Translations under genes and position numbers: made by a program
Assembly (NCBI GenBank): GCA_034429475.1
Contig: DAOUGD010000159.1
Location: 1,604-65,603 of the forward strand
DNA length: 64,000 bases
Reading direction: 5' to 3'
DNA from: Anaerolineae bacterium
GTDB taxonomy: Bacteria > Chloroflexota > Anaerolineae > B4-G1 > SLSP01
Notes under the pieces: model-generated
What the model was told of the DNA's origin: nothing
Database searches by the model: none
The model's input: only the letters and a program-made list of their open reading frames with translations
In this document: piece by piece, positions 1-64,000 of the stretch
Position numbering within the stretch: the stretch's first letter is position 1
Layout of the letters: the number at the start of each line of letters is the position of its first letter

Positions 1-169
1 TGCCCTGAGCCAGCCACACATCAAATCCCGCAAACAACCGCAACGTAGCCGCATCGGTCACGTCGCCGGCATGAAACACGATGCTGACCTGCTGTTGGCG
101 AAAGGATTCCAACGCTTGCTGGATTCTTGGATGCTCATTATGGGTGTCAGAAATGAGACCGATGCGCAT
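1..169 (-). CDS. YfcE-like metallophosphoesterase (5' part only, runs off the window)
   Basis: Manual translation from ATG at 169: MRIGLISDTHNEHPRIQQALESFRQQQVSIVFHAGDVTDAATLRLFAGFDVWLAQG. Has SDTH and HAGD metal-binding motifs; SD AGGAG upstream. Not in the ORF track. Confidence 0.8.
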   Translation of the reverse strand, partial: MRIGLISDTHNEHPRIQQALESFRQQQVSIVFHAGDVTDAATLRLFAGFDVWLAQG

Positions 170-209
170 CTGCTACTCCTGATGGATGACAAGTTGCCTT
201 TTATCGTCT

Positions 210-854
210 CTAAACATCGCGCACGTCAGTGACGCGGGCTTGAATCGCCTCCATCGCCTTGACGAGCGTTTCTTTAGGAACGCCTTTGACTTTGATCAGC
301 AGCAACCCCTTATCGCCGGGGGTGCTGTAGAAAGTGCCGAGGGTCGTAATGTCGCCGCCCAACGCGGCAATGGCGCCGGTGATCTGGCTCAACGTGCCGG
401 GCTTGTCGGCAACGGCCAACGTCAAGCGAATGCCGGCGTCGCGCGCGCCCAGGAGTTCCAGGGTGGTTTTGAAGACATCTGTCTCGGTGATAATGCCGAC
501 GAGCTTATCCTTGTCCATCACCGGCAGCCCTCCGACCCCACGATCCACCATGATGCGGGCGGCTTCTTCCAGAGGCGCATCAAGCGAAATCGTGGCGATG
601 TCCTTCGTCATGATCTCTTTCACTTGCAATTTAGAGAGCAAGTAACCGACTTCATAGACGCTCAGGCTCGTCGCGGGCGAAGGGGAAGCGTAGAGCAGGT
701 CTTTCTCCGAGATAATACCGATCAGCCGGCCTTTTTTATCCACCACCGGCAAACGGCGGACTTTGTGTTGGCGCATAAAACTCAGCGCCTCGGCTACCGG
801 CATCTCTGGCCTGATGGTGTGGGGGTTTTGCGTCATCCGATCCTTGACTAGCAT
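210..854 (-). CDS. CBS-pair + ACT domain protein (AcuB-like)
   Basis: Two CBS repeats (VRRLPVVD..GIISEKDL; VGGLPVMD..GIITETDVF) then an ACT-like tail (DKPGTLSQITGAI); SD AAGGAG. Confidence 0.85.
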   Translation of the reverse strand: MLVKDRMTQNPHTIRPEMPVAEALSFMRQHKVRRLPVVDKKGRLIGIISEKDLLYASPSPATSLSVYEVGYLLSKLQVKEIMTKDIATISLDAPLEEAARIMVDRGVGGLPVMDKDKLVGIITETDVFKTTLELLGARDAGIRLTLAVADKPGTLSQITGAIAALGGDITTLGTFYSTPGDKGLLLIKVKGVPKETLVKAMEAIQARVTDVRDV

Positions 855-904
855 AGGTGTGTCTCCTTGTTGCTGATTTTCTTCATTCTAGCATGGGAAC
901 CACC

Positions 905-933
905 TTGCAGCAAGTTATCCACAAGATTATAAT
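905..933 (+). promoter_or_regulatory. sigma70-type promoter, probably leaderless, with a DnaA box in the spacer
   Basis: TTGCAG(905-910)-17 nt-TATAAT(928-933); ATG at 940 with no SD; TTATCCACA at 915-923. Confidence 0.6.
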
Positions 934-939
934 GGCGCT

Positions 940-1308
940 ATGAAACGCGAAGAGTTTGAAATCCTGGTGGCCGAAGCGCTAGATACTTTGCCCGAATTTT
1001 TTCAGGACAAGTTGGAGAATGTGGAAGTGGTTCTGGAAGATTGGCCGGATACTGAGACGCTGCGTCGGGTGGGCGCGCATCATCCTGCCGACCTGCTGGG
1101 GTTCTATCACGGCATCCCTCAGACGCACCGCACCCATCACTACGGGCTGGTGCTGCCGGACAAGATCAGCATCTATCGGCGCCCCATCGAGATGCGCTGC
1201 GCGACGGTAGCCGCGATGCGCGCCATGGTGGCGCGCGTCGTGCGTCACGAAATCGGCCACCACTTTGGGATGAGCGAGGAACAGTTACGAAAATTGGGAG
1301 TGTATTAA
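940..1308 (+). CDS. Zincin-like minimal metallopeptidase family protein
   Basis: HEIGHHFG zincin motif, LLGFYHG and PDKISIYRRPI family-like motifs; 122 aa. Confidence 0.85.
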   Translation: MKREEFEILVAEALDTLPEFFQDKLENVEVVLEDWPDTETLRRVGAHHPADLLGFYHGIPQTHRTHHYGLVLPDKISIYRRPIEMRCATVAAMRAMVARVVRHEIGHHFGMSEEQLRKLGVY

Positions 1309-1312
1309 GTCT

Positions 1313-1376
1313 TCTCACGCAAAGGCGCAAAGACGCGACAGGGGCAACCTTAGCGACTTTGTGCCTTTGCGTGAGA
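1313..1376. repeat. Palindromic REP-like element with 8-nt periodic arms; probable bidirectional terminator
   Basis: TCTCACGCAAAGGCGCAAAGACGC...GCGACTTTGTGCCTTTGCGTGAGA between convergent genes; siblings at 3796-3847 and 63928-63983. Confidence 0.8.
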
Positions 1377-1381
1377 GTTTT

Positions 1382-3532
1382 TCAGCTTTTTTCCAGCGCC
1401 AGCGTCTCCTTGAGCGCAGGGACGTAATAATTCTCGGTGTACTCTTTCACCATCCGCCGCGTAGAGAACTGTGGGCCGATGGTGCGGATAGCTTCTTTCA
1501 TCATGGCCACCCACCCACGCGGAACGTCGTCGCGGTCACGTTGATAGTACAGCGGCACTACCTGTTCTTCCAAGATGTGATAGAGGGCGCTGGCGTCTGC
1601 CCCATCCTGCCAGTTGGTGTCCTCGTATTCCGCCCCGGCGTCAATGCTCCAGCCATTACGACCGTTGTACGCTTCAGCCCACCAGCCATCCATAATACTC
1701 AGATTGAGCACCCCGTTGAACGCGGCCTTCATCCCACTGGTGCCGCTGGCTTCGTTGGGCTTGCGCGGGGTGTTCAACCACACGTCCACTCCCTGCACCA
1801 GGTAGCGGGAGACGTGCATATCGTAATCTTCCACGAAAGCGATGCGCCCCCCGAACTCCGGGTTGCGGGCGATGTTATAGATGTATTGCAGCAGCATCTT
1901 CCCCGGATCGTCCGCCGGATGCGCTTTGCCGGCAAAGAGGAACTGCACCGGGCGGTAACGGTCGTGGATCAGCCGTTTAAGCCGTTCGATGTCGTTGAAA
2001 ATCAGGTAGGCCCGCTTATAGGTAGCAAAGCGGCGCGCAAAACCGATCACCAGCGCGTCCGGGTCCAGGAAGATGCCAGAAGCCAGCAGTTGATCCGGCG
2101 GCGTGGCCTGTTGAATACGGGCGTCGCGGGCGCGCTCGCGGATGATGGACAACATCTTGCGCTTCAGCGTCAGGTGCGCCTGCCACAATTCTTCCTCCGG
2201 CATATCCTCGATGCGCGCCCACATCAGCGGGTCATCCTGATGTTTGATCCAGTCGGGACTGATGTGCTTGCGATACAGGCGGTGCATAGCCTCCCCCGTC
2301 CACGAAGGCAGATGGACGCCATTGGTGACGTGTTGGATGGGCACCGTCTCCTCAGTGACGTTATCCCAAAGATTCACCCACATCTTACGGGAAACGGCGC
2401 CATGAATGGCGCTCACACCATTCGCGCGCCCGGAGAGCAACAAGGCCAGCTTGGTCATGTTGAAGGCGTCATTGTGGTTACCCAGACCCAAGAACTCTTC
2501 CCGGCTCATCCCTAACTGCGGCCAGAAGGGGTAGAAATACTTTTCCATCAACCCAAAATCGAAGGTGTCGTGCCCGGCCGGGACCGGCGTGTGCGTGGTA
2601 AAAACCGCGCCGGCGCGGATACGGCCCTGCGCCTCGGCAAAGCTCAAACCCTGCGCCACGTACTCACGGGCGCGTTCCAGGCACAAAAAGGCCGCGTGGC
2701 CTTCATTGATATGCCACACGCGCGGATTGTAACCCAGGGCGCGCAAGATTTTGACGCCGCCGATCCCCAGGATGATTTCCTGTTGAAGGCGCATCTCCTG
2801 ATCGCCGCCGTACAACCGCGCCGTCAGTTGGCGATCCCAGGGGGCGTTTTGCTCGACATTGGCATCCATCAAATACAGGCGCGTGCGCCCCACGTGCGTC
2901 TCCCACACCTTGAGCAGCACGTCGCGGTCGCCAATGCGCAAGGTGAACAGACATTCACCCTCCCCCTCCGCACAGCGCGCCGGGCGCAACGCGGCCTCGG
3001 CCAGATTCAGCGGCGGGTAGATGGCCTCCTGCCACCCGCTGGCGTCAAAGCGCTGGCGGAAGTACCCCTGCTCATACAAAAAGCCGATGGCGACAAAAGG
3101 CAGTCCCAGGTCGCTGGCTTCCTTGATGTGATCGCCGGACAAGACCCCCAGGCCGCCGGAGTAAATAGGCAGCGAAGTGTGCAGGCCAAATTCAGCGGAA
3201 AAATAAGCGATGGTATGCTGTTGTAGATCGGGGTGTTGTTGAACATACCAGGGCCGACCATTCTTAACATCCTTGTCCAGTTCCATCAACACCGCGTCCA
3301 AGTCACGCAAAAACAGCGGATCGCTGGTCAACCGCTGGATGTTTTCCGGCGGCGTCTCTAAAAGGATGCGAATAGGATTGTGACGGGTCGTGGCCCACAG
3401 TTGCAGATCCAGTTGCTTGAAAAGGTCGCGGGAGGCCCGGTGCCACGACCACCAGAAGTTATACGCCAACTCCTCCAGACGCGCCAGGCGCGGCGTAAGT
3501 TTGGCTTGCAGGCCAGTTTTCTCTTCGTTCAT
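1382..3532 (-). CDS. glgP: Alpha-glucan (glycogen/starch) phosphorylase
   Basis: YFSAEFG..YSGGLGVLSGD, INEGHAAF, FARRFATYKRA, EASGTSGMKAAFNG (PLP lysine). Start moved to ATG 3532, which has SD GAAGGAG. Confidence 0.95.
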   Translation of the reverse strand: MNEEKTGLQAKLTPRLARLEELAYNFWWSWHRASRDLFKQLDLQLWATTRHNPIRILLETPPENIQRLTSDPLFLRDLDAVLMELDKDVKNGRPWYVQQHPDLQQHTIAYFSAEFGLHTSLPIYSGGLGVLSGDHIKEASDLGLPFVAIGFLYEQGYFRQRFDASGWQEAIYPPLNLAEAALRPARCAEGEGECLFTLRIGDRDVLLKVWETHVGRTRLYLMDANVEQNAPWDRQLTARLYGGDQEMRLQQEIILGIGGVKILRALGYNPRVWHINEGHAAFLCLERAREYVAQGLSFAEAQGRIRAGAVFTTHTPVPAGHDTFDFGLMEKYFYPFWPQLGMSREEFLGLGNHNDAFNMTKLALLLSGRANGVSAIHGAVSRKMWVNLWDNVTEETVPIQHVTNGVHLPSWTGEAMHRLYRKHISPDWIKHQDDPLMWARIEDMPEEELWQAHLTLKRKMLSIIRERARDARIQQATPPDQLLASGIFLDPDALVIGFARRFATYKRAYLIFNDIERLKRLIHDRYRPVQFLFAGKAHPADDPGKMLLQYIYNIARNPEFGGRIAFVEDYDMHVSRYLVQGVDVWLNTPRKPNEASGTSGMKAAFNGVLNLSIMDGWWAEAYNGRNGWSIDAGAEYEDTNWQDGADASALYHILEEQVVPLYYQRDRDDVPRGWVAMMKEAIRTIGPQFSTRRMVKEYTENYYVPALKETLALEKS

Positions 3533-3579
3533 GACGATCTCCTTCAAAAATAGTCAGCAAATGACTCCCTTGAAAATAG

Positions 3580-3640
3580 CCACAGAGATCACAGAGTTCA
3601 CAGAGAAAACCCTTTGTGTCCTTCGTGTCCTTTGTGGTGA
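3580..3640. repeat. Palindromic element with 9-nt periodic arms
   Basis: CCACAGAGATCACAGAGTTCACAGAG...CTTTGTGTCCTTCGTGTCCTTTGTGG. Confidence 0.75.
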
Positions 3641-3642
3641 AA

Positions 3643-3768
3643 ATTTTCATCCAACCGCTGGTGAACCGCCGGTTAATGATGAATTCCTCTGAAAATAGTC
3701 CGATAGTCTTTAGTCTAGTAGTCTGATAGTCATTTTCATCCAACCGCTGGTGAACCGCCGGTTAATGA
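3643..3768. repeat. Two exact 37-bp direct repeats around a 52-bp ATAGTC-rich spacer
   Basis: ATTTTCATCCAACCGCTGGTGAACCGCCGGTTAATGA at 3643-3679 and 3732-3768. Confidence 0.9.
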
Positions 3769-3795
3769 GCAATCCCTTGAAAAAAGGAGGAAGCT

Positions 3796-3847
3796 TCACG
3801 CAAAGGCGCAAAGTAAAGAACTTGGCGGGCCTGGCGCTTTTGCGTGA
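3796..3847. repeat. Palindromic element, ACGCAAAG family
   Basis: TCACGCAAAGGCGCAAAG...GGCGCTTTTGCGTGA. Confidence 0.75.
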
Positions 3848-3876
3848 GATAGTTAATTTCTTCAGCCGGGAATGGC

Positions 3877-4719
3877 TTACGGTCTAATCCATAAAGCCAG
3901 CAAGAACATCAGCAGAGCCATTGTGGCAAATTCGATCACGATCTGACGGGTAAGACGCTTCAGCAGCAGTTGGTAAGTAATACCGTTGAGCAAATACAAC
4001 CCCAACGTGAGCAGCGTGGCCGCAGTCCAGGCGGAAACAGGCCAATAGCCGATGACCCAGGCGACTTCACTCTCCAACAGGGCAATGACGCCACCGTAAA
4101 GCAACACCGCGCCGGCCGGCACGCCGCTGGCGCTGAGCAGTTCCAAAGCCAGGAACCCGCTCAACAAAAAAATCGAAGGGGCGATCACCAGCGCGCGCTC
4201 CTGGCCTTCGATGGTCAGATTAAAAAGCACGAAACCGAGCAGATAATCCAAGATATTGAGCAAGGTACGCGCACTGGGATAAGCGGTAGCCTGCGGAGAA
4301 AAGGCGCGATGGCTCAAGTAGACCAGAACGCCCAACACAACGCCGCCGAGCAGCAAGGTGATCAGCCATACCGACCACGCGGCGGTGGCGCGCACCAGCA
4401 GCCGGGACAACAACAACGCCCCCAGCGTCGGCGTGATAAGCGAAAAACCCAACCAGCGCTCCTGCGCCTGACGCAAGGGATGGGTCTGCATAATCGAGAG
4501 CACGCCAGTCGCCACCAGGCCGGTCATCAAAACGGAAAGCATCCAATCCCCGCCAATAGAAAACCGGAGTGGCGACCCTAAAATTTGGGGAGTACTCCAA
4601 ATAGTGAAAGTCGGCAGTTCGACAAAGCGAAACAAAGTCGCACTGAGCAGGGTCACGGCCAGCAAGACGCTGAGCTGATCGCGTTCCGCGTGCTGTGTTT
4701 TTTGGTTAAGAGCAAACAT
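3877..4719 (-). CDS. Multi-pass membrane protein (DUF5656-like, uncharacterised)
   Basis: About 9 hydrophobic segments. Start set at ATG 4719 because a strong promoter lies 7 nt upstream. The DUF call is from recollection. Confidence 0.65.
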   Translation of the reverse strand: MFALNQKTQHAERDQLSVLLAVTLLSATLFRFVELPTFTIWSTPQILGSPLRFSIGGDWMLSVLMTGLVATGVLSIMQTHPLRQAQERWLGFSLITPTLGALLLSRLLVRATAAWSVWLITLLLGGVVLGVLVYLSHRAFSPQATAYPSARTLLNILDYLLGFVLFNLTIEGQERALVIAPSIFLLSGFLALELLSASGVPAGAVLLYGGVIALLESEVAWVIGYWPVSAWTAATLLTLGLYLLNGITYQLLLKRLTRQIVIEFATMALLMFLLALWIRP

Positions 4720-4726
4720 GCCCGTC

Positions 4727-4754
4727 ATTCTAACGGGGGGGGGCGATTTGTCAA
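4727..4754 (-). promoter_or_regulatory. sigma70-type promoter, leaderless
   Basis: Minus strand TTGACA-16 nt-TAGAAT-7 nt-ATG(4719). Confidence 0.7.
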
Positions 4755-4937
4755 CCAGAGGCCAGAAGTCAAAGCAGTTGCAAAAATGCGTGGCTAAGGT
4801 ATAGTTGCAGATAACCAAGTTTCAGTAGAGCGCAATCTTGACTGTAGTAACGACGTTAGTCGTTATAAAGCCCCCCTAAAGTGGTCACTGCGGGCGTCGT
4901 TTTTGATAACTGATTTTATTAACGAAGGTTAAACCTT

Positions 4938-5864
4938 ATGGAAACAGAGAACGTAAAACAGGGCAAACCGGCCTTCCTGGCGGGGGTGCGCTTTCAACCG
5001 GCGGGCAAGCCGTATCATTTCAATATTCCCGGCACAATGGCGGTGCGGGTTGACGACTGGGTCGTGGTGGAGACAGTCTACGGGGAGCAAGTGGGCCGGA
5101 TAGTGTGCGCGCTGAACGAAGCGCCCGAAGGCATATCGCCCAAGAAACTGAAGCCGCTGCTGCGTCTGGCAACCGGCCTGGACATGGCGCGCTATTACGT
5201 GATGCTGGAGCGCAGCAAACGCTTGTTAGAAGTTGGCAAGGAAGAGACACGTACACACGCCCCGGAACTTAAGCTGTTCGCGGCAGAATTTACGCTGGAT
5301 GGCAGCAACGCCCTCGTCTCGTGTACCGGCAACGCCAGCAAGAAACAACTGGCTAACCTGCGCCGCCGACTGGTGAGCCGGATGAACTGCCGCATCGAAC
5401 TCCACCCGGTCGGGCCGCGCGACCACGCGAAGGTGCTACAAGGGTACGGCGTCTGCGGCGAGGAACGCTGCTGCGGGCGATTCCTTACAGAATTTCAGGC
5501 CGTGTCCATCCGCATGGCGAAAGATCAGACGATCTCGATGGCCCCGACGGACATCACCGGCATGTGCGGGCGGCTGCGCTGCTGCCTCGGCTACGAACAC
5601 GAAGTCTATCTCGAAGAGGCAAAACTGCTGCCCCGCCTCAAATCGCGCGTGCGCACGGAGAAAGGCATCGGACGGGTGATCGATCTGGACATCCTCAAAG
5701 GCGATGTCGTCGTCGAAATTCCCCCCGACGGCCCTCGCGTGGAGCGACAACGTTTCCGCTTTGCCGCGAGTGAGGTACAGGTCGTGGCCCAGCCGGGCGC
5801 GCCAGCCCCCCCGGCGGCAGAGGCCGAAGACGCCGACGCAGATATAGTCCCTGAAGACGATTGA
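4938..5864 (+). CDS. PSP1/RicT (YaaT)-family Fe-S protein
   Basis: GVCGEERCC and ITGMCGRLRCCLGYE cysteine motifs of the PSP1 C-terminal domain. Confidence 0.9.
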   Translation: METENVKQGKPAFLAGVRFQPAGKPYHFNIPGTMAVRVDDWVVVETVYGEQVGRIVCALNEAPEGISPKKLKPLLRLATGLDMARYYVMLERSKRLLEVGKEETRTHAPELKLFAAEFTLDGSNALVSCTGNASKKQLANLRRRLVSRMNCRIELHPVGPRDHAKVLQGYGVCGEERCCGRFLTEFQAVSIRMAKDQTISMAPTDITGMCGRLRCCLGYEHEVYLEEAKLLPRLKSRVRTEKGIGRVIDLDILKGDVVVEIPPDGPRVERQRFRFAASEVQVVAQPGAPAPPAAEAEDADADIVPEDD

Positions 5865-5877
5865 CGCAGGCCCCCCT

Positions 5878-6639
5878 ATGGTCGCCCGAATTTGGCCCAT
5901 CGTAGTAGCCTTGCCAATTTTGCCGCGCCTTCTCTTGCTGGCCTGGGTGCTGGAACTGCTGGCGCTGCCGGCGCTCAAAAAGCGTTGGGGCGCTGAAGCG
6001 GAACGGGCGGCCATCAATCTAGGCGTGCTGCTGCAAGCCGCCACCGGCCTTGCTATGTTGGCGGCGGCGTGGGGCTTGGGGCCGACGTTGCGCGTGGCGC
6101 TCCTGGTGCTGGCGCTGGGCTGGGGCGTGGAATACCTCGGCGCGCATACCGGGCTGCCCTTTGGCCGCTATCACTACACCGCCCGCCTGCAACCGCAGCT
6201 AGGCGGCGTGCCCCTCTTGGTCCCCCTGGCGTGGCTGATGATGCTTCCTCCGGCCTGGGCCGTGGCGCGCCTGGTCGCCGGCGGCCCCGGAATTGCCTTT
6301 ATCCTCACGGCGGCGCTGGCCTTCACAGCCTGGGACCTCTTTCTCGATCCACAGATGGTGGCGTGGGGCTGCTGGGTATGGGATCAACCGGGCGGCTACT
6401 TTGGTATCCCCTGGCAAAACTACGCCGGCTGGCTGCTGTCAGCCGCCGTGATGACGGCGCTGGCGGCGCCGCTGAACGTTCCCGCGCCCTTCCCCACAGC
6501 GCCCTTGCTGCTCGTTTATACACTCACCTGGCTCTTGCAGTCCTTCGCCCAGTTCGTCTTCTGGAAATTGCGCGGACCGGCGCTTTGCGGCACGATCGGC
6601 ATGGGGCTATGGATGGCCTGGGCCTGGCTGGCAATGTAA
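5878..6639 (+). CDS. cruF: Carotenoid 1',2'-hydratase, CruF/DUF422 family
   Basis: E..G..TG.PFGRYHYT, GVPLLVPLAW, WDLFLDPQMV, GIPWQNYAGW motifs; carotenoid gene context. Confidence 0.85.
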   Translation: MVARIWPIVVALPILPRLLLLAWVLELLALPALKKRWGAEAERAAINLGVLLQAATGLAMLAAAWGLGPTLRVALLVLALGWGVEYLGAHTGLPFGRYHYTARLQPQLGGVPLLVPLAWLMMLPPAWAVARLVAGGPGIAFILTAALAFTAWDLFLDPQMVAWGCWVWDQPGGYFGIPWQNYAGWLLSAAVMTALAAPLNVPAPFPTAPLLLVYTLTWLLQSFAQFVFWKLRGPALCGTIGMGLWMAWAWLAM

Positions 6640-6649
6640 AACAAATACT

Positions 6650-7240
6650 ATGAGCATTTTCATCTGGACTCTGGGCAGTTTTCTCCTGGGCGCGTTGCCC
6701 TTCTCCTTGCTCATCGGCAAGTGGGCGCTGCGCACCGACATCCGCCGCGTGGGGGATGGCAACCCCGGCGCGACCAACGTATTGCGGGCCGGCAGTCGGG
6801 CCTGGGGACTGGCGGCGATGTTTCTGGATATGCTGAAAGGCGCGCTGCCGGTCGCCCTGGCTTACATCCTCTATGAGATACGCGGATGGGCCATCATCCC
6901 CATCGCGCTGGCGCCGGTCTGCGGGCACATCTTCTCCCCGTTCCTGCGCGGGCGCGGCGGCAAGGGCGTCGCCGCCACCGGCGGCGTCTGGATCGGCCTC
7001 ACCTACGGCGTGGCGACCGTCATCGGCGCGTTGGGGATGAGCGCGGCATACCTGGTGAGCGACAACTCCGGGTGGGCCGTGGCCCTGGGATTGAGCGGGA
7101 TGGGCGCGTACCTGGCCCTGGGCCGGCGCGATCCGGTCCTGATAACGATCTGGGCCGTCAACGCGGCGCTGGTGCTATGGCGCTACCGGGATACGCTGCG
7201 CCAACGGCCCCACCTGCGCGCGTGGATCAAAAGGAAATAA
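6650..7240 (+). CDS. PlsY-family acyltransferase, probably acting on carotenoid glycosides
   Basis: GDGNPGATNVLR, D..KG, GH.FSPFL..RGGKGVA PlsY motifs; sits between cruF and a GT2. Confidence 0.8.
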   Translation: MSIFIWTLGSFLLGALPFSLLIGKWALRTDIRRVGDGNPGATNVLRAGSRAWGLAAMFLDMLKGALPVALAYILYEIRGWAIIPIALAPVCGHIFSPFLRGRGGKGVAATGGVWIGLTYGVATVIGALGMSAAYLVSDNSGWAVALGLSGMGAYLALGRRDPVLITIWAVNAALVLWRYRDTLRQRPHLRAWIKRK

Positions 7241-7244
7241 CACG

Positions 7245-8378
7245 ATGGGACTCACGTGGCTCGCGCTTCTGACCTCCCTCATCCTGATCGGCATCGCCGC
7301 CATCGCCATCGTGAACGTGCCGCCCTTCCCCAGGCGGGACGCCGCCCCGCCCCCGCCGACATTCCCCCTGGTCTCGTTGCTCGTCCCCGCCCGCAACGAA
7401 GCCGCCGGCATCGCGGAAACCGTGCGCCGGTTGCTGGCGCAGGATTACCCGTGTTACGAACTGCTGCTGCTCGACGATCACTCCACCGACGGCACGGCGG
7501 ACGTCGCCCGCGCGGCCGCCGGGGCCGACGCGCGCCTGCGCCTCCTTCAGGGCGCTCCGCTGCCCGCCGGGTGGCAGGGCAAGAGTTGGGCCTGCCACCA
7601 GTTGGCCGAGGCCGCCCACGGCGAGCTGCTGGTCTTTACCGACGCCGATGTCGCGTGGGAACCCGGCGCGCTGGCTCGCCTGGTGAGCGAGATGCAGCGC
7701 CGAGGCAGCGACTTGCAGACCGTGTGGCCCACGCAAATCACCGTCACCTGGGGGGAGCGCCTAATTGTGCCGCTGCTGGCCTTCGTCATTGTCGGCTACC
7801 TGCCGGTGCTGGCAGTGCATCACATCCCCTGGCCCATCTTCGCCGCCGCCATCGGACAATGCCTGGCCTTTCGCCGCAGCGCCTATCACGCCATCGGCGG
7901 CCACGCAGCCGTGCGCGCCAGCATCATGGATGACATGGCCTTCGCCAAAGCCATCAAACAGCGCCGCTTGAAGCTGCGGATGGCCGACGCTGCCGGGTTG
8001 CTCCACTGTCGGATGTACCGGCGCTGGGCAGAGGTGCGCGACGGCTTCGCCAAAAATATTCTGGCCGGGCACAGCCATAGCCTCCTGCTGCTCCTGCTCT
8101 CCTGGGCCTTCCACTGGCTGGTGTTCCTCGTGCCGTGGGTGTGGCTGGGCCTGGGGTGGCTCGGCGGGCCGCCGGGCTGGCCGCTGTGGCCGCTGTGCCT
8201 CATCGGGCTGGGCGTCGGCGTCCGCGCGATCAGCGCCGCCCTCAGCCGCCAACGGCTGGCGGACGCGCTCTGGCTGCCCGTGTCCGTCATCCTGATGGCG
8301 CGCATCGCCACGCAGGCCATCGCCTGGAAAGTGCGCCACGGCGGCGTCTACTGGAAAGGCCGCCTCGTGCAAGCATAA
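7245..8378 (+). CDS. GT2 glycosyltransferase, carotenoid glucosyltransferase (CruC/CrtQ-like)
   Basis: VPARNE, DDHSTD, GWQGKSWACHQL, FTDAD, GQCLAFRRSAY..IGGH, C-terminal TMs ending WKGR. Confidence 0.85.
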   Translation: MGLTWLALLTSLILIGIAAIAIVNVPPFPRRDAAPPPPTFPLVSLLVPARNEAAGIAETVRRLLAQDYPCYELLLLDDHSTDGTADVARAAAGADARLRLLQGAPLPAGWQGKSWACHQLAEAAHGELLVFTDADVAWEPGALARLVSEMQRRGSDLQTVWPTQITVTWGERLIVPLLAFVIVGYLPVLAVHHIPWPIFAAAIGQCLAFRRSAYHAIGGHAAVRASIMDDMAFAKAIKQRRLKLRMADAAGLLHCRMYRRWAEVRDGFAKNILAGHSHSLLLLLLSWAFHWLVFLVPWVWLGLGWLGGPPGWPLWPLCLIGLGVGVRAISAALSRQRLADALWLPVSVILMARIATQAIAWKVRHGGVYWKGRLVQA

Positions 8379-8417
8379 CCCCCGGCGTGTGGTCGCACCT
8401 ACGAGATAGAAGATTTT

Positions 8418-8621
8418 ACCGCGGAGCGCGCTGAGTTCGCCGAGTTTTTCAACCTGTGCAATAGGGATAAATTTGTCAGCAGATTAAGCAGATTGAGCAG
8501 ATTTTTTCTCTTAATCCGCTAAATCTGCTCAATCTGCTGACAGAAAATAGGCCATTCAGTACTTCTATTGCACAGGTCGAAGTTTTTATCTTTTCTCGGC
8601 GCTCTTTGCGGCCTCTGCGGT
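8418..8621. repeat. Triple-nested inverted repeat (composite palindrome)
   Basis: Outer arms 8418-8444/8595-8621; middle arms ACCTGTGCAATAG 8452-8464 / CTATTGCACAGGT 8565-8577; inner AGCAGATT-type palindrome 8474-8542. Confidence 0.9.
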
Positions 8622-8774
8622 GAAAAACGGTCTGGATTTCATCAATTCCATGATAAAATAATGGGTTATGTTTCATTTTGTGAAGCGGATCGGGGGCCGC
8701 AACCACAAGGCGACGGGAGGCGACCATCGCCCGTTTAACGCAATTTTCGGACTCATTCTTATGGGGGAAACACT

Positions 8775-10268
8775 ATGACATCAGCAATCATAATCGGCGC
8801 GGGCATGGGTGGATTGGCCGCCGCCTTGCGTTTGCGACAGCATGGCTTTACTGTGACCGTACTCGAAAAGCAGCCCCGCCCCGGCGGACGCAGCAACGTT
8901 CTGGAAGAAAACGGCTTTCGGGCCGATACCGGGCCTACCATCCTGGTGATGAAGTACGTCTTTGAGGAGCTATACCGCGCGTTGGGGCTGAACCTGGACG
9001 AGCGCGTGCGCTTTGTGCCGCTCGATCCCAATTACCGCATCTACTTCCACGACGACACGAGCCTCGACTTGTTCGGCAATATGGCGCGGCTGTCGGCTGA
9101 AGTGGAGCGCATCGAGCCGGGCGCGACCGAGCGGCTGTTTCGCTTCGTCGGCGCGGGGGCGCAGAAGTATGACCTGGCGATGGAATTCGTCGAGCGCAAC
9201 TACGATCACTTATGGGAACTGGCGAACCCGCGCGCCGGGCTGCGTCTGGTGCGCACGCAAGCGTACCAGCAGCTCTACCACCAGGTCGCCGGCTTCTTCA
9301 AGACCGATAAACTGCGCAAAGCGTTCTCGTTTCATTCGATGTTCTTGGGATTGTCGCCCTTCAAGGCGCTGGCGATGTACAGCCTGATCACCTACGCCGA
9401 TCTGGTGTATGGGATGTACTTCCCCATGGGCGGCATCTACAGCCTGATCGAAGACCTGCTCGCCCTGGCGCGCGAGCGGGATGTGGAAGTGCGCACCGAC
9501 GCGCCGGTGGCTCAAATCCTCGTTGAAGCCGGCCGCGCGGTAGGCGTCAAACTGGAATCCGGGGAGACGCTGCGCGCGGACATGGTCATCTCCAACGCCG
9601 ACCTGCCCTACACATACCAGACGTTGATCCCGGCGGCCTACCGCAAGCAATACTCCGACGCGCGGCTCCAACGCATGGAGTACGCCTGTTCCGGCTACAT
9701 TCTCTTCCTGGGCGTGGACCGGCAGTATCCCCAGATGCGTCACCAGGGGCTGTTCTTCGCCGAGGATTACCGCGCCAATCTCGACGCTATTTTCAGGACG
9801 CATACCATCCCCGACGACATTTCCTTCCATCTGAACAACCCTACCATCACCGATCCGAGCCTGGCGCCGCCGGGCCACAGCCTGCTCTACGTCCTCGCGC
9901 CGATGCCCAACTTGCAAGGGACGGTGGATTGGGACGGCGCCGCGCCGCGCGTCCGCGACAAGCTGCTCACCCGGCTGGAGCGCATTGTGGACCCCGACCT
10001 GCGCCGCCACATCGTCTGGGAGCGGGAGTATCGCCCGACGGATTGGCTGCGCGACACCAACGCGGTGTACGGCACGGCCTTTGGCTCGCTGGCGCACGGC
10101 TTCTTTCAATCGTCCTACTTCCGCCCGCACAACAAGGCTCGCGACATTGGGGGATTGTATTTCGTCGGCCAGGGCACTTACCCCGGCATTGGGATGCCGA
10201 TGGTGCTGATTTCGGCCCGGCTGCTCACCGAACGGATTTTGCGCGATGTGGGGGGAAGCCATGGGTAA
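8775..10268 (+). CDS. crtI: Phytoene desaturase (CrtI family)
   Basis: IIIGAGMGGL FAD motif, DTGPT, YFPMGG, ISNAD, LYFVGQGTYPGIGMPMVLISA. Confidence 0.9.
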   Translation: MTSAIIIGAGMGGLAAALRLRQHGFTVTVLEKQPRPGGRSNVLEENGFRADTGPTILVMKYVFEELYRALGLNLDERVRFVPLDPNYRIYFHDDTSLDLFGNMARLSAEVERIEPGATERLFRFVGAGAQKYDLAMEFVERNYDHLWELANPRAGLRLVRTQAYQQLYHQVAGFFKTDKLRKAFSFHSMFLGLSPFKALAMYSLITYADLVYGMYFPMGGIYSLIEDLLALARERDVEVRTDAPVAQILVEAGRAVGVKLESGETLRADMVISNADLPYTYQTLIPAAYRKQYSDARLQRMEYACSGYILFLGVDRQYPQMRHQGLFFAEDYRANLDAIFRTHTIPDDISFHLNNPTITDPSLAPPGHSLLYVLAPMPNLQGTVDWDGAAPRVRDKLLTRLERIVDPDLRRHIVWEREYRPTDWLRDTNAVYGTAFGSLAHGFFQSSYFRPHNKARDIGGLYFVGQGTYPGIGMPMVLISARLLTERILRDVGGSHG

Positions 10269-11211
10269 GCTACCGCCTGAATTGGCGGCAGATTACGCGG
10301 CCTGCCGCCAAATCATGTTCGCCGCGAGCAAAAACTACTCGTTTGCCAGCCGGGTGCTGCCGCCGGACAAGTTGCCGCACGTCGAGGCGCTCTACGCGCT
10401 GATGCGGGTGGGCGACGACCGGGTGGATGTGTCGGCGACGGGGTTTGACTCGGCGCTGGACGCCATTCAGGATTGGGAAACGCGCTACTGGGACGCTTTC
10501 GCGCAGGGGCGCGCCGACCATCCCGTGATGCGCGCCTACCTCCACACGGCCTTGACGTACCGCATCCCGCCGGAAACCATGCGCCCATATTTTCGCGCCA
10601 TGCGGGACGACCTCACCGTCACCCGCTTCCCCACCTTTGCCGATTTGCTACACTACATGGAAGGGAGCGCGCTGCCGGTGGGGCGCGCCCTGACGCATAT
10701 CCTGGGCGTGCGCGCGCCGCAGACCCTGGCGCAAGCGCTCTCCCACGCCGACAGCCTCGCGACCGCGATGCAGTTGAGCAACTTCTGGCGCGATATTGCG
10801 GAGGATTGGGCGCGCGGGCGCATCTATCTGCCGTTGGAGGATATGCAGCGGTTTGGCGTCGCCGAAGCGGAACTGAGCCGGGGAGACGTCTCGCCGGCCT
10901 TTGCCGCGTTGTTGCAATTTGAGATCGCGCGCACCGAGTCGTACTATCAACATGCCTACGACGGCGTTTCATGCCTGGCGACCGGGCGTTGGGGAGTGAT
11001 GAGCAGTCTTCACATCTACCACATGATCTTGCGCGACATCCGCCGCCGGCGCTATGATGTGTTCACCCGCCGGGCGGGGACCAATCACCTGGAAAAATTC
11101 GCCTGCGCCACCCTGGCGTGGTTCGAAACGAACGGCTTGATGTGCCGCACCATCCCAGGCGCGCGCACGCCGGAAGCCGCTCCCATGATGGAAATTTCAG
11201 GGAACGCTTAA
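10261..11211 (+). CDS. crtB: Phytoene synthase
   Basis: YALMRVGDDRVD, MQLSNFWRDIAED..RGRIYLP. ATG 10261 overlaps the crtI stop. Confidence 0.9.
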   Translation: MGKLPPELAADYAACRQIMFAASKNYSFASRVLPPDKLPHVEALYALMRVGDDRVDVSATGFDSALDAIQDWETRYWDAFAQGRADHPVMRAYLHTALTYRIPPETMRPYFRAMRDDLTVTRFPTFADLLHYMEGSALPVGRALTHILGVRAPQTLAQALSHADSLATAMQLSNFWRDIAEDWARGRIYLPLEDMQRFGVAEAELSRGDVSPAFAALLQFEIARTESYYQHAYDGVSCLATGRWGVMSSLHIYHMILRDIRRRRYDVFTRRAGTNHLEKFACATLAWFETNGLMCRTIPGARTPEAAPMMEISGNA

Positions 11212-14031
11212 CTCCAGCGCCGGCGCGCCGTTGGCGCTGAGGATTTCTCCCGTTTCCTGACGATACCACCCCACCCGCAGGATATAAGGCCCTGCCGGCA
11301 AGGCGTCCGGCAAGGTCAGCGTGTGGTCATCTGCGACAATTTCCCCCGCCAGCCACAACGAGGTGGGATAGGTGGCGCGGCGCGGCGCTTCGTCCACCTG
11401 CGCGATGAGCGTTTCCCCGGTTTCGGTCAGCAAGTGGATGAACACCACGTAATCCGCGCGCACCTCGGCCTGCGTCTGCCAGTACAACGTCACCCCGAAA
11501 GCCTGCCCGGCCTGCGGCGCGGCGGCGTCGTAGCCGAGCAGGCGCAGATGTCCCCCACCCTCAGCTTCCACAAACTCCGCCTGGAAAGGATGTTGCACGG
11601 CCGGCAAAGCGAAATTCCGCGCAAGCGCCTGGACTTCCACGACGCCGAGGGCGACCGGCGGCGCAGCATCCAGCGCAAGCGCCGCCGTATACGCGCCCGG
11701 CGCGAGCGTCTTGGGCAGGCGCAACAGATAACGGCCCTCCACCACCTCGCCGACGCGCCAGGCGGCGAGCGGGAAGTCGGGCGACGGCGGCCCGCTGTAG
11801 AGCGTGTGCGTCTCCGGGCCGGTCAACGTCAAAGACAGGGAAGTGGCGGAGGGAACGTCCGCCGCCTGCCAGCACGCTTTCACCAGAAGGCGCGCGCCCG
11901 GCAGAGCGGTTTCCACCGGCGGCGTCCACCCCAGGAGACGGACGTCCCCCTGCGTCACCGGATCACGACGGGGTATGTCGGGGCAAGCGGCCGCCGCTTC
12001 TTCCGGCGTGGGGACGCGGGTCGCCGGGGCAACCGCCAGGCCGGTTGCGGGCAGGAGCGCCTCCAGCCCGGCGAAGCGTTCATCTTTCAGGCGGGGCAGC
12101 GCTGTCCCGGCGTCGGGATTGTAGAAACCCACGCTCAACTGATAGCCGTCGCCCGGCGGCGTCCCGACAGGGGGCGTGAGCGTCAGTTGATCCAACACCA
12201 CGTCGCCCGGCGTCCACTGCTCCGGCGGATAGTGGAAGGCCATCGTCCGCGCCCACTCGCCGGTCTGCGGGTGGGTCAGACGCACCACCGGCTCCAATGC
12301 CGGATAGGGCGCGCACGCCTCCCACGTGAGCAGCACCGGACACGGTTCGGCAACGCGACACTCTGCGGCGGGGCGGGCGTCGTGAAGCAGCACGACGTGG
12401 GCGAAGTCCGCCGCCGCGCCGTCCGCCGCCGGGCGCAGCGCGGCGATGGCGGCAGCGTCCAGTCGGTAAGCGGTGAGCGCGGGCGTCCCGTCCGGGCCGG
12501 GATAGTCGCGGCGCGTCCAGGCGCGGGCGACGGCGTCCGGCCAGGCGGCGGGCGCGGGCAGAGAGCGCGGGATGAGATAGAGCGCGTCGCCCTGGGGCGG
12601 CAGCACCAGCGACGCGCCGCCGGTGAGCCATTTGGCCGCGCTATACTGGCGGGCCAGCGCGGCGACGGTAGGATGGCGGTAGTGTTGGCTGGCGATGTAG
12701 ACGGTGGTGTCGCGTAGATCGGTCGCGTCAAGGACTTGCGCGGTCAACGTCATGTCGCCATCCGTCGTGGCGAACAATGCGGGAGATGCGGCCCACGTCC
12801 GGTAACTTTGCCCGGCCCACAGTCCGCCGCCGCCGAGCAGCAACAGGGCGCAGCCCACGCGCGCGGCAGGCCGGAGGCGCAGCGTCTCCCAAAGCACAAC
12901 CAGCCCCCAGGCCGGAAGGATCGCCAGAAAGGGCCACAGCCCCACCAGCCGCAGATTGCTCGGCGTGATTTCGCCGGTGGCGAGCGCGCTGGGCAGCAGC
13001 ATCACCAAGAGCGCGCCCAACAAAAAGTGGCGGGAGGAATGTCTCAACGGATGGAACGGAGGGGAACGGAAGGGGAATCCGTTAAAATCCGTTAAATCCG
13101 TTGAGAAAAGCCATGCCCCCAATCCAATGATCGCCAGGAGCGCGGAAAGGGGATCCCATAGCGGGCGTCCAGGGATGTTGAAACGCACGTAAGCGTCGCC
13201 GGCGCCGGGCCAGACGAGAGCGCGGGCGCACTGCCAGAAACCGCGCGCGGCATCCTGCCAGGAGGCGGCGGCCACTTGCGTGATGCGGGTGCTGAACGCT
13301 TCGGGGTGGCGCAGGAAGTGCCATCCCAGCGGGGCAAAGACGACGAGGGCGACGGCGAGCGCGAGGAGCAATCGCCAAAATCGCTTCCGGCGTTCTTCCG
13401 GCGAGACGCCAAGGAGCGTCGCGGCCAGCGCCAATCCCAGGGGGATGGGGAACAGCCGCGCCGCCAGGTACGTGTAGCCGGTCAGCCCCAGGCAGAGGCC
13501 GCCGGCCGCAAACCAGCGCGTTTTGCCGGTGCGCAGTCCGAACCAGAGGGCGGCAACGGTGAGGGCTTGCAGCAACGGCTGCGAGATGGCGCGGAATCCG
13601 TAGCGGCTGAGGAGCAGGTGCGGAAAAGCGACCGCGACGCCGCCCGCCGCGAGGAGCGCGATCTGCCGGGCGCGGCGGCCAGGGCCGAGCAGGGCGCGGG
13701 TCGCCGGGTAGGTCGCGGCGACGGTCAGCACACCCAACAGCGCAGACGCCAGCCGCATTCCCCATACGGCCTGCCCGGTGATCCAGACCCAGAAGGCGGC
13801 GACGTAAAAAAAGAGGACTTCCTTGCCGGTGTAGGCGTGGATGAAAATGGGCCGGTAGCCGCCAGAGACGATCTGACGGATGAGAATGGTGTTGGCGGCC
13901 TCGTCATAGTGCAAGCCCAAGGGAAGGTGGGGCAAATCCCACAGGCGCAGCACAGTTGCAAGCAAGATAATGAGGAGAATGCCCCACCGGTGATTCTGGA
14001 TTTTGGATTTTGGATTTTGGATTTTGGACAA
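11197..14031 (-). CDS. GT-C (ArnT/PMT_2, GT39-like) membrane glycosyltransferase with repeated C-terminal Ig-like domains
   Basis: GLHYDEAAN motif, about 12 TMs, repeated LLGY..VTLYW..Y.VFIHL..YPTSLW..GEIV.D modules. Start uncertain (TTG 14031 used). Confidence 0.8.
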   Translation of the reverse strand: MSKIQNPKSKIQNHRWGILLIILLATVLRLWDLPHLPLGLHYDEAANTILIRQIVSGGYRPIFIHAYTGKEVLFFYVAAFWVWITGQAVWGMRLASALLGVLTVAATYPATRALLGPGRRARQIALLAAGGVAVAFPHLLLSRYGFRAISQPLLQALTVAALWFGLRTGKTRWFAAGGLCLGLTGYTYLAARLFPIPLGLALAATLLGVSPEERRKRFWRLLLALAVALVVFAPLGWHFLRHPEAFSTRITQVAAASWQDAARGFWQCARALVWPGAGDAYVRFNIPGRPLWDPLSALLAIIGLGAWLFSTDLTDFNGFPFRSPPFHPLRHSSRHFLLGALLVMLLPSALATGEITPSNLRLVGLWPFLAILPAWGLVVLWETLRLRPAARVGCALLLLGGGGLWAGQSYRTWAASPALFATTDGDMTLTAQVLDATDLRDTTVYIASQHYRHPTVAALARQYSAAKWLTGGASLVLPPQGDALYLIPRSLPAPAAWPDAVARAWTRRDYPGPDGTPALTAYRLDAAAIAALRPAADGAAADFAHVVLLHDARPAAECRVAEPCPVLLTWEACAPYPALEPVVRLTHPQTGEWARTMAFHYPPEQWTPGDVVLDQLTLTPPVGTPPGDGYQLSVGFYNPDAGTALPRLKDERFAGLEALLPATGLAVAPATRVPTPEEAAAACPDIPRRDPVTQGDVRLLGWTPPVETALPGARLLVKACWQAADVPSATSLSLTLTGPETHTLYSGPPSPDFPLAAWRVGEVVEGRYLLRLPKTLAPGAYTAALALDAAPPVALGVVEVQALARNFALPAVQHPFQAEFVEAEGGGHLRLLGYDAAAPQAGQAFGVTLYWQTQAEVRADYVVFIHLLTETGETLIAQVDEAPRRATYPTSLWLAGEIVADDHTLTLPDALPAGPYILRVGWYRQETGEILSANGAPALELSVP
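13042..13106. repeat. AACGGA-type palindrome inside the GT-C coding sequence
   Basis: TCTCAACGGATGGAACGGAGGGGAACGGAAGGGGAATCCGTTAAAATCCGTTAAATCCGTTGAGA. Confidence 0.85.
13993..14027. repeat. Heptamer tandem repeat (ATTTTGG)x4 plus one imperfect unit
   Basis: Read directly; encodes SKIQNPKSKIQN on the minus strand. Confidence 0.9.
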
Positions 14032-14084
14032 GGTTAGGAATTTTGGAGAGTCTGGCGCGTTCGGAGACCGGCCCAACCAGCCCT

Positions 14085-14112
14085 TACTCCCTATTCCCTA
14101 CTCCCCACTCCC
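14085..14112. repeat. Imperfect heptamer tandem repeat
   Basis: TACTCCC TATTCCC TACTCCC CACTCCC. Confidence 0.7.
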
Positions 14113-14117
14113 TGTTT

Positions 14118-14705
14118 TTACGGCTTCGGCTGGCCCTGTTGGGGAGCGGCGTCGGTGCAGCCTTCGAGGTTGGCGCAGAGCGTGTCGCACATCGCCTGGG
14201 TGGTGCCGGCGTAGAGGATGAAGAACGTGTTGCCGTCGCGTTCCAGGGTGTAGTTGCCGGTGCAGGGCTTGAAGGTGATGGCTTGCGTGCCGAATCCCTC
14301 TTTGGCCGTGGGGTTGACACAGCGGAAGAAGTTGACGGGATCGAGCAGGGCCTTTTTGTCGGCGACAGCGACCGCCCCGGCCTCCAACGGCTCTTCCTGA
14401 TTGCTGTATACCCGCGCTTTTACCGCGCCGATTTCCTGATAACAGGTCACGATGTGGTCTACGCCGGCGATAGTCGCGGAAAGTTCAGGGTGGCCTGCCA
14501 GCAGGGCCGCGCCCTCACTCAGGTTGGAAATGTAGCCGGTCAGGGTTTCCCCTTCGATCGCGTCGTAGCCGCTCAGGGTAGGCAACAGCTTCTCGGCGGG
14601 AGCCATCTCCGGCTTTTTCCCCAGGCCAGGGATGAATTCGCAGCCGCTTAGCAGAACAATCAGCAAGAGGGCATAAAGCAGGCGGTGGATGGATAATTTT
14701 GACAT
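14118..14705 (-). CDS. Hypothetical lipoprotein
   Basis: Signal peptide with LLSGC lipobox; SD AAGGAG; four further Cys in the C-terminal half. Confidence 0.75.
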   Translation of the reverse strand: MSKLSIHRLLYALLLIVLLSGCEFIPGLGKKPEMAPAEKLLPTLSGYDAIEGETLTGYISNLSEGAALLAGHPELSATIAGVDHIVTCYQEIGAVKARVYSNQEEPLEAGAVAVADKKALLDPVNFFRCVNPTAKEGFGTQAITFKPCTGNYTLERDGNTFFILYAGTTQAMCDTLCANLEGCTDAAPQQGQPKP

Positions 14706-14719
14706 AACTTAATCTCCTT

Positions 14720-14750
14720 TCTCAACGGATTGAACGGATTGAACGGAAGG
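14720..14750 (+). repeat. Half element of the AACGGA palindrome family
   Basis: TCTCAACGGATTGAACGGATTGAACGGAAGG, near-identical to the left arm at 13042. Confidence 0.8.
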
Positions 14751-14936
14751 TATACGAAGTATAACGCAGCCTGAAAGCGCGTCAATGAAATTAACGAAAA
14801 GGCTCCGGGCGAGTAATAGTGGTATAATCCCCCAACGGTTGGATGAAATGTAACGCCAACTTTAGTTCCCAGCAAACTGAAGTTTGCGTTACTTCGCCAT
14901 TGGCTATTCGCTATTTTTAAGTGGAGTGATTTAAGA

Positions 14937-15749
14937 ATGATTGCTTACCTCAAGGAATTGTGGGCCTATCGTGAGTTGGTCTATAATCTGGTGCTGCGCG
15001 ATCTCAAGGTGCGGTATAAAAATTCGGTGCTGGGCGTCGTGTGGTCATGGTTGAATCCCTTGCTGATGATGTTGGTGTTCACGCTGGTGTTCGATGTGTT
15101 GGGGCTGGCGCGGCAGGACATCTCCAATTATCACATCTTCTTCTTGAGCGCGCTGCTGCCCTGGAACTTCTTCTCCGGCTCGGTGATGGGGGGGATTCCA
15201 TGCATCGTCAGCAATGGACACTTGATCAAGAAAGTGTATTTCCCCCGCGAGGTGCTGCCAATTTCGGTGGTGCTGTCGAATATGGTGAACTTTGTGGTGG
15301 CGCTGCCGGTTTTCTTCCTGCTGGCGCTAATTTTCGGCCAGCGGATCACGCCGTGGGTGCTGCTCCTGCCCATCCCCATTTTGATTCAAGTCATTTTTGC
15401 GTGCGGGATCGTGTTGTTTCTTTCAACGTTGGAAGTGTTTTATCGGGATACGCACATGTTGATGGACCCGCTTATCCAGGCGTGGTTCTTCATCACGCCC
15501 ATCATTTATTCGTACAAAGACCTCCCCGACAAGGTGACGCTTTTGAACATCACCTTCAACCCGCAGACCTGGATTTTCCGCCTGAACCCGATGGCGTCCA
15601 TTATCAACACGTATCAGGATATTTTGTACCGCGGTGAACTGACCCGGTGGGATTTCCTGTCGCGCACGGGGGCGACGGCGCTGGTGGTGTTGCTGTTTGG
15701 CTACTGGTTTTTCCGGCGCTTCAGCGGCAAGTTTGGAGAGACGGTGTAA
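14937..15749 (+). CDS. ABC-2 type polysaccharide export permease (Wzm/TagG-like)
   Basis: RDLKVRYKNSVLGVVWSWLNPLL, IKKVYFPREVLP, YRD, LNPMASII motifs. Confidence 0.9.
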   Translation: MIAYLKELWAYRELVYNLVLRDLKVRYKNSVLGVVWSWLNPLLMMLVFTLVFDVLGLARQDISNYHIFFLSALLPWNFFSGSVMGGIPCIVSNGHLIKKVYFPREVLPISVVLSNMVNFVVALPVFFLLALIFGQRITPWVLLLPIPILIQVIFACGIVLFLSTLEVFYRDTHMLMDPLIQAWFFITPIIYSYKDLPDKVTLLNITFNPQTWIFRLNPMASIINTYQDILYRGELTRWDFLSRTGATALVVLLFGYWFFRRFSGKFGETV

Positions 15750-15764
15750 TTTATCCCCAACCGG

Positions 15765-15773
15765 TGTTATACT
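15765..15773 (+). promoter_or_regulatory. Extended -10 promoter for the MFS-micropeptide operon, leaderless
   Basis: TG-T-TATACT ending 15773; ATG at 15780; no SD. Confidence 0.55.
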
Positions 15774-15779
15774 GAAAGC

Positions 15780-16835
15780 ATGAATGGAAAGACCGTAGTC
15801 AGCAACCTGTCAGTCTATGGCCTCACCCACGCGCTGGTAGACGCGGCGTGTATCGCCACCCTTTTCGCCATCGTCGCGCGCGATCCTACTAACCCGCAGA
15901 GCGCTTTCCTGATCATCTTCTACAACGTGCTGGCCTTTGCCACGCAACCGCTCTTTGGTCTGTTGGCCGATCGCTTCAACGCGCCCGTCCACGCGGCGGT
16001 GTGGGGGACGCTGTTGGTCGCAGCGGCCACGTTGGTTCTCCCGCTCCCGCTGCTGGCGGTGGGGATAACGGGGATCGGCAATGCCTTGTTTCACGTCGGG
16101 GGCGGCGCCATCAGCCTGAAGCTGGCCGATGGCAAGGCGGCCCTGCCGGGGATTTACGTGGCGCCCGGCGCATTAGGGTTGGCGCTAGGGCTGTGGATCG
16201 GCAAAAGCGGGCACTTTGTCGCCTGGCCGTTCATCCTGCTGTTGCTGGCCGCCGCCGGGCTGATGGTGAAACTCCCCCGTCCGGCGCCCGCCGCGCCCCG
16301 CCCGTTGCCGGCCGATCTGCGCTGGTTCGAGGCGGTGCTCCTGTTGCTGCTCGTCTCCGTGGCGATTCGGGGCATGGTGGGCATGAGCCTCGTGCTGCCG
16401 TGGAAGTCGGAGCCGGTTTTGCTCGTTATCCTGACAGCGGCGGTCGTGTTGGGAAAAGCCCTGGGCGGTGTCCTGGGCGACCGGTTCGGGTGGACCAGAG
16501 TGGCTGTGGCGGGGCTAGTCCTCGCAACCCCTTTGCTCACGTTCTTCGCCCATACGCCGGCGCTCGCCATCCTGGGCGTCTTTTTGTTCAACCTGACCAT
16601 GCCGGTGACGCTCATCTGTGTTTCCGAGATGTTGCCGGGGTATAGCGGCTTTGCTTTCGGGTTGACGGCGTTGGCCCTGGTCATCGGCGCCTGGCCCGTC
16701 TTTACGCCGCTCCGCACTTTGACAGGCCATCCGGCAGCCATCTTCGCCGCCATTCTCATTTCCATAGTCGCTTTGTACGGGGGGCTGCGGTTGTACACCG
16801 ATCACTTTAGCGCGCCCGTCTCAGCGCATGGTTGA
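15780..16835 (+). CDS. Atypical MFS-like transporter
   Basis: About 11-12 hydrophobic segments; motif-A-like GLLADRF and GGVLGDRFG; polar motifs THALVD, YNVLAFATQP, GNALFHVGGG. Confidence 0.75.
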   Translation: MNGKTVVSNLSVYGLTHALVDAACIATLFAIVARDPTNPQSAFLIIFYNVLAFATQPLFGLLADRFNAPVHAAVWGTLLVAAATLVLPLPLLAVGITGIGNALFHVGGGAISLKLADGKAALPGIYVAPGALGLALGLWIGKSGHFVAWPFILLLLAAAGLMVKLPRPAPAAPRPLPADLRWFEAVLLLLLVSVAIRGMVGMSLVLPWKSEPVLLVILTAAVVLGKALGGVLGDRFGWTRVAVAGLVLATPLLTFFAHTPALAILGVFLFNLTMPVTLICVSEMLPGYSGFAFGLTALALVIGAWPVFTPLRTLTGHPAAIFAAILISIVALYGGLRLYTDHFSAPVSAHG

Positions 16836-16869
16836 ATGTAACCTGGGGCCAAGCGCAAAGGAGACTGCT

Positions 16870-17085
16870 ATGAAAACGGTTTTTCCGCAACTATCCATGG
16901 GCATTCTATCCTTTCTGACAGAAGCAATATGCGCTGACATCCCTCCACCAGACATATATTCCACGGAGGCAGTAGAAGCGACGACGAATTCTATGCTGGG
17001 ACTTGGTCTTGTTGTCATCATTATGGTTCTCGCCGCGTTTGTAGTGCTCAGGGCAATCAACAAGAAGAGACGTACTGAAAAATAG
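16870..17085 (+). CDS. Small membrane protein 1 (71 aa; leader-ADIPPP-TM-RAINKKRR)
   Basis: SD AAGGAG, ATG 16870; shares architecture with the next two ORFs. Confidence 0.7.
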   Translation: MKTVFPQLSMGILSFLTEAICADIPPPDIYSTEAVEATTNSMLGLGLVVIIMVLAAFVVLRAINKKRRTEK

Positions 17086-17101
17086 ACGATAGGAGGAGGC
17101 T

Positions 17102-17314
17102 ATGAAACCAGGATTGTTGCTGCTATGGGGATTGGAGTTGCTGGCACGGCTGCCGCTGCAAGGTATATTTGCCGATGCTGCGCCGCCGATGGAGTTTTTC
17201 ATCGTGCTGGGGGTGGGGGCGCTGATTGTGCTCGGCTTCATTGTCGTTGTCATTGTCGGCATTTCGATTCTGGTGATCAGGGCAATCAAGAAGCGCAGAA
17301 CTGCGGAAGAGTAG
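17102..17314 (+). CDS. Small membrane protein 2 (70 aa; leader-ADAAPP-TM-RAIKKRR)
   Basis: Strong SD AGGAGG; paralog of its neighbours. Confidence 0.75.
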   Translation: MKPGLLLLWGLELLARLPLQGIFADAAPPMEFFIVLGVGALIVLGFIVVVIVGISILVIRAIKKRRTAEE

Positions 17315-17326
17315 CAGAAGGGTGCT

Positions 17327-17533
17327 GTGAAACCAGGATTCTTGCAACTATTGGGGCTGATTTTACTCTTGCGCCTGCCAGAGCAGGGCGTGTACCTTGA
17401 CCTTGTGCCCCCATGGCCGCTGTTCGGAATAGGACTGAGTATCGTGGTGGCGCTTGGTATCTTGATCGCCGTCATCGTTCTCCTCGCATATTTGGCATTG
17501 AGAGGAGTCAAGGATACGTACTCTCGAAAATGA
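17327..17533 (+). CDS. Small membrane protein 3 (68 aa; leader-LDLVPP-TM-RGVK..RK)
   Basis: GTG start with AGAAGGG SD; 5' DNA very similar to protein 2. Confidence 0.7.
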   Translation: MKPGFLQLLGLILLLRLPEQGVYLDLVPPWPLFGIGLSIVVALGILIAVIVLLAYLALRGVKDTYSRK

Positions 17534-17561
17534 GAGCTGAACACGCGGTTCACGGGGCGCT

Positions 17562-17897
17562 ATGTTGGGCAAATACCTCCTCGCCCTGGACCTGACCCTG
17601 ATCATTGAAGGGGGCGTGGCCTATCTGCTCGGATTCCGCAGCCGCCGGGACGTGTTGACCGTTGCCCTGGTCAGCGTGATCACACACCCAATTCTGAACT
17701 ATGTCCTCCTGGTTCTCGGCTATCTGGGCCTGGAGGTGACTCCAGGGTTGGTCACACTCCTGGAAGTCCTGGTGGTCGTTGCGGAATGGCGCTTGCTGGC
17801 CTATGCTTCCGGCAAATCCCAAAGGCAATGCCTCGTCACATCCTTATTGGCAAATGCGGCGTCATTTCTCGTGGGTATCTTGCTCTTTTGGCTATGA
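17562..17897 (+). CDS. Uncharacterised 4-TM membrane protein (111 aa)
   Basis: Four hydrophobic helices carrying LTLIIE, ITHP, LEVLVVVAE and SLLANAASF. Confidence 0.75.
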   Translation: MLGKYLLALDLTLIIEGGVAYLLGFRSRRDVLTVALVSVITHPILNYVLLVLGYLGLEVTPGLVTLLEVLVVVAEWRLLAYASGKSQRQCLVTSLLANAASFLVGILLFWL

Positions 17898-17990
17898 TGA
17901 GCAACCCTGTGGCTCGGGCCGGTCTCTGACCGCGCCTGCGATGTCGCCGCGACTTCTAAATTACCCTGGAACGCGAAAGGGATTTCGCGG

Positions 17991-18653
17991 CTACTGGAGG
18001 GCTTGCCACACGCACATCACGGCCAGGAAGAGCAGCGTCAGAATGAGAATGACCTTCACCCCACGGGCCACCACCCGCCGGATCGTGGTTATCTTCCCCT
18101 GATCGAAGAGGAGTGGCCGCCCGGTCAGCGCCGAAAGCAGACCGCCCAAAACACCCACCAGGCCAACAGCCAATGGCGTCGTCCAGATCTGACCGCTCAA
18201 ATACCATCCCATCCAGGTCGCCAAAAACGCTACCAGCCCCACCCCTATGCCGATCCAGCCCATCTGCCGGAAAAAGCGACGGCGCGCGGGATCGTCGGCA
18301 TCGCGCTCCAGCATTTCCCCTTGGCGCCGCCGCTGCGTGGCGAAACTTTCCCGGAAAGTCGCCGCGGCAGACACGGCCTCACGCCTTTCTTCCCCGAACA
18401 GCCAGGGCATGTCTGTGAAGTAGCGTAACACCGTCGTCGGAATCATCCAAACGATAAAGACCAGCAGATATGCCAACAGCGCGCCGAGAATCTGGCTCTC
18501 GCGCCGCCCAATCCACAGCAAGGCTTGTTGCAGCCAGTGATATGGCCCGCTGTCCAGGATCAGCCAGCGCAGCCAGATAGCGGTGATCACCCCCAACAAA
18601 ATGAAAAGGATGACCCGAAAAACCGGGGCGGAAATGTAACGTTTGCGTTTCAT
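17991..18653 (-). CDS. Hypothetical membrane protein
   Basis: SD AGGAG; about 5 TMs with a charged cytoplasmic loop. Confidence 0.7.
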   Translation of the reverse strand: MKRKRYISAPVFRVILFILLGVITAIWLRWLILDSGPYHWLQQALLWIGRRESQILGALLAYLLVFIVWMIPTTVLRYFTDMPWLFGEERREAVSAAATFRESFATQRRRQGEMLERDADDPARRRFFRQMGWIGIGVGLVAFLATWMGWYLSGQIWTTPLAVGLVGVLGGLLSALTGRPLLFDQGKITTIRRVVARGVKVILILTLLFLAVMCVWQALQ

Positions 18654-18688
18654 CGGTTTGCTCCTTGTGTGCTAAACCCTCTTTTTCG

Positions 18689-18767
18689 TCAGCAGATTAA
18701 GCAGATTTAGCAGATTAGAGATTATCAATGACCCCAAAAAATCTGCTTAATCCGCTAAATCTGCTGA
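18689..18767. repeat. AGCAGATT-type 9-nt periodic palindrome
   Basis: TCAGCAGATTAAGCAGATTTAGCAGATT...AATCTGCTTAATCCGCTAAATCTGCTGA; sibling of 8474-8542. Confidence 0.85.
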
Positions 18768-18894
18768 TAAAAAGGGAGGCAATGCGTATCCAGTATATAT
18801 CAAGGCGTGCAGTTTTGGCAAACTGTTGGCGTTTCTTCATTCCGGCATAAAATAGGGCGGGTGAGTTGTTTGAATAGACGAAAGGGAGGGGCCT

Positions 18895-21267
18895 ATGAAA
18901 GCGTTGGCATTTTTCTCAACCCGGTCGCCGTTGACCGCGCGCGCGGCACTTATCGTGGCGCTGCTGTTGACGCTCGGCTGTTTCTGCCAAACCTCGACGC
19001 TCACACCAACACCGCCGACACCTGTCGCGCCGGCGACGCCACGAGCGCCTGCTTCCACCCGAACGCCGCGCCCCACCGCCCCGCCCGCGCCGTCTCCCGC
19101 CGCCACCGACATGGGCGCGCTCGGCGACCTGGCCTGTATCCCCGGCGACCCCTTCGCGGCCATCCGCCAGGAGACGATGTTTGCCTACATGGAAGACTTG
19201 ACCGCCATCCAGCCCTACTCCGGCTGGCGCAACTCCGGCACGGAAGGCGAGGCGGAAGCGCTGGATTACGTCGCGGCGCAAATGCAGGCGTTCGCCTTCC
19301 TGGAAAACATGGGATTGGAAGTGGAGCGCCAGCAGTTCAACGTCTTTATGACGACGGAGTTGTGGGAGACGCAACTCTGGCTGACGATGAACGGCGCGGA
19401 AGTGGAAGTGCCCGCCGACGGCCTGCGCGGCCCGCGCGACGACATCCCGCAGGCGCTGCGCTTCGATTCCGACGGCGTGCTCAACGACAATCAGCGCGAC
19501 CCGGCGACGGCGCAGGGCGAGACGGCGCTGCTTCGCTCAACAGAAGACCTGGATGCATTGGATGATACAGCCCTGCGCGGCAAAATCGCCTTCCTGGATT
19601 ACGCCCTGATTGATCGCGCCCTGATGCCCTCGGCGCGCGGCACAGGGCGGGTGGAGCAGGTGTTGGCGGCGGGGCCGGCGGCGCTGGTGCTGGTCACACA
19701 GTTTTCCGATGTGCAGGGCGAAAGCCACGGTTTTGCGGTGGCCGACAACAGCGTGCTCAACTTTGCGGAGACCAAACCGGCGGTGCCCGTGCTCTACGTC
19801 CGCCTGGAAGACCTGGCCCCGGCAGGCGTCGCTGATTGGGACGACCTCGCGCAGCTCGAAGCGGCGCGGCTGACCTGGGACGCCGACGTGTTCCAGCCGG
19901 GCGCGTCGGGCAACGTCATCGTCCACATCCCCGGCGTGGATACGACGCGCGCGGTCATCCTCGGCGCGCACATTGACAGCCCCAACGTCCCCGGCGCGAT
20001 GGACGACGGCAGCGGGAGCGTCATCCTGCTGGAAATCGCCCGCGTGCTGAACGCGACTTGCACCCAGCCGCAGCTCGACCTCTACCTCGTCTGGTTCGGC
20101 AGCGAGGAGATCGGACTGTACGGCGGCGCGCACTTCGTCCTGACGCACCAGGAATTGCTGGATCGCGCCGTGGGGATGCTGCAAATTGATGACCTCACCA
20201 ATCCGGTAGAAGGCTTTGACCCAACGGTAGACCTGGTGGGCTGGTCTTATGCCCGTTTTGGCGACCGGCAAATGGCGTGGCTAGAGGCAATTCAAGCGAC
20301 GGCGGCGGAGCGCGGCCTGGAGACGGTGGTGCAGGACTTCCCCTATGCCTACTCCGACAACTCGACGTTTACCGGCTTCGACGTGCCCAACGCCGACCTG
20401 ATCTACCAGGAGGCCGAGGCGATGGAGGCCACCGGCAGCTTCCACAACGCCGCGCACATCCACGATCCCTACGATACGGTGGAACTGGCGCGCGAAGTCG
20501 GCGACGTGCTGGAACAGATGGCGCACGTGGCGCTGGGGGCCGCGCTCGACGCGGGCGCGGCGGAATATCGCATCACGCCGGCAACCGACCGCCGCGCCGT
20601 CTTCGTCGCCAGCCACACCGAGTCGTCCCACATGACGCCGGCCTCCTTCAGCGACGTGGGGATGGTGCTCTCCTGGGCCGGCTTCGACGTAGATTTGATC
20701 CCCTACGGCCAGCCGATCGCGCCGGACGATCTGGCGGACGCCGCCCTCATCATCGTGTTGCCGCCGCACGATCACCCCAACGCGGAGGATGCGGCGGACG
20801 GCGTCGCGGCCTACGACACGGCCTGGGAGCCGGCGGAGGTGGAGGCGCTGGCGGCTTACGTGGAAGAGGGCGGCTTCCTGGTGCTGGCGAACAGCGCGGC
20901 CCGCATCCGCTTCGGCACGCCCTACGACGAAAACGAGGATTGGGCGGACCTCAACGCGCTGGCGGAACGCTTTGGCGTCACCTACGAAACAGGCGCCCTT
21001 GCTACCGGCTCGGTGCGGGTGCGCAGCGCGCATCCCTTGATGGCCGGCGTCACGCGCCTGGAAGGTCTCGACAACAACGGCGTTCCCTTGGCGCTGGAGG
21101 CCGGAGAGACGCTGGCGGGGAGCAACGATCGTCCGGCGGTGGGGCTGACGGCCTTTGAGAAGGGCGAAGTCCTGGCGCTGGCCGACATCGGCTTTATGAA
21201 CATCACCGACGCGGCGGATAACTTGCGCTTCTGGCAAAATCTGGCAGAGTATGCGCGGGAACGGTAA
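18895..21267 (+). CDS. M28-family zinc peptidase lipoprotein with PA-like insert and C-terminal extension
   Basis: LTLGC lipobox, Thr/Pro linker, AHIDS..GAMDDGSG, SEEIGLYG, SDNSTF, HIHDPYD. Confidence 0.85.
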   Translation: MKALAFFSTRSPLTARAALIVALLLTLGCFCQTSTLTPTPPTPVAPATPRAPASTRTPRPTAPPAPSPAATDMGALGDLACIPGDPFAAIRQETMFAYMEDLTAIQPYSGWRNSGTEGEAEALDYVAAQMQAFAFLENMGLEVERQQFNVFMTTELWETQLWLTMNGAEVEVPADGLRGPRDDIPQALRFDSDGVLNDNQRDPATAQGETALLRSTEDLDALDDTALRGKIAFLDYALIDRALMPSARGTGRVEQVLAAGPAALVLVTQFSDVQGESHGFAVADNSVLNFAETKPAVPVLYVRLEDLAPAGVADWDDLAQLEAARLTWDADVFQPGASGNVIVHIPGVDTTRAVILGAHIDSPNVPGAMDDGSGSVILLEIARVLNATCTQPQLDLYLVWFGSEEIGLYGGAHFVLTHQELLDRAVGMLQIDDLTNPVEGFDPTVDLVGWSYARFGDRQMAWLEAIQATAAERGLETVVQDFPYAYSDNSTFTGFDVPNADLIYQEAEAMEATGSFHNAAHIHDPYDTVELAREVGDVLEQMAHVALGAALDAGAAEYRITPATDRRAVFVASHTESSHMTPASFSDVGMVLSWAGFDVDLIPYGQPIAPDDLADAALIIVLPPHDHPNAEDAADGVAAYDTAWEPAEVEALAAYVEEGGFLVLANSAARIRFGTPYDENEDWADLNALAERFGVTYETGALATGSVRVRSAHPLMAGVTRLEGLDNNGVPLALEAGETLAGSNDRPAVGLTAFEKGEVLALADIGFMNITDAADNLRFWQNLAEYARER

Positions 21268-21271
21268 TTTG

Positions 21272-21343
21272 GAAATGAGAAAAGAGAAATGAGTAACGAG
21301 TAACCAGTTTCCGGCTACTCATTTCTCATTACTTATTTCTCAT
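21272..21343. repeat. Heptamer-periodic palindrome
   Basis: GAAATGA/GTAACGA units followed by TACTCAT/TTCTCAT units. Confidence 0.8.
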
Positions 21344-21366
21344 AACCATCAAACGGAGGAATCACG

Positions 21367-22371
21367 TTGACTGCATTACCTGAAGGCTTTACGGCGCGTC
21401 CGGCGACGCTGGACGATGTGGAAGCATTTACGGAGATAATCAATCGCTGCGCGGTGGCGCGGGTGGGCAAGCCATTCACAGCGGTGGAGGAGATGCGCAC
21501 CGACTGGCAGTCGCCGGTGTTCAACCCGGAGACTCACACGCGCCTGGTCTACGCGGCGGATGGAACGCTGGCGGCGGTGGCGGAAGTGTGGCAAGAGGCG
21601 CCTTACGTCTCCCTCTTTGGCTGGGTGGAAGTGACGCCGGAGTATGGCGGGCGCGGTTTGGGGGCATATTTGGGGGCGTGGGTCGAGGAACGGTCGCTGG
21701 AGGTAGTTCCCAAGGCGCCGCCGGAGGCGCGGGTGATCGTGCAGCAGGAAGCGGTGAGCACAGATGACGCTATGCGGGTGGCGTTGCTCGCGCAGGGCTA
21801 TCAGTTGGTGCGGCACAGCCTGTACCTGCGCATAGATCAAACCACGCCGCCGCCGGAACCGCAACTCCCAGCCGGCATCGTCATCCGTCCCTTTCTGCCG
21901 GGGGAGGAGCGCACCTTCATTGGCGTAATCCGCGAGTGCTTCAAGGATCACTGGGGTTACGTGGACAATCCCTTTGAAGAGTATTACGAGCAGTGGATGC
22001 ACTTCATGCACACCGATCCCCACATTGACCCGGCGCTGTGGTTCGTGGCGATGGAAGGCGACGAAATGGTGGGCACCTCGTTTTGCAGCCTGGAGATGGC
22101 CGAAGAACCCGATCTGGGCTGGGTATTTGCGCTGGGCGTGCGGCGTCTCTGGCGGAAGCGCGGCCTGGGAGAGGCGCTGCTGCGGCACTGCTTCAGCGCG
22201 CTGTACCGGCGCGGCAAACCCAACATCGGCCTGCGAGCCGACGCGCAGAACCTCACCGGCGCCATGCGCCTCTACCGGAAAGTCGGGATGCGCATTGAAC
22301 GGCAGTACGACATCTACGAGAAAGAGCTGCGCGCCGGCGTGAATATGAGCACGCAGACAATTAGCGAGTAA
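21367..22371 (+). CDS. Tandem-domain GNAT acetyltransferase
   Basis: VTPEYGGRGLG and LGVRRLWRKRGLG acetyl-CoA motifs; TTG start with GGAGG SD. Confidence 0.85.
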   Translation: MTALPEGFTARPATLDDVEAFTEIINRCAVARVGKPFTAVEEMRTDWQSPVFNPETHTRLVYAADGTLAAVAEVWQEAPYVSLFGWVEVTPEYGGRGLGAYLGAWVEERSLEVVPKAPPEARVIVQQEAVSTDDAMRVALLAQGYQLVRHSLYLRIDQTTPPPEPQLPAGIVIRPFLPGEERTFIGVIRECFKDHWGYVDNPFEEYYEQWMHFMHTDPHIDPALWFVAMEGDEMVGTSFCSLEMAEEPDLGWVFALGVRRLWRKRGLGEALLRHCFSALYRRGKPNIGLRADAQNLTGAMRLYRKVGMRIERQYDIYEKELRAGVNMSTQTISE

Positions 22372-22440
22372 GGAGTAAGGAGTTAGGAGTTAGGAGTTAG
22401 GAGACCTTACTTCTTACTCCTTACTTCTTACTCCTTACTC
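22366..22440. repeat. Heptamer-periodic palindrome
   Basis: GAGTAAG x2 and GAGTTAG x3, then TTACTTC/TTACTCC x5. Confidence 0.9.
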
Positions 22441-22469
22441 ATTTCCTCTTAATTCTTCCGAGGAGCACT

Positions 22470-25400
22470 ATGCCTGACCTGAAACGTGTTGATCTCTGGA
22501 AAATTATCGCCGTCGTCATCCTGATTCTGGCGGTGGTCAGCCGGTTTTACATGCTCGGCGAGCGGGCGGTGAGTCACGACGAGACGACGCACGCCAAGTA
22601 TTCGTGGAATTTTTATGCAGGGAAGGGGTTTCAGCACGATCCGCTGATGCACGGAACGTTGTTGTTTGAGGCGACCGCGCTGTTCTACTTCCTCTTTGGC
22701 GTGAGCGATTTCACAGCGCGGTTGTACGCGGCGCTGGCAGGCATCGCGCTGGTGATGGCGCCGCTGTTGTTCCACCGGTGGCTGGGACGGCGCGGCGCGC
22801 TGCTGGCCTCGTTCATGGTGTTGATTTCGCCGGCCATCACCTACTACTCCCGCTACACCCGGCACGACATCCCACTATTGCTCTACATGACGCTGTTTCT
22901 CTGGACGATCTTGCGCTATCTGGACGAGGGCAAGCCCAAATGGCTCTATGGGATGGCCGCGTTCTTCCCCCTGATGTACGCCACGAAAGAAAACGCCTAC
23001 ATCTACACCGCGATCTTCGTGGTGCTGCTGGCGTTGCCGTTCGCCTGGCAGGTCTTCCGCGCGCGCTGGGCGCGGCCGGAACTATTGCAAATCCTGCTGA
23101 TCGTTCTGGTCGTCGCGCTGCTGCTGGGAGCGGTGTTTGCCATCTCCTTCCGCAGCGGGCAGGTGACGATCTACAAGGAAGAAGGCTCCGACCGCGCCGA
23201 CGAAGTCCACGTCATCGTGCCGGTGTGGGGACGGGCGGCGTTGGGGCTGGCGGTGGTGCTGGCGCTGGGCGCGGTGGTCGTAGTCTACAACGGGGTGGGC
23301 GCGGAAACGATGCGCGACCTGCGCCTCTTCGACGTGCTGATGACCCTGGGCACGCTCACCCTACCCCTGGGGTCGGCCCTCCTCATCAACTTCGTCGTCG
23401 GCGCGGACATGAAAACGTTTTACACCGCGCTGATGGCGCCGGCGAGCAACAGCCTGCCCGGCCCCACCCTCTTCGGCGTCGTCCTGGCGGTGCTGGCGAC
23501 GCTGGGCCTCTCGATTGCACTGGGTCTGTGGTGGAATTCCGCCCGCTGGCCTATTATCGCGCTCATCCACTACGGCATCTTCTTTGTGACCTACAGCTCC
23601 TTCTTCACCTACGGCTGGGGGATGTTCACCGGCTTGATCGGCGGGCTGGCCTACTGGATGGCGCAGCAGGGCGTTCAACGGGGCACACAGCCCTGGTACT
23701 ACTACGGACTCGTCGGCCCGCTGTACGAATACCTGCCCCTCCTCTTTTCCATTCCGGCGGGCGTGGCAGCCATAGGCCATGCCTTCAAAATCAGCAAATC
23801 AGCGGATCAGCGAGTCAGCGAATCAGCGAATCAGCAAAGCGATGGATCGGCGATCTCGGAACCCCAAACCCCAAACCCCAAACCCCAAACCCAGCACTCA
23901 GCACTCGTCAACCGCCTGTTTCCGCTTTTCCTGTTGGCCTGGGCCTTGCTTTCCTGGGTCGCCTACGCCTACGCCGGGGAGAAAATGCCCTGGTTGTTCG
24001 TCCATATCGCGTTCCCGCACCTCCTGCTGGCCGCGTGGGGACTGGGCCGCTGGCTAGAAGACGTGACGTGGGACGACCTCATCGCGCGGCGCGGGTGGGT
24101 GCTGCCGGTCGCGCTGTTTTTCCTATGGCGCGCGTTGGCCGCGTACCTGGGCGCCACCGCCGACATCCGGGAAGCGTTCTTCGGCGAAGAGGGCATCAAG
24201 ATGACTCTGGAACGTTTGCAACCTCTGGGAACCGTATCGGGCGTGTTCGGCGGCGTGCTGTTGTTCGGCGGGCTGACCTTCTGGGCGGCGGATGCGTTGG
24301 GCTGGCGGCGCGCGGGGAAGCTGACGCTGCTGACGATCACAGGCATCATCGCCGGCTTTACCGTGCGCACGATGATCATGCTGAATTACATCAACGCCGA
24401 ACTGCCCACCGAGTACATGGTCTACGCGCACGCCACGCCGGACGTGAAAGTGGCCCTACGGCAAATCGAGGACGTCTCCTGGCGGTTGACGGGCACGCCA
24501 CACAACGTCCAGGTGGCCTTTGATTGGGACATCGCCTGGCCGTTTATGTGGTACATGGACACACAATACCCGAATCACTACACGCTGCCCGACCCCATTG
24601 ACGCGGAACGCCTGTTGAACAGCCCCGTGATCCTGGTCGGCAGAGATAAGTGGGCCGAAGTGGAAACCATCGTTGGCGACACCTACGAAGCGTTCAACTA
24701 CAAATCCATCTGGTGGCCGATTGAGGACTACAAAGACTTAACACTGGAGCGCATACAGACGGCTTTAGCCGATCCCCTCCGGCGCGCGGCCCTCATGGAC
24801 ATCATCCGCGACCGGGACTACACCGCGTACGCCCGGCTGCGGGACCCGGAAGCGTCGTTCACCCTCCAGACATGGCCGCACCGTGTGGAATTCCGCCTGT
24901 ACGTGCGGCGCGATCTGTCGCCGGAAGTGTGGCGCTACCGACTGGAGACGGACGGTGTCAGCGATACGCCGCAGGCGGAGACGGACACCGTTCAGGACAT
25001 ATTTGCAGAAAAGGTGCGCGCGTTGGCGGCGACGTTGCGTACCAACCTGCCGAAGGCCGCCGCGCGCGGCCTCGCCGTGGCACCGGACGGCACCCTCTAC
25101 GTGAGCGATACAGCGCAGCATCGCCTCTGGCATCTGGCGACGAATGGCGCCCTGTTAGACGACTGGGGCGGTTACGGCGCAGGGGAAGGCCAGTTCAACG
25201 AACCCTGGGGGGTGGCCGTAGACGCGCAGGGCAACGTCTACGTGGCGGATACGTGGAATCACCGCGTGCAGAAGTTTGACGCACAGGGGCAGTTCCTTCT
25301 GAGCTGGGGGCATTTCTCCCAGGTGCAGGCGTATGACCTGGGCGGGCAGGGCGTGTTCTACGGGCCGCGCGGCATCGCGGTCGGGCCGGAGGGGGCGATC

Positions 25401-25859
25401 TACGTGGCCGACACTGGCAACCAGCGCGTACAGGTGTTCGACGCCGAGGGCCGCTTCCTGACCGAGTTCGGCGGCGCGGGCGATGCGTTGGGCCGTTTGA
25501 ACGAGCCGACCGGCATCGCGGTGGACGCGGGCGGCCAGGTGTTCGTCGCCGACACATGGAACCGGCGCGTGCAAGTCTTTACGGCAGAGGGCGTCCCTTT
25601 GCGGGAGTGGACGATCCCGACCTGGACAGGCTCCGATCCGGAAGAAAAGCCGGCTCTCGCCGTACGCGCCGACATGGTGTATGTGGCCGATCCCGTCAAT
25701 GGGCGCGTGTTGGTATGGACTGATACGGGAACCGCTGCCTGGGCGCTAAGAGATGTGGCAGACGAGTTAACCTTGTTGGGTGGGATCGCGCTTTCTCAAA
25801 CCACGATATATGTAGTGGATGCGCACACCGGAGGAGTTCGAGGATATCCATTGCCATAG
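22470..25859 (+). CDS. TIGR03663/Agl23-like GT-C membrane protein fused to an NHL-repeat beta-propeller
   Basis: SHDETTH, HDPLMHG, YYSRYTRHDI, EKMPWL motifs; C-terminal FNEPWGVAVD..VYVADTWNHRVQKF repeats. Confidence 0.85.
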   Translation: MPDLKRVDLWKIIAVVILILAVVSRFYMLGERAVSHDETTHAKYSWNFYAGKGFQHDPLMHGTLLFEATALFYFLFGVSDFTARLYAALAGIALVMAPLLFHRWLGRRGALLASFMVLISPAITYYSRYTRHDIPLLLYMTLFLWTILRYLDEGKPKWLYGMAAFFPLMYATKENAYIYTAIFVVLLALPFAWQVFRARWARPELLQILLIVLVVALLLGAVFAISFRSGQVTIYKEEGSDRADEVHVIVPVWGRAALGLAVVLALGAVVVVYNGVGAETMRDLRLFDVLMTLGTLTLPLGSALLINFVVGADMKTFYTALMAPASNSLPGPTLFGVVLAVLATLGLSIALGLWWNSARWPIIALIHYGIFFVTYSSFFTYGWGMFTGLIGGLAYWMAQQGVQRGTQPWYYYGLVGPLYEYLPLLFSIPAGVAAIGHAFKISKSADQRVSESANQQSDGSAISEPQTPNPKPQTQHSALVNRLFPLFLLAWALLSWVAYAYAGEKMPWLFVHIAFPHLLLAAWGLGRWLEDVTWDDLIARRGWVLPVALFFLWRALAAYLGATADIREAFFGEEGIKMTLERLQPLGTVSGVFGGVLLFGGLTFWAADALGWRRAGKLTLLTITGIIAGFTVRTMIMLNYINAELPTEYMVYAHATPDVKVALRQIEDVSWRLTGTPHNVQVAFDWDIAWPFMWYMDTQYPNHYTLPDPIDAERLLNSPVILVGRDKWAEVETIVGDTYEAFNYKSIWWPIEDYKDLTLERIQTALADPLRRAALMDIIRDRDYTAYARLRDPEASFTLQTWPHRVEFRLYVRRDLSPEVWRYRLETDGVSDTPQAETDTVQDIFAEKVRALAATLRTNLPKAAARGLAVAPDGTLYVSDTAQHRLWHLATNGALLDDWGGYGAGEGQFNEPWGVAVDAQGNVYVADTWNHRVQKFDAQGQFLLSWGHFSQVQAYDLGGQGVFYGPRGIAVGPEGAIYVADTGNQRVQVFDAEGRFLTEFGGAGDALGRLNEPTGIAVDAGGQVFVADTWNRRVQVFTAEGVPLREWTIPTWTGSDPEEKPALAVRADMVYVADPVNGRVLVWTDTGTAAWALRDVADELTLLGGIALSQTTIYVVDAHTGGVRGYPLP
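23789..23908 (+). repeat. In-frame tandem repeat block (8-mer x6; AACCCCA x4)
   Basis: AATCAGCG-like x6 at 23789-23836; AACCCCA x4 at 23860-23887, followed by AACCCAG CACTCAG. Confidence 0.9.
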
Positions 25860-26041
25860 TCTCTCGCGCCGGCTGCCCGGAAACGTGACCCCACGCATTT
25901 CACACTGCACACCCCAGTCACGATACAATGCCGGGACGACTTAAATCTCGAAATCCCCTGATACAAAACACAGCCAATAGGTGAACCTTTTCCTTTTGAG
26001 AAATGTATGAATCATGGGCTTGGGTTAGAATAAAGAACCCT

Positions 26042-26069
26042 TTGCAAATTAGTTGAAAAAGCCTATAAT
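26042..26069 (+). promoter_or_regulatory. sigma70-type promoter of the peptide ABC operon
   Basis: TTGCAA-16 nt-TATAAT. Confidence 0.55.
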
Positions 26070-26168
26070 GAACGTTGAATTTTAATCACACCGCCCCACC
26101 AACGATGGGATTGAAGCGTTTGATGGATGGCAAGCCGTAGTTATTAACGTAACAAACGAGGAATTTTT

Positions 26169-27161
26169 ATGGCGAGTACACCACATCTACTGGATATCAG
26201 AAACCTAGTTACACGTTTTTATACGGAAGATGGCGTGGTTCACGCTGTCAATGATGTTTCCTATACTTTGGATGAAGGGGAAACATTGGGCGTAGTGGGG
26301 GAAAGCGGTTGTGGCAAGAGCGTCCATGCTCTCTCCATTATGCGTTTGATTGCCACTCCCCCCGGCAAAATTGAGGGAGGGCAAATTCTCTTTCGGGGAC
26401 AGGATTTGTTGTCCCTGAAGGACGATGATATGCGCCGGGTGCGGGGAGCGGAAATCGCAATGATTTTCCAGGATCCTATGACCTCCCTGAACCCGGTAAA
26501 AACCGTGGGGTTCCAGATTATGGAAGCCCTAATGCTTCATGAAGGGATGGACAAAACCCGCGCCAGGGAACGCACCGAGGAATTGCTCAACCTGGTGGGC
26601 ATCCCCGAAGCGAAGCAACGAGTGGACGACTACCCCCACCAGTTCTCCGGTGGGATGCGTCAGCGCGCAATGATTGCGATGGGGCTGTCGTGCAATCCGA
26701 GCATCCTGATCGCCGACGAACCAACCACCGCGTTGGACGTCACCATCCAGGCGCAGATCGTAGACCTGGTGAAGCGCTTGCAGCAGAAAATAGGGATGAC
26801 CGTCATCTGGATTACGCACGACCTGGGGGTGGTGGCCAGGTTGGCGCAGCGCGTCAACGTAATGTACGCCGGTAAGATTATTGAGGCCGGGCCGGTCAAG
26901 CAGATTTACAGCAACCCCAACCATCCCTATACAGTAGGGCTATTGGGATCGCTGCCCAGTCACGGCACCAAGCGGGCCGCGCGCTTGTTCTCCATTCCGG
27001 GGGAGCCGCCGGACCTGGTGGGAGGCGCCGTGGGCTGTGCGTTTGCTCCTCGCTGTAACTACAAGGTTCCCCAGTGCTTGAAGGAAACCCCGGTATTGGA
27101 ACAAGTCGCGCCTGGTCACATCGCGGCGTGTTGGGAAAAGGATAAAGTGAGGAGAATGTAA
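26169..27161 (+). CDS. oppD: Oligopeptide/dipeptide ABC ATPase
   Basis: [27 protein letters not shown]-terminal HPYT..C.F.PRC. Confidence 0.95.
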
Positions 27162-27162
27162 C

Positions 27163-28185
27163 ATGGCCGAAGTAGTGCAAACAACTACCCCATCCAAGAA
27201 AGAAGCAGTCCTGCAAGTCAAGGGCTTGAAGAAGTATTTCCCGATTCGGCGGGGGCTTTTCCAGCGTCACGTTGGCGATGTCAAGGCCGTGGACGGCGTC
27301 AGTTTTGATGTGTACCAGGGCGAAACGCTCGGCTTGGTAGGCGAAAGCGGTTGTGGTAAAACCACTGCTGGCCGTACCATCATCCGCATTTATGAGCCGA
27401 CCGATGGGCAAGTGCTCTTCAAGGGACAGGACCTGGCTCGCCTCAACGCCAACGAGATGCGGGAGAAGCGGCGCAGTATACAAATGATTTTCCAGGACCC
27501 CTATGCGTCCCTGAATCCGCGTATGAGCGTGCTGCAAATTGTCGGCGAACCATTGGAAGTGTTCCGCCTGGCAAACAAGGAAGAACGCCGCGAACGGGTA
27601 GCCCATTTGCTGCAACTGGTGGGTCTGAACCCCGATTTTATGATTCGTTACCCGCACGAGTTCTCCGGCGGCCAACGCCAGCGGATTGGCCTGGCCCGTT
27701 CCCTGGCCCTGAACCCCGACTTGATCATCTGCGATGAGCCGATCTCCGCTCTGGACGTGTCCATCCAGGCCCAGGTAGTCAACCTGCTGGAGGATTTGCA
27801 GCAGCAGTTGGGGTTGACTTACGTATTCATCGCGCACGATCTGAGCATGGTGCGCCACATCAGCGACCGCGTGGCGGTGATGTATTTGGGCAAGATCGTG
27901 GAATTGACCGACCGGGAGACGCTCTATGCCAATCCCCTGCATCCCTATACGGAGGCGTTGTTATCGGCGATCCCGATCCCTGACCCCGTGGAGGAAGAAA
28001 AACGCCACCGCATCTTGTTGGAAGGCGATCTACCCAGCCCGGCGAATCCCCCGAAGGGCTGCCACTTCAGCACTCGCTGCGCCAAACGGATTGATATTTG
28101 CGGCGAAGTGGAACCTGAATTTATCGAGGTCGAGCCAAATCATTTCTGCGCGTGCCATTTGGTCAAGCCGCGCGGGGTGAAGTGA
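27163..28185 (+). CDS. oppF: Oligopeptide/dipeptide ABC ATPase
   Basis: [38 protein letters not shown]. Confidence 0.95.
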
Positions 28186-28191
28186 GGCGGT

Positions 28192-28259
28192 GTCATTCCG
28201 AGCAAAGCGAGGAATCTCGTCCAGTGGCGTGACAGACCCTTCACTTCGTTCAGGGTGAC
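28192..28259. repeat. REP-like hairpin (GTCATTCCGAGC...GGAATCT type)
   Basis: GTCATTCCGAGCAAAGCGAGGAATCTC...GACCCTTCACTTCGTTCAGGGTGAC. Confidence 0.7.
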
Positions 28260-28405
28260 GGTGTTGGTTTTGAGAGTTTGTGATTTGTAGAGCTTGTGAT
28301 GGATGTAAGGAGGTGATGTGTAGTCAGTGACTATTTATAGAAAAGTGTTAACCATGTCAATTTGAATATCCCCAATTAGAAAATCCAATTTGAAGGAGGA
28401 TGAAC

Positions 28406-30451
28406 GTGTTTAAGAAAGCATTGTGGACAATGGCTGGTCTGTTGATCGTTGCCAGCATGGTGTTGGCCGCTTGCGCGACCCCCACCCCCCAGGTGGTTAA
28501 GGTTGTCGAGACGGTAGAGAAGGTCGTCGAGAAAGAGGGTGAGAAAGTCACCGTCGTCGAGACGAAAGAAGTACAGGTCGTCGTTACCGCGACGCCGGAG
28601 CCGGTGGAAGAGGTGGAATTCAAAGCCGCTGATCCTAACACACTGGTGGTGGTTGCTATCAGTGAAGGGATTGACACGCTGGACCCGGCCTGGAACTATG
28701 AGAGCGACGGCGATGATGTCATCCTCAACCTCTATGATCAGTTGGTCACCTACAAGGGTGGCTCCGCTACCGAGTTTGTCCCCTCCCTGGCCGAGAGCTG
28801 GGAAGTAAAAAATGATGGCAAAACTTACGTCTTTACCATCCGCAAGGGTGTGAAGTTCCACGATGGCGCCGATCTGACCGCCGCTGACGTGGCGTACACT
28901 CTGCAGCGCGGTGTGCTGCAGGGTGGCCTCAGCTCCCCGCAGTGGTTGTACACCGAGCCGTTCTTTGGTGTCGGCATCTACGATGTGGCCGAGCTGGTGG
29001 ATCCCGAGGGTGCATTGGATGACGATGCCGAGGGTCTGAAAGCTGCCGATCCCGCCAAACTGGCGGAAGCCTGCCAGAAAGTCATGGACGCGATTGTGGT
29101 CGATGAAGCCGCCGGCACCGTGACCTTCAATCTGGCAACATCGTGGGGGCCGTTCCTGGCAACCCTGGCGCAGAGCTGGGGATCCATCCTGGACAAGGAT
29201 TGGACTGTAGCGAACGGCGGCTGGGATGGCGATTGCGCGACCTGGCAGAACTTCTACGGCATTTCCTCTGAAACCAGCCCCATCCGCGACAAGACGAACG
29301 GCACCGGCCCTTACATGCTGGAAAGCTGGACGCCTGGCGAGGAAAAGGTTCTGGTGAAGAACCCCAATTGGTGGCGCACCGAGCCGGTTGCCGAGGGCAT
29401 TGCCGCGCAGCCCAGTGTCGAGCGTGTTGTGGTCAAAGGTGTGACCGAGTGGGGTACCCGCTTCGCCATGCTCCAGGCCGGCGACGCCGACTGGGTGGGT
29501 GTGCCGGGTGAGAGCTTCTCGCAGGTTGATCCGATGGTGGGTGAATGGTGCGAGTATAATTTGGAGACCGGTAGCCACGACTGCGCGCCCACCGAGAATC
29601 CCGACGCCCCGTTGCGCCTGTACAGAGGGCAGCCTTCGACGACCCGCACGGATGTGATGTTCAACTTCAACATTGCGACCGAGGGTGGCAACCCCTTCGT
29701 GGGCAGCGGCCAGTTGGACGGCAATGGTATTCCCGCCGATTTCTTCTCCGATATCCATGTCCGCAAGGCCTTCAACTACTGCTTTGATTTCGAGGCTTAC
29801 ATTGCGGATGCTTTGGCCGGCGAAGCCGTGCAAGTTTCTGGTTTCTCGATCCCCGGAATGCTTGGCTACGATCAGAATGGCCCCATGTATCACTTCGATA
29901 TGGACAAATGCGCCGAGGAACTGCAACAGGCATGGGATGGTCAGGTCTGGGAGAAGGGTTTCCGCCTGCAAATTGCCTATAACACCGGCAACGTTGCGCG
30001 CCAGACGGTTTCACAAATTCTACAGACCAACCTGTCCGCGGTTGATGCCAAGTTCCAGGTGGAAGTTATCGGGCTGCCGTGGCCAAGCTTCCTGGCCGCG
30101 CAGCGCGCCAGCCGCTTGCCCGTTTACGTGAGCGGTTGGGCGGAAGACCTGCACGATCCGCACAACTGGGCGCAGCCTTTCTTGGTCGGCACGTATGCCA
30201 GCCGCCAGCGGTTGCCCGATGATCTGAAAGCTCAGTTCAATGAGTTGGTGATGGCGGGCGTGAGCGCCCCCACGGACGATGAGCGCGCTGCTATCTACAA
30301 GGAACTCACCCAGTTGGACTACGATAGCGCGATCGCTATTCGTCTGGCTGTAGGGACTTCCCGTCGCTATGAGCAGCGTTGGGTTGGTGGGTACTACTAC
30401 AACCCCATTCAGGACCGTCAGGCCGCTTACTACGCCTGGACCAAGCAGTAA
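28406..30451 (+). CDS. oppA: Peptide ABC substrate-binding lipoprotein (family 5)
   Basis: LAAC lipobox, V/E/T-rich linker, LDPA..YE, FTIRKGVKFHDG, NGTGPYML. GTG 28406 fits SD AAGGAGG better than ATG 28400. Confidence 0.9.
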   Translation: MFKKALWTMAGLLIVASMVLAACATPTPQVVKVVETVEKVVEKEGEKVTVVETKEVQVVVTATPEPVEEVEFKAADPNTLVVVAISEGIDTLDPAWNYESDGDDVILNLYDQLVTYKGGSATEFVPSLAESWEVKNDGKTYVFTIRKGVKFHDGADLTAADVAYTLQRGVLQGGLSSPQWLYTEPFFGVGIYDVAELVDPEGALDDDAEGLKAADPAKLAEACQKVMDAIVVDEAAGTVTFNLATSWGPFLATLAQSWGSILDKDWTVANGGWDGDCATWQNFYGISSETSPIRDKTNGTGPYMLESWTPGEEKVLVKNPNWWRTEPVAEGIAAQPSVERVVVKGVTEWGTRFAMLQAGDADWVGVPGESFSQVDPMVGEWCEYNLETGSHDCAPTENPDAPLRLYRGQPSTTRTDVMFNFNIATEGGNPFVGSGQLDGNGIPADFFSDIHVRKAFNYCFDFEAYIADALAGEAVQVSGFSIPGMLGYDQNGPMYHFDMDKCAEELQQAWDGQVWEKGFRLQIAYNTGNVARQTVSQILQTNLSAVDAKFQVEVIGLPWPSFLAAQRASRLPVYVSGWAEDLHDPHNWAQPFLVGTYASRQRLPDDLKAQFNELVMAGVSAPTDDERAAIYKELTQLDYDSAIAIRLAVGTSRRYEQRWVGGYYYNPIQDRQAAYYAWTKQ

Positions 30452-30473
30452 CTAACCCACTTTTCACGATAAA

Positions 30474-30502
30474 GCAGGAGAGAGCCAGTGGCTCTCTCCT
30501 GC
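30474..30502 (+). terminator. Hairpin after the SBP gene (partial terminator or mRNA stabiliser)
   Basis: GCAGGAGAGAGCC-AGT-GGCTCTCTCCTGC, 13-bp stem. Confidence 0.7.
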
Positions 30503-30520
30503 CTCTCCGGGAGGGAAAGA

Positions 30521-31603
30521 ATGGTCAATTATATTATTCGTCGTTTGATCGCCGTGCCCTTTTTATTGCTCGGCGTAACCATGTTGATCTTCTTAATGTT
30601 ATTGGCTTTAAGCCCCATGGAACGCACCGCCCTGTATGTGCGCGAGATCCCCAGAAATGAACGTGTACTAGAGGGAATTATTAGAAGATATGGTTTGGAC
30701 CGGCCCTGGTATGAGCAATACTGGCGCTGGTTGTTTGGCACGACCGTCACGACCACGGAAAATGGCGTGACGACGGAGGAACGGGTGGGGGGCATTTTGC
30801 GGGGCGACTTGGGTTATTCGCGCACCGCTTCCCAGCCAGTGGCAGAACTCTTGGCCCGTCGTTTCCCGGCGACGTTAGAGTTAACATTGTACAGTGTGAT
30901 CCCGGTGGTGGCCGGCGGTATCCTGTTGGGGGTGATTGGCGCCGTCAAACACAATAAGCCGGCCGACCATATCGTGCGGATTTTCGGCATCGTGGGATGG
31001 TCGTTCCCCGATTTTGTCTTCGGCCTGCTCCTGTTGATGGCCTTCTACGCCGGAACAGGGTGGTTTCCGCCGGGGCGCGTTTCTGATTGGGCCAACAAGA
31101 TTGTGATGTCGCCCGAATTTCACAATTATACCAGCATGATCAGCATAGATGCGCTGCTCAATTTGCGGTTTGACATCTTCTTTGACGCTCTGCGGCATTT
31201 GGTGCTGCCGGTTATCTCCCTGGCCTACCTGTGGTGGGCGTTGACGCTGCGGGTGACGCGTTCCTCGATGTTGGAAACACTGCGCCAGGATTACATTACG
31301 ACGGCGCGCGCCAAAGGGTTGAGTGAGAACGCAGTCATTAACCAACATGCACTGCCCAATGCCTTGATGCCGGTGGTCACCTTATCTGGCGGCACGGTCG
31401 TGGGTCTATTGGCGGGTGTGGTCATTATTGAAACCGTCTTCAATTATCCCGGCATGGGCGCCGCCGCCGCCAGGGCCGCTTCGCAGTTGGATGTGGTCAC
31501 GGAACTGGCTTTTGTGTTATTTAACGGCCTGATCCTGGTGGTGGCGAATGTGATCGTGGATATTTTGTATGCCTATATTGACCCGCGAGTCCGGTTGGAT
31601 TAA
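30521..31603 (+). CDS. oppB: Peptide ABC permease
   Basis: YIIRRL, GDLGYS, RFPATLEL, EAA loop DYITTARAKGL. Confidence 0.93.
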   Translation: MVNYIIRRLIAVPFLLLGVTMLIFLMLLALSPMERTALYVREIPRNERVLEGIIRRYGLDRPWYEQYWRWLFGTTVTTTENGVTTEERVGGILRGDLGYSRTASQPVAELLARRFPATLELTLYSVIPVVAGGILLGVIGAVKHNKPADHIVRIFGIVGWSFPDFVFGLLLLMAFYAGTGWFPPGRVSDWANKIVMSPEFHNYTSMISIDALLNLRFDIFFDALRHLVLPVISLAYLWWALTLRVTRSSMLETLRQDYITTARAKGLSENAVINQHALPNALMPVVTLSGGTVVGLLAGVVIIETVFNYPGMGAAAARAASQLDVVTELAFVLFNGLILVVANVIVDILYAYIDPRVRLD

Positions 31604-31621
31604 GGTTGTGAGGAGATACTG

Positions 31622-32653
31622 ATGACAGCACAAGAAATAACTACAGAAATTCTGGCGCCCAGGACGCGTCGCCCACCCAACTGGCTGGAGAACTGGCTCG
31701 GCCATGAAGTGTATCGCACCTTAAAAGGGTTGGTAACAAACCCAATTTCGGTGATTGGACTGGTGTTGTTAGCACTGTTCCTATTTGTCGCCGCTGCCGC
31801 GCCAATTCTGGCGCCGCCCCTACCCAACAGCGACCCCTACCGGATTCCCCGTGATGGGTACAGCGCCGTGCCTAAGTCCCCGGGGACTGAATGGAAAACG
31901 CGCCAGCCGCCGCTACCATTCTGGTGGAAGGCCGTGACTGGCAAGGACAAGTGGGTCCATTTGATGGGGACAGCCAGCGGACAGTGGGACATTTACTATG
32001 GCGTGATCTGGGGGACGCGCACGGCCCTCTTTGCCGGCCTGACCATCACATTCGTGGGGGTCATTATCGGGGTGACGCTTGGCGCCATTTCAGCCTACTA
32101 TGGTGGATGGGTGGACATGGTCCTGATGCGCATCACCGATCTGTTCCAGGCTTTCCCCTTCCTGTTGACGGCGATGACGTTGTCGGCGGTGCTGACGCCT
32201 CGCCTGGGCAAAGGCTTACTGGCGCCCATGGTGGCGCTGATCGTCTTTAGCTGGATGGGATTTGCGCGTTTGCTGCGCAGTGATATTCTTTCGCTGCGGG
32301 AGCGAGAATACGTCCTGGCGGCGCGCGTCATTGGCGTCCGGGACAGCCGGATTCTGTTCCGCCACATCCTGCCGAATGCCATCTTCCCCACCCTAGTACT
32401 GGCTTCCATGCGGATTGGCAGCTATGCCATCACCTTCGCTGGCCTGAGCTTCCTCGGCATTGGGGCGGAAGTAGGCTTTGCTGACTGGGGGCAATTGCTT
32501 TCCTTCGCCCGCGACTGGATGACGCAGTTGGGTGAATACTGGTACATCATCATGTTCCCCGGCGTGACGCTGGTGCTGTTCGTCCTCTCGTGGAACCTGG
32601 TGGGCGACGCTCTGCGCGATGTGCTCGACCCGCGCTTGCAAGGTTCGCGCTAA
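31622..32653 (+). CDS. oppC: Peptide ABC permease
   Basis: EYVLAARVIG, HILPN, GDALRDVLDPR. Confidence 0.93.
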   Translation: MTAQEITTEILAPRTRRPPNWLENWLGHEVYRTLKGLVTNPISVIGLVLLALFLFVAAAAPILAPPLPNSDPYRIPRDGYSAVPKSPGTEWKTRQPPLPFWWKAVTGKDKWVHLMGTASGQWDIYYGVIWGTRTALFAGLTITFVGVIIGVTLGAISAYYGGWVDMVLMRITDLFQAFPFLLTAMTLSAVLTPRLGKGLLAPMVALIVFSWMGFARLLRSDILSLREREYVLAARVIGVRDSRILFRHILPNAIFPTLVLASMRIGSYAITFAGLSFLGIGAEVGFADWGQLLSFARDWMTQLGEYWYIIMFPGVTLVLFVLSWNLVGDALRDVLDPRLQGSR

Positions 32654-32725
32654 CCCTTCATGCACCCGCCCCCAGCAAAGGAAGCGGGTAAGTCCCAATA
32701 GTCTGATCATTCTTTCCAAAAACTT

Positions 32726-32762
32726 AAAAAGACCTGACAATCCCTCTGTCAGGTCTTTTTTT
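32726..32762 (+). terminator. Intrinsic terminator
   Basis: AAAAAGACCTGACA-ATCCCTC-TGTCAGGTCTTTTTTT. Confidence 0.85.
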
Positions 32763-32810
32763 GCGCCTATGCCCTTGCTTCTGTCCCACTTCACAGTACA
32801 ATTTCGGCTA

Positions 32811-33683
32811 ATGATCAGAGAAATTCAGGCTAAAACACTGCTGTCTTCGACCAAGCAACCCGACGATTTCTTCGGCCTTAAGTACAATATGAATTTGTAC
32901 AGAGGTTGTATTCATAGATGCGTATATTGCGACAGCAGGAGTGAGTGCTATCAAATCGAAGACTTTGACGGAGAAGTGTTGGTCAAAGCCAACGCGATTG
33001 AACTGTTGCGAGACGAGCTATCTCGCAAGCAGGTCAAGGGGACGATTGGCCTGGGCTCGATGAATGATCCTTTTATGCCGATAGAAGCGGAGATCAACCT
33101 GGCGGGACGCGCCCTGGCGGTGATTGCGGAGTTCGGGTTCCCGGTTCACATCATCACCAAAAGCGCATTGGTGCTGAAGGATTTGGAGACGTTGCGGCAA
33201 ATCGCACAAACCTATGCAGCGATCAGCTTCACCGTCACCACCGCCGACGACGCGCTGGCGGCCAAGCTCGAACCGGGCGCCTCTCGCCCCTCGGCGCGCT
33301 TTGCGGCGATGAAGATATTGGCCGAAAACGGCATCCACACCGGCGTGACCATGATGCCCATTCTTCCCTTCATCGAAGACACCGAGGAGAATCTGGCCGC
33401 CATCGTCGGCCAGGCCGTGGCAAGTGGGGCAACCTACGTTCTCCCCTGGATAGGGATGTCGTTGCGCGACCGACAACGGGACTATTACTACGCACAGTTA
33501 GATCGCCTGTTTCCCGGATTGCGGCAAAAATATGAGCGAACCTACGGGGAACGGTACTCCTGTGAGGCGCCGAACGCGCGGGCGCTGTATCGCTTTGTGG
33601 AGAAGCAATGCGCACAGCATGGTCTCGCCCTGCGGATGCCCCGGTATGCGCCTCAGACTGTGCAGCAATTAAGTTTGTTCTGA
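32811..33683 (+). CDS. Radical SAM protein, SPL-like/Rv2578c family
   Basis: NLYRGCIHRCVYCDSRS CxxxCxxC motif, GSMNDP, ITKS. Start ATG 32811 follows TTGCTT-16-TACAAT. Confidence 0.9.
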   Translation: MIREIQAKTLLSSTKQPDDFFGLKYNMNLYRGCIHRCVYCDSRSECYQIEDFDGEVLVKANAIELLRDELSRKQVKGTIGLGSMNDPFMPIEAEINLAGRALAVIAEFGFPVHIITKSALVLKDLETLRQIAQTYAAISFTVTTADDALAAKLEPGASRPSARFAAMKILAENGIHTGVTMMPILPFIEDTEENLAAIVGQAVASGATYVLPWIGMSLRDRQRDYYYAQLDRLFPGLRQKYERTYGERYSCEAPNARALYRFVEKQCAQHGLALRMPRYAPQTVQQLSLF

Positions 33684-33689
33684 ATCACC

Positions 33690-34487
33690 TCAGCGCGCTA
33701 CAACACACGTACCTAACGGCGCATCAGGATGCAGCAACGCCTGGGTGAGATTGCCCGATTCCAATCCGGTAAGGATACGCACTTGCAAATCAGGGATACG
33801 CTGGACGAGCGCCACCATCTGTTCAACCTTATCCGCCATCCCCCCGGTGACATCCGTGTAGCGCGCGCCATAAAGATGCGGCTTGACCTGGGGATAGGTC
33901 TCCGGTGTAATGCGGGGAATCACGCAACGCGCGTCGTCCAACACTCCTGGCGCATTGCCGAGCAACAAAATTCGGGCGGGACGTAGTTCTTCTGCCAGAT
34001 GAAAGAACAGATCTTCGGTGGATAGGATCGTGCCCCCCCATTGCCGGTCAAAAGCCACGTCGCCAAAAATCAAGGGAACCAACCCTACATCCAATGCGTG
34101 GCGAATGGGTTCAGAAGTCAAGGTGACGATATGGCCTCCATCAGCCAGCAGTGAGGCGGAAGGCGGCAAACTGAGGATGGCGACATCCGCCGCCAAGAAA
34201 GCGTCCGCCACGATGCGATCGAGCGTGGCCGCAGCCGCACTCACCCGCGCAAAGCCCGCCCACTGTGCAGCCGTCGCCACGCCCTGACGGGTGCCATAGC
34301 GCTTCGCTTCCCAGTGCCCAAACGAGCCGGAACCGTGCCCCAATAGCACCCGTAAAGTGGGGCGCGCCGTCAACGCCTCGCGTAACTCGTGCGCCATACG
34401 GCGTAACACTCCCCGGCGCAGCGTCGCCTGTTCTCGCTTATCCGTGATAAGCGATCCCCCCAGCTTAACAAAAACCAGTTCTTCCAT
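33690..34487 (-). CDS. Isopentenyl phosphate kinase
   Basis: VKLGGSLITDK, GHGSGSFGH (IPK-type His), LIFGDV, DVTGGMADKV. Confidence 0.9.
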   Translation of the reverse strand: MEELVFVKLGGSLITDKREQATLRRGVLRRMAHELREALTARPTLRVLLGHGSGSFGHWEAKRYGTRQGVATAAQWAGFARVSAAAATLDRIVADAFLAADVAILSLPPSASLLADGGHIVTLTSEPIRHALDVGLVPLIFGDVAFDRQWGGTILSTEDLFFHLAEELRPARILLLGNAPGVLDDARCVIPRITPETYPQVKPHLYGARYTDVTGGMADKVEQMVALVQRIPDLQVRILTGLESGNLTQALLHPDAPLGTCVVAR

Positions 34488-34501
34488 CCAAAATCTGATA
34501 T

Positions 34502-35461
34502 CTAAAATTCAGATGACACCGTTGCCCCGACCTGGGTGTGCCAGACGTTCACGGCACCGCCGTCAGTCAGGGCCTCTCTCACCGCCTGAGCGTGAGCGGC
34601 ATCGGCCACCGCAATCACATTGCCCCCCAACCCGGAACCGGTCAGCTTCGCGCCAAACGCGCCGGCCCGCAGCGCCGCCTGGGTCATCCGATCCAGCTCC
34701 GGCAAGGAGACGCCCAGCATTTGCAGCAGTCGGTGGTTCTCATTGAGCAAAACCCCTAACGTCTGTAGCGCGCCTTCCTGTACCGCCGCACGGGCAGCTC
34801 TGGCAATGTTGCCAATGCAGTTGAAAATCATATCGTAGTGGCCCGGTGCCGCCGACCATTGAGACCGCACGTCCGCCACCGCCTCGCGGGTCGAACTGGC
34901 GATGCCGCTGTTGGCAATCAGCAGATGAAAAGGCTTGCCGATGTCAAATATCTGGGGAGGTTGTCCTCTGACAAAGTAGACCGGCTTCTCCCACGCAACC
35001 ACGGTATTGTCAATGCCGCTAGGGTTGCCATGATGGATTTTTTCCACTTCGTAAGTCAACGCGCTGACGGCGTCGGGAGACAACTCCTCCCCCAAATACG
35101 CGCTCAGGGCGCGGGCAATCGCCACGGTGACGGCGGCGCCGCTGCCCATCCCCGAAGCAATCGGTAAATCCGACTTGAGCGTCACCGTCACATCGGGTTC
35201 CGCCAGGTTGAAATACGACAACACCAGGCGCACCGTCTTGCCCAGCGGATGATCCACTGCCGCGTCTTGCAAGCGGACTTCCTGCCCCAGGTCGAGCGCG
35301 TGAACTCGCACTCCCCTGTGACGCAATCCGCCTTTGGCATAAGCGTGGGCGCGCAAGTCACTGACCGGCACTGCAATTGCCGGCCGCCCATACACGACGC
35401 TGTGCTCGCCGCACAAAATCACTTTTCCTGGTGCCGAACGTTCTACAATCGAATTTTCCAT
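34502..35461 (-). CDS. mvk: Mevalonate kinase
   Basis: APGKVILCGEHSVVYG, PIASGMGSGAA, HGNPSGID, GAKLTGSGLGG. Confidence 0.92.
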   Translation of the reverse strand: MENSIVERSAPGKVILCGEHSVVYGRPAIAVPVSDLRAHAYAKGGLRHRGVRVHALDLGQEVRLQDAAVDHPLGKTVRLVLSYFNLAEPDVTVTLKSDLPIASGMGSGAAVTVAIARALSAYLGEELSPDAVSALTYEVEKIHHGNPSGIDNTVVAWEKPVYFVRGQPPQIFDIGKPFHLLIANSGIASSTREAVADVRSQWSAAPGHYDMIFNCIGNIARAARAAVQEGALQTLGVLLNENHRLLQMLGVSLPELDRMTQAALRAGAFGAKLTGSGLGGNVIAVADAAHAQAVREALTDGGAVNVWHTQVGATVSSEF

Positions 35462-35468
35462 AGGCTTA

Positions 35469-36347
35469 CTACCCCAGATACAGAATTCCTGTGGCCGTCA
35501 GTCCCCACAACACAAAGGCTACCTGCAAAGGGCGGTCGGTCAAAACGACCTCGTCCGGCGCCAACGTGGTGCCCTGAACGTGAATCAAATAGAGATAGCG
35601 GAAAAAGCAATAGATAACAAACGGGATCGTCAACATCATCCCATGATTGGCCGGTAAATTAGGGGCGGAAAAAGTATAGAAGGCATAGGCCAAGATGGTG
35701 GCCGAGGTGATGGCGCCGATCAACTGATCCAACAAGGCGAAATTGTATTCCTTAAGGATATCTCGATGATTCCCCGCCTCTGCTCCCAAGAGGACTAACT
35801 CGCCCCGGCGTTTTCCCAACGCCATAAACAGAGCCACCAGCGTCATGCAAAGGTATAGCCAGGGCGAAAAACGCTCGGCATTGACCAGCAAGGCGCCGCC
35901 GGCCACCCGCAGTACAAAACCCATCGCCACAGTAATCACGTCCAGCAGCACAATGGACTTGAGCCAGAAAGAATAGGCCAGTTGTAACAACCAATACCCC
36001 AGCAAGATCACCCCAAAAGCAGGGAAGAACCACAACCCCACACCCAACGCCGTCAGGCTGCCTACTATGGCAAAAACCAACGCCACGCGCGGCGATAATT
36101 CACCTGAGGCCAGGGGGCGGCGCGATTTTTTGGGATGCTGACGGTCGCGTTTCATGTCCGCCAGGTCATTGATGACGTACACGATGCCCGATACCAAAAC
36201 AAACAGGATAAAACCGGCCAACGCCCGCCAGGCATAGGGCCATTGCGTCGCTTTGGCATCGAACACCAGCGCCGCAAACACAAAGCCATTCTTGATCCAT
36301 TGCTTGGGGCGCATGGTTTTGATAAGCCCGCGAATATTATTCATCAT
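35469..36347 (-). CDS. UbiA-family decaprenyl-phosphate phosphoribosyltransferase-like protein
   Basis: MRPKQWIKN, YVINDLAD..RD..HPKK..RPLASG, KRRGEL; start ATG 36347 with GGAG SD. Confidence 0.88.
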   Translation of the reverse strand: MMNNIRGLIKTMRPKQWIKNGFVFAALVFDAKATQWPYAWRALAGFILFVLVSGIVYVINDLADMKRDRQHPKKSRRPLASGELSPRVALVFAIVGSLTALGVGLWFFPAFGVILLGYWLLQLAYSFWLKSIVLLDVITVAMGFVLRVAGGALLVNAERFSPWLYLCMTLVALFMALGKRRGELVLLGAEAGNHRDILKEYNFALLDQLIGAITSATILAYAFYTFSAPNLPANHGMMLTIPFVIYCFFRYLYLIHVQGTTLAPDEVVLTDRPLQVAFVLWGLTATGILYLG

Positions 36348-36433
36348 TCGTCTCCACCATGCAATGATACCAGAATCATACAAACGAGCAAACCAGCAGT
36401 CCCAAATCCCAAACAATAAATTCCAAATTCAAA

Positions 36434-36461
36434 TTGACTTTTATTAAAAACTTACTATAAT
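36434..36461 (+). promoter_or_regulatory. sigma70-type promoter of rpoC
   Basis: TTGACT-16 nt-TATAAT. Confidence 0.75.
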
Positions 36462-36496
36462 GTAACCTACTATGTCACAAGGAACCCACGACCAAT

Positions 36497-36536
36497 AAGC
36501 GCTGAGGGGGATCATGTCTCATGCGCTTGTTTTTTT
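36497..36536 (+). terminator. Terminator-like hairpin in the rpoC leader (candidate attenuator)
   Basis: AAGCGC-TGAG...CTCA-T-GCGCTT followed by GTTTTTTT. Confidence 0.6.
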
Positions 36537-36560
36537 GTTGCTATTATACAGGAGGGATAA

Positions 36561-40871
<4,311 letters not shown>

Positions 40872-40912
40872 GCCGCGCGTCCGGCGCGCACCTACCTGTA
40901 ACACAATTTTCC

Positions 40913-40939
40913 AGGGGCGACGTAAAGTCGCCCCTTTTT
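40913..40939 (+). terminator. Intrinsic terminator after rpoC
   Basis: AGGGGCGAC-GTAAA-GTCGCCCC-TTTTT. Confidence 0.85.
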
Positions 40940-40987
40940 GCAACTCCCCCATTTCTTCTGCGTATGCTATACAACAGGTGATCACAG

Positions 40988-41542
40988 ATGGACGAGGATG
41001 GTTTACAACTAGCACAACGTGGGGACAAAGAGGCTATCAATCAACTCATTGTAGCCTATCAACAGTCAGTTTTCAATCTCTGTTACCGGATGCTCGGAGA
41101 AACCACCGAAGCAGAAGACGCCACCCAGGAAGCTCTGGTCAAGGCGGTATTGAACTTACATACGTATGACGCCGAGCGGCCCTTCAAACCCTGGCTCTTG
41201 CGGATTGCGTCCAACGAGTGCATTGACCGAATCCGCCGCCGTCGCCCGACGACCTCACTAGATGGCATGGGAGAGGACGGCGCCTGGGAATGGCAGGCAG
41301 GACACAGCCCGACGCCGGAAGCATCCCTTTTACAACAGGAAGAACAAACTCGGATACGGATGTTGTTGGAAACTTTGCCGCCCGTTGAGCGCACGATTAT
41401 TGCGCTGTTTTACTGGGAGGGGCTTTCTTACAATGAAATCGGCGAAATCACCGGCCTGACGGTTTCCGCCATTAAATCCAGACTTTTTAGGGCACGACGC
41501 ACAATGGCGACGTTATTAGTTCAGGAGGGAAATTATGCGTAA
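40988..41542 (+). CDS. ECF sigma factor (SigW-like)
   Basis: AEDATQE, FKPWLLRIASN, LSYNEIGEITG..TVSAIKSRLFRAR. Confidence 0.92.
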   Translation: MDEDGLQLAQRGDKEAINQLIVAYQQSVFNLCYRMLGETTEAEDATQEALVKAVLNLHTYDAERPFKPWLLRIASNECIDRIRRRRPTTSLDGMGEDGAWEWQAGHSPTPEASLLQQEEQTRIRMLLETLPPVERTIIALFYWEGLSYNEIGEITGLTVSAIKSRLFRARRTMATLLVQEGNYA

Positions 41543-42104
41543 CCCAATCCAATCACCCAATCTCGACTGGCACAGCGAAGAATGGTGGCTGCGCGCATTC
41601 GAGGACGATCTTACGGCCCAAGAAGCTCACTTATGGGAAGAGCATCTGGGGCAATGCGCCGAGTGTCGCCTGGAATGGGATGCTTTGCACCAGGTAGACA
41701 CTATCCTGCGCACGGCACCACCTCCCCCCGTCCTCAACGTCAACTTCACCGCACAGACCGTAACGCAAGTAACCCAGAAACAGCATTTGCGCATCCTGCT
41801 CAGTTTCCTGGGCAGCGCCTTTATTATCATCCTGGTTTCGTGGTCAGTTTTGAGTTTCCTAGGCAACGCCTATGTCTCAGTAGGGCACACCCTGCATGTG
41901 GTGTTTACCGAGCGCCAGATGCTGTTCAGCTCGCTGGTGCAAACGCTGTTGGCCCTGATCACGAGCTGGAAAATGATCCTTCCCTTTTTACTGGGGTTGG
42001 CCGGGCTGAGTTTTCTGTTGTTGATGCCCAATAGTATGTTGGCAACGCTGCTGTTCCTCTGGCTGTCACGCCGGAAGCCCGCAGCGCTCGCAGTGATGAA
42101 CTAA
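41535..42104 (+). CDS. Zinc-binding anti-sigma factor (ZAS) with TM segments
   Basis: HLGQCAEC (HxxxCxxC) motif, two to three TMs, overlaps the sigma stop. Confidence 0.8.
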   Translation: MRNPIQSPNLDWHSEEWWLRAFEDDLTAQEAHLWEEHLGQCAECRLEWDALHQVDTILRTAPPPPVLNVNFTAQTVTQVTQKQHLRILLSFLGSAFIIILVSWSVLSFLGNAYVSVGHTLHVVFTERQMLFSSLVQTLLALITSWKMILPFLLGLAGLSFLLLMPNSMLATLLFLWLSRRKPAALAVMN

Positions 42105-42133
42105 AAAGATTAACAAAAGGGAGGTTACAAACA

Positions 42134-43285
42134 ATGAAACAACGATGGTTCTTAGCTGTAGTATTGAGTGGGCTATTCTTATGGATAGCCGCGCCGGTTG
42201 CGGCCGGCCCGGGGACGCAAGGGGGTGGTATTCACTTTGGCCCTTACACGCTGGCCTCTGGCGACTCGGCCTCTGGCGATCTCACGGTGTTCGGGCCGGC
42301 CACTCTGGAGGCTAACACGCAATTCGATGGCGATCTGACAGTGATGGGCGCAGCGATCATCCAGAATGGCGCCAGAGTGGATGGCAATCTGGTGGTATTT
42401 GGCGCAGCCGACATTGCCGGCGAAGTAGATGGCGATGTCTTCACGGCAGGCGCAGTAACGTTACAAGAAACCGCCGATGTCAGCGGCGATGTTTCCGCGC
42501 TCGGGCCGATCAGCCAACAAGAAGGCGCTGAGGTGGAAGGCGAGGTCACACCTATGGAAGAGGAAGATTTTGAGTGGGATTTTCCTGTCCAGGAACCGCC
42601 GATCGTGACGCCCGAAATTCATATCGAGCGTCAGCCGGGCTGGGTGCGGGGATTGTGGGGAATCGTCCGCAACATGATCAACGTGTTGGTTATGGGGCTG
42701 CTGGCGCTGGTGGTGGCGAGCATCTGGCCGCGCCCCCTGGAACGGGTCAGCCGGGTGATCGAAGAGACACCGCTGACAGCTTTCGGGATGGGGTTGCTGA
42801 TGCTTCTGATGGTGCCACTGATCTTCGTATTGCTCGCCGTCACTATCTGCCTCCTCCCTCTGGGCATCGTCGGATTGATTATCGTCGGCGTCGGTATGGT
42901 GTTGGGCTGGATCGCCCTGGGTTCTATTGTGGGCCGCCGGGTTTTGGGTGGGCTGCTTAATCAGGCGCAGCCGAACCTGGTCGCCGCGGCGGTACTGGGG
43001 ACGACATTGACGCTCTTGGTCGTGGCTCTGACCAAAATCATCTGGCCAGTCTACGGACTGCTGATGTTCGCCCTGACGCCCCTGGCTGCCGGCGCCGTGC
43101 TGCTGACACGTTTCGGCACGATGCCCTACGCCACACAGGGACGTGCCTTCACTCCCGTCGCGCCGCACCCTTACCCGCGCCCGGCTCCTATGCCCGCCGC
43201 CAAAGAAACCACGCCGTCATCCAACATCCCCTCCACCATGCCGCCGGGGCAAAATGAAGTGGACCGCCTGCCGCCCTCCGAATAA
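42134..43285 (+). CDS. Secreted beta-helix (bactofilin/polymer-forming-like) domain plus multi-TM membrane protein
   Basis: Signal peptide, repeated V.GD(L/V).V.G units, then about 4-5 TMs. Confidence 0.75.
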   Translation: MKQRWFLAVVLSGLFLWIAAPVAAGPGTQGGGIHFGPYTLASGDSASGDLTVFGPATLEANTQFDGDLTVMGAAIIQNGARVDGNLVVFGAADIAGEVDGDVFTAGAVTLQETADVSGDVSALGPISQQEGAEVEGEVTPMEEEDFEWDFPVQEPPIVTPEIHIERQPGWVRGLWGIVRNMINVLVMGLLALVVASIWPRPLERVSRVIEETPLTAFGMGLLMLLMVPLIFVLLAVTICLLPLGIVGLIIVGVGMVLGWIALGSIVGRRVLGGLLNQAQPNLVAAAVLGTTLTLLVVALTKIIWPVYGLLMFALTPLAAGAVLLTRFGTMPYATQGRAFTPVAPHPYPRPAPMPAAKETTPSSNIPSTMPPGQNEVDRLPPSE

Positions 43286-43308
43286 CGGAGGACAGCCATC
43301 AACAACAC

Positions 43309-43341
43309 CAATGACCGGGGAGATCACCTCCCCGGTCATTG
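43309..43341 (+). terminator. Terminator hairpin
   Basis: CAATGACCGGGGAG-ATCAC-CTCCCCGGTCATTG, 14-bp stem. Confidence 0.75.
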
Positions 43342-43512
43342 CATTTTCGGTTCACTGTAGCTACAGTCGCGGGTAAAAAGACATTTTGCGATGACGGAAA
43401 TAGCCCATCACCGCAAAAACCCAGAAAACCATCTTGCTTGGCGGGAAGAAAGGCTGAGGGTATAATACGGTCGCATTGACTAACCACTAAACTCTCTCAC
43501 CTCGGAGGCATT

Positions 43513-44247
43513 ATGATGGACGAACGTTACTCACGGCAAACCGTCATCCCAGAGATCGGCCCGGCAGGCCAGGCCAGATTACATCAGACGCGTGTGTTGG
43601 TCGTCGGCGCGGGAGGGCTTGGCTCACCCATCTTGCTTTATCTGGCAGCCGCTGGCGTCGGCGTGCTGGGGATCGCCGACAATGACCGCATTACGGCCTC
43701 TAACTTAAACCGGCAAATTCTCTACGCCGCCCAGGATGTGGGACGCAGCAAGGCGCTGACCGCCGTGCAGCGCGTGCGCGCGCTCAACCCGGATGTCAAG
43801 GCAATCCCGTATGAAGAACGAGTGCTGCGCGAGAACGGCCTCGCGCTGATGTCCCAATACGATCTGGTGGTAGAAGCCAGCGATAACCTGGAAACCAAAG
43901 CCCTGATGAACGAGCTATGCGTTCAGGCAGGGCTGCCGCTGGTGTGGGGCGCGGTCGCCCGCTTCGAGGGGCAGATGGGGACGTATCTCCCCGGCCACGC
44001 CTGCCGCAGTTGCGTCTTCCCGCAGCTCCCCGCGCCAGGAACGTACCCGACGCCGGCCGAATTGGGCATCGTCGGCGCAGCGGCGGGGGTCATCGGGGCG
44101 CTGCAAGCGACCGAAGCGCTCAAGGTACTGCTAGGCATCGGCGCGCCACTGGTGGACAAGATTTTGCTCTGGGAAGGGCTGAGCGGGACGTTCGATGGGG
44201 TGCAGTTGGAGCGCAATCCACAATGTCCGGTGTGTGGAACCGCGTGA
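43513..44247 (+). CDS. moeB: ThiF/MoeB/HesA family adenylyltransferase
   Basis: VVGAGGLGS, SNLNRQ, SDN, CRSC and C-terminal CPVC zinc motifs. Specific pathway not determinable. Confidence 0.85.
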   Translation: MMDERYSRQTVIPEIGPAGQARLHQTRVLVVGAGGLGSPILLYLAAAGVGVLGIADNDRITASNLNRQILYAAQDVGRSKALTAVQRVRALNPDVKAIPYEERVLRENGLALMSQYDLVVEASDNLETKALMNELCVQAGLPLVWGAVARFEGQMGTYLPGHACRSCVFPQLPAPGTYPTPAELGIVGAAAGVIGALQATEALKVLLGIGAPLVDKILLWEGLSGTFDGVQLERNPQCPVCGTA

Positions 44248-44250
44248 GGG

Positions 44251-44321
44251 ATAATTTGTCAGCAGATTGAGCAGATTACGGCTATAAGAGAAACCGGGGT
44301 TCTGAGAGAACCCCGGTTTCT
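44251..44321. repeat. Half AGCAGATT element plus a perfect 15-bp hairpin (bidirectional terminator)
   Basis: ATAATTTGTCAGCAGATTGAGCAGATT, then AGAAACCGGGGTTCT-GAG-AGAACCCCGGTTTCT (44289-44321) between convergent genes. Confidence 0.8.
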
Positions 44322-44327
44322 GATTTT

Positions 44328-45830
<1,503 letters not shown>

Positions 45831-45860
<30 letters not shown>

Positions 45861-46175
45861 ACCGTTGACGGGGCCGAAGCGACGGTAGTTGATCGCCAGT
45901 TTGTCCATGATCGCCTGCCCCAGGTCTATCTGTGTCACGTAGGCCAGTTGCAGCAAATAGAGCGCCACATCCGCCAGTTCTTCGGCCAGCGCGTCCGCCT
46001 GCGCCGTTTCGCCCCACTGGAAATGCTCCAACACCTCCGCCGCCTCCAACGACAAGGAGATGGCGATGTTGCGCGGCGTCTGTTGGACGGGCGAATCCGG
46101 CCCGTACCAGCCCATCGCGCCCACGAAGCGGTTCATCGCGTCGGTTAATTCGGCAACGGTGTAGTCCTTTGTCAT
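45831..46175 (-). CDS. MazG-like nucleotide pyrophosphohydrolase
   Basis: EAAEVLE..QW, EELADV..YL, KL..N..RF. Confidence 0.85.
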
Positions 46176-46178
46176 CCC

Positions 46179-47687
46179 CTACCCTGCCGACCAGGTGCGC
46201 AGCAATTCCACAAAAAGCCGCACGCCCATCCCGGTCGCGCCCTTGGGGACGTAGGGCTGATCCTTCTCGGTGAATTCCAGCCCGGCAATGTCAATGTGAA
46301 CCCAGGGGACGTCGTCCGGCGTGAACTTACTGAGGAAGCAGCCGCCCATAATCGCGCTGGCCTCGCGCGATCCGCCAATATTTTTGATGTCGGCCACGTC
46401 GCTCTTGAGGGCCTCGTGGTACTCGTCGAAAAGCGGCAGCGGCCAGACGCGCTCGTAGACGGCCTGTCCCGCCGTTTGCAAACGCGCGCAAAGCGCGTCG
46501 TCGCCCATCACGGCGGCGGCGTGCGCGCCCAGGGCGATCACACGCCCGCCGGTCAACGTGGCGATGTCCAGCACAGCCGCCGGCGCGAAGTTGCCGGCGT
46601 AGGTCAGGGCATCCGCCAAAACGAGGCGGCCTTCGGCGTCCGTGTTGAGAATCTCGATGGTCAGGCCCTTGAGGGAGCGCACCACGTCGCCGGGTTTGAT
46701 CGCCTGCGCGTCGGGCATGTTTTCCGTCAATGGCAGCAGCCCCACGAGGTGCAGCGGCAAATCGAGCAGGGCCGCCGCCCGCAGCGCGCCCAGCACCGCC
46801 GCCGCGCCGCCCATGTCGCCCTTCATGCGATCCATCCCCTGACCCGGCTTCAGTGAGATGCCGCCGGTGTCGAAGGTGATGCCCTTGCCCACCAGCGCCA
46901 CCGTCGGCAGATCATCGCGCCCGAGGTTGTGCTCCAAAATCACCATGCGGGCCGGTTCGTCGCCGCCCTGATTGACGCTGAGGAAAGACCCCATCCCCAG
47001 CGCGGTCAGCGCGTCTTTTTCCAGCACCGTGCAACCCATCCCGACCTCTCCGGCCATCTGTCGGGCCACCTCCGCAATGTAGGAGGGGGTGGCGACGTTG
47101 GAGGGGCGGTTTACCAGGTCGCGGGTCAGGGCGGTGGATTCGGCGATCACCTGCCCCACGCGCGCGCCGGTTTCCATGGCGGCTTTGCGCCCGGCGTCCA
47201 ATTCCACTAGCGTCAGCGTTTCGATGTCGGGGCGCACGTCGTCCAGTTTGGTTTTCAACTCGTTGAAACGATACAGGCCCAGCAGCGTGCCTTCCACGAC
47301 GGCCTCGGCGGCCTTCTCCGGGTCAAGGCCGCCGCTCCCCGCGCCGTGCAAGATGGTGTGAAAGTGCGTCACGCCCAGCTCGCGGGCCTTCTTCGCAGCG
47401 GTCGCGGCGGCCTGCCGCGCACCATCAAGCGTAAACTTTTCCGCCTTGCCCAGCCCGACCAGAATCACGCGCTGCGCCGGGATCGCGCCGGCGGGGTAGA
47501 GCACGGCCACTTCGTTGGGCTTTCCCCGAAAGTCGCCCCCGGCAAGCAACGCCCGGAGCTGCCCGTTCAGGGCCTGGTCTACTGCGCCAGTTGCCCCCGC
47601 CGGTTCCGTCACGCCCTCGAATAAATTGACGACGATGGCCTCCGCGGGCTGTGTTTGAATTGCGCCTATCGCGATTTCAATCTGCAT
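46179..47687 (-). CDS. pepA: Cytosol leucyl aminopeptidase (M17)
   Basis: GKGITFDTGGISLK, MKGDMGGAA, NTDAEGRLVLAD, DIATLTG. Confidence 0.96.
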   Translation of the reverse strand: MQIEIAIGAIQTQPAEAIVVNLFEGVTEPAGATGAVDQALNGQLRALLAGGDFRGKPNEVAVLYPAGAIPAQRVILVGLGKAEKFTLDGARQAAATAAKKARELGVTHFHTILHGAGSGGLDPEKAAEAVVEGTLLGLYRFNELKTKLDDVRPDIETLTLVELDAGRKAAMETGARVGQVIAESTALTRDLVNRPSNVATPSYIAEVARQMAGEVGMGCTVLEKDALTALGMGSFLSVNQGGDEPARMVILEHNLGRDDLPTVALVGKGITFDTGGISLKPGQGMDRMKGDMGGAAAVLGALRAAALLDLPLHLVGLLPLTENMPDAQAIKPGDVVRSLKGLTIEILNTDAEGRLVLADALTYAGNFAPAAVLDIATLTGGRVIALGAHAAAVMGDDALCARLQTAGQAVYERVWPLPLFDEYHEALKSDVADIKNIGGSREASAIMGGCFLSKFTPDDVPWVHIDIAGLEFTEKDQPYVPKGATGMGVRLFVELLRTWSAG

Positions 47688-47885
47688 ACTATCTCCTCAA
47701 AAATGGCTCTACAGCCTTTAGTTTAGTGACAATGAATAGGTAAGATTATAACATGGTTATACCGAATATCCAGGTGTTTGCTTTCTCCGGTTTTTGATTC
47801 ATAATGAGTGATATGGGGCCTGGTGTTAAACTTATGGTCAAAGACTCAATGTACGCGCTCCTAGGCGCTGATAAGAGGAACAAGG

Positions 47886-48974
47886 ATGAATACAACAGAA
47901 CTATCTGAAATCCACAAAGTCTTACAAAGTCGCCAACAGGAAATTGCAGATGCCTGGATGGGCGCTCTCGTAAACCTGACACCCATCGCCCTGGATGTAT
48001 CCCAACTCCGGGCGCGTTTTGAAGGTTTCGTGGATCGGTTAGCCTCATTGCTGGTTTCTGAACCCTTTACCCCAAGTCCAGCGCAAGAAGTCGGCGTTGC
48101 CCTGGATATGCTAGAAAACTTCCAGAGCAAAGACATGGTCAAGGTCCAGGAAGTGTTGGCCGATGGACTGGTGAAGGGGATGTCACCTGAGCAAGTGCGC
48201 GCTTTGCTGCCACGCATTGTGGCGGTGTTATCGGAATTGGAAAGTGGTTTTTTCACCGGAAAAACCAACCGCGCCAAACGCTTTGATATGGAAGCGATGT
48301 CCAAGATGGGACACGACCTGAAAACGCCGATTAACGCCATCACCGGCTTCTCACGGGTCATTTTGAAGGGGATTGACGGGCCGATTACCGAATTTCAACA
48401 ACAAGACCTGACCTCCATCTACGATGCCGGGAAGAAATTGCTGGACATGATCAATGATATGTTCGAGGTCGCTAAAAGCGACGCCGCCAAAACGAACCTG
48501 TACGAGAGGTCTTTTGACGTGTCGGATTTACTGGGTGATCTGCTCAAGACAACGCAGCCGATCCTGGCGAAACGCGAACACGCCATTGACATGTGGACCA
48601 GCGGCGACCTCGGCAAGATGCAGGCAGATGCGTCTCAGGTGCGGTGGATCGTGATCGGCCTGCTGTTCCACGCGGCCCGGCTCGCCGAAAAGGGGGGCGT
48701 TTCCCTGGCGGCGGCCCGTGAACGAGTGCAAAACTCCGACTGGCTGCTGTTTGAAGTGACCCGGACGAACGAAGAAAAATCCCTGACGTATGAGCCGCAA
48801 GGTCATCAGCCTATGATTGAGGAACCCGACAAGGATATGGACATCGGCCTGATCACCGCGCTGCGCTTCTGCAAAGAAATGGGTGGCGCCATCACTCTGG
48901 CAAGGGGGGAGGATGGCACGCCCAAGTTCCTGTTGCGCCTCCCCGCACGGGGGATCGCTACAGAACCAGCCTGA
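47886..48974 (+). CDS. Histidine-kinase-like protein with intact HisKA and degenerate ATPase domain
   Basis: GHDLKTPINAITGFS H-box present; N, G1 and G2 boxes substituted. Confidence 0.75.
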   Translation: MNTTELSEIHKVLQSRQQEIADAWMGALVNLTPIALDVSQLRARFEGFVDRLASLLVSEPFTPSPAQEVGVALDMLENFQSKDMVKVQEVLADGLVKGMSPEQVRALLPRIVAVLSELESGFFTGKTNRAKRFDMEAMSKMGHDLKTPINAITGFSRVILKGIDGPITEFQQQDLTSIYDAGKKLLDMINDMFEVAKSDAAKTNLYERSFDVSDLLGDLLKTTQPILAKREHAIDMWTSGDLGKMQADASQVRWIVIGLLFHAARLAEKGGVSLAAARERVQNSDWLLFEVTRTNEEKSLTYEPQGHQPMIEEPDKDMDIGLITALRFCKEMGGAITLARGEDGTPKFLLRLPARGIATEPA

Positions 48975-48991
48975 CGAGTTGGGCTGGCTTG

Positions 48992-49027
48992 CGCACAAAA
49001 GCCCCCATGATCGGGGGCTTTTGTGCG
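48992..49027. terminator. Bidirectional intrinsic terminator
   Basis: CGCACAAAAGCCCCC-ATGATC-GGGGGCTTTTGTGCG between convergent genes. Confidence 0.9.
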
Positions 49028-49064
49028 TAGACAAACTCAATGCGATTTCGATTGCAGGGAGCCG

Positions 49065-50663
49065 CTAAGGGGCCGGCGCAACAGTGGCCGTGGGGGTGGG
49101 CGTAGGCGCCGGAGCGACGTTCCAGCGCGCGGTGACGGTCCCAACGCAGGGGTCGTAATTCGTGCCCAACGTCACCTGGAAATCTACCGGGCTGCCCTCG
49201 GTGGGCTGGGCGACCACCGCGCTCTGGGATAACTTGTAGAGTTGTAGCAAGCGGGCAATCGGCGAACCTTTACTGGTCGTGGTGAAATCCACCACCGATG
49301 TTGTGGGAACCACTTCAACATCCTGAATATCTGTGACCCAAAAGCCCTCCAGACCCAACCGGTAGGCCGCCACCTGTCCCCACCCGCTGTTGCCGGTGCC
49401 GTTGAGTACCTGGACACGGTAGGCGCGTTGAGACGCCCGGCTGGTCACAGGAGGCTGCGCCGCCTCCTGAATGAACTCGTACAACGCGTCATACTTCGGC
49501 ACCAGGACCGCACCGCCGTTGGGCGCTGTCCACGAGGTCAGCAGCGTGCCCCCTCGGATGAAGCGGCTTTTAACGTCGCTTTCGTCCAGCCGTGCTGCCA
49601 CCGATGCCATGTACGCCAATTCTGGCAGGCCCATATCGCTCTCGACGTCGTCCTGATAAACGTTCCACATGTCGTTAATCTGGGGCAGCATGTTCTGGCT
49701 GAGCGCCTGGTGGAAGATCGCGCGCAGGACTTGCTGCTGGCGGCGGTGCCGGTCAAAATCGGACGTATTCCAGCGCGAACGGACATACCACAGGGCAAAT
49801 TTCCCATTCAGGTGATGAAGACCCGGCTCCAGATCAATGTCGGTCACACCGCTTTCGACTTCAGTATCGGGGTACGTATCGTGGAGAGGACACTCTACGA
49901 CAATATCCACTCCCCCGACCGCGTCCACAATGCTGCGGTAGCTGCTGAAGTCTACCAGGGCGTAATAATGAATGGGGATGCCGAAGTTATACTCGATGGT
50001 GGCCTTTGCCAAAGACGGCGCACCGCCCGGATAACCATTTTTGGACCCACGCAGGTAGGCGGTGTTGATTTTGTCCAGCCCCCAGTTAGGAATCCAGGCA
50101 TAATAATCCCGGGGAATGGAAATCAGACTGACCGAGGGCACGCTGGGGTAAATGACGGCGATCATCATCACATCGGTGCGTGCGACTTTTTCGCCGTTCT
50201 GACGGTCGCTGCCCAGCAGCAGAATATTGATGGCGCCTTTGGGTTGTGAGATAATGGGCATCGGCGTGGGCTGCGGCAGCGTTGAAGTGACAACAGCCGT
50301 GCCGGTCAACACCGGAGCGGAAGCCACCGGCGAGATTGACGCCAGGGTGGGTGTAACGGTGGGCGTCTCCGTCGGCGTGGGCGTCTCTGTCGGAACCGGG
50401 GTTTCGGTCGGCGGAGGCGTGAAGGTCCACGTCGGGGGCAACGGGGCGAGCGGGGTATCAGTCGGCGTAACGGAAGGTGTCCATGGAGGCGACGCTATCG
50501 CTGTAGCGGTTGCGCTGGATGGCGCAGGAGCCAGTACTGTTGGGGTGACAATTACCACCAGTGTCTGAGCGCCGATGGATTGCCAGGCATACAGGCCACC
50601 GAGTAAGAGCAGCGCCAGCCCTACGACGATCAACCATTTAAAAGAGCGTATCCAGTGATACAT
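49065..50663 (-). CDS. LCP (LytR-CpsA-Psr) protein with LytR_C domain
   Basis: NILLLGSD, RTDVMM, SIPRD, DKIN, ALWYVRSR..SDFDRHRRQQQV, VQVLNGT. Start moved to ATG 50663. Confidence 0.9.
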   Translation of the reverse strand: MYHWIRSFKWLIVVGLALLLLGGLYAWQSIGAQTLVVIVTPTVLAPAPSSATATAIASPPWTPSVTPTDTPLAPLPPTWTFTPPPTETPVPTETPTPTETPTVTPTLASISPVASAPVLTGTAVVTSTLPQPTPMPIISQPKGAINILLLGSDRQNGEKVARTDVMMIAVIYPSVPSVSLISIPRDYYAWIPNWGLDKINTAYLRGSKNGYPGGAPSLAKATIEYNFGIPIHYYALVDFSSYRSIVDAVGGVDIVVECPLHDTYPDTEVESGVTDIDLEPGLHHLNGKFALWYVRSRWNTSDFDRHRRQQQVLRAIFHQALSQNMLPQINDMWNVYQDDVESDMGLPELAYMASVAARLDESDVKSRFIRGGTLLTSWTAPNGGAVLVPKYDALYEFIQEAAQPPVTSRASQRAYRVQVLNGTGNSGWGQVAAYRLGLEGFWVTDIQDVEVVPTTSVVDFTTTSKGSPIARLLQLYKLSQSAVVAQPTEGSPVDFQVTLGTNYDPCVGTVTARWNVAPAPTPTPTATVAPAP

Positions 50664-50795
50664 ACCTTTTCCCATTGATGATGTATTTTTCATAAGTGTA
50701 AAGCAGTTGCTATAATAACATTTATCGGCGGAAAGGCAAAGGCTTTGGGGTATAAAGACGCGCCGCCTGAGCGGCGCATTTTCACAGAGGTGATT

Positions 50796-51941
50796 ATGCA
50801 AGACAATAAGACAATGCAAACCCAGCCATCCCGCAAGGCGTCCACGGCGGTATTGCGGATGGCCGGCGCCGGCTATGGCGTCTTTTTCGGGTTAGGATTG
50901 GGGCTGTTGGTATGGGGATATGACAGTTTCACGTTGGCGCGCGCTTCTGCCGATCTGGCGTGGGGGACGTTCAGCATCGGCTTTCCCTGCGCCCTGGTCG
51001 TCGGCGGCGTCATAGGATACCTGGGCATCCGCCTGCCGGGGCTGGGCTGGACAACCCTGCTCTGGGCGGTGAGTCTGGGCGCACTTACCTGGGGCGCCGG
51101 ACATCTGCCCTTTGAAGGGTTTGACTTCCTGACCGGGATGGCCGATCCGCGCTTCGCCGGCCTGACGCTGCGACCTTATCTGGAAGCCCATCAGGTGCGC
51201 ACCCTCATCGCGATCATCCCCAACGTCGCCTTAGGCTTTGGGATCGGTTACCTTGAAACCCTGGCGGTAGATTCTGCCTGGGATCACACCAATGCGCGCG
51301 GGCGTATGGGGCTGCGTTCGTGGCTCACCTTGATGCTTGGCCTGCTGGTCGCCAGCGTTCCGGCGTGGATTATCCAGTCGCTGATTATGCAGCCCACCCG
51401 CGACCCGCAGTTACGCGTCGCCAACCTGGTGGCGACCACGTTGCAAGGCGGCGTGGAGGCCGTCAAGGCAAGCGGGCAGAACGGCATCGAAGCGCAGAAC
51501 CATGGGCAACACTTTACACCGCGCTATACTGTTCAATTGGTCGAATTCTCCACCCTCACCCAAGACCTCCATACGTCCTACGTCACGGTTGCCTTTGACA
51601 ATAACTTTGCTTTGCAGTGCATTGTCATGGGCGAGCTGGTCACTTACTGCGAAGATCTGACGAAGAAATTCGACGCGCGCATCGGCGATATGATCTACGC
51701 CGGGCTGACCGGGGAGGAGCGCTGGCTCAGCGATCCGACGAAGACGTTTGTGGTAGAAGACGAGGTAGTGGATTGGCTGCGCAGCCGGCGCGAGCGGCTC
51801 AGCGAGAGTTACAGCGTCATCCGCGCCGGACAAAAAGGGCCTATCACGCTGATGACCGTTCAGTTCGACACCGGCTTCAGGATGACCTGCCGCTTTTCCG
51901 GCGCCGCCATCACCCGCGCAGTCGTCTGTGAAGAGGACTAG
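50796..51941 (+). CDS. Hypothetical membrane protein with C-terminal soluble domain
   Basis: SD GAGGTG before ATG 50796; about 5 TMs; TGCTATAAT promoter at 50708-50716. Confidence 0.65.
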   Translation: MQDNKTMQTQPSRKASTAVLRMAGAGYGVFFGLGLGLLVWGYDSFTLARASADLAWGTFSIGFPCALVVGGVIGYLGIRLPGLGWTTLLWAVSLGALTWGAGHLPFEGFDFLTGMADPRFAGLTLRPYLEAHQVRTLIAIIPNVALGFGIGYLETLAVDSAWDHTNARGRMGLRSWLTLMLGLLVASVPAWIIQSLIMQPTRDPQLRVANLVATTLQGGVEAVKASGQNGIEAQNHGQHFTPRYTVQLVEFSTLTQDLHTSYVTVAFDNNFALQCIVMGELVTYCEDLTKKFDARIGDMIYAGLTGEERWLSDPTKTFVVEDEVVDWLRSRRERLSESYSVIRAGQKGPITLMTVQFDTGFRMTCRFSGAAITRAVVCEED

Positions 51942-51947
51942 TGGCCC

Positions 51948-53018
51948 ATGCCGCCTTTGCTCAAATTCATCGTCCGCCGGCTGTTAGCCGTGCCTGTCAC
52001 CTTGCTGATTATCACCGCGACACTGTACGGTATCCTGATGTTGGCGCCGGTGGAATTGCGCGCCGAGTTGTACATGCCCCGCAGCGCCTCCAACAACCCC
52101 AATTACAACCCGGAACTGCTCAGGCAACAAATCATCAAGGAGCAACGACTTGACGATCCCTACCCCGTGCAATACCTCCGCTGGGTCGGAAACCTGTTCC
52201 GGGGGGATTGGGGCTGGAGTCCGGGGTTCCGCAGCGATGTTCTACCGGCGTTGCTGGCCCGGACGCCGGCCACCGCCGAGTTGACGTTGTACTCGGTGCT
52301 GCTGCTCGTTCCGTTGGGGATCATCGGGGGGGGCATCGCCGGAGCGCGGCCCGACCGCCCGGCAGATTACGGCTTCCGACTGCTGGCGTTCGTCGCTACC
52401 GCCATGCCGCCTTTCATCCTGGCGCTGGTACTGCTGGCGGTCTTTTACGTCGGCCTCCACTGGTTTCCGCTGGGACGGTTGGGCATTTCTGAACAATATC
52501 TGGTCCAGGCACCGACTTTTAAATCCTATACCGGCCTGTTGACGGTGGACGGGCTGCTCAACGGGCAGCCTCACATCACCCTGGATGCTTTGCGGCGGCT
52601 AGTGCTTCCCTGCGTCACGTTGAGTATGGTGCATTGGGCCACGTTGGGACGCATTACCCGCGCCGCTATGATCGAAGAAATGACCAAAGATTACGTGATG
52701 GCGGCGCGCGGCCGGGGACTGCGCCAACATTTCATCGTCTGGAGACACGTGCTGCACAATGCGATGCTCCCCGCGCTAAACAGTATCGCCTTGTCCGCCG
52801 CTTCTCTCATCATGGGAGTCTTCGTCATCGAAGTGGTCTTCACCATCCCCGGGGTGTCAGAACTCATCGTCGCTTCCGCGCGCGGCGCGCCAGACCTGCC
52901 TATGGCAATGGGATTTGCACTCTACAGTGTGGGGCTGGTGCTGCCGGTGATGCTCATTCTGGACGTGGTCCAGGCGCTCGTGGACCCGCGCGTGCGCGAA
53001 GGGGTACATGATCAATGA
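51948..53018 (+). CDS. Peptide ABC permease (OppB/DppB paralog)
   Basis: FIVRRL, GDWGWS, PATAELT, DYVMAARGRGL, VDPRVR. Confidence 0.9.
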   Translation: MPPLLKFIVRRLLAVPVTLLIITATLYGILMLAPVELRAELYMPRSASNNPNYNPELLRQQIIKEQRLDDPYPVQYLRWVGNLFRGDWGWSPGFRSDVLPALLARTPATAELTLYSVLLLVPLGIIGGGIAGARPDRPADYGFRLLAFVATAMPPFILALVLLAVFYVGLHWFPLGRLGISEQYLVQAPTFKSYTGLLTVDGLLNGQPHITLDALRRLVLPCVTLSMVHWATLGRITRAAMIEEMTKDYVMAARGRGLRQHFIVWRHVLHNAMLPALNSIALSAASLIMGVFVIEVVFTIPGVSELIVASARGAPDLPMAMGFALYSVGLVLPVMLILDVVQALVDPRVREGVHDQ

Positions 53019-53953
53019 CGCAACTCCGCCGCTTCCTCACCCATTGGCAAAATCTGCTGGCCCTCCTGATCATTGGCGGTTACGTATTCGTCGCGCTGGC
53101 CGCGCCGTGGTTAGCCCCCCAGGCAGACCCCGCCCACCCCACCGCAATGCGGCTCTTTCCCGGCGTCCGTCCGTGGGCGTTGCACGTACCGCGCCCGCCC
53201 AGCTCTGCGGCGCTACTCGGCACAACGCCCGGTGGGTGGGACATCTACTACAGCCTGATCTGGGGCATATGGCCGGCGCTGCACTTCGGGCTGCTCACGG
53301 CCGGATTCACGGCGGGATTTGGGGTGATTGTGGGGGCTATCAGCGGGTACGCCGGCGGCGCGGTCAACCGCCTACTGATGCGCGTCACCGACGCCTTTCT
53401 CACCTTCCCGGCCATTGCCGGTATTTTTCTCTTTCGGTACATTCTGACGCCAGCAACCCCGGACGCGCCCCCCAACCTCTTGGAGGCGGTCTGTGATTTC
53501 TTGCAGATCGATCCGGCGATGCTGGCATTGATCGCTTTTTCGTGGATGCCCTACGCGCGGCTCATCCATGCCAACATGCTCACGCTGAAACAAACGGAAT
53601 ACGCGATGGCGGCCAAGACCACCGGGGCGAGACCGCTGCGGATCATCTTCCGTCACTTGCTACCCAACGCCATCGCGCCGGCCATTGTGCTGGCAGCGCG
53701 AGACGTGGGGGGGATGGTCATTCTGGAGGCTGCGTTTACCTTCATTGGGATTGGCGCAGGACTGCCGTGGGGGATACTGTTGGTGACCGGGCGCGACTGG
53801 ATTATCGGCGTTGGCGGCAACCCTTTTACGCACTGGTGGGTCTTCGCGCCGGCGACTCTGGCGCTCATCCTGTTCAGCATCGGGTGGAATTTATTGGGGG
53901 ATGGACTCAATACGTTGTTGAATCCTCATTCGCTCAGACGGCGCAAAGGGTAG
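53015..53953 (+). CDS. Peptide ABC permease (OppC/DppC paralog)
   Basis: EYAMAAKTTGA, RHLLPN, WNLLGDGL; ATGA overlap with the previous gene. Confidence 0.9.
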   Translation: MTQLRRFLTHWQNLLALLIIGGYVFVALAAPWLAPQADPAHPTAMRLFPGVRPWALHVPRPPSSAALLGTTPGGWDIYYSLIWGIWPALHFGLLTAGFTAGFGVIVGAISGYAGGAVNRLLMRVTDAFLTFPAIAGIFLFRYILTPATPDAPPNLLEAVCDFLQIDPAMLALIAFSWMPYARLIHANMLTLKQTEYAMAAKTTGARPLRIIFRHLLPNAIAPAIVLAARDVGGMVILEAAFTFIGIGAGLPWGILLVTGRDWIIGVGGNPFTHWWVFAPATLALILFSIGWNLLGDGLNTLLNPHSLRRRKG

Positions 53954-53965
53954 GCCCTTGCAGAT

Positions 53966-54010
53966 ACGTGAAACGTGATGATTTCACTATAAAAGTCTCA
54001 CGTTTCACGT
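53966..54010. repeat. 13-bp inverted repeat with heptamer-periodic arms
   Basis: ACGTGAAACGTGA-19 nt-TCACGTTTCACGT between convergent genes. Confidence 0.8.
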
Positions 54011-54069
54011 TTTGCTCATACCGCCAATCAACGAAAAATCACTCTTTTTGTCGGCCTAATGCCCCCTCA

Positions 54070-54876
54070 TCATACGCCGGGACGACGCCCACTATAGACG
54101 ATCGTCTGGCTGTCCTTTGTCGCAGGGGCATCGGTGTAGTCGCCATAGGTTATGATGTCCTCAAATCCGGCGCGCTCGAGCATCATGAAAAATTCATAGT
54201 GAAAGTACCACCGCAGGAAATGCGCGTGGACTTCGGAGCGCACACATTTCCCAGCTACATACAGGTCATACCGCCGTTTTGACAGCAGCACTTGCTCGAA
54301 GAGATCCACGGATTCTGACCACAGGGTAGTGACGACCTCCCCTTCTGCCTCTCGACGGGGGATGGGGTCCCAAAGTATCGGATGTTCGACATCCTGACAG
54401 GTCGCCCCTTGCGTAACTTCCGGCGGCACAGCCAGCTCAAGCAGCAATTCGCCGCCGGGAACAAGGTGACGCCAGAACCGCTGTAATGTGGCGAGCGCCT
54501 GGTCTCGATCGGTGATGATCTGGAACGTGCAATTCGCAACGTAGATCGTCCCATACTGGTGAGGGATGTCGCACGCTTCCATCGGTTGGTGGTAAAGCGC
54601 GAGGCGAATTCCCTGCGCTTCTGCCGCTTTCTCGGCAAGGCTCAGGGCGTCGCCCGAAATATCCGCGCCGTGAACCTCCAGGCCGCGCGCAGTCAACGGG
54701 AAAATATGCCGTCCCGTCCCGCAGGCCTGGTCGAGCGTCAGCCCGCCATTGGCGCGGATCCGACGCTCATAGAACGCCAGTTCGTCGGCAGGGACGCCAT
54801 CGTTCATGCAGGCATAGAGCATTTCCGCAGCAAGGCGGTTCCAACCCTGGCTCAAATCGTAAGTTTCTTCGGACAT
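54070..54876 (-). CDS. Class I SAM-dependent methyltransferase
   Basis: LDQACGTGR, HGADIS motifs; start ATG 54876 with GGGGAG SD. Confidence 0.85.
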   Translation of the reverse strand: MSEETYDLSQGWNRLAAEMLYACMNDGVPADELAFYERRIRANGGLTLDQACGTGRHIFPLTARGLEVHGADISGDALSLAEKAAEAQGIRLALYHQPMEACDIPHQYGTIYVANCTFQIITDRDQALATLQRFWRHLVPGGELLLELAVPPEVTQGATCQDVEHPILWDPIPRREAEGEVVTTLWSESVDLFEQVLLSKRRYDLYVAGKCVRSEVHAHFLRWYFHYEFFMMLERAGFEDIITYGDYTDAPATKDSQTIVYSGRRPGV

Positions 54877-54944
54877 AAGGCTTCTCCCCCATAAAACTGG
54901 AATCAATCCCGCTATCTCCTGGATAGCTTTTCCATGTCGGTCTC

Positions 54945-55742
54945 TCATCTCTTTTTGACGGGATACCCTACCAGGTAGGTGAATACGAATAGCGGCGTTC
55001 CCGTGGACGCTTGCCCGGCCTCCCAGGTGTAATCGTTATGGGGGAACGTTCCGATCAACTCCTTCAATTCCTGAACCGAATATACTCTCAGGAGCGATAC
55101 GATCCCATCCCAACACGTCGCCAATGGAACGAGAGGGATGAGATACGTCCAGAAAAAACGGGAGAAGGTGCGCGGTTTGATGAAGGGCGTGACCACGAAG
55201 TAGCCTAACAGAGTCATCAAAGGCGCCAACAACAAAAGGAAAAGCCCCAAGGGAGGCTTCAGGCTGGCGTCGAAAATGCCTATTGCCACCTTTTTCTCAA
55301 CCGCGTCCTGTAAAATGCTCCTGGCTTGTTCGGGCCGGAAATGGTGAAACCCCTCAAAGAGCGTGCGCATCCCCTTCAGGTGCGCAGGGACTTCCATAGC
55401 ATCCACCGGCTCGGCGAGATAGCGGATCCCCTGCCGCGAAGTCTCCGACCACTTTTGAATCGCTGCGGGATCGGGGTATTTGTCGGTGAGGTTGATCTTG
55501 AGCGACAATCCCGCCTGGTTGAATTCCTCCTGCAACCGCACCCACGGCCCGCTGCCGCCAGAACACAAGTCCACAATCTCCATCGTTTGGGCATGATCCA
55601 GCGCCTTTTTGAACAGCGGGATCAGGTGCTTGTGCCCCGATCCAAGCGTCGCCGCAAACTGCAAGTAATCGGTCTGGATGCGCCGAAAGGTCTGCGGATA
55701 CCAGGGCAGGTCCATAAACTCAAACAGGTGAATGTGTCGCAT
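54945..55742 (-). CDS. Putative SAM-dependent methyltransferase-fold protein
   Basis: VDLCSGGSGP, LTDKYP, PVDAM, FHHF; two TMs near the C-terminus. Start ATG 55742. Confidence 0.65.
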   Translation of the reverse strand: MRHIHLFEFMDLPWYPQTFRRIQTDYLQFAATLGSGHKHLIPLFKKALDHAQTMEIVDLCSGGSGPWVRLQEEFNQAGLSLKINLTDKYPDPAAIQKWSETSRQGIRYLAEPVDAMEVPAHLKGMRTLFEGFHHFRPEQARSILQDAVEKKVAIGIFDASLKPPLGLFLLLLAPLMTLLGYFVVTPFIKPRTFSRFFWTYLIPLVPLATCWDGIVSLLRVYSVQELKELIGTFPHNDYTWEAGQASTGTPLFVFTYLVGYPVKKR

Positions 55743-55762
55743 AGTCCACAACCTCGTCGTAA

Positions 55763-56629
55763 CTACTTTGTGCTCCGACACTTTTCCAGACTTTGCTGCA
55801 TTTCCCGGCAGCGGTTGTGCCACAGCACTTCATAGTCCTCCGGCGAGATAATTCTATCTTTCAGGCCGGCAATGGTGAAAATGCCCTCCGTTTTGCACCA
55901 TTCCACGCAGATTCTATAGGCATCCCAATCCAGGTCATCCTCATCCCAGAACACCCTGACCTCTGGAAGTCCGCTCAAGAAGACGGCCAAAGCCCTGGTG
56001 TGACCGTCTGTGAAGATCACGTCGCCATCCAGCGCTTTCACCGGGATGGGATCAAGCGAGTCAGGGTTTGGTGGATCAAATCTCTCCATCACATAAGCCA
56101 GTTTGCCTGAACTGACGAGCAGTTGGCTGGGCTGAATTTCGTCCAGGCTTTTCAGGAATACGCCCAGGTCTTTTTCCATGTGGATGACGGGCAGTGGAAT
56201 CCCATTCAAGTCGTTATCAAGGCGTTTCACAATGGCGTACCCCAACTTTTGATAAAATCCCTGCGCCGATAATCCTGACAACAGAAACACCTTCTTGAGG
56301 CGGCGTTGTCTGGCAGAATCTTCAATAGCGCGCATGAGGCCCTTCCCAACGCCTCTTCTGTGCAACGCCACCTCAACGAAGACATTTCGCACCCGGTCGC
56401 AGTCAAGCGTGGCCGTGCCAACAATCTTATCCCCCACCGTGCTTACCAGCGTTAGTTGTTGCCCGGCCAGTTCGATCAACTTTTCGAGGGTGTACGATGG
56501 GATTAGGGCTTCGATGGCTTCTGGGGAATAATCCTGGCTGTTGACCTGCCGCAAATTCTGGATGATTAATCTGCTCAGGCTCTCAGCGTCTTCAGGCACA
56601 AAGCTTCTTATGATCATGGTCTTGCTCAA
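55763..56629 (-). CDS. GNAT acetyltransferase fused to a ParB/Srx-like domain
   Basis: N-half FVEVALHRRGVGK..FYQKLGY; C-half IQPSQL..IPV..TDGHTRA. Confidence 0.75.
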   Translation of the reverse strand: MSKTMIIRSFVPEDAESLSRLIIQNLRQVNSQDYSPEAIEALIPSYTLEKLIELAGQQLTLVSTVGDKIVGTATLDCDRVRNVFVEVALHRRGVGKGLMRAIEDSARQRRLKKVFLLSGLSAQGFYQKLGYAIVKRLDNDLNGIPLPVIHMEKDLGVFLKSLDEIQPSQLLVSSGKLAYVMERFDPPNPDSLDPIPVKALDGDVIFTDGHTRALAVFLSGLPEVRVFWDEDDLDWDAYRICVEWCKTEGIFTIAGLKDRIISPEDYEVLWHNRCREMQQSLEKCRSTK

Positions 56630-57276
56630 TAGTCAAACAGAGCAACGATTTCACTAGCTAACCCGACACACGCTTTACCACAATCAATAAAGTACTCCAT
56701 ACGATTGGGCACGGGGGCGAGCGCCTTTTTAGCCTGCTTTGTGAGTCGCCACAAGTTTTGGGCAAAACTCCACTTATTTGACCGGGGCATCTTATCCCAG
56801 CGCTCGGCGCCAATCCTATCGGCATACCAGCGCAGATCGTCAATAACGGTAAACAATCGCCGCGCCTCATCCTTGGCGGGCTGTTCGAGCTGTACCAGCG
56901 CGTGATAGGCGGCCTCTAACTGTTCCAACATGGCGGGTACACTGGGACGCGGCTCTGGTTCAACGATGGCGGTAACTCTGCCGAGAATGTCTTGCGCACT
57001 GACCCACCCATTGACTTTGCCCAAGCTGTTGACGATCAAAAACTGATCGCCCTGAATGTCGCCCACCAGATGGAAGATGTCCCCTTTGTGCCATCTGACG
57101 AGCACGCGATCTCCCACCTGGATTTCGCCAGGGTCAGTAATAGGCGACATAGTGAGCGTTTGCCCGTGTTTAATCGCTTCCCGCATCGAGGCCAGGTCGC
57201 CGCCATCGGGTATGGTCCAGGTGAAGGATTTACCTTCTCTGAGAGCTTCAAGCAAAGGGTCTTTGTGTTTAACCAT
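56626..57276 (-). CDS. S24/S26 peptidase-like protein with helical C-terminal extension
   Basis: ASM..IKHGQ, VGDRVLV, FHLV, N..GKVNGW. Confidence 0.55.
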   Translation of the reverse strand: MVKHKDPLLEALREGKSFTWTIPDGGDLASMREAIKHGQTLTMSPITDPGEIQVGDRVLVRWHKGDIFHLVGDIQGDQFLIVNSLGKVNGWVSAQDILGRVTAIVEPEPRPSVPAMLEQLEAAYHALVQLEQPAKDEARRLFTVIDDLRWYADRIGAERWDKMPRSNKWSFAQNLWRLTKQAKKALAPVPNRMEYFIDCGKACVGLASEIVALFDY

Positions 57277-57399
57277 TGACATCCTCTCGGTGCGATTAGG
57301 CCAGTCTGAATTGAATTGCTGCGAGAGTATACCGAGAACCGCAGCCCGAAACGGCAGGGAGGGTCAGATTGTTAGAAATGATCGTTCTGGAGCAAGAAA

Positions 57400-57771
57400 C
57401 TACTTCAAAACATACTGCGCCAGGATTTTTTGAACACCCACAATATCGGTCCCCCGCTTGAATTCACGCTCAATGGGCGTCATATTGCCGGAAATATAAA
57501 TCTTCATTTCAGCATCCATATCAAAGCTGCCGGCCGTTTCTACTGAAAAGTGACTGATAGAGCGATAAGGAATGGAGTGATACTCCGCTTTCTTACCAGT
57601 GAGACCCTGTTTATCCACCAGGATGAGCCGCTTATCCGTGAAAACGAAAAGGTCACGAATAACTCGAAACGCTTTAATTAAGCCCTCGCCTTCAACCAGG
57701 ATGGCATCTAAATCTTTCTGTAGACTCTTGATATCAACCTCTGATGCGTTTCCAAAAAGCCCTTGAAGCAT
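57400..57771 (-). CDS. Bacterial PH-domain protein (bPH_1-like)
   Basis: IRDLFVFTDKRLILVDKQGLTGKK.EYHSIPY..I..FSVETAG.FD.D.E; SD GGAGG. Confidence 0.9.
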   Translation of the reverse strand: MLQGLFGNASEVDIKSLQKDLDAILVEGEGLIKAFRVIRDLFVFTDKRLILVDKQGLTGKKAEYHSIPYRSISHFSVETAGSFDMDAEMKIYISGNMTPIEREFKRGTDIVGVQKILAQYVLK

Positions 57772-57813
57772 AATATCCTCCATTTGCGCGATAGTTTTTA
57801 CCCGGCTAGAGTC

Positions 57814-57842
57814 ATTATATACTCGCCCCCCACCCCCGTCAA
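57814..57842 (-). promoter_or_regulatory. sigma70-type promoter for the PH-domain gene run
   Basis: Minus strand TTGACG-17 nt-TATAAT. Confidence 0.7.
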
Positions 57843-57883
57843 CGCAAGAACCTTGCCTCCCAAATCTAAAATCCAAAATCGCC

Positions 57884-57911
57884 TTGACACTATTCCGCTT
57901 TATGTTAAAAT
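57884..57911 (+). promoter_or_regulatory. tRNA promoter
   Basis: TTGACA-16 nt-TAAAAT with a TGn extension. Confidence 0.75.
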
Positions 57912-57921
57912 CTTTCTTGTT

Positions 57922-57995
57922 GCCCCCATCGTCTAGTCTGGTCAGGACACAGGCCTTTCAAGCCTGGCACATGGGTTCGAATCCCGTTGGGGGCA
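57922..57995 (+). tRNA. tRNA-Glu (anticodon TTC), CCA not encoded
   Basis: GCCCCCA acceptor stem, CAGGC-CTTTCAA-GCCTG anticodon arm, GGTTCGAATCC T-arm. Confidence 0.96.
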
Positions 57996-58004
57996 CACTT
58001 TCTA

Positions 58005-58070
58005 GGGCGGGGCGCGCCCGAAGTCACGCCGGGGGTAGGTCACCTCGGAAGCGGTATCCACCGCCCGCCA
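58005..58070 (+). ncRNA. Candidate tRNA-like cloverleaf RNA (non-canonical)
   Basis: GGGCGG/CCGCCC stem ending GCCA with three internal hairpins; no TTCG T-loop. Confidence 0.35.
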
Positions 58071-58125
58071 CCAAACAACTTTATCCATCCCGGCGCTATG
58101 CCCGTGGAATGTATGTTTAACAGCC

Positions 58126-58154
58126 AACGGCCCGGCCTAGCACCGGGCCGTTTT
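58126..58154 (+). terminator. Intrinsic terminator of the tRNA transcript
   Basis: AACGGCCCGG-CCTAGCA-CCGGGCCGTT-TT. Confidence 0.8.
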
Positions 58155-58176
58155 GCTTGAATGGAGTACCCCTCAA

Positions 58177-59823
58177 ATGGAAAAACTACAGATTATCCCC
58201 CTCGGCGGCTTAGGCGAAGTCGGCAAGAATATGCTGGCCCTGGAATACGGGCGCAACATCCTGGTGGTGGACGCCGGCATTATGTTCCCCGAAAGCGACA
58301 TGCCCGGCGTGGATTACATTATCCCCGATTACAGCTATTTGCGCGGCAAGGAAGACCGGCTGCGCGGCATCGTCATCACGCACGGCCACGAAGACCACAT
58401 CGGCGCGCTGCCTCACTTCTTGCAGGACTTTAACGCGCCGGTGTATGCCACCAAACTCACGCGCGGCCTGATCGAGGTGAAACTGTCCAGCAACCTGCAA
58501 AAGCGCGTCAAGCTACAAACGATGGAACCGGGCGACGTGGTCCATCTCGGTCCATTCGAGGTCGAACCGTACCACGTCTGCCACAGCATCCCCGACTCGG
58601 TGGGCCTGGGCATCACCACGCCCGTCGGCCTGATCGTCCACAGCGGGGATTATAAGCTGGATCACACGCCGGTGGACGGTTGGCCGACCGATCTGGCGAA
58701 GCTGGCGGAATTCAACCAGCGCGGCGTGCTGGCGCTGCTGGCCGACAGCACCAACTCGGTCAACGCCGGCTCCACCCCCTCGGAACGCACGCTGACAACG
58801 GCGTTGGAGGACGTGTTCCGGGGCGCCAAGGGCCGCGTGATTGTCGCTACCTTTGCCTCGCTGATCTCGCGCATCCAGCAAGTGGTGGAAGTTGCGCAGC
58901 GGTTTGGGCGGAAGATCGCCGTCGCCGGTTCAACAATGGTGAAGAATATCAAGATGGCCCGCAAACTGGGCTACCTTGACATCCCTGACGACGCGATTCT
59001 CTCTTTGCAAGACATCAATCGCCTTCAACCGTCCCAGGTTGCCATCCTGGCGACCGGCTCGCAGGGCGAACCCAGCTCTATTCTGGGCCGCCTGGCGCTG
59101 GGACGCCATCCCGCGCTGCGCGTGACGCCGGGGGATACAATTGTGTTATCGTCGCACACCATCCCCGGCAACGAGGAGACGGTCAACGCCGTCATCAACC
59201 GGCTGTTCCAGCGCGGCGCCAACGTGGTCTACCACCCCGTGGCGCCGGTGCATGTCTCCGGCCACGCCAGCCAGGAAGAGCAGAAGATGTTGCTGAGCGT
59301 CGTGCGTCCCAAGTTCTTCGTGCCCGTCCACGGCGAACTGCGCCACCTGAAGCAGCACGCCGTGTTGGCGCAGGAAGTAGGGCTGGCTCGGACGGACATC
59401 GCCGTCGTCGAGAACGGCTACATGCTGCGCTTTTCTGCGGATACGATGGAGATCGGCGAGCGCATCCCCGGCGGGTACGTCTTCGTGGATGGCAATTGGG
59501 TCGGGGACGCGGTCAGCGCGCAAGTGATCCGGGAACGGGATACGATAGCGGCTTCGGGCGTGCTCAGTGTGGTGTTCTGCTACGCGCGCGGCGCGGTCGT
59601 CGGCGCCCCGCACATCACGGCGCGGGGCGTGGCCTCGGGACAGACGATGACGGCCATGACCGACGACGTCGCGCGCCTGGTGCGGCGCACGGTGCAGACC
59701 GCCGGCGCGACCCAACCGCAGGATCAAATGGAAGCCGCCGTGCGGCAAGCCGTTTCCGACTTCTTCTATCAGGAAGCTCGCAACCGTCCCGAAATTCTCG
59801 TGACGGCTCTCCCGATCAGTTGA
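58177..59823 (+). CDS. rnj: Ribonuclease J
   Basis: PLGGLGEVGKNM, ITHGHEDHIG, CHSIPD, TGSQGEP, HVSGHA, PVHGE. Confidence 0.96.
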   Translation: MEKLQIIPLGGLGEVGKNMLALEYGRNILVVDAGIMFPESDMPGVDYIIPDYSYLRGKEDRLRGIVITHGHEDHIGALPHFLQDFNAPVYATKLTRGLIEVKLSSNLQKRVKLQTMEPGDVVHLGPFEVEPYHVCHSIPDSVGLGITTPVGLIVHSGDYKLDHTPVDGWPTDLAKLAEFNQRGVLALLADSTNSVNAGSTPSERTLTTALEDVFRGAKGRVIVATFASLISRIQQVVEVAQRFGRKIAVAGSTMVKNIKMARKLGYLDIPDDAILSLQDINRLQPSQVAILATGSQGEPSSILGRLALGRHPALRVTPGDTIVLSSHTIPGNEETVNAVINRLFQRGANVVYHPVAPVHVSGHASQEEQKMLLSVVRPKFFVPVHGELRHLKQHAVLAQEVGLARTDIAVVENGYMLRFSADTMEIGERIPGGYVFVDGNWVGDAVSAQVIRERDTIAASGVLSVVFCYARGAVVGAPHITARGVASGQTMTAMTDDVARLVRRTVQTAGATQPQDQMEAAVRQAVSDFFYQEARNRPEILVTALPIS

Positions 59824-61016
59824 CCTTGGCGCATATTCTCTTTGCCTACAAGCAATTTCCCGCCCCCTCGGTTGGTCATGCCGGGGGGGAATCGCTTTTT
59901 AAATTGATGGCTGAATGGCGCCGGCGCGGCCACCGGCTGACGTTGGTGGCCCGTATCCTGGACGAGGAACGCGCGCAGTTGCCAGCAGTGGAGGCGCTCT
60001 GCGACGCGATCTACACCGTCTCGCATCATCGCTCCTTACCAGGTCCGCGTCCACTGGCGATGCTGCGCAGTTATGTCGCCTTCCGTCGCATGGCGGCGCG
60101 CGCGCTGCGCGAGACTTCCCCGGATTTCCTCCATGTGGAAACTACCCAGACGGCGGTGGTATTGGCCGGGCTGCGGCTGCCGCCGGCCTCTTTCCGTACT
60201 CAAGACGTGAACTGGTTTCTCCACGAACAGAGCGCAGTTCACGCGCGCGGCTGGGCGCATTGGCTGGCGCAGGGGAAGGCCGCTTTCTTCCACCGGTTTG
60301 AGCCGTGGCTGTGGCGCCGCTACGCCGTGATGCTGGCGATCTCGGAAGGAGATCGCTGCCTGCTTGCGCCGTACTGCGCGCAGCGCCCCCTGCTGATGCT
60401 GCCCCTGACGCCGGCCGTGTTCCCCACCCCGCCGGAGGCGACATCTCCGCCCGCATCCCCCATTGCGCCTGGCCCCAACCTGTTGTTCGTCGGCGCGATG
60501 TCCCGCGATCACAACCTCGCGGGCGTAGGGTGGTTCCTCGACGAAGTGTGGCCCCGCATCCGGGCGGAAGTACCGGACGCGCGCTTCTTCATCGTGGGCG
60601 GCAATCCCCCGGAGACGCTGCGCGCGCGCGCCGATGGGCAGTCCGTGGTCGTTACTGGCTTTGTGGACGACCTGGTGCCCTGGTATCGCGCCGCCGCCGT
60701 CTTCGTGTCGCCGCTGCTGGTGGCCGGCGGCCTGCTGCAAAAGGTAGTGGACGCGATGGCGTTGGGCACGCCCATCGTGGCGACGTCCGTGTGCAATCAC
60801 GGCCTGGGGACGACACCCGGCGTCCACCTGCTGACCGCCGACGCGCCGGAGGACTTCGCCGCCGCCGTCATCCGCCTGCTACGCGACCCGCAGGCGCGCG
60901 CCCGGATCGCCGCCGCCGGTCAGACCTTCATCCAACCCTACTGCGACATTGCCGCCGCCGTGGATGCGTGGGAACAGGCGCTGTTGCGAGTGAGCAATAA
61001 AGCGAGTGAGCGATAA
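59820..61016 (+). CDS. GT4 (GT-B) glycosyltransferase
   Basis: LLFVGAM..N..G..WF, GFVDDL..Y, KVVDAMALGTPIVAT; TTG start overlapping the rnj stop. Confidence 0.88.
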   Translation: MTLAHILFAYKQFPAPSVGHAGGESLFKLMAEWRRRGHRLTLVARILDEERAQLPAVEALCDAIYTVSHHRSLPGPRPLAMLRSYVAFRRMAARALRETSPDFLHVETTQTAVVLAGLRLPPASFRTQDVNWFLHEQSAVHARGWAHWLAQGKAAFFHRFEPWLWRRYAVMLAISEGDRCLLAPYCAQRPLLMLPLTPAVFPTPPEATSPPASPIAPGPNLLFVGAMSRDHNLAGVGWFLDEVWPRIRAEVPDARFFIVGGNPPETLRARADGQSVVVTGFVDDLVPWYRAAAVFVSPLLVAGGLLQKVVDAMALGTPIVATSVCNHGLGTTPGVHLLTADAPEDFAAAVIRLLRDPQARARIAAAGQTFIQPYCDIAAAVDAWEQALLRVSNKASER

Positions 61017-61031
61017 AGCGAGTGAGCGAAG
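60986..61031 (+). repeat. 16-nt tandem repeat (about 2.9 units) spanning the GT4 stop
   Basis: GCGAGTGAGCAATAAA GCGAGTGAGCGATAAA GCGAGTGAGCGAAG. Confidence 0.85.
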
Positions 61032-61079
61032 TATCACTACTCGTGGTATAATGCAACCGAAATACCATAGGGAGTTGCA

Positions 61080-62465
61080 ATGATTATGACAAAAGGGCGC
61101 GCCCCCCGGTCTCGTAGCGTCTTGCCGATTTTGATGACGGCTGTGTTGATCATTATGTTGTTAGCCATTGGCGTAGGCGTGGCTTCTTTTGTGCTCTCCT
61201 GGCTGCGCGGCTCATTGACCACCCCCGGCAGCATTGTCCCCGGCCTGCCGAGCAGCACCCAGCCAAGCGAGAACGTCAAATATGAGTTCGGCGCCATATT
61301 GCCCACCTGGACCAGCAAGGATCGCGTCACCGTCCTGCTTCTGGGGATTGACGAGCGTGCACAGGAAACCGGCCCCTTCCGCACGGATACGATGATGGTG
61401 TTGACGCTTGATCCCGTGACCAAACAGGGCGGCGTGCTTTCCATCCCCCGTGACCTCTGGGTGCCGATCCCCGGCTACCAGGATGGGCGGATCAACACGG
61501 CGCACTTCCTCGGCGACCTCTATGGCTATACCGGCGGCGGCCCGGCACTGGCGCAAGCGACCGTTGAGTACAACCTGGGGGTTCAGGTAGATTATTACGT
61601 GCGCGTCAATTTCCAGGGGTTCGTCACGTTGGTGAACGCCGTGGGTGGCGTCAACATCTACGTCGAAGAGCCAATTAGCGACCCGACGTACCCTGATTAC
61701 CACTACGGCTATGAGCCGTTGTACATTGAGGCCGGGTGGCAACATTTCGATGGCGAAATGGCCTTGAAATACGCCCGCACCCGCCACGGCAGCAGTGACT
61801 TCGACCGCGCCCGCCGCCAACAACAGGTGATGCTGGCGGTGCTGAATCAGGTGATAGACCTGAATATGGCGCCCACGTTGGCCCGCAACGCCTCCGAATT
61901 GTACGAGACGCTGCAAGCCTCGGTGCAGACGAATCTGGCATTGGATCAAATTTTGGCCCTGGCGAACCTGGTGCAAGAGGTTGATCGCTCCCAAATCCGT
62001 TTCGGGGTTATTGACAACACTTGCACGCAGTCCTGGGTGACGCCCGAAGGTTGGCAAGTCCTGGTGCCGCTGCGCGATCAGATGCGCGCCGTGCGGGATT
62101 ACGTCTTCTTTGCGGATCAACCGCAGGCTACAGGGAGCGTGGACGAAGCGGGGCAGCCCCTGCCCACCGCAACGCCGGAAATGGCAACCATCTCCGTCCT
62201 GAACGGAACCGCACAGGCCGGATTGGCCGGTGGCACCGGCGATTATTTGAGCGCAAACGGGTTAACGGTGACAAATGTGGGCAACGCCGAAGATGCGACC
62301 TACGCCAAGAGCCTGATCATTATGAACCGGGATAAGTCCGCAACGGCTAACCGCATTGCGACGTTATTGGGGTTGACGTCGGCGGCTATCGTGCATGGGA
62401 CGGACGCGAACGCCGCCCACGACATCGTGGTAATTCTCGGCGCGGACTATGCCGGGCCGCCCTAA
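61080..62465 (+). CDS. LCP protein with LytR_C domain
   Basis: LLLGID, RTDTMM, SIPRDL, ALKYARTRHGSSDFDRARRQQQV, VLNGT; TGGTATAAT promoter at 61044-61052. Confidence 0.92.
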   Translation: MIMTKGRAPRSRSVLPILMTAVLIIMLLAIGVGVASFVLSWLRGSLTTPGSIVPGLPSSTQPSENVKYEFGAILPTWTSKDRVTVLLLGIDERAQETGPFRTDTMMVLTLDPVTKQGGVLSIPRDLWVPIPGYQDGRINTAHFLGDLYGYTGGGPALAQATVEYNLGVQVDYYVRVNFQGFVTLVNAVGGVNIYVEEPISDPTYPDYHYGYEPLYIEAGWQHFDGEMALKYARTRHGSSDFDRARRQQQVMLAVLNQVIDLNMAPTLARNASELYETLQASVQTNLALDQILALANLVQEVDRSQIRFGVIDNTCTQSWVTPEGWQVLVPLRDQMRAVRDYVFFADQPQATGSVDEAGQPLPTATPEMATISVLNGTAQAGLAGGTGDYLSANGLTVTNVGNAEDATYAKSLIIMNRDKSATANRIATLLGLTSAAIVHGTDANAAHDIVVILGADYAGPP

Positions 62466-62523
62466 TAGCTAAACGATATTGTGCCAAGTTTTACTCGTTC
62501 TTCTATAAGCGAGTAGGTGGGGA

Positions 62524-63921
62524 ATGAATGAAATAAACACTACGGTGCCGGCCCCTGCCGCCGCGCGCCAACAATTTCCGGTTAAACTGCTGCTGAGAAT
62601 TAGCCTCGTCGTGCTCTACCTGATCATCATCCTGAGCGCGGGCTACGCCATCTTCGCCAAGGTGCGGGAGCAAGTCGCCGGCTCTAGCATTCTGCCGGAA
62701 TTTACCATCAAACGTGCCGAAGGCGAGGGAAGTCCCAACATCGAGATCAAAGAGGGGGAGACGTGGCCGGAGTGGACCAACACCGAGCCGGTCACCTTCT
62801 TGATCATGGGCATTGATGAGCGCATGCAAGAGGATGAAAAGTATTGGCGCACCGATACCATGATTATCGCCACCCTCGACCCGGTCACGATGAAAGCCGG
62901 TGTGCTTTCGATTCCACGCGACCTGTGGGTTCACATTCCCGGTTACACCGAGGATCGCATCAACACCGCGCATCGCATCGGCGACATGTACGAACATCCG
63001 GGTGGTGGGCCAGCGCTCGCCATCGAGACGGTGGAGTACAACCTGGGCGTAGAGATTAACTACTACGTCCGATTCAATTTCCAGGCGTTTGTTGAGATCG
63101 TGGACCGGATTGGAGGCATTGACATTGACGTGCCAGAGGAGATTCACGACACGCAATATCCTACCCCTGACTTTGGTTACGAAGTGTTCCACGTGGACGC
63201 CGGTCTGCATCACTTCTATGGGGAAGAAGCACTCAAGTATGCACGCACCCGCCATACCAACGGCGGCGATTTTGACCGGGCGCGCCGCCAACAACAAGTG
63301 CTCAAGGCTATCTTCAAGCAAGTCACAAAGGCCGATATGTTCCCGCAACTGGCCGCGCAGGCCCCGGAGATGTTGGAAATCCTGCAAAACTCCATCAAGA
63401 TTGATCCCAAGCTGCAACTGGACGAGTTGATCGCCCTGGCGAACCTGGCGCGAAAGGTCAACATGGACGAAGATGTCACCTTCCGCGTCATTGACGAACG
63501 CTGCACCTTGTTTAAGACTACGCCGGACGAAATGATGATTCTGGTGCCGCTGCGCGATGAGATTCGAGTGGTGCGGGACGAAGTGTTTGGCCTGCGAGCG
63601 GAAAGCGAAGGAGTACAAACCGTAGAGGAAGAAGCCCCCACCATCTCCGTCCTCAACGGCACCGGGACGGCGGGCCTGGCCTACGCCGCCGCCGAATTTT
63701 TGCAGGCCAACGGTATCCCGGTGACCAATTACGACAACGCCGACCGCCAGGACTACGACACCTCGCTGGTCATCCTCAATCGCGCCAAGCCGGCGACCGC
63801 GCTGCAAATTCTCTCCCTGTTGGAGTTGCCTCAGTCTGCCGTCATCAACGGCGCCAACCCCACCGCCCAATACGACGTGGTTATCATCCTGGGCGCAGAC
63901 TACGCCGCGCAGCAGCCCTGA
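62524..63921 (+). CDS. LCP protein with LytR_C domain (tandem paralog)
   Basis: IMGID, RTDTMI, SIPRDL, ALKYARTRH..GDFDRARRQQQV, VLNGT. Confidence 0.92.
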   Translation: MNEINTTVPAPAAARQQFPVKLLLRISLVVLYLIIILSAGYAIFAKVREQVAGSSILPEFTIKRAEGEGSPNIEIKEGETWPEWTNTEPVTFLIMGIDERMQEDEKYWRTDTMIIATLDPVTMKAGVLSIPRDLWVHIPGYTEDRINTAHRIGDMYEHPGGGPALAIETVEYNLGVEINYYVRFNFQAFVEIVDRIGGIDIDVPEEIHDTQYPTPDFGYEVFHVDAGLHHFYGEEALKYARTRHTNGGDFDRARRQQQVLKAIFKQVTKADMFPQLAAQAPEMLEILQNSIKIDPKLQLDELIALANLARKVNMDEDVTFRVIDERCTLFKTTPDEMMILVPLRDEIRVVRDEVFGLRAESEGVQTVEEEAPTISVLNGTGTAGLAYAAAEFLQANGIPVTNYDNADRQDYDTSLVILNRAKPATALQILSLLELPQSAVINGANPTAQYDVVIILGADYAAQQP

Positions 63922-63927
63922 TTTTTT

Positions 63928-63983
63928 ACGCAAAGGCGCAAAGACGCTAAGAAAGAAAACCTGGCGTCTTTGCGCCTTTGCGT
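63928..63983. repeat. Palindromic element, ACGCAAAG family
   Basis: ACGCAAAGGCGCAAAGACGC...GCGTCTTTGCGCCTTTGCGT. Confidence 0.85.
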
Positions 63984-64000
63984 GAAACGCTCTTTGTTTA

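Follow-up and report, generated by a model that had tools for sequence, protein, structure and literature searches.

A widespread inner-membrane module in which an MFS-fold protein and a small four-helix protein are encoded with short proteins carrying an N-terminal Asp motif

In the TRAP and TTT transporters, a small membrane protein with four transmembrane (TM) helices (DctQ or TctB) is encoded beside a 12-TM permease (DctM or TctA), and the two are sometimes fused, as in the DctQM fusions that occur in TRAP systems. Their third component, made with a signal peptide, lies at the outer face of the membrane, and the three genes are co-transcribed and form a self-contained set. In the lipoprotein pathway, LspA, a very small 4-TM protein with an Asp dyad, processes clients that otherwise differ from each other but share a short conserved motif, the lipobox, at the junction of signal peptide and mature protein, with Cys at position +1. 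The sortase/LPXTG, exosortase/PEP-CTERM, archaeosortase, rhombosortase and CPBP-type myxosortase systems combine a membrane enzyme with a few dedicated targets encoded beside it. Among MFS-fold proteins, ferroportin and the MCT transporters are controlled by, or dependent on, either the N-terminus of a peptide inserted into the outward cavity (hepcidin) or a single-pass type I partner (basigin). Very short membrane proteins are also found in filamentous phages: M13 procoat and the Pf3 coat protein, both inserted by YidC, have an acidic N-tail, one TM helix and a basic C-terminus, comprise about 45-50 residues when mature, and are made with or without a signal peptide. PMC8920935 describes the substrate groove of YidC as containing a charged residue that is conserved.

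The window analysed here, a stretch of 64,000 nucleotides from an Anaerolineae bacterium (Chloroflexota), contains five genes encoding an MFS-like protein, three short peptides (pep1 to pep3) and a 4-TM protein (Table 1). These genes are a real and widespread inner-membrane module, present in many bacterial and archaeal lineages. The initial annotation recognised no named system with these parts, and this is borne out: no description of an equivalent was found in Pfam, NCBIfam, PADLOC, a PDB sequence search, Foldseek or the literature. As in the TRAP and TTT systems, a small 4-TM protein accompanies a 12-TM protein and a third component; however, the larger protein has the MFS fold rather than the DctM/TctA fold, and the third part is an Asp-tagged short protein, often of about 45 residues when mature, instead of a solute-binding protein. 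No match to DctQ, DctM, TctA or TctB was found in a Pfam scan of the five window proteins and 46 4-TM members, and the resemblance is one of architecture only. The module shares with the lipobox pathway a short motif at the signal-peptide junction of otherwise differing proteins and a very small 4-TM protein as candidate processing enzyme, but its +1 residue is Asp in place of Cys, leaderless clients occur, invariant Glu, Asn and Ser residues stand in place of the Asp dyad, and nothing in the lipoprotein pathway corresponds to the MFS partner; membership of the LspA family was rejected, as no sequence or fold match was obtained. In contrast to the C-terminal sorting systems, the motif is N-terminal and independent of any TM helix or tail, and the sortase, exosortase, archaeosortase and rhombosortase enzyme families, with their catalytic motifs, are absent. 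Phage coats resemble the peptides in architecture, but the peptides carry a D-(V/I)-x-x-P motif and are tied to an MFS/4-TM pair in cellular chromosomes; an identity as inovirus major coat was rejected on the cellular neighbours and on searches of viral contigs and phage records, in which, as in plasmid records, no relative of the MFS-like gene was found. The ferroportin-hepcidin and MCT-basigin pairs differ in being eukaryotic and non-homologous, with neither a 4-TM component nor an Asp-x-x-Pro tag. No PADLOC model matched any of the five proteins at E <= 1, and they do not qualify as a known anti-phage defence system.

Table 1. Positions of the five genes (15780-17897) and adjoining features in the window.
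Feature	Positions	Strand	Description
ABC-2 (wzm-like) permease gene	14937-15749		Upstream neighbour; 30-nt gap to MFS-like gene
Extended -10-like element TGTTATACT	15765-15773	+	Consensus match only; ends 6 nt before ATG of MFS-like gene
MFS-like gene	15780-16835	+	351 aa; core component 1
pep1	16870-17085	+	71 aa; hydrophobic N-segment, ICA/D23-IPPP (slash before Asp), TM helix, tail RAINKKRRTEK
pep2	17102-17314	+	70 aa; N-segment, IFA/D25-AAPP (slash before Asp), TM helix, tail IRAIKKRRTAEE
Locally replaced cassette	17294-17967	+	End of pep2, pep3, 4-TM gene
pep3	17327-17533	+	68 aa; GTG start; MKPGFLQLLG..., VYL-D25-LVPP, TM helix
4-TM gene	17562-17897	+	111 aa; core component 2
Convergent gene	17991-18653	-	220 aa

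All five ORFs were read from the sequence as co-directional, separated by gaps of 34, 16, 12 and 28 nt, as had been noted at the outset. The initial annotation had also placed them between an orphan wzm gene and a convergent gene, behind an extended -10 promoter of their own. The term orphan stands because syntenic relatives have no called ABC ATPase gene over a distance of about 6 kb; the wzm gene adjoins the module only in the sub-lineage of the window and is not a component of the system. The promoter claim stands in part. The element TGTTATACT is present, is missing from the promoter-scan list because it lacks a -35 match, and is identical in L001, a 98%-identical relative, but it is a match to the consensus whose position is not kept at other loci, where TATA-type hexamers occur at varying distances. 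If used, this candidate element would give rise to a leaderless or near-leaderless mRNA. An AAGGAG motif precedes the ATG of pep1 by 8 nt (the mechanical ORF list starts this gene at 16828 instead), and GGAGGAGG lies upstream of the ATG of pep2. Both pep1 and pep2 are annotated as genes in public records.

The three peptides follow a common plan, in which a hydrophobic N-segment is followed by an Asp (D23, D25 and D25, respectively), x-x-P-P, a TM helix and a basic tail. A 19-residue stretch rich in Ser, Thr and Glu separates the Asp motif from the TM helix in pep1, and the tail of pep3 (LRGVKDTYSRK) is less basic. Residues -1 and -3 relative to the Asp are small in pep1 and pep2, which fits signal peptidase I, and pep3 has Leu at -1. 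Since pep3 starts with GTG behind a weak ribosome-binding site and the public record for this genome has no gene call for it, it could be argued that two membrane-protein genes without any relation to each other simply flank peptide ORFs that are untranslated or due to chance. That view is scarcely credible and is already contradicted by the comparative data. When a profile made from peptides of other loci, with the three of the window left out, was run against all window ORFs of at least 30 aa, only pep1, pep2 and pep3 matched (E = 1.2e-8, 2.5e-22 and 7.5e-17, respectively; next-best ORF, E = 1.4), that is, far beyond chance and to a model derived from the peptides of other phyla; thus the proposal of three paralogous peptides with one architecture is upheld, and pep3 fits the family in spite of being uncalled. 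Moreover, the position and motif of the tagged peptides are conserved over 80 genome loci and 61 metagenome loci, tagged small ORFs lie inside the module in 52 of 82 loci as against 9 of 3,430 control small ORFs, and natural fusions occur, as described below.

Association of the components was followed in both directions, and the MFS-like and 4-TM genes were found to co-occur, with micro-ORFs, in distant phyla. The 80 genome loci examined are labelled with at least ten phyla, and in 66 of them the MFS-like gene has a 4-TM homologue no more than 3 kb away; six of the 14 remaining loci are contig ends and one contains an IS-type insertion. Starting from the 4-TM query, the MFS-like gene was present in 24 of 32 evaluable loci and a peptide in 23 of them, the reverse metagenome scan being based on a Chloroflexota-type 4-TM alignment. 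A tagged protein is nearly always present beside the MFS-like and 4-TM pair. There are exceptions of two kinds, namely loci at which a tagged protein and a 4-TM gene occur together and the nearest 4 kb contain no MFS gene (L121, L123, L128, L131 and L134) and loci with the MFS gene but no 4-TM gene (L041, L044, L048, L053 and L086), while orphan 4-TM copies devoid of partners (L101, L102 and L117) look decayed. Carriers include monoderms, diderms, wall-less Mycoplasmatota and a MAG labelled Methanosarcinales, as well as reduced genomes labelled CPR, DPANN and Izemoplasmatales. Neighbour clustering over the 80 loci gave no recurrent fourth gene, and the module is regarded as self-contained because no further gene recurs across clades; the wzm gene, GT-C glycosyltransferases and an M28 peptidase are lineage-specific neighbours.

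The components are also joined physically. Nine metagenome loci (L138, L140-146 and L148) encode MFS-4TM fusions of 440-455 aa, in which TM1 of the 4-TM part directly follows TM11 and TM12 is missing. In a Clostridia genome (L047), a 292-aa fusion consists of a signal peptide, YA followed by DMGP at the motif, an ectodomain and a canonical 4-TM domain. These fusions, nine of one kind and one of the other, argue for a single physical machine and, together with co-occurrence both ways, they bear out the proposal of a dedicated system. At many loci the stop and start codons of the MFS, peptide and 4-TM genes overlap.

Tagged proteins number one to four per locus and range from about 50 to 366 aa. 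Their motif consists of a hydrophobic stretch and then Asp-(Val/Ile/Leu)-(Ala/Val/Ile)-x-Pro(-Pro), with the Asp present in 26 of 27 aligned peptides. It is located directly after a signal-peptide-like sequence or, in the many relatives that are leaderless, 3-8 residues from Met1; members of the Chloroflexota group also conserve the stretch that precedes the Asp (FLQLLG...LPxQGV). Small forms conserve the TM helix and an I-R-x-I-K-K tail. Some relatives carry WG_beta_rep ectodomains, others end in a T9SS Por_Secre_tail and lack a TM anchor, and a single one is soluble, the Asp motif being retained in all. In the larger relatives it stays N-terminal after the signal peptide, hundreds of residues from the TM anchor, and rumen-type proteins have no signal peptide and place a Glu/Lys-rich linker of about 100 aa after the tag. 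The conserved unit had been taken to be D-x-x-P with a TM helix and a basic tail, and this did not hold, given that the motif is kept with large ectodomains, with a T9SS domain or with no anchor; the one thing common to all forms of the third component is a hydrophobic-Asp-(V/I)-x-x-Pro segment at the N-terminus. The same data bear on the view that motif, TM helix and basic tail are a cargo-less C-terminal signal that the 4-TM protein cuts, as in sortase, exosortase or rhombosortase systems. Small forms do show these elements in that order beside a small membrane protein, and dedicated sorting systems of matching layout, the CPBP-type myxosortases, are described in bioRxiv 10.1101/2023.06.07.544157. 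However, in the larger relatives the motif is not at the C-terminal end, it persists without TM helix or basic tail in the T9SS and soluble forms, and no sorting-enzyme family was matched. A search with the peptide profile for large cargo ending in such a signal retrieved only 17 proteins, all of 56-79 aa, the short query and the very large database limiting its sensitivity. C-terminal sorting is thus very improbable.

Comparison with the close relative L001 by blastn gave 97.9% identity over 13001-17293, 77.4% over 17566-17932 and 98.4% over 17968-18664, which delimits the replaced cassette; pep3 is absent from L001, and the 4-TM gene is 77% identical to its counterpart between flanks of 98%. 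In Melainabacteria, copy number varies among close relatives, and each extra 4-TM paralogue is paired with its own tagged protein. Such swapping between otherwise 98%-identical genomes, such variation in copy number, and the presence of several paralogous hydrophobic basic peptides beside a small multi-TM protein and a transporter would all suit a bacteriocin-like toxin locus, in which cationic hydrophobic peptides are exported as an antimicrobial or a signal, the 4-TM protein confers immunity and the MFS protein is the exporter. On the other hand, bacteriocin loci are fast-evolving and lineage-restricted, whereas the polar residues of this core are invariant in bacteria and archaea alike, wall-less and reduced-genome lineages among them. 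A stop-transfer TM helix with a poly-basic anchor would hold the peptides in the membrane of the producer, some members reach 200-366 aa and contain WG repeats or T9SS domains, and the plasmid and phage collections contain no MFS-like relative. A double-glycine leader, a C39 peptidase, an ABC exporter and a modification enzyme are all absent, and membership of the RiPPs or of the class II or circular bacteriocins was rejected, no leader motif, modification enzyme, C39, ABC exporter or DUF95 being present in the window or recurring in the 80 loci. We consider a toxin locus improbable.

The MFS-like protein, which has at least 653 homologues, matches Pfam MFS_1 marginally (36.6 bits against a cut-off of 33.4), the sole hit that the Pfam, NCBIfam and PADLOC scans of the five proteins gave, and had been called atypical, which proved apt. 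Its AlphaFold model (pLDDT 78.5, pTM 0.80) has the 12 TM helices of the MFS and matches the solved transporters VMAT1/2, NorA, OxlT, YajR and FucP with Foldseek probability 1.0 and TM-scores of 0.6-0.72. At the sequence level, MFS motif A, which is G-x-x-x-D-R-x-G in loops 2-3 and 8-9, occurs twice, as GLLADRF (60-66) and GVLGDRFGW (230-238), with D64 in 97% and D234 in 100% of 75 diverse members. About 55 positions are kept in at least 85% of these members, and H17, D21, C24, Y48, N49, Q56, D64, N101, H105, R197, K226, D234, N271, M274 and T277 in at least 90%. The NCBIfam scan gave no family at E <= 1, and a PDB sequence search with the family profile no chain at E <= 1. Assignment to Fsr (fosmidomycin resistance) or any other curated MFS subfamily was rejected, as no subfamily model matched and the 'FSR family' names are automatic JGI labels. 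As modelled, the protein is a true MFS fold outside every curated subfamily.

For the 4-TM protein, the AlphaFold model (pLDDT 93) contains four helices and, at mid-membrane, a polar core of E16 (TM1), T41 (TM2), E68 and E75 (TM3), and N98 and S101 (TM4). Among 131 distinct sequences, E16 is present in 120, E68 in 121, E75 in 123, N98 in 130 and S101 in 125, and those that deviate are the extra paralogues of Melainabacteria. A buried E/H/E/E/N set had been proposed at first; its Glu and Asn residues are almost invariant, but H42 is not conserved (H, N or other), while the adjacent T41 is. An N-out/C-out topology is predicted on the strength of two basic loops, FRSRRD and SGKSQRQ, and of the fusions that place TM1 behind MFS TM11. 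The family comprises 2,548 clusters (50% identity) at E <= 1e-3. Pfam and NCBIfam scans of the window protein and 46 diverse members found no family, Rce1-like models included, a PDB sequence-profile search found no match, and Foldseek of the model against the PDB gave nothing at E < 1. Judged by its motifs, the protein fits no catalytic family, those of CPBP, rhomboid, aspartyl-peptidase and sortase enzymes being absent. SMR/EmrE membership was rejected, as only the TM1 Glu and the size agree and neither the Pfam scan, with its Multi_Drug_Res model, nor Foldseek, for a fold like EmrE or Gdx, gave a match. CPBP/Rce1 membership, which calls for EExxxR, FxxxH and HxxxN/D on successive TM helices, was also set aside, the TM1 Glu being single and not followed by Arg four residues on, H42 variable and N98-x-x-S101 unlike HxxxN. 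A GtrA-like flippase was considered and rejected.

These two core proteins could be those of a tripartite transporter for a solute or lipid, a possibility that we regard as somewhat unlikely. In such a system the MFS protein would carry a small molecule, metal or lipid, the 4-TM protein would be an obligate small subunit comparable with DctQ or TctB, and the tagged proteins would serve as subunits with an accessory or regulatory role or as tethered ligands, the Asp segment plugging or gating the outward cavity. The genuine MFS fold and a very conserved cavity (H17, D21, C24, N101, H105, R197, K226, N271 and M274) point in this direction, as do the likeness of the MFS-4TM fusions to DctQM, the translational coupling of the genes, the TM helix and basic tail that the small forms conserve, the own tagged protein of each extra Melainabacteria 4-TM paralogue, and the presence of the module in CPR, DPANN and Izemoplasmatales genomes, which depend on uptake. 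However, proteins that vary from one to four copies and from 50 to 366 aa, with T9SS-exported and soluble forms, are too variable for fixed subunits, and an ectodomain of about eight residues cannot bind substrate as a binding protein does. In addition, tagged-protein and 4-TM pairs occur with no MFS gene nearby and no metabolic neighbour gene recurs. An Rfam search upstream of the module in 13 Bacillota/Mycoplasmatota-type loci and in the window revealed tRNAs only and no riboswitch.

The reading that we favour, tentatively and at rather less than an even chance, is that the module is a new system for the recognition and processing of N-terminal tags. The tagged proteins would be dedicated clients or partners of the MFS/4-TM core, and their Asp segment the recognition handle. 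The acidic polar core of the 4-TM protein may be where this handle docks, at the outer face, and the 4-TM protein would itself be packed on MFS TM11 at the usual place of TM12. By analogy with LspA at the lipobox, the 4-TM protein would most likely bind and trim, or otherwise process, the segment just before the Asp. The MFS partner, with its conserved cavity and alternating access, might move the N-terminal segment, a released leader or a co-substrate across the membrane, and this is the weakest step of the proposal. The three window peptides would then be minimal clients, comprising tag, anchor and little else, and with the tag at the N-terminus the system would therefore be one of N-terminal, not C-terminal, sorting or processing. 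Variation in copy number, size and domains around a constant Asp motif suggests, at the level of sequence, that the third part is client-like, and the strong conservation of the polar residues in the 4-TM protein and of many positions in the MFS protein resembles that of an enzyme or a binding site. There are, though, several points against this proposal. The 4-TM protein fits no catalytic family; where Ala stands at -1, ordinary signal peptidase I would suffice; translational coupling, the conserved TM helix and tail and the Melainabacteria pairing equally fit stable subunits; rumen-type proteins, with their Glu/Lys linker and no signal peptide, are less easily reconciled with docking at the outer face; and some loci lack either the MFS or the 4-TM gene. 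A bolder form of the proposal, which is unlikely to hold in full, is that the module represents a new sorting or maturation pathway common to Bacteria and Archaea. The 4-TM protein would then found a minimal, tag-recognising family of intramembrane enzymes (a glutamate-based peptidase or transferase), in obligate complex with an MFS protein that moves a polypeptide segment, a lipid or a co-substrate, not an ordinary solute.

Of the three components, two lack a family model in Pfam or NCBIfam as well as any structural relative, even though the 4-TM family by itself comprises about 2,500 clusters. The module is experimentally tractable, with three small genes, invariant residues, fusions fit for structure work and cultivable carriers such as Ruminiclostridium hungatei DSM 14427, Acetivibrio alkalicellulosi DSM 17461 and Clostridium thailandense. 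It is found in lineages with very different envelopes and therefore appears to serve a basic function of membranes and not one peculiar to the cell wall. As a transporter, it would be the first case of an MFS protein with obligate 4-TM and tagged single-pass partners. If processing or sorting by an N-terminal tag is its function, the lipoprotein and sortase-type pathways would gain a new counterpart, and the 4-TM protein would be a new minimal membrane enzyme.

The five-gene set in the window belongs to a conserved three-part module, formed by an MFS-like protein, one or more tagged proteins and a 4-TM protein, whose parts are linked by gene fusions and which has an N-terminal tag (a hydrophobic segment followed by Asp-(V/I)-x-x-Pro) as its common handle. 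All five open reading frames of the initial annotation are present as described, with intergenic gaps of 34, 16, 12 and 28 nt, and so are the neighbours that it named: the orphan wzm, an ABC-2 (Wzm-like) permease gene 30 nt upstream with no ATPase gene nearby, and the convergent gene downstream, which encodes a 220-aa membrane protein. For pep1 the likeliest start of translation is the ATG at 16870, preceded by an AAGGAG motif, and not 16828. The extended -10 promoter claimed for the set exists as sequence (TGTTATACT, its end 6 nt short of the MFS start codon); as a promoter it amounts to no more than a consensus match. Within 15765-15780 lies the -10-like hexamer TATACT, with no Shine-Dalgarno sequence between it and the MFS start codon, and such a promoter, if used, would yield a leaderless mRNA for the MFS gene; other loci carry TATA-type hexamers at differing distances from the MFS start. 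The G+C content of the three peptide genes (16870-17533) is 0.46, 0.55 and 0.52, against 0.64 for the MFS gene and 0.60 for the whole window. The lipoprotein-type and Wzm-like genes upstream keep their position in the same sub-lineage (loci L001 and L089), not in other clades. On the other side of the module, downstream of 18895, lies an M28 peptidase gene (790 aa), followed in syntenic relatives by an acetyltransferase and then a 1,144-aa PMT_2 and NHL-repeat protein.

Coordinates of features in the window and in comparison loci
Feature	Sequence	Position	Strand	Remarks
Very large membrane protein, 959 aa	window	11197-14076	minus	orthologue with faint PMT_2 (GT-C glycosyltransferase-like) match
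195-aa protein	window	14118-14705	minus	lipoprotein-type signal (LLSGC); upstream of module
ABC-2 (Wzm-like) permease	window	14937-15749	plus	no ATPase partner; upstream of module
MFS-like gene	window	15780-16835
pep1	window	16870-17085
pep2	window	17102-17314
pep3	window	17327-17533
4-TM gene	window	17562-17897		111 aa, four helices
tRNA gene	window	57922-57995	plus	sole Rfam match within window
MFS-4TM fusion, full length	L138	2990-4312
MFS-4TM fusion, full length	L142	846-2183
MFS-4TM fusion, full length	L143	2082-3449
MFS-4TM fusion, full length	L145	1065-2432
MFS-4TM fusion, full length	L146	2981-4306
Tag-4TM fusion, 292 aa	L047 (Acetivibrio alkalicellulosi)	3720-4595	minus	divergent from regular module
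4-TM array (three or four paralogues)	L036 (Melainabacteria)	1639-5005		all upstream of single MFS gene
4-TM array (three or four paralogues)	L037 (Melainabacteria)	2151-5005		all upstream of single MFS gene

Both core proteins have strongly conserved and buried polar sites. The MFS-like protein barely passes the Pfam MFS_1 cut-off (36.6 bits against 33.4) and has no match among NCBIfam models or PDB sequences; modelled with AlphaFold, it shows 12 helices and superposes on MFS structures, VMAT1/2, NorA and OxlT among them, with TM-scores of 0.6-0.72. The protein called atypical and MFS-like in the initial annotation is thus a true but divergent, compact MFS protein. Its conservation is unusually high: in a set of 75 members representing every clade found, H17, D21, C24, Y48, N49, Q56, N101, H105, R197, K226, N271, M274, T277 and both motif-A aspartates are at least 90% conserved. 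The 4-TM protein is confidently modelled as four helices (pLDDT 93), and neither Pfam and NCBIfam nor the sequences and folds of the PDB contain a relative. When 1.84 billion representatives were searched with a profile, 2,548 clusters came up at E <= 1e-3, the best 150 of which are 74-164 aa long. The fetched loci yield 131 distinct sequences, in which E16, E68, E75, N98 and S101 are nearly invariant; basic loops follow TM1 and TM3, so both termini are predicted to lie outside and the invariant residues near mid-membrane.

The initial annotation had proposed an undescribed membrane micro-protein maturation/export system, for which co-occurrence across distant phyla was the test, and in searches from both the MFS side and the 4-TM side the two genes do co-occur with adjacent tagged ORFs across phyla. 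Among 80 MFS-side loci from species-representative genomes, 66 have a 4-TM homologue within 3 kb of the MFS-like gene, and 6 of the other 14 stop at a contig edge just past that gene. In another of the 14 (L084, 5585-9109), a ~3.3 kb insertion with a transposase-like 205-aa ORF splits the module, whose peptide and 4-TM genes resume beyond it. The full pattern of Asp motif, TM helix and basic tail is shown by small ORFs of the module at 52 of 82 loci, and by only 9 of 3,430 control small ORFs. From the 4-TM side, 32 of 61 metagenome loci had at least 700 nt upstream and were evaluated: a same-strand MFS-like gene is present in 24 and a peptide in 23. Five loci pair a tagged protein with a 4-TM gene and have no MFS gene within 4 kb, while three related loci (L101, L102 and L117) carry orphan 4-TM genes with neither MFS nor peptide gene nearby; together these point to the tagged protein and the 4-TM protein as the tightest pair. 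At least two of the three orphans look degraded (the frame changes past TM3 in L117, and L101 retains no intact ORF), consistent with decay after partner loss.

The taxon labels of the MFS-side sample, which derive from MAG bins and are to be read with care as at least one is doubtful, include Chloroflexota, Bacillota/Clostridia, Bacteroidota, Melainabacteria, Omnitrophota, Planctomycetota, Actinomycetota, Mycoplasmatota/Izemoplasmatales, CPR groups, Woese- and Pacearchaeota, and Methanosarcinales. The doubtful one is Gammaproteobacteria for L026: this locus and L025, labelled Magasanikbacteria, encode nearly the same peptide, with 1 residue of 77 differing, and in view of this near-identity one or both labels probably reflect misbinning of a MAG. 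The spread itself is real, since best-segment identity of the MFS protein runs from 98% down to 28%. Among the neighbours of the fetched loci no fourth gene recurs across clades, and the module was not found in the viral, phage and plasmid collections searched.

Fusions tie the parts together physically. Nine metagenome loci (L138, L140-146 and L148), some of them truncated at contig ends, each have one ORF that matches the profiles of both core proteins; five of these ORFs are full length, at 440-455 aa. The loop past MFS TM11 runs straight into the first 4-TM helix (LT..IE motif), which replaces an absent TM12, and this arrangement suggests that the 4-TM protein sits where MFS TM12 would be. 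A fusion with 15 helices places the N-terminus of the 4-TM domain outside, as the charge-based topology also predicts. The tagged protein of the next gene has no leader; it begins MTLYL(S/L)DVIP... and carries a linker of ~100 aa rich in Glu and Lys, then a C-terminal anchor. In L047, a record flagged UNVERIFIED_CONTAM whose MFS gene is split over two ORFs, a second type of fusion joins a signal peptide, the junction YA↓DMGP, an ectodomain of ~140 residues and a canonical 4-TM domain. Taken together, the two types of fusion argue that all three parts form one physical unit.

The three window peptides follow one plan (hydrophobic N-segment, Asp, x-x-P-P, single TM helix, basic tail), as had been claimed: a profile built solely from peptides of other loci finds pep2 (2.5e-22), pep3 (7.5e-17) and pep1 (1.2e-8), with no other hit in the window. 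Phage coat proteins are similarly built. What stays constant in the third component across the family is its N-terminal tag; the tail does not. Tagged proteins of Melainabacteria can reach 216-366 aa, with WG_beta_rep ectodomains between tag and C-terminal anchor; those of Bacteroidales (~268 aa) begin ...(G/A)↓DVI(P/L), finish with a T9SS sorting domain and lack a TM anchor; and a Peribacteria example has no anchor of any kind. The module does resemble sorting systems in that a dedicated enzyme would be encoded beside its targets, but a C-terminal sorting reading fits these data poorly and is less likely, as is a bacteriocin-like reading of the peptides. Many tagged proteins of Bacillota and Mycoplasmatota lack a signal peptide and start M-x(0-6)-(F/L)-D-(V/L)-A-x-x-P. 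Ala, compatible with signal peptidase I, precedes the Asp in about one third of cases, and Leu or Phe, which are not compatible, in about another third; among the window peptides, pep1 (ICA↓D) and pep2 (IFA↓D) are of the compatible kind and pep3 (VYL-D) is not. Conservation extends to the segment before the Asp in the Chloroflexota group (FLQLLG...LPxQGV), which is unusual for an ordinary signal peptide.

The peptide/4-TM end of the module varies. The window and L001, a MAG of the same lineage, are 97.9% identical over 13001-17293 and 98.4% over 17968-18664; between these stretches (window 17294-17967, L001 5979-6504) the two 4-TM genes have only 77% DNA identity and L001 lacks pep3, which looks like a localised cassette exchange. 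In Melainabacteria up to four 4-TM paralogues occur, most with their own tagged protein directly after, and only one copy per locus keeps all invariant residues; the extra paralogues of L036 and L037 have lost E16, E68 or E75, with K or L instead.

Chance is excluded as an explanation of the module. The reading tentatively preferred here is an N-terminal recognition and processing system, in which tagged proteins would be clients or partners recognised via the tag. The docking site of the tag would be the acidic core of the 4-TM protein, approached at the outer face and next to the MFS protein; the 4-TM protein may act on it in a manner loosely like that of lipoprotein signal peptidase, also a 4-TM protein, on the lipobox, and the MFS protein may move the N-terminal segment, the released leader or a co-substrate. 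As in the lipoprotein pathway, a motif stands at the signal-peptide junction and a 4-TM protein is the candidate processor. The main rival, rated somewhat less probable, is a solute or lipid transporter with the 4-TM and tagged proteins as obligate accessory parts; it is comparable in layout to TRAP/TTT systems, which the module resembles in placing a 4-TM protein next to a 12-TM permease. By the defining membership tests of each resembled family, the module falls outside all of them, and no curated family or paper describing it was found. The module is accordingly rated a new kind of system, and its occurrence in cultivable Clostridia makes direct testing possible.

Follow-up and report, generated by a model that had tools for sequence, protein, structure and literature searches.

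A tandem array of micro-proteins in an Anaerolineae genome belongs to a widespread family encoded between an MFS-type permease and a four-helix membrane protein

Several bacterial transporters have small bitopic subunits or modulators, such as KdpF with KdpABC and AcrZ with AcrB (PMC12648545). The micro-proteins described here, encoded by three tandem open reading frames (P1, P2 and P3) in the window (i.e. the whole 64,000-nucleotide stretch of DNA that was analysed), resemble this class in having fewer than 100 residues and one transmembrane (TM) helix, in the position of their genes next to or within a polytopic transporter operon, and in a supposed mode of action by helix–helix packing. The likeness is functional only: P1–P3 have no sequence relationship to KdpF, AcrZ or MgtS (Pfam, NCBIfam). 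They differ from KdpF and AcrZ by a cleavable-looking leader and by an N-terminal D-V-A-P-P-P motif that is predicted to be extracytoplasmic, and they also pair with a four-helix protein, form recurrent tandem arrays and sometimes carry passengers.

MFS permeases with a single-pass accessory protein are known, MCT–basigin being one example. Another is MFSD1–GLMP, a tight complex between a permease of the MFS fold and a single-pass protein of type I (bioRxiv 10.1101/2023.12.15.570541). Here the likeness is one of description and no homology is expected, those pairs being eukaryotic, with large glycosylated ectodomains and no third, four-helix partner.

The C-terminal tripartite signals (PEP-CTERM/exosortase, LPXTG/sortase, GlyGly-CTERM/rhombosortase and PGF-CTERM/archaeosortase) also combine a short motif, a TM helix, a C-terminal basic cluster and a polytopic partner encoded nearby. 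In PEP-CTERM, LPXTG and GlyGly-CTERM signals, however, the motif abuts the TM, whereas that of the micro-proteins is anchored to the leader end; curated CTERM models do not recognise them, their partner is unrelated to the known sorting enzymes, and the gene ratio is about 1:1 instead of many substrates per enzyme. In class II bacteriocin loci of the Sec-dependent kind, one or several tandem genes for short hydrophobic peptides with a leader stand beside those of a transporter and a small protein with several membrane passes; by contrast, the module described below occurs in several phyla, with conserved motifs, a stop-transfer anchor, partner fusions and no peptidase-ABC exporter. Finally, type I toxin arrays (Ldr, Ibs, Hok) share with the present array the presence of several short hydrophobic ORFs in tandem, but they lack a leader, are narrowly distributed and come with promoters and antisense RNAs of their own, whereas P1–P3 lie inside an operon, with gaps of 12–34 nt, no internal terminators and no Rfam match.

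Three diverged tandem paralogues

P1, P2 and P3 are intact plus-strand ORFs (Table 1) in which, as originally predicted, a D-x-x-P-P motif follows a leader: the Asp is residue 23, 25 and 25, respectively, the motif reads DIPPP, DAAPP and DLVPP, and in each case a hydrophobic stretch leads to a C-terminal tail (LRAINKKRR, IRAIKKRR and LRGVKDTYSRK). P2 is the copy nearest the consensus of the family described below, P1 has a 15-residue acidic insert between the motif and the TM, and the tail of P3 is the most divergent of the three. Each ORF had been credited with a Shine–Dalgarno sequence of its own, which is clear for P1 and P2, P3 having a weak one only (GAAGGG). It had also been suggested that standard pipelines miss such ORFs: this is the case for P3, called in Logan-derived records only, but not for P1 and P2, which are called in NCBI and JGI records (P2 is present on 12 public contigs).

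Table 1. Features of the locus (positions in the window)
Feature	Position	Strand	Description
ABC-2-type permease gene	14937..15749	+	Pfam ABC2_membrane 1e-14; 30 nt upstream of the MFS-like gene
Divergent MFS-type permease	15780..16835	+	351 aa, 12 predicted helices; Pfam MFS_1
P1	16870-17085	+	ATG start, 71 aa; Shine–Dalgarno GGAG at 16860-63; leader 1-22 (..EAICA), D23-IPPP (Asp codon 16936-38), 15-residue acidic linker, TM, tail LRAINKKRRTEK
P2	17102-17314	+	ATG start, 70 aa; Shine–Dalgarno GGAGGAGG at 17092-99; leader 1-24 (..QGIFA), D25-AAPP (Asp codon 17174-76), ~30-residue hydrophobic segment, tail IRAIKKRRTAEE
P3	17327-17533	+	GTG start, 68 aa; leader 1-24 ending in Leu, not Ala, D25-LVPP (Asp codon 17399-401), TM, tail LRGVKDTYSRK
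111-aa four-helix membrane protein	17562..17897	+	family of 38 clusters; four helices in the AF2 model

The three genes are diverged tandem paralogues. The DNA similarity proposed for the 5' parts of P2 and P3 is seen in a DNA alignment, and the one proposed for the 3' ends of P1 and P2 corresponds to a direct repeat of 50 nt with 72% identity. When Smith–Waterman scores were compared with those of 2000 shuffles, z was 17.5 for P2–P3, 9.3 for P1–P2 and 5.8 for P1–P3; the observed pair scores were reached by 0 of the 2000 global shuffles, and the P1–P3 score by 3 of 2000 segment-preserving shuffles. The duplication with a variable middle that had been read from the DNA is thus borne out: in these genuine paralogues, conservation covers the leader end, the Asp-Pro motif, the TM and the basic tail, and the stretch between the motif and the TM varies. 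The accompanying hint of a RiPP-like variable core found no support, as no modifying enzyme was found conserved nearby.

The plus-strand frames are under purifying selection: dN/dS ranges from 0.12 to 0.6 across 17 pairs with dS ≤1.5, and equals 0.117 for P2 and its single-copy orthologue in locus L009. The comparison of P1 with its orthologue in the sister species (93% identical) gave a dN/dS of 0.54, which rests on 8 differences only and is too weak alone, so that the more divergent pairs were used instead. Copy number is three in the window's Anaerolineae species, two in the sister species and one in a more distant relative. It is P3 that is missing from the sister species, the 96.6%-identical alignment ending at position 17293 of the window. 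The best matches of P2 are single-copy genes in other Anaerolineae, and P1 and P3 evolve fast. Tandem arrays are also found elsewhere, with two copies in L039 and three in L099: two- or three-copy arrays arose more than once.

P1, P2 and P3 are real genes. The idea that they are chance frames or decaying pseudogenes, or that the true feature is a 215-aa antisense ORF (16906-17553), draws on the GTG start of P3, its weak Shine–Dalgarno sequence, its degenerate tail, its absence from the sister species and the lack of an NCBI or JGI call, as well as on the P1 ratio given above with its 8 differences. We consider it very improbable, since the layout is kept in hundreds of clusters and in synteny, purifying selection acts on the plus-strand frame, Rfam gives no match, and the antisense ORF, which has no Pfam match, is partly missing, along with P3, from the sister species. 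P3, and P3 alone, could be a relaxed or decaying copy. An RNA element or a type I toxin array was rejected too: no Rfam match was obtained in the array, no terminator was detected inside the array, and promoters are not in excess there.

A widespread family with a motif anchored to the leader end

A search of 1.84 billion representatives with the family profile gave 270 matches at E ≤ 1e-3, nearly all of 64–104 aa and of the same layout, and the family comprises at least 270 clusters at 50% identity (P1 scores 77 bits against the profile, which includes P1). In this layout, a Sec-type leader ending in [VA]-x-A precedes the motif D-[VI]-A-P-P-P, which a linker of 0 to ~25 residues separates from a single TM; the tail I-R-A-I-K-K-x-R comes last. 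Across 173 unique members, position -3 of the leader is V or A in 84% and position -1 is A in 84%, and the motif is fixed just after; the distance from the Asp to the TM start spans 5–22 residues (5th–95th percentile). The median leader has 24 residues and the logo past it reads D, V/I, A, P, P, P. Leu at -1, as in P3, occurs in ~10% of the family, and Asn replaces the motif Asp in ~5% of the members. The hydrophobic stretch has a median of 24 residues and is followed by R/K (95%), x, I, [RK], [KR]; the tails, mostly of 6–32 residues, have a mean net charge of +4.45 over their first 10 residues. Linkers are acidic and tails basic, which was counted in favour of the topology proposed below.

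The family is unannotated: no Pfam or NCBIfam model was found when P1–P3 were scanned (no NCBIfam match at E ≤ 0.01), and 19 family members compared with NCBIfam gave scattered weak TM-driven matches only, with no CTERM or sortase-substrate model among them. PADLOC and PHROG matches for the micro-proteins were likewise none, and a literature search with the motif strings returned unrelated papers only.

The original prediction had likened the C-terminal TM and basic tail to a CTERM sorting signal with almost no passenger domain. The TM is indeed followed by a C-terminal basic cluster, but the motif tracks the leader end and not the TM, from which it lies at no fixed short distance, and no CTERM model matches. 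Furthermore, what is conserved beside the micro-protein genes is an MFS-like permease and a four-helix protein of 111 aa, and not an exosortase, archaeosortase, rhombosortase or sortase (a cognate sortase-type enzyme was looked for among these neighbours, and none was found). The CTERM assignment is therefore unsupported. The idea can be generalised, however: the micro-proteins would be substrates of a dedicated processing or sorting system, the 111-aa protein with its three invariant glutamates being a membrane enzyme that cleaves or transfers them, the recognition signal being the Asp-Pro motif, the TM plus basic tail, or both, and the window copies being near passenger-less. The anchoring of the motif at a variable distance from the TM weighs on this version too, as do the absence of a match to the curated CTERM and sortase-substrate models and of sortase, exosortase, archaeosortase and rhombosortase homologues among the conserved neighbours, even if the layout (motif, TM, basic cluster) is tripartite and the polytopic partner has invariant polar residues that would lie inside the membrane. 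Some members have unrelated passenger regions between the motif and the TM (P0180; the acidic linkers of L099), and in leaderless members the Asp is still preceded by hydrophobic residues, a possible mark of a cleavage site for an enzyme other than signal peptidase I; yet gene counts give about one substrate per partner, the two being duplicated together, the fusion of the partner to the MFS permease points to a transport complex, and the replacement of Asp by Asn in some members argues for a structural and not a chemical role. We hold a processing or sorting system to be possible but unlikely.

Part of the family departs from the consensus layout. In P0180 (258 aa), the motif and the TM are ~200 residues apart, with a passenger region between them; passenger-bearing members such as this one fit a targeting or processing tag equally well as a complex subunit, and in this respect speak against the subunit model presented below. 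The L099 micro-proteins have acidic linkers between the motif and the TM. As Sec signal peptides, the Anaerolineae leaders are poor: in P2, E12 and R16 lie within the hydrophobic core, and in P3 position -1 is Leu. P1 fits the pattern expected of such peptides (basic n-region, hydrophobic h-region, small residues at -3 and -1). Some lineages are nearly leaderless (MLLLDVAPIP, MLDIAPIP), with leaders of 2–10 residues, so that cleavage by signal peptidase I cannot be universal. The rumen variants have a ~100-residue K/E-rich region between the motif and the TM and no signal peptide; the opposite topology is therefore predicted for them, which the subunit model leaves unaccounted for. We counted the poor Anaerolineae leaders, the leaderless lineages and the rumen variants against that model.

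A conserved three-gene module

The order MFS-like permease, micro-protein(s), 111-aa four-helix protein is found in 35 loci, from Chloroflexota, Coriobacteriia/Actinomycetota, Bacillota (Clostridium) and CPR (Minisyncoccota/Berkelbacteria). Independent support comes from a search begun from the 111-aa gene and not from the micro-ORFs: an ORF of the type leader-D-x-x-P-P-TM-basic lies directly upstream in 32 of the 56 loci with enough upstream DNA; elsewhere, among 2767 ORFs, only 8 have the same layout, 7 of the 8 being also module-linked. Conversely, look-ups begun from micro-protein matches alone revealed an adjoining 102–114-aa gene in 5 of 5 cases (4 HMM-confirmed family members), and the 111-aa gene adjoins a micro-protein gene in nearly all loci with enough flanking DNA. 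The flanks beyond the trio are not conserved. Here, the ABC-2-type permease gene is probably in the same transcript as the trio, with no terminator-like site between the genes; it was rejected as a part of the module, being a neighbour in close relatives and one other locus only and being absent in L100 and L101.

The MFS superfamily is characterised by 12 helices in two halves, a motif A (G-x-L-A-D-R-x-G) after TM2 and TM8 and a match to MFS_1, and we assign the 351-aa protein to it. Its Pfam MFS_1 score is 36.6 bits against a cut-off of 33.4; the 12 helices were counted in an AF2 model obtained from the single sequence, whose low confidence (pLDDT 49) restricted its use to this count; and motif-A-like stretches (GLLADRF and GVLGDRFGW) can be read from the sequence. 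Residues H17, D21, N49, D64, N101, H105, R197 and K226 are invariant in this MFS-like family, for whose profile no PDB relative was found by sequence search.

The invariant residues of the 111-aa family (Y5, E16, G24, T41, E68, E75, N98 and S101) include three Glu. The AF2 model of the protein is a confident one (pLDDT 92.6) with four helices. No family was found for it in Pfam, NCBIfam, PADLOC or PHROGs, a Foldseek comparison of the model with the PDB gave nothing below E = 2.8, and a PDB sequence search with the four-helix profile gave nothing. Two assignments were discarded: the small multidrug resistance (SMR) family, since there is no Pfam Multi_Drug_Res match and hhalign of the family profile with EmrE gave a probability of 0.2%, and a lycopene cyclase, suggested by crtI- and crtB-like genes upstream, since there is no family match and the module also occurs in lineages and contexts without carotenoid genes. 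Note that the lack of a sequence or structural relative for the four-helix protein, together with an MFS-like protein too divergent for a PDB match, was also counted against the subunit model.

In 10 rumen loci, the MFS-like and four-helix proteins are fused into one chain, the four-helix domain replacing TM12 of the MFS protein. By the positive-inside rule the four-helix protein is predicted to be N-out, which agrees with a fusion after 11 MFS helices. In L096, the micro-protein and four-helix genes are duplicated as a pair, and in L021 there is one micro-protein copy for each large partner, one of these copies following the MFS-like gene on its own strand. The synteny, the fusions, the paired duplication and the partner-wise copies are indirect evidence for a physical association of the trio. 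Of the trio, the four-helix gene alone was observed in a DPANN archaeon as well. L026, which combines a signal peptide, ADSGPKPS, ~150 aa and a four-helix domain in this order, might be a micro-protein/partner fusion, but its passenger bears no resemblance to the P0180 one, so that it counts as weak evidence only.

These arrangements also bear on the idea that the micro-proteins merely modulate the MFS-like permease in the manner of AcrZ or MgtS, being dispensable for its core function, and that the 111-aa gene is unrelated and just co-transcribed. Small bitopic proteins that modulate transporters are known (PMC12648545), in the 35 loci the micro-protein gene comes immediately after that of the permease, and the L021 copy that follows the MFS-like gene on the same strand fits as well. 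But in four loci (L023, L066, L097 and L098) the micro-protein accompanies the four-helix gene with no MFS-like gene within several kb, and the joint duplication in L096 involves the four-helix gene; regulation of the permease only is therefore rather unlikely.

As regards a membrane-active toxin or bacteriocin locus, in which Sec-exported hydrophobic cationic peptides would be accompanied by an MFS-like exporter and a four-helix immunity protein, the copies being toxin variants, the gene order does recall class II bacteriocin loci, and the differences in copy number between close relatives and the fast evolution of P1 and P3 would fit. We nevertheless judge it improbable: the family and its two motifs are conserved, under purifying selection, in at least four bacterial phyla, reduced-genome CPR included, and a hydrophobic helix of 20–30 residues followed by R-x-I-K-K-x-R is a stop-transfer anchor that would keep the peptide in the producer membrane. 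Moreover, 10 loci encode the putative exporter and the putative immunity protein as a single chain, PADLOC and PHROGs gave no match, and neither a double-glycine leader nor a C39 peptidase ABC exporter nor a modifying enzyme was found.

A candidate membrane complex and its significance

That the family lies almost always between the MFS-type permease and the 111-aa four-helix genes makes a small membrane-complex subunit the most likely role. Specifically, we propose, with a probability of roughly 0.5, that P1–P3 are exported by the Sec pathway and serve as a bitopic subunit, triplicated in this lineage of Anaerolineae, of an uncharacterised membrane complex that has three parts and probably a transport role. 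The trio would form an autonomous three-gene operon with the micro-protein(s) in the middle. Each micro-protein would carry a Sec-type leader, which signal peptidase I would in most members cut off at the Ala(-1)/Asp(+1) junction to leave a mature protein of ~45 residues: the N-terminal D-[VI]-A-P-P-P peptide would be exposed on the outside, a single helix would cross the membrane, and the basic I-R-A-I-K-K-x-R would lie on the cytoplasmic face. The TM may pack against the four-helix protein, whose three invariant Glu are presumably membrane-embedded, and/or against the permease, and the Asp-Pro peptide may dock on the outer face of the partner(s). Together they would make up a heteromeric complex in the membrane, probably a transporter, of which the window's species would have three alternative subunit versions.

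One may also imagine that the trio is a new dedicated membrane system. The 111-aa protein would then be a minimal intramembrane enzyme or ion-coupled element acting on a hydrophobic-Asp-Val-Ala-Pro-Pro N-terminal signal, and might, for example, take off leaders that are no substrate for signal peptidase I, those of 2–10 residues among them; the MFS-like protein would handle the product, and the arrays would encode processed membrane peptides or tags and not passive subunits. We regard this as a doubtful alternative to the subunit model.

The analysis exposes a conserved module of three genes for membrane proteins, and for two of these proteins Pfam, NCBIfam and the PDB contain no relative. It enlarges the known set of small membrane proteins of bacteria by a family of at least 270 clusters, members of which gene callers still skip (P3 is uncalled in NCBI and JGI records). 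It also offers a concrete case, open to testing, in which an MFS-type protein seems to depend on small partner subunits. The presence of the module in scavenging-dependent organisms suggests a basic uptake or envelope function.

The micro-ORF array, its family and its copy number

Translation of the window confirmed three consecutive ORFs, P1–P3, in which an Asp followed by x-x-P-P comes before a hydrophobic stretch and, behind it, a basic tail (see table for coordinates). Each had been predicted to possess its own Shine-Dalgarno sequence: this sequence is strong for P1 and P2, but weak for P3. From the upstream 351-aa gene (a divergent MFS-like permease) through the downstream 111-aa gene (a four-helix membrane protein), the intergenic gaps are 12–34 nt, and no terminator-like site or Rfam match was found between the genes; these five genes are therefore probably carried by one transcript.

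Eleven columns of the P1–P3 protein alignment are invariant; the Asp is one of them, as are two Pro and the Arg that follows the transmembrane segment (TM). Local alignments (z = 17.5 for P2–P3, 9.3 for P1–P2 and 5.8 for P1–P3) scored above 2000 of 2000 composition-preserving shuffles, and the DNA similarity reported between P2 and P3 (5′) and between P1 and P2 (3′) proved real in an alignment and repeat check. Of the proposed interpretation, the duplication and the conserved signals hold. Note that G+C content dips across the array, and that an antisense ORF without a match in a Pfam scan covers it. Part of this ORF is missing in the sister species, which lacks P3; the ORF most likely arises from base composition.

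Features of the window and of other loci carrying module genes
Feature	Location	Strand	Remarks
P1	16870–17085	+	ATG, 71 aa; Asp23 then IPPP
P2	17102–17314	+	ATG, 70 aa; Asp25 then AAPP
P3	17327–17533	+	GTG, 68 aa; Asp25 then LVPP
Antisense ORF	16906–17553	−	215 aa
G+C dip	16600–17600		0.50–0.56; MFS-like gene 0.62–0.69; beyond 18800, 0.64–0.70
195-aa gene	14118–14705	−	flanks operon; kept in L009, L010
220-aa gene	17991–18653	−	predicted membrane protein; flanks operon; kept in L009, L010
Phytoene desaturase-like and phytoene/squalene synthase-like genes	8775–11211		beside a 959-aa PMT_2-type glycosyltransferase-like gene (−); stretch 8775–14076
PMT_2 + NHL-repeat protein	22470–25859		1129 aa; downstream
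Micro-protein/four-helix pairs	L096 2356–4600		72 + 114 aa, 79 + 113 aa, after MFS-like gene
Divergent module	L021 135–527, 688–1887, 2580–3259	−, −, +	Coriobacteriia
Three-copy array	L099 960–2295		113, 135, 71 aa
Passenger-bearing protein	L026 5449–6336		Erysipelotrichaceae, 295 aa
Doubled motif	L054 2395–2628
Doubled motif	L056 1694–1927
Doubled motif	L058 3709–3966
Doubled motif	L019 21–218
Solitary four-helix gene	L038 2880–3215
Solitary four-helix gene	L040 4001–4336
Solitary four-helix gene	L053 4001–4414		frameshifted

P1–P3 matched no model in Pfam, NCBIfam, PADLOC or PHROG scans, and word-indexed searches retrieved few relatives. A full HMMER search with a 19-sequence profile against 1.84 billion representatives gave 270 matches at E ≤ 1e-3, almost all of 64–104 aa, and a single common layout runs throughout the top 141 of them. 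By sequence, P1–P3 are members of a large family that carries no annotation. Around the anchoring Asp (position 0; 173 unique sequences), position −3 is V (45%) or A (39%), −1 is A (84%) or L (10%), +1 is V (45%) or I (16%), +2 is A (43%), and +3 to +5 are P (56, 65 and 56%), the Pro columns being partly enforced by an anchoring rule that demanded a Pro at most 5 residues from the Asp. Seventeen sequences were unanchored, several with Asn replacing Asp. The median leader and the median hydrophobic stretch are both 24 residues long; the latter is followed by R/K (95%), x, I (55%), R or K, and K or R, and the tail has a mean net charge of +4.45. The motif is doubled in tandem within one chain in some members (P0133, P0154 and four loci of the table), for example LDIALPP-TDVVPP and LDIAPPP-ADVAPPP.

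Twelve public contigs, MAG GCA_964465495.1 among them, carry DNA identical to the window across 16800–17600 (100%). The sister species, whose proteins NCBI labels "Anaerolineae bacterium", is 96.6% identical at the DNA level as far as window position 17293; it has P1 and P2, and its 110-aa gene begins 2 nt past P2. P3 is thus missing there. In the more distantly related L009 only one copy, the P2-like P0004, is present, so that copy number among close relatives is 3, 2 and 1. P2, the copy closest to the family consensus, and P3 are about as similar to their own paralogues as to the single-copy genes found in other Anaerolineae; P1 is closer to the single-copy genes. Because the window copies are thus no closer to one another, either the duplications are old or the copies are fast-evolving.

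Values of dN/dS of 0.12–0.6 in 17 pairs (dS up to 1.5) indicate that the micro-protein frame is under purifying selection. That the ORFs are non-genes or decaying copies is hardly credible, and is a live question only for P3. The expectation that standard pipelines miss such ORFs applies to P3, which NCBI and JGI leave uncalled, but not to P1 and P2, called by both; P3 itself appears in Logan-derived calls.

Linkage to the partner genes

The 111-aa gene family comprises 38 clusters with invariant Y5, E16, G24, T41, E68, E75, N98 and S101. Through this family, and so independently of the micro-ORFs, we fetched 12 genome and 68 metagenome loci. Of these, 56 loci have 350 nt or more of DNA upstream of the 111-aa gene, and in 32 of the 56 a full-layout micro-ORF is its immediate upstream neighbour; elsewhere in these loci, only 8 further ORFs fit the pattern among 2767 ORFs of 35–200 aa, and seven of them are module-linked (six immediately after a fused partner gene, one after the MFS-like gene in L021). 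In the reverse test, which also held, five micro-protein matches chosen from the profile search all adjoin a 102–114-aa gene, HMM-confirmed in four cases. On HMM-based maps, 35 loci (among them several near-identical pairs) have the MFS-like gene first, then the micro-protein gene(s), then the four-helix gene.

The full trio occurs in Chloroflexota, Coriobacteriia, Clostridium sp., Minisyncoccia and Berkelbacteria, among others, with variable flanking genes; the observation reaches far beyond the window. On a Nanoarchaeia contig the four-helix gene stands at the very start, its upstream region being off the contig. Solitary four-helix genes, with neither partner gene upstream, were seen at three loci; the module may be decaying there. 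In the window, the genes flanking the operon have no family match except sub-threshold DUF6234. The stretch from the phytoene genes to the PMT_2 + NHL-repeat gene seems, as a whole, given over to membrane and envelope functions.

In ten rumen loci a single chain of 440–455 aa unites the MFS-like protein with the four-helix protein; in the alignment, helix 1 of the four-helix domain replaces MFS helix 12. Elsewhere the micro-protein and four-helix genes are duplicated as successive pairs (L096, which adjoins CbiA- and CbiC-type cobalamin genes), or one micro-protein gene follows the MFS-like gene and another precedes the four-helix gene on divergent strands (L021, where one copy has Asn for Asp, AWA-NSPNP). 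Tandem amplification of the micro-protein alone is recurrent, with two copies at L039 and three at L099; the latter array, in which two members have long acidic Pro-rich linkers, lies between MFS-like and 102-aa four-helix genes, and is independent of the window's, which it resembles in architecture, in an unrelated lineage. Such fusions, paired duplications and gene arrangement are evidence that the three products would work together. A bacteriocin-like toxin encoded with its exporter and immunity protein is a very unlikely reading of this trio. The L026 protein (signal peptide, VYA-DSGPKPS, a ~150-aa domain, then a four-helix domain) may be a passenger-bearing family member fused to its partner; no similarity was found between its passenger and that of P0180, a 258-aa member.

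Predicted topology and proposed role

With 12 predicted helices and motif-A-like loops, the MFS-like protein should have both its termini inside (N-in, C-in). The four-helix protein is predicted to be N-out because of the basic residues in its loops 1 and 3 (RSRRD, GKSQRQ), which agrees with fusion after only 11 MFS helices. A signal-peptidase-type site, acidic or neutral linkers and a strongly basic tail point to a type I orientation for the micro-proteins, with the D-V-A-P-P-P peptide predicted outside and the I-R-A-I-K-K segment inside. Several features fit this model poorly: as Sec signals the Anaerolineae leaders are weak, Leu occupies −1 in about 10% of members (P3 included), and the leader of some Clostridium-type members is only a few residues long. 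Another misfit comes from rumen metagenome variants of 119–166 aa, encoded immediately downstream of the fused gene (L074, L081, L084, L086 and L087; also L077, L079, L080, L085, L090 and L093). They have the motif at the extreme N-terminus (MTLYLLDVIATP, MLDIAPIP), no leader or signal peptide, then ~100 residues rich in K and E, a C-terminal TM and an RR tail, and are predicted to be oriented opposite to the rest of the family.

The resemblance to a C-terminal sorting signal (CTERM) suggested in the original prediction fails for three of the four defining features tested: unlike in CTERM signals, motif and TM are not adjacent in the family alignment, no curated CTERM model matched among the scanned members, and no sorting enzyme was found as a conserved neighbour. 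Only the TM with its basic cluster is common to both. A dedicated processing or sorting system would have the four-helix protein as its enzyme, which we consider unlikely. The structure model of this protein is confident (pLDDT 92.6) but yielded no structural neighbour in the PDB, and no solved relative was found by sequence for it or for the MFS-like protein.

The micro-protein would rather combine, as a small bitopic subunit, with the tri-glutamate four-helix protein and the MFS-like permease into a heteromeric membrane complex, and the window species would hold three alternative versions of this subunit; this is the best-supported reading, with a probability of about 0.5. Four loci (L023, from Actinomycetota, L066, L097 and L098) that have the micro-protein and four-helix genes but no MFS-like gene close by speak against a modulator acting on the permease only, a quite unlikely alternative. 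Known counterparts closest in function include the small single-helix transporter partners such as KdpF and AcrZ (reviewed in PMC12648545), and MFSD1–GLMP, an MFS protein with a single-pass accessory subunit; the micro-proteins belong by sequence to none of these families. As a transporter partner that is itself a small membrane protein, the subunit would be of a known kind, and the three-gene module that surrounds it is undescribed.

Follow-up and report, generated by a model that had tools for sequence, protein, structure and literature searches.

A small four-helix membrane protein encoded in the window, the whole 64,000-nucleotide stretch of Anaerolineae DNA that we analysed, is probably no protease of a known kind but the core of a membrane module that has not been described before. 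In the specific form that we favour, tentatively and at slightly less than an even chance, the protein would be the membrane core of a partner-plus-transporter module and would carry a putative intramembrane acidic site.

A four-helix membrane protein with invariant polar residues

The initial annotation had described the open reading frame as a tiny 111-aa protein with four membrane-spanning segments, and the sequences quoted for these segments are all present in the translation (LTLIIE, residues 11–16; SVITHP, 38–43; LLEVLVVVAEW, 66–76; SLLANAASF, 94–102). The reading frame at 17562..17897 is a real gene. A word-indexed homolog search gave 38 matches at E ≤ 0.01 among 98 candidates, nearly all of them 110–114 aa long, and the named close homologs from this search come from Anaerolineae or Chloroflexota MAGs, where they are annotated as 'hypothetical'. 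An exhaustive HMMER search of 1.84 billion cluster representatives retrieved 740 at E ≤ 1e-3, including 123 at E ≤ 1e-10, with lengths mostly between 106 and 121 aa. The family alignment used below comprises 105 sequences, namely the window's protein and 104 of the 150 representatives listed; most of the rows left out had fewer than 106 or more than 121 aa. An AlphaFold2 model based on this alignment consists of four helices (residues 2–22, 28–54, 61–83, and 87–110) and has a mean pLDDT of 95.2 and a pTM of 0.83. Lysine and arginine are concentrated in loops 1 and 3, which hold 2.4 and 2.7 such residues per sequence in the family, while the N-terminus, loop 2, and the C-terminus each hold 0.2–0.4. 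This bias predicts a fixed topology in which both termini lie outside.

Table 1 Features of the window around the four-helix gene
Feature	Position	Strand	Details
ABC-2 (Wzm-like) permease	14937..15749	+	PF01061, E 1e-14; 30 bases upstream of the MFS gene
MFS-type transporter	15780..16835	+	351 aa; PF07690, 36.6 bits (cut-off 33.4), residues 21-303
Micro-protein 1	16870..17085	+	71 aa from ATG 16870; longest ORF starts at 16828
Micro-protein 2	17102..17314	+	70 aa
Micro-protein 3	17327..17533	+	68 aa; GTG start
Four-helix membrane protein	17562..17897	+	111 aa
Convergent multi-pass membrane protein	17991-18653	-	220 aa; sub-threshold DUF6234, E 0.0067, 17.3 bits (cut-off 27.5)

Across the 105 diverse homologs (mean column identity 41%), E16, E68, E75, N98, and S101 are invariant, and T12, G24, N38, T41, P43, and G105 are conserved in at least 90% of the sequences. 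The 38 close homologs have E16, T41, E68, E75, N98, S101, G24, and G105 among their invariant positions, and in 28 natural fusion proteins with a mean column identity of only 22%, the corresponding E, N, E, E, and N never vary. S94 was also counted among the conserved polar positions. Multiple alignment, proposed in the initial annotation as the check on a membrane-embedded constellation of three Glu, one His, and one Asn, found Glu and Asn kept in all three sequence sets. Most of the constellation stands, as E16, E68, E75, and N98 are invariant in the 105 homologs, but its histidine does not: position 42, His in the window's protein, is Asn in 72 of the 105 sequences, His in 31, and Gln in one. 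At position 38, the window's protein has Ser where 98 of 105 relatives have Asn. Judged from these alignments, the conservation of polar residues in the family lies far above chance.

The conservation moment, which describes how strongly conserved positions gather on one helical face, was significant for TM1, TM3, and TM4, where the observed value was reached by 0.3%, 1.4%, and 0.1% of 2000 shuffles, respectively, and the invariant polar residues of these three helices all lie within 40 degrees of the conserved face. For TM2 the moment was not significant (20.8% of shuffles), with N38 at 14, T41 at 46, and position 42 at 54 degrees; N46 lies 94 degrees off the conserved face. Along the helices, E16 and S94 would be placed in the inner third of the membrane, N38, E75, N98, T12, T41, and S101 in the middle, and E68 and N46 in the outer third. 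Invariant buried carboxylates are usually a sign of catalysis or ion handling.

Micro-proteins and the partner motif

Three paralogous micro-protein genes lie directly upstream of the four-helix gene on the same strand (Table 1). Two of the three have good Shine-Dalgarno-like sequences, and AGGAGGAGG is the Shine-Dalgarno-like stretch before the ATG of micro-protein 2. Micro-protein 1, which is nearly identical in a locus of the same genus (L003), consists of a leader, the sequence A-D-I-P-P-P, about 20 exposed residues, one membrane helix, and the tail LRAINKKRR. Micro-protein 2 has a leader ending in IFA, followed by D-A-A-P-P-M-E-F, one membrane helix, and the tail VIRAIKKRR. Micro-protein 3, which was aligned with partners from other loci and whose gene has the same position as those of partners in other phyla, combines a hydrophobic leader, L-D-L-V-P-P, and one membrane helix with a short polar tail that has few basic residues. 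Two micro-proteins per four-helix gene were found in L040, L054, and L063, compared with the three of the window.

Partner proteins share this layout more widely. Right after the leader, they open with an [A/L]-[D/N]-x-x-P motif; when encoded separately, they have the motif after a leader or after only 3–10 residues, and one helix and a basic tail follow either directly or after an ectodomain. The D-A-A-P-P-M-E-F of micro-protein 2 matches the mature ectodomain start D-V-G-P-K-P-S-M-E-F of fused relatives from the same taxonomic order, and the micro-proteins therefore look like partners minus the ectodomain. We infer that all three micro-proteins of the window are ectodomain-less partners.

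The ectodomain of a fused relative was modelled as an eight-stranded sandwich (model pLDDT 81.1). Taken alone, it resembles transthyretin-like, fimbrial-adhesin-like, and CBM41 sandwiches at Z 6–8, which is a common fold. HGSNAT chains came out on top of the Foldseek search with the fused form (E about 1e-3) and were rejected as a chance likeness of one sandwich-and-helices protein to another, the TM-scores being 0.17–0.21 and the rmsd about 19 Å. In the fusions L020, L026, and P0171, the motif or ectodomain is joined straight to TM1 with no anchor helix between them. These direct joins agree with the N-out topology and argue against the partner's own helix as a required substrate. We base nothing on a predicted complex of the four-helix protein with mature micro-protein 2 (residues 24–70), which was run without controls and scored 0.00 and 0.09 against a mark of 0.32.

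The partner is adjacent or fused at most loci

We compiled 78 distinct loci from the window's genome and its relatives, from species-representative genomes identified by a pattern search, and from two further phyla; three are cut by a contig end, leaving 75 informative loci. The tally was curated by hand because an automatic motif rule mis-scored several loci, missing the motif in L004, L015, L018, L022, L023, L069, L070, L072, L079, and L081 and giving false motifs in L003, L011, L025, L027, and L076. In this tally, in which related genomes are not independent so that the counts overstate the number of independent observations, 27 of the 75 loci encode a leader, A-[D/N]-x-x-P, an ectodomain of 100–170 aa, and the four-helix domain as one protein, 30 have a separate upstream partner gene with the motif, four have an MFS gene alone upstream, 12 have nothing recognisable nearby, and two are ambiguous. 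The functional tie to the adjacent micro-proteins that the initial annotation had proposed is thus real, since a partner of the same kind is adjacent or fused in 57 of the 75 informative loci, in several phyla. Further out, the gene content showed no conservation in the 12 long loci and 25 fused loci compared, and the fused genes sit among unrelated housekeeping genes.

The 12 loci without a partner belong mainly to one Patescibacteria-type and one actinobacterial-type subfamily. Two divergent subfamilies, one of Patescibacteria type (L074, L075, L077, L078, L082) and one comprising L027, L028, and L032, have neither a partner nor an MFS gene nearby. In both, the three Glu, the Asn of TM4, and the Ser are retained, and the Patescibacteria-type subfamily has A-S-x-A-T-x-P-Y in place of the TM2 sequence N-x-x-T-N-P.

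The distribution of the four-helix family is patchy. It was found in 9 of 41 close relatives and in 10 of 401 genomes of the window's phylum, in 43 of 349 genomes from the phylum of an Erysipelotrichaceae MAG, and in 17 of 351 from the phylum of a Minisyncoccia MAG. Matches occur in records labelled Chloroflexota, Actinomycetota, Coriobacteriia, Clostridium, Erysipelotrichaceae, Minisyncoccia, Woesebacteria, and Nanoarchaeia, and in one Rickettsiales MAG.

The window's genome holds a second, fused paralog (L033; G000 contig C60, matched at bases 15662-15814) in a 397-aa ORF whose product combines a leader and A-N-A-A-P-P-P with a Cys-rich ectodomain and a domain of the four-helix type; extra membrane helices lie between its TM1-like helix and TM3–TM4, and only TM3–TM4 scores well (E 1e-5). 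In a small Patescibacteria-type genome (L070 / L084; G1081 contig C1, about 2350-2690), the four-helix gene is in pieces, with ORFs of 35 and 62 aa and a low-scoring, out-of-frame N-terminal match (E 2.3e-5) that runs through six stops, and the upstream partner is intact; the broken gene may be a pseudogene or an assembly error. L051 encodes, on its reverse strand (1094-1501 of the reverse complement), a very divergent four-helix-like protein of 135 aa that matches the family profile at E 1.5e-4 and lies between a micro-protein and a regular four-helix gene, downstream of an MFS gene.

A dedicated MFS transporter and other neighbouring genes

The gene upstream of the three micro-protein genes encodes an MFS-type transporter. 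Invariant residues in the alignment of its subfamily include H17, D21, D64, N101, H105, R197, and K226, and a GLLADRF-type motif, which we take to be MFS motif A, recurs in both halves. No PDB sequence was matched by this gene. It is single-copy in the window's genome, and its subfamily was seen almost only beside the four-helix family. Of the 48 unfused informative loci, 20 have an MFS-like gene next to them, which in 19 cases lies upstream and on the strand of the four-helix gene and in one case is divergent; the 27 fused loci have none. P0188 (436 aa), which carries a precomputed PF07690 annotation, joins MFS and four-helix domain in one protein. In a sample of one phylum, the MFS subfamily is present in 10 of 351 genomes, and nine of these 10 are also among the 43 of 349 with a four-helix gene; in eight genomes of that sample, the two genes are neighbours on one strand. 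None of five genomes that hold the fused form has the MFS subfamily, so that the core function does not depend on the transporter. Taken together, the locus and genome counts identify the four-helix protein and its partner as the constant element and the MFS transporter as an add-on of the window's architectural type.

Further upstream in the window, the ABC-2 permease gene, which has no ATPase gene beside it, may be co-transcribed with the MFS gene. It is not conserved upstream in the other loci examined, and its membership of the module is doubtful. ABC-type genes also adjoin family members at L020, with an ATPase and an ABC-2 permease downstream and a BlaI/BlaR1-like pair upstream, and at L019, where a divergent ABC-type ATPase is found. 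The convergent multi-pass protein also adjoins the cassette in the same-genus locus L003 and not elsewhere.

DegV (fatty-acid-binding) genes lie within a few kb of a family member at L010:233-1081, L011:3032-3898, L048:2213-3061, and L055:1979-2827; two of these loci are from Chloroflexota and two from another phylum, and the members of each pair may come from related genomes. PAP2, PEMT/ICMT, and DUF1295 genes adjoin family members at L067, L016, and L045. These neighbours are a weak hint of a lipid connection and may be there by chance. Between positions 14000 and 19000 of the window, no RNA family of Rfam was found at E ≤ 0.1. Nothing stood out in a promoter and terminator scan, which found five where 2.3 were expected from shuffles.

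Comparison with known families and systems

The four-helix protein has no match at E ≤ 1 in Pfam or NCBIfam. Among its 105 relatives, no Pfam family is common to more than two and no NCBIfam family to more than four, and all such matches are weak. PADLOC (a defence library) and PHROGs returned nothing for the four-helix protein, the protein atlas only unnamed clusters, and the PDB sequences a single chance match of the family profile (E 0.26). For one fused form, 22 relatives are annotated as nothing more than 'hypothetical protein', and none of them has a Pfam domain. Full-text literature searches returned no description of a four-helix, partner, and MFS system.

The structural similarity search that had been suggested in the initial annotation gave no fold match above helical-bundle noise. 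Foldseek against the PDB with the four-helix model found nothing at E ≤ 0.001, and VIA-align against all representatives gave as its best match, at Z 9.3, the N-terminal bundle of WbaP (PDB 8t53_A), the next matches being coat proteins of archaeal viruses and further unrelated bundles. This best Z is below the noise that the tool states for helical bundles, about 13. The WbaP bundle, which belongs to a phosphoglycosyl transferase, is likewise a four-helix membrane bundle attached to a larger machine and aligns over 105 residues with an rmsd of 2.9 Å (a fused relative reached Z 8.1 against WbaP); however, sequence identity is 11%, and a common fold shared at a Z below noise is no sign of shared function. 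As far as these searches reach, the family has no detectable relative or described system, and the function offered for it below is putative.

The initial annotation had pointed to the intramembrane glutamic proteases CPBP/Rce1 and PrsW, and kinship with either found no support. According to the part of the source available to us, the CPBP domain consists of four helices, TM4–TM7, and its catalytic motifs are an adjacent Glu-Glu pair (EExxxR), a His on the next helix, and HxxxN (PMC11980579). The four-helix protein is similar in burying Glu and Asn in its membrane helices and in matching the four-helix CPBP catalytic domain in helix number (PMC11980579, as far as available), but it consists of these four helices only. 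Its family has no adjacent Glu-Glu, the Glu residues being at 16, 68, and 75, no invariant His, and no HxxxN, the residue four before N98 being Ser94. PF02517 is not among the families listed for the 105 relatives. In the window's genome, the PF02517 model has 19 matches, none of them at the four-helix gene; eight CPBP domains of this genome, when aligned, show the invariant EE..R, H, and H. Alignment of the 105-sequence family profile to these eight domains with hhalign, in which the CPBP profile is shallow, gave a probability of 0.13% over nine aligned columns. No Rce1 or CPBP chain is among the Foldseek or VIA-align matches listed. Based on these sequence comparisons, the four-helix protein is not a CPBP/Rce1-type protease. 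For PrsW, neither Pfam nor NCBIfam gave a match of the four-helix protein, and no PrsW family is among the weak matches listed for the 105 relatives.

SMR (EmrE-like) transporters are also about 110 aa long and have four membrane helices, an essential TM1 glutamate, and dual topology. The four-helix protein shares their size, helix number, and TM1 glutamate. Unlike them, it has no Pfam match, a predicted fixed N-out/C-out topology, four further invariant polar residues on TM3 and TM4, and an outward-facing partner.

Some CPBP-type sorting enzymes are encoded beside their own client, as is MrtJ with JDVT-CTERM proteins, and some such clients, of the myxosortase type, are single, small proteins with a membrane helix and a basic tail (10.1101/2023.06.07.544157, in the part available). 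In the tripartite sorting signal described in the same part of that source, a signature motif, a membrane helix, and a basic cluster stand at the C-terminus of otherwise unrelated clients (10.1101/2023.06.07.544157). The partners differ from these clients in that their conserved motif is N-terminal rather than placed before a C-terminal helix and in that they are often fused. A C-terminal sorting signal of the sortase, exosortase, or myxosortase type was rejected for the ectodomain-bearing partners, whose motif is far from the C-terminal helix: in L004, L022, L030, L031, L072, and L079, 100–200 residues separate the two, and nothing is conserved before the helix. In the window's micro-proteins, the motif does precede the membrane helix. 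NCBIfam sorting domains gave no match.

A transporter paired with a small protein is known from lysosomes, where, as far as the available part of the source describes it, the MFS transporter MFSD1 is paired with GLMP, a small membrane-anchored protein with an extracytoplasmic domain. The present set differs from that pair in having as its constant element a third, four-helix component, which mostly occurs without an MFS protein, and no homology links it to GLMP or to a known accessory subunit of any kind.

Weighing of the possible functions

In the reading that we favour, the four-helix bundle and its partner would form a stable complex. The stacked Glu, Asn, Ser, and Thr residues, to judge from helical periodicity, would run from the inner leaflet to the outer along the bundle core or an interface, as a putative site at which a cation, a proton, or a polar substrate is bound or reacts. 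Where present, the MFS transporter might deliver or remove that substrate, the word 'substrate' being a guess. Support comes from the 740 representatives, from residues invariant in both the 105 diverse and the 28 fused members, from the confident model (pLDDT 95.2), from the fixed topology, and from the single conserved polar face on each of TM1, TM3, and TM4, together with the partner's being either fused (27/75) or separate with its motif (30/75) and the MFS gene adjoining 20 of 48 loci and being fused in P0188. Against it stand the 12 of 75 loci with no partner nearby and the lack of the MFS subfamily in all five fused-form genomes, and the several paralogous micro-proteins per four-helix gene would fit substrates or clients as well as subunits. 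That fusions exist, some of them without the partner's own helix, is easier to reconcile with a stable association of the two than with an enzyme that cleaves a membrane-helix substrate.

Such an enzyme, a minimal intramembrane hydrolase of a new kind, is an unlikely alternative. Two of the glutamates would activate water, Asn98 and Ser101 would stabilise the intermediate, and the micro-proteins would be dedicated substrates, processed for example by leader removal at the [A/L] | [D/N]-x-x-P junction. The invariant Glu, Glu, Glu, Asn, and Ser inside the membrane would suit this, as would the position of the motif exactly at the junction of leader and mature part in partners of all phyla sampled. 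Multiple paralogous small partners per four-helix gene recall sets of an enzyme and its clients, and adjacent pairs of this sort are known for MrtJ and JDVT-CTERM proteins (10.1101/2023.06.07.544157, in the part available). However, we found no likeness to known peptidases in sequence, profile, or fold, and the junction of most leader-bearing partners fits an ordinary signal-peptidase site, with V, I, or C at -3 and A at -1. Partners with 3–10 residues before the motif would leave little to remove, the motif of ectodomain-bearing partners is too far from their C-terminal helix for a tripartite sorting signal, and 'substrate' and 'enzyme' are covalently fused in 27 of 75 loci.

There is a small probability that the protein is instead, as an oligomer, a pathway for ions or protons or a small transporter, whose polar ladder conducts or binds a cation, with the partner and MFS protein modulating it or using the gradient. 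The spread of conserved polar residues from the inner to the outer third, on conserved faces except for N46, is in line with this, and size and the single TM1 glutamate recall SMR-type transporters with four membrane segments; yet neither SMR nor any channel family of Pfam is matched, the topology is fixed rather than dual, and the outward-facing, motif-bearing partner is left unexplained. That the protein merely anchors or scaffolds the assembly of a surface beta-sandwich protein, its polar residues only zipping the helices together, we regard as less probable still. The fused forms do resemble an ectodomain on a four-helix anchor, and the ectodomain is like common adhesin-like or transthyretin-like sandwiches, at a modest Z of 6–8. 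An anchor would have no need for three Glu that stay invariant across phyla at 22–41% overall identity, though, and it explains neither the window's partners, which have no ectodomain to display, nor the dedicated MFS transporter. A bacteriocin-like set, with the micro-proteins as membrane-active peptides, the four-helix protein as immunity protein, and the MFS protein as exporter, seems very improbable. It would account for the tandem array of small, hydrophobic paralogs next to a transporter and a small multi-pass protein, and the BlaI/BlaR1-like pair and ABC-2 transporter that flank the gene at L020 have also been counted in its favour, but 27 of 75 loci have peptide and 'immunity' protein in a single chain, the partners frequently have ectodomains of 100–200 aa and are membrane-anchored by a basic tail, and the fused genes lie among unrelated housekeeping genes, with no match in the defence library.

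Significance of the four-helix family

The family comprises hundreds of sequence clusters across Chloroflexota, Bacillota, Actinomycetota, Patescibacteria, and DPANN-type archaea, with its three Glu, one Asn, and one Ser invariant, and yet it is unnamed, is covered by no domain model, has no relative of solved structure, and is described in no paper that our literature searches found. Gene fusions single out three proteins, the four-helix core, the motif-bearing partner, and the MFS transporter, and make the function directly testable. There is a small chance that the family is a new class of intramembrane enzyme with a carboxylate site in a four-helix bundle of 110 residues, acting on the partner or on a polar or lipid substrate that the MFS transporter supplies. 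Such a class, unrelated to CPBP, rhomboid, site-2, and aspartyl intramembrane proteases, might cut or modify the partner at the [A/L]-[D/N]-x-x-P junction, and if the core is indeed an enzyme, it would be the smallest intramembrane enzyme known. The presence of the family in genome-reduced Patescibacteria and Nanoarchaeia suggests a basic role in the envelope or in uptake.
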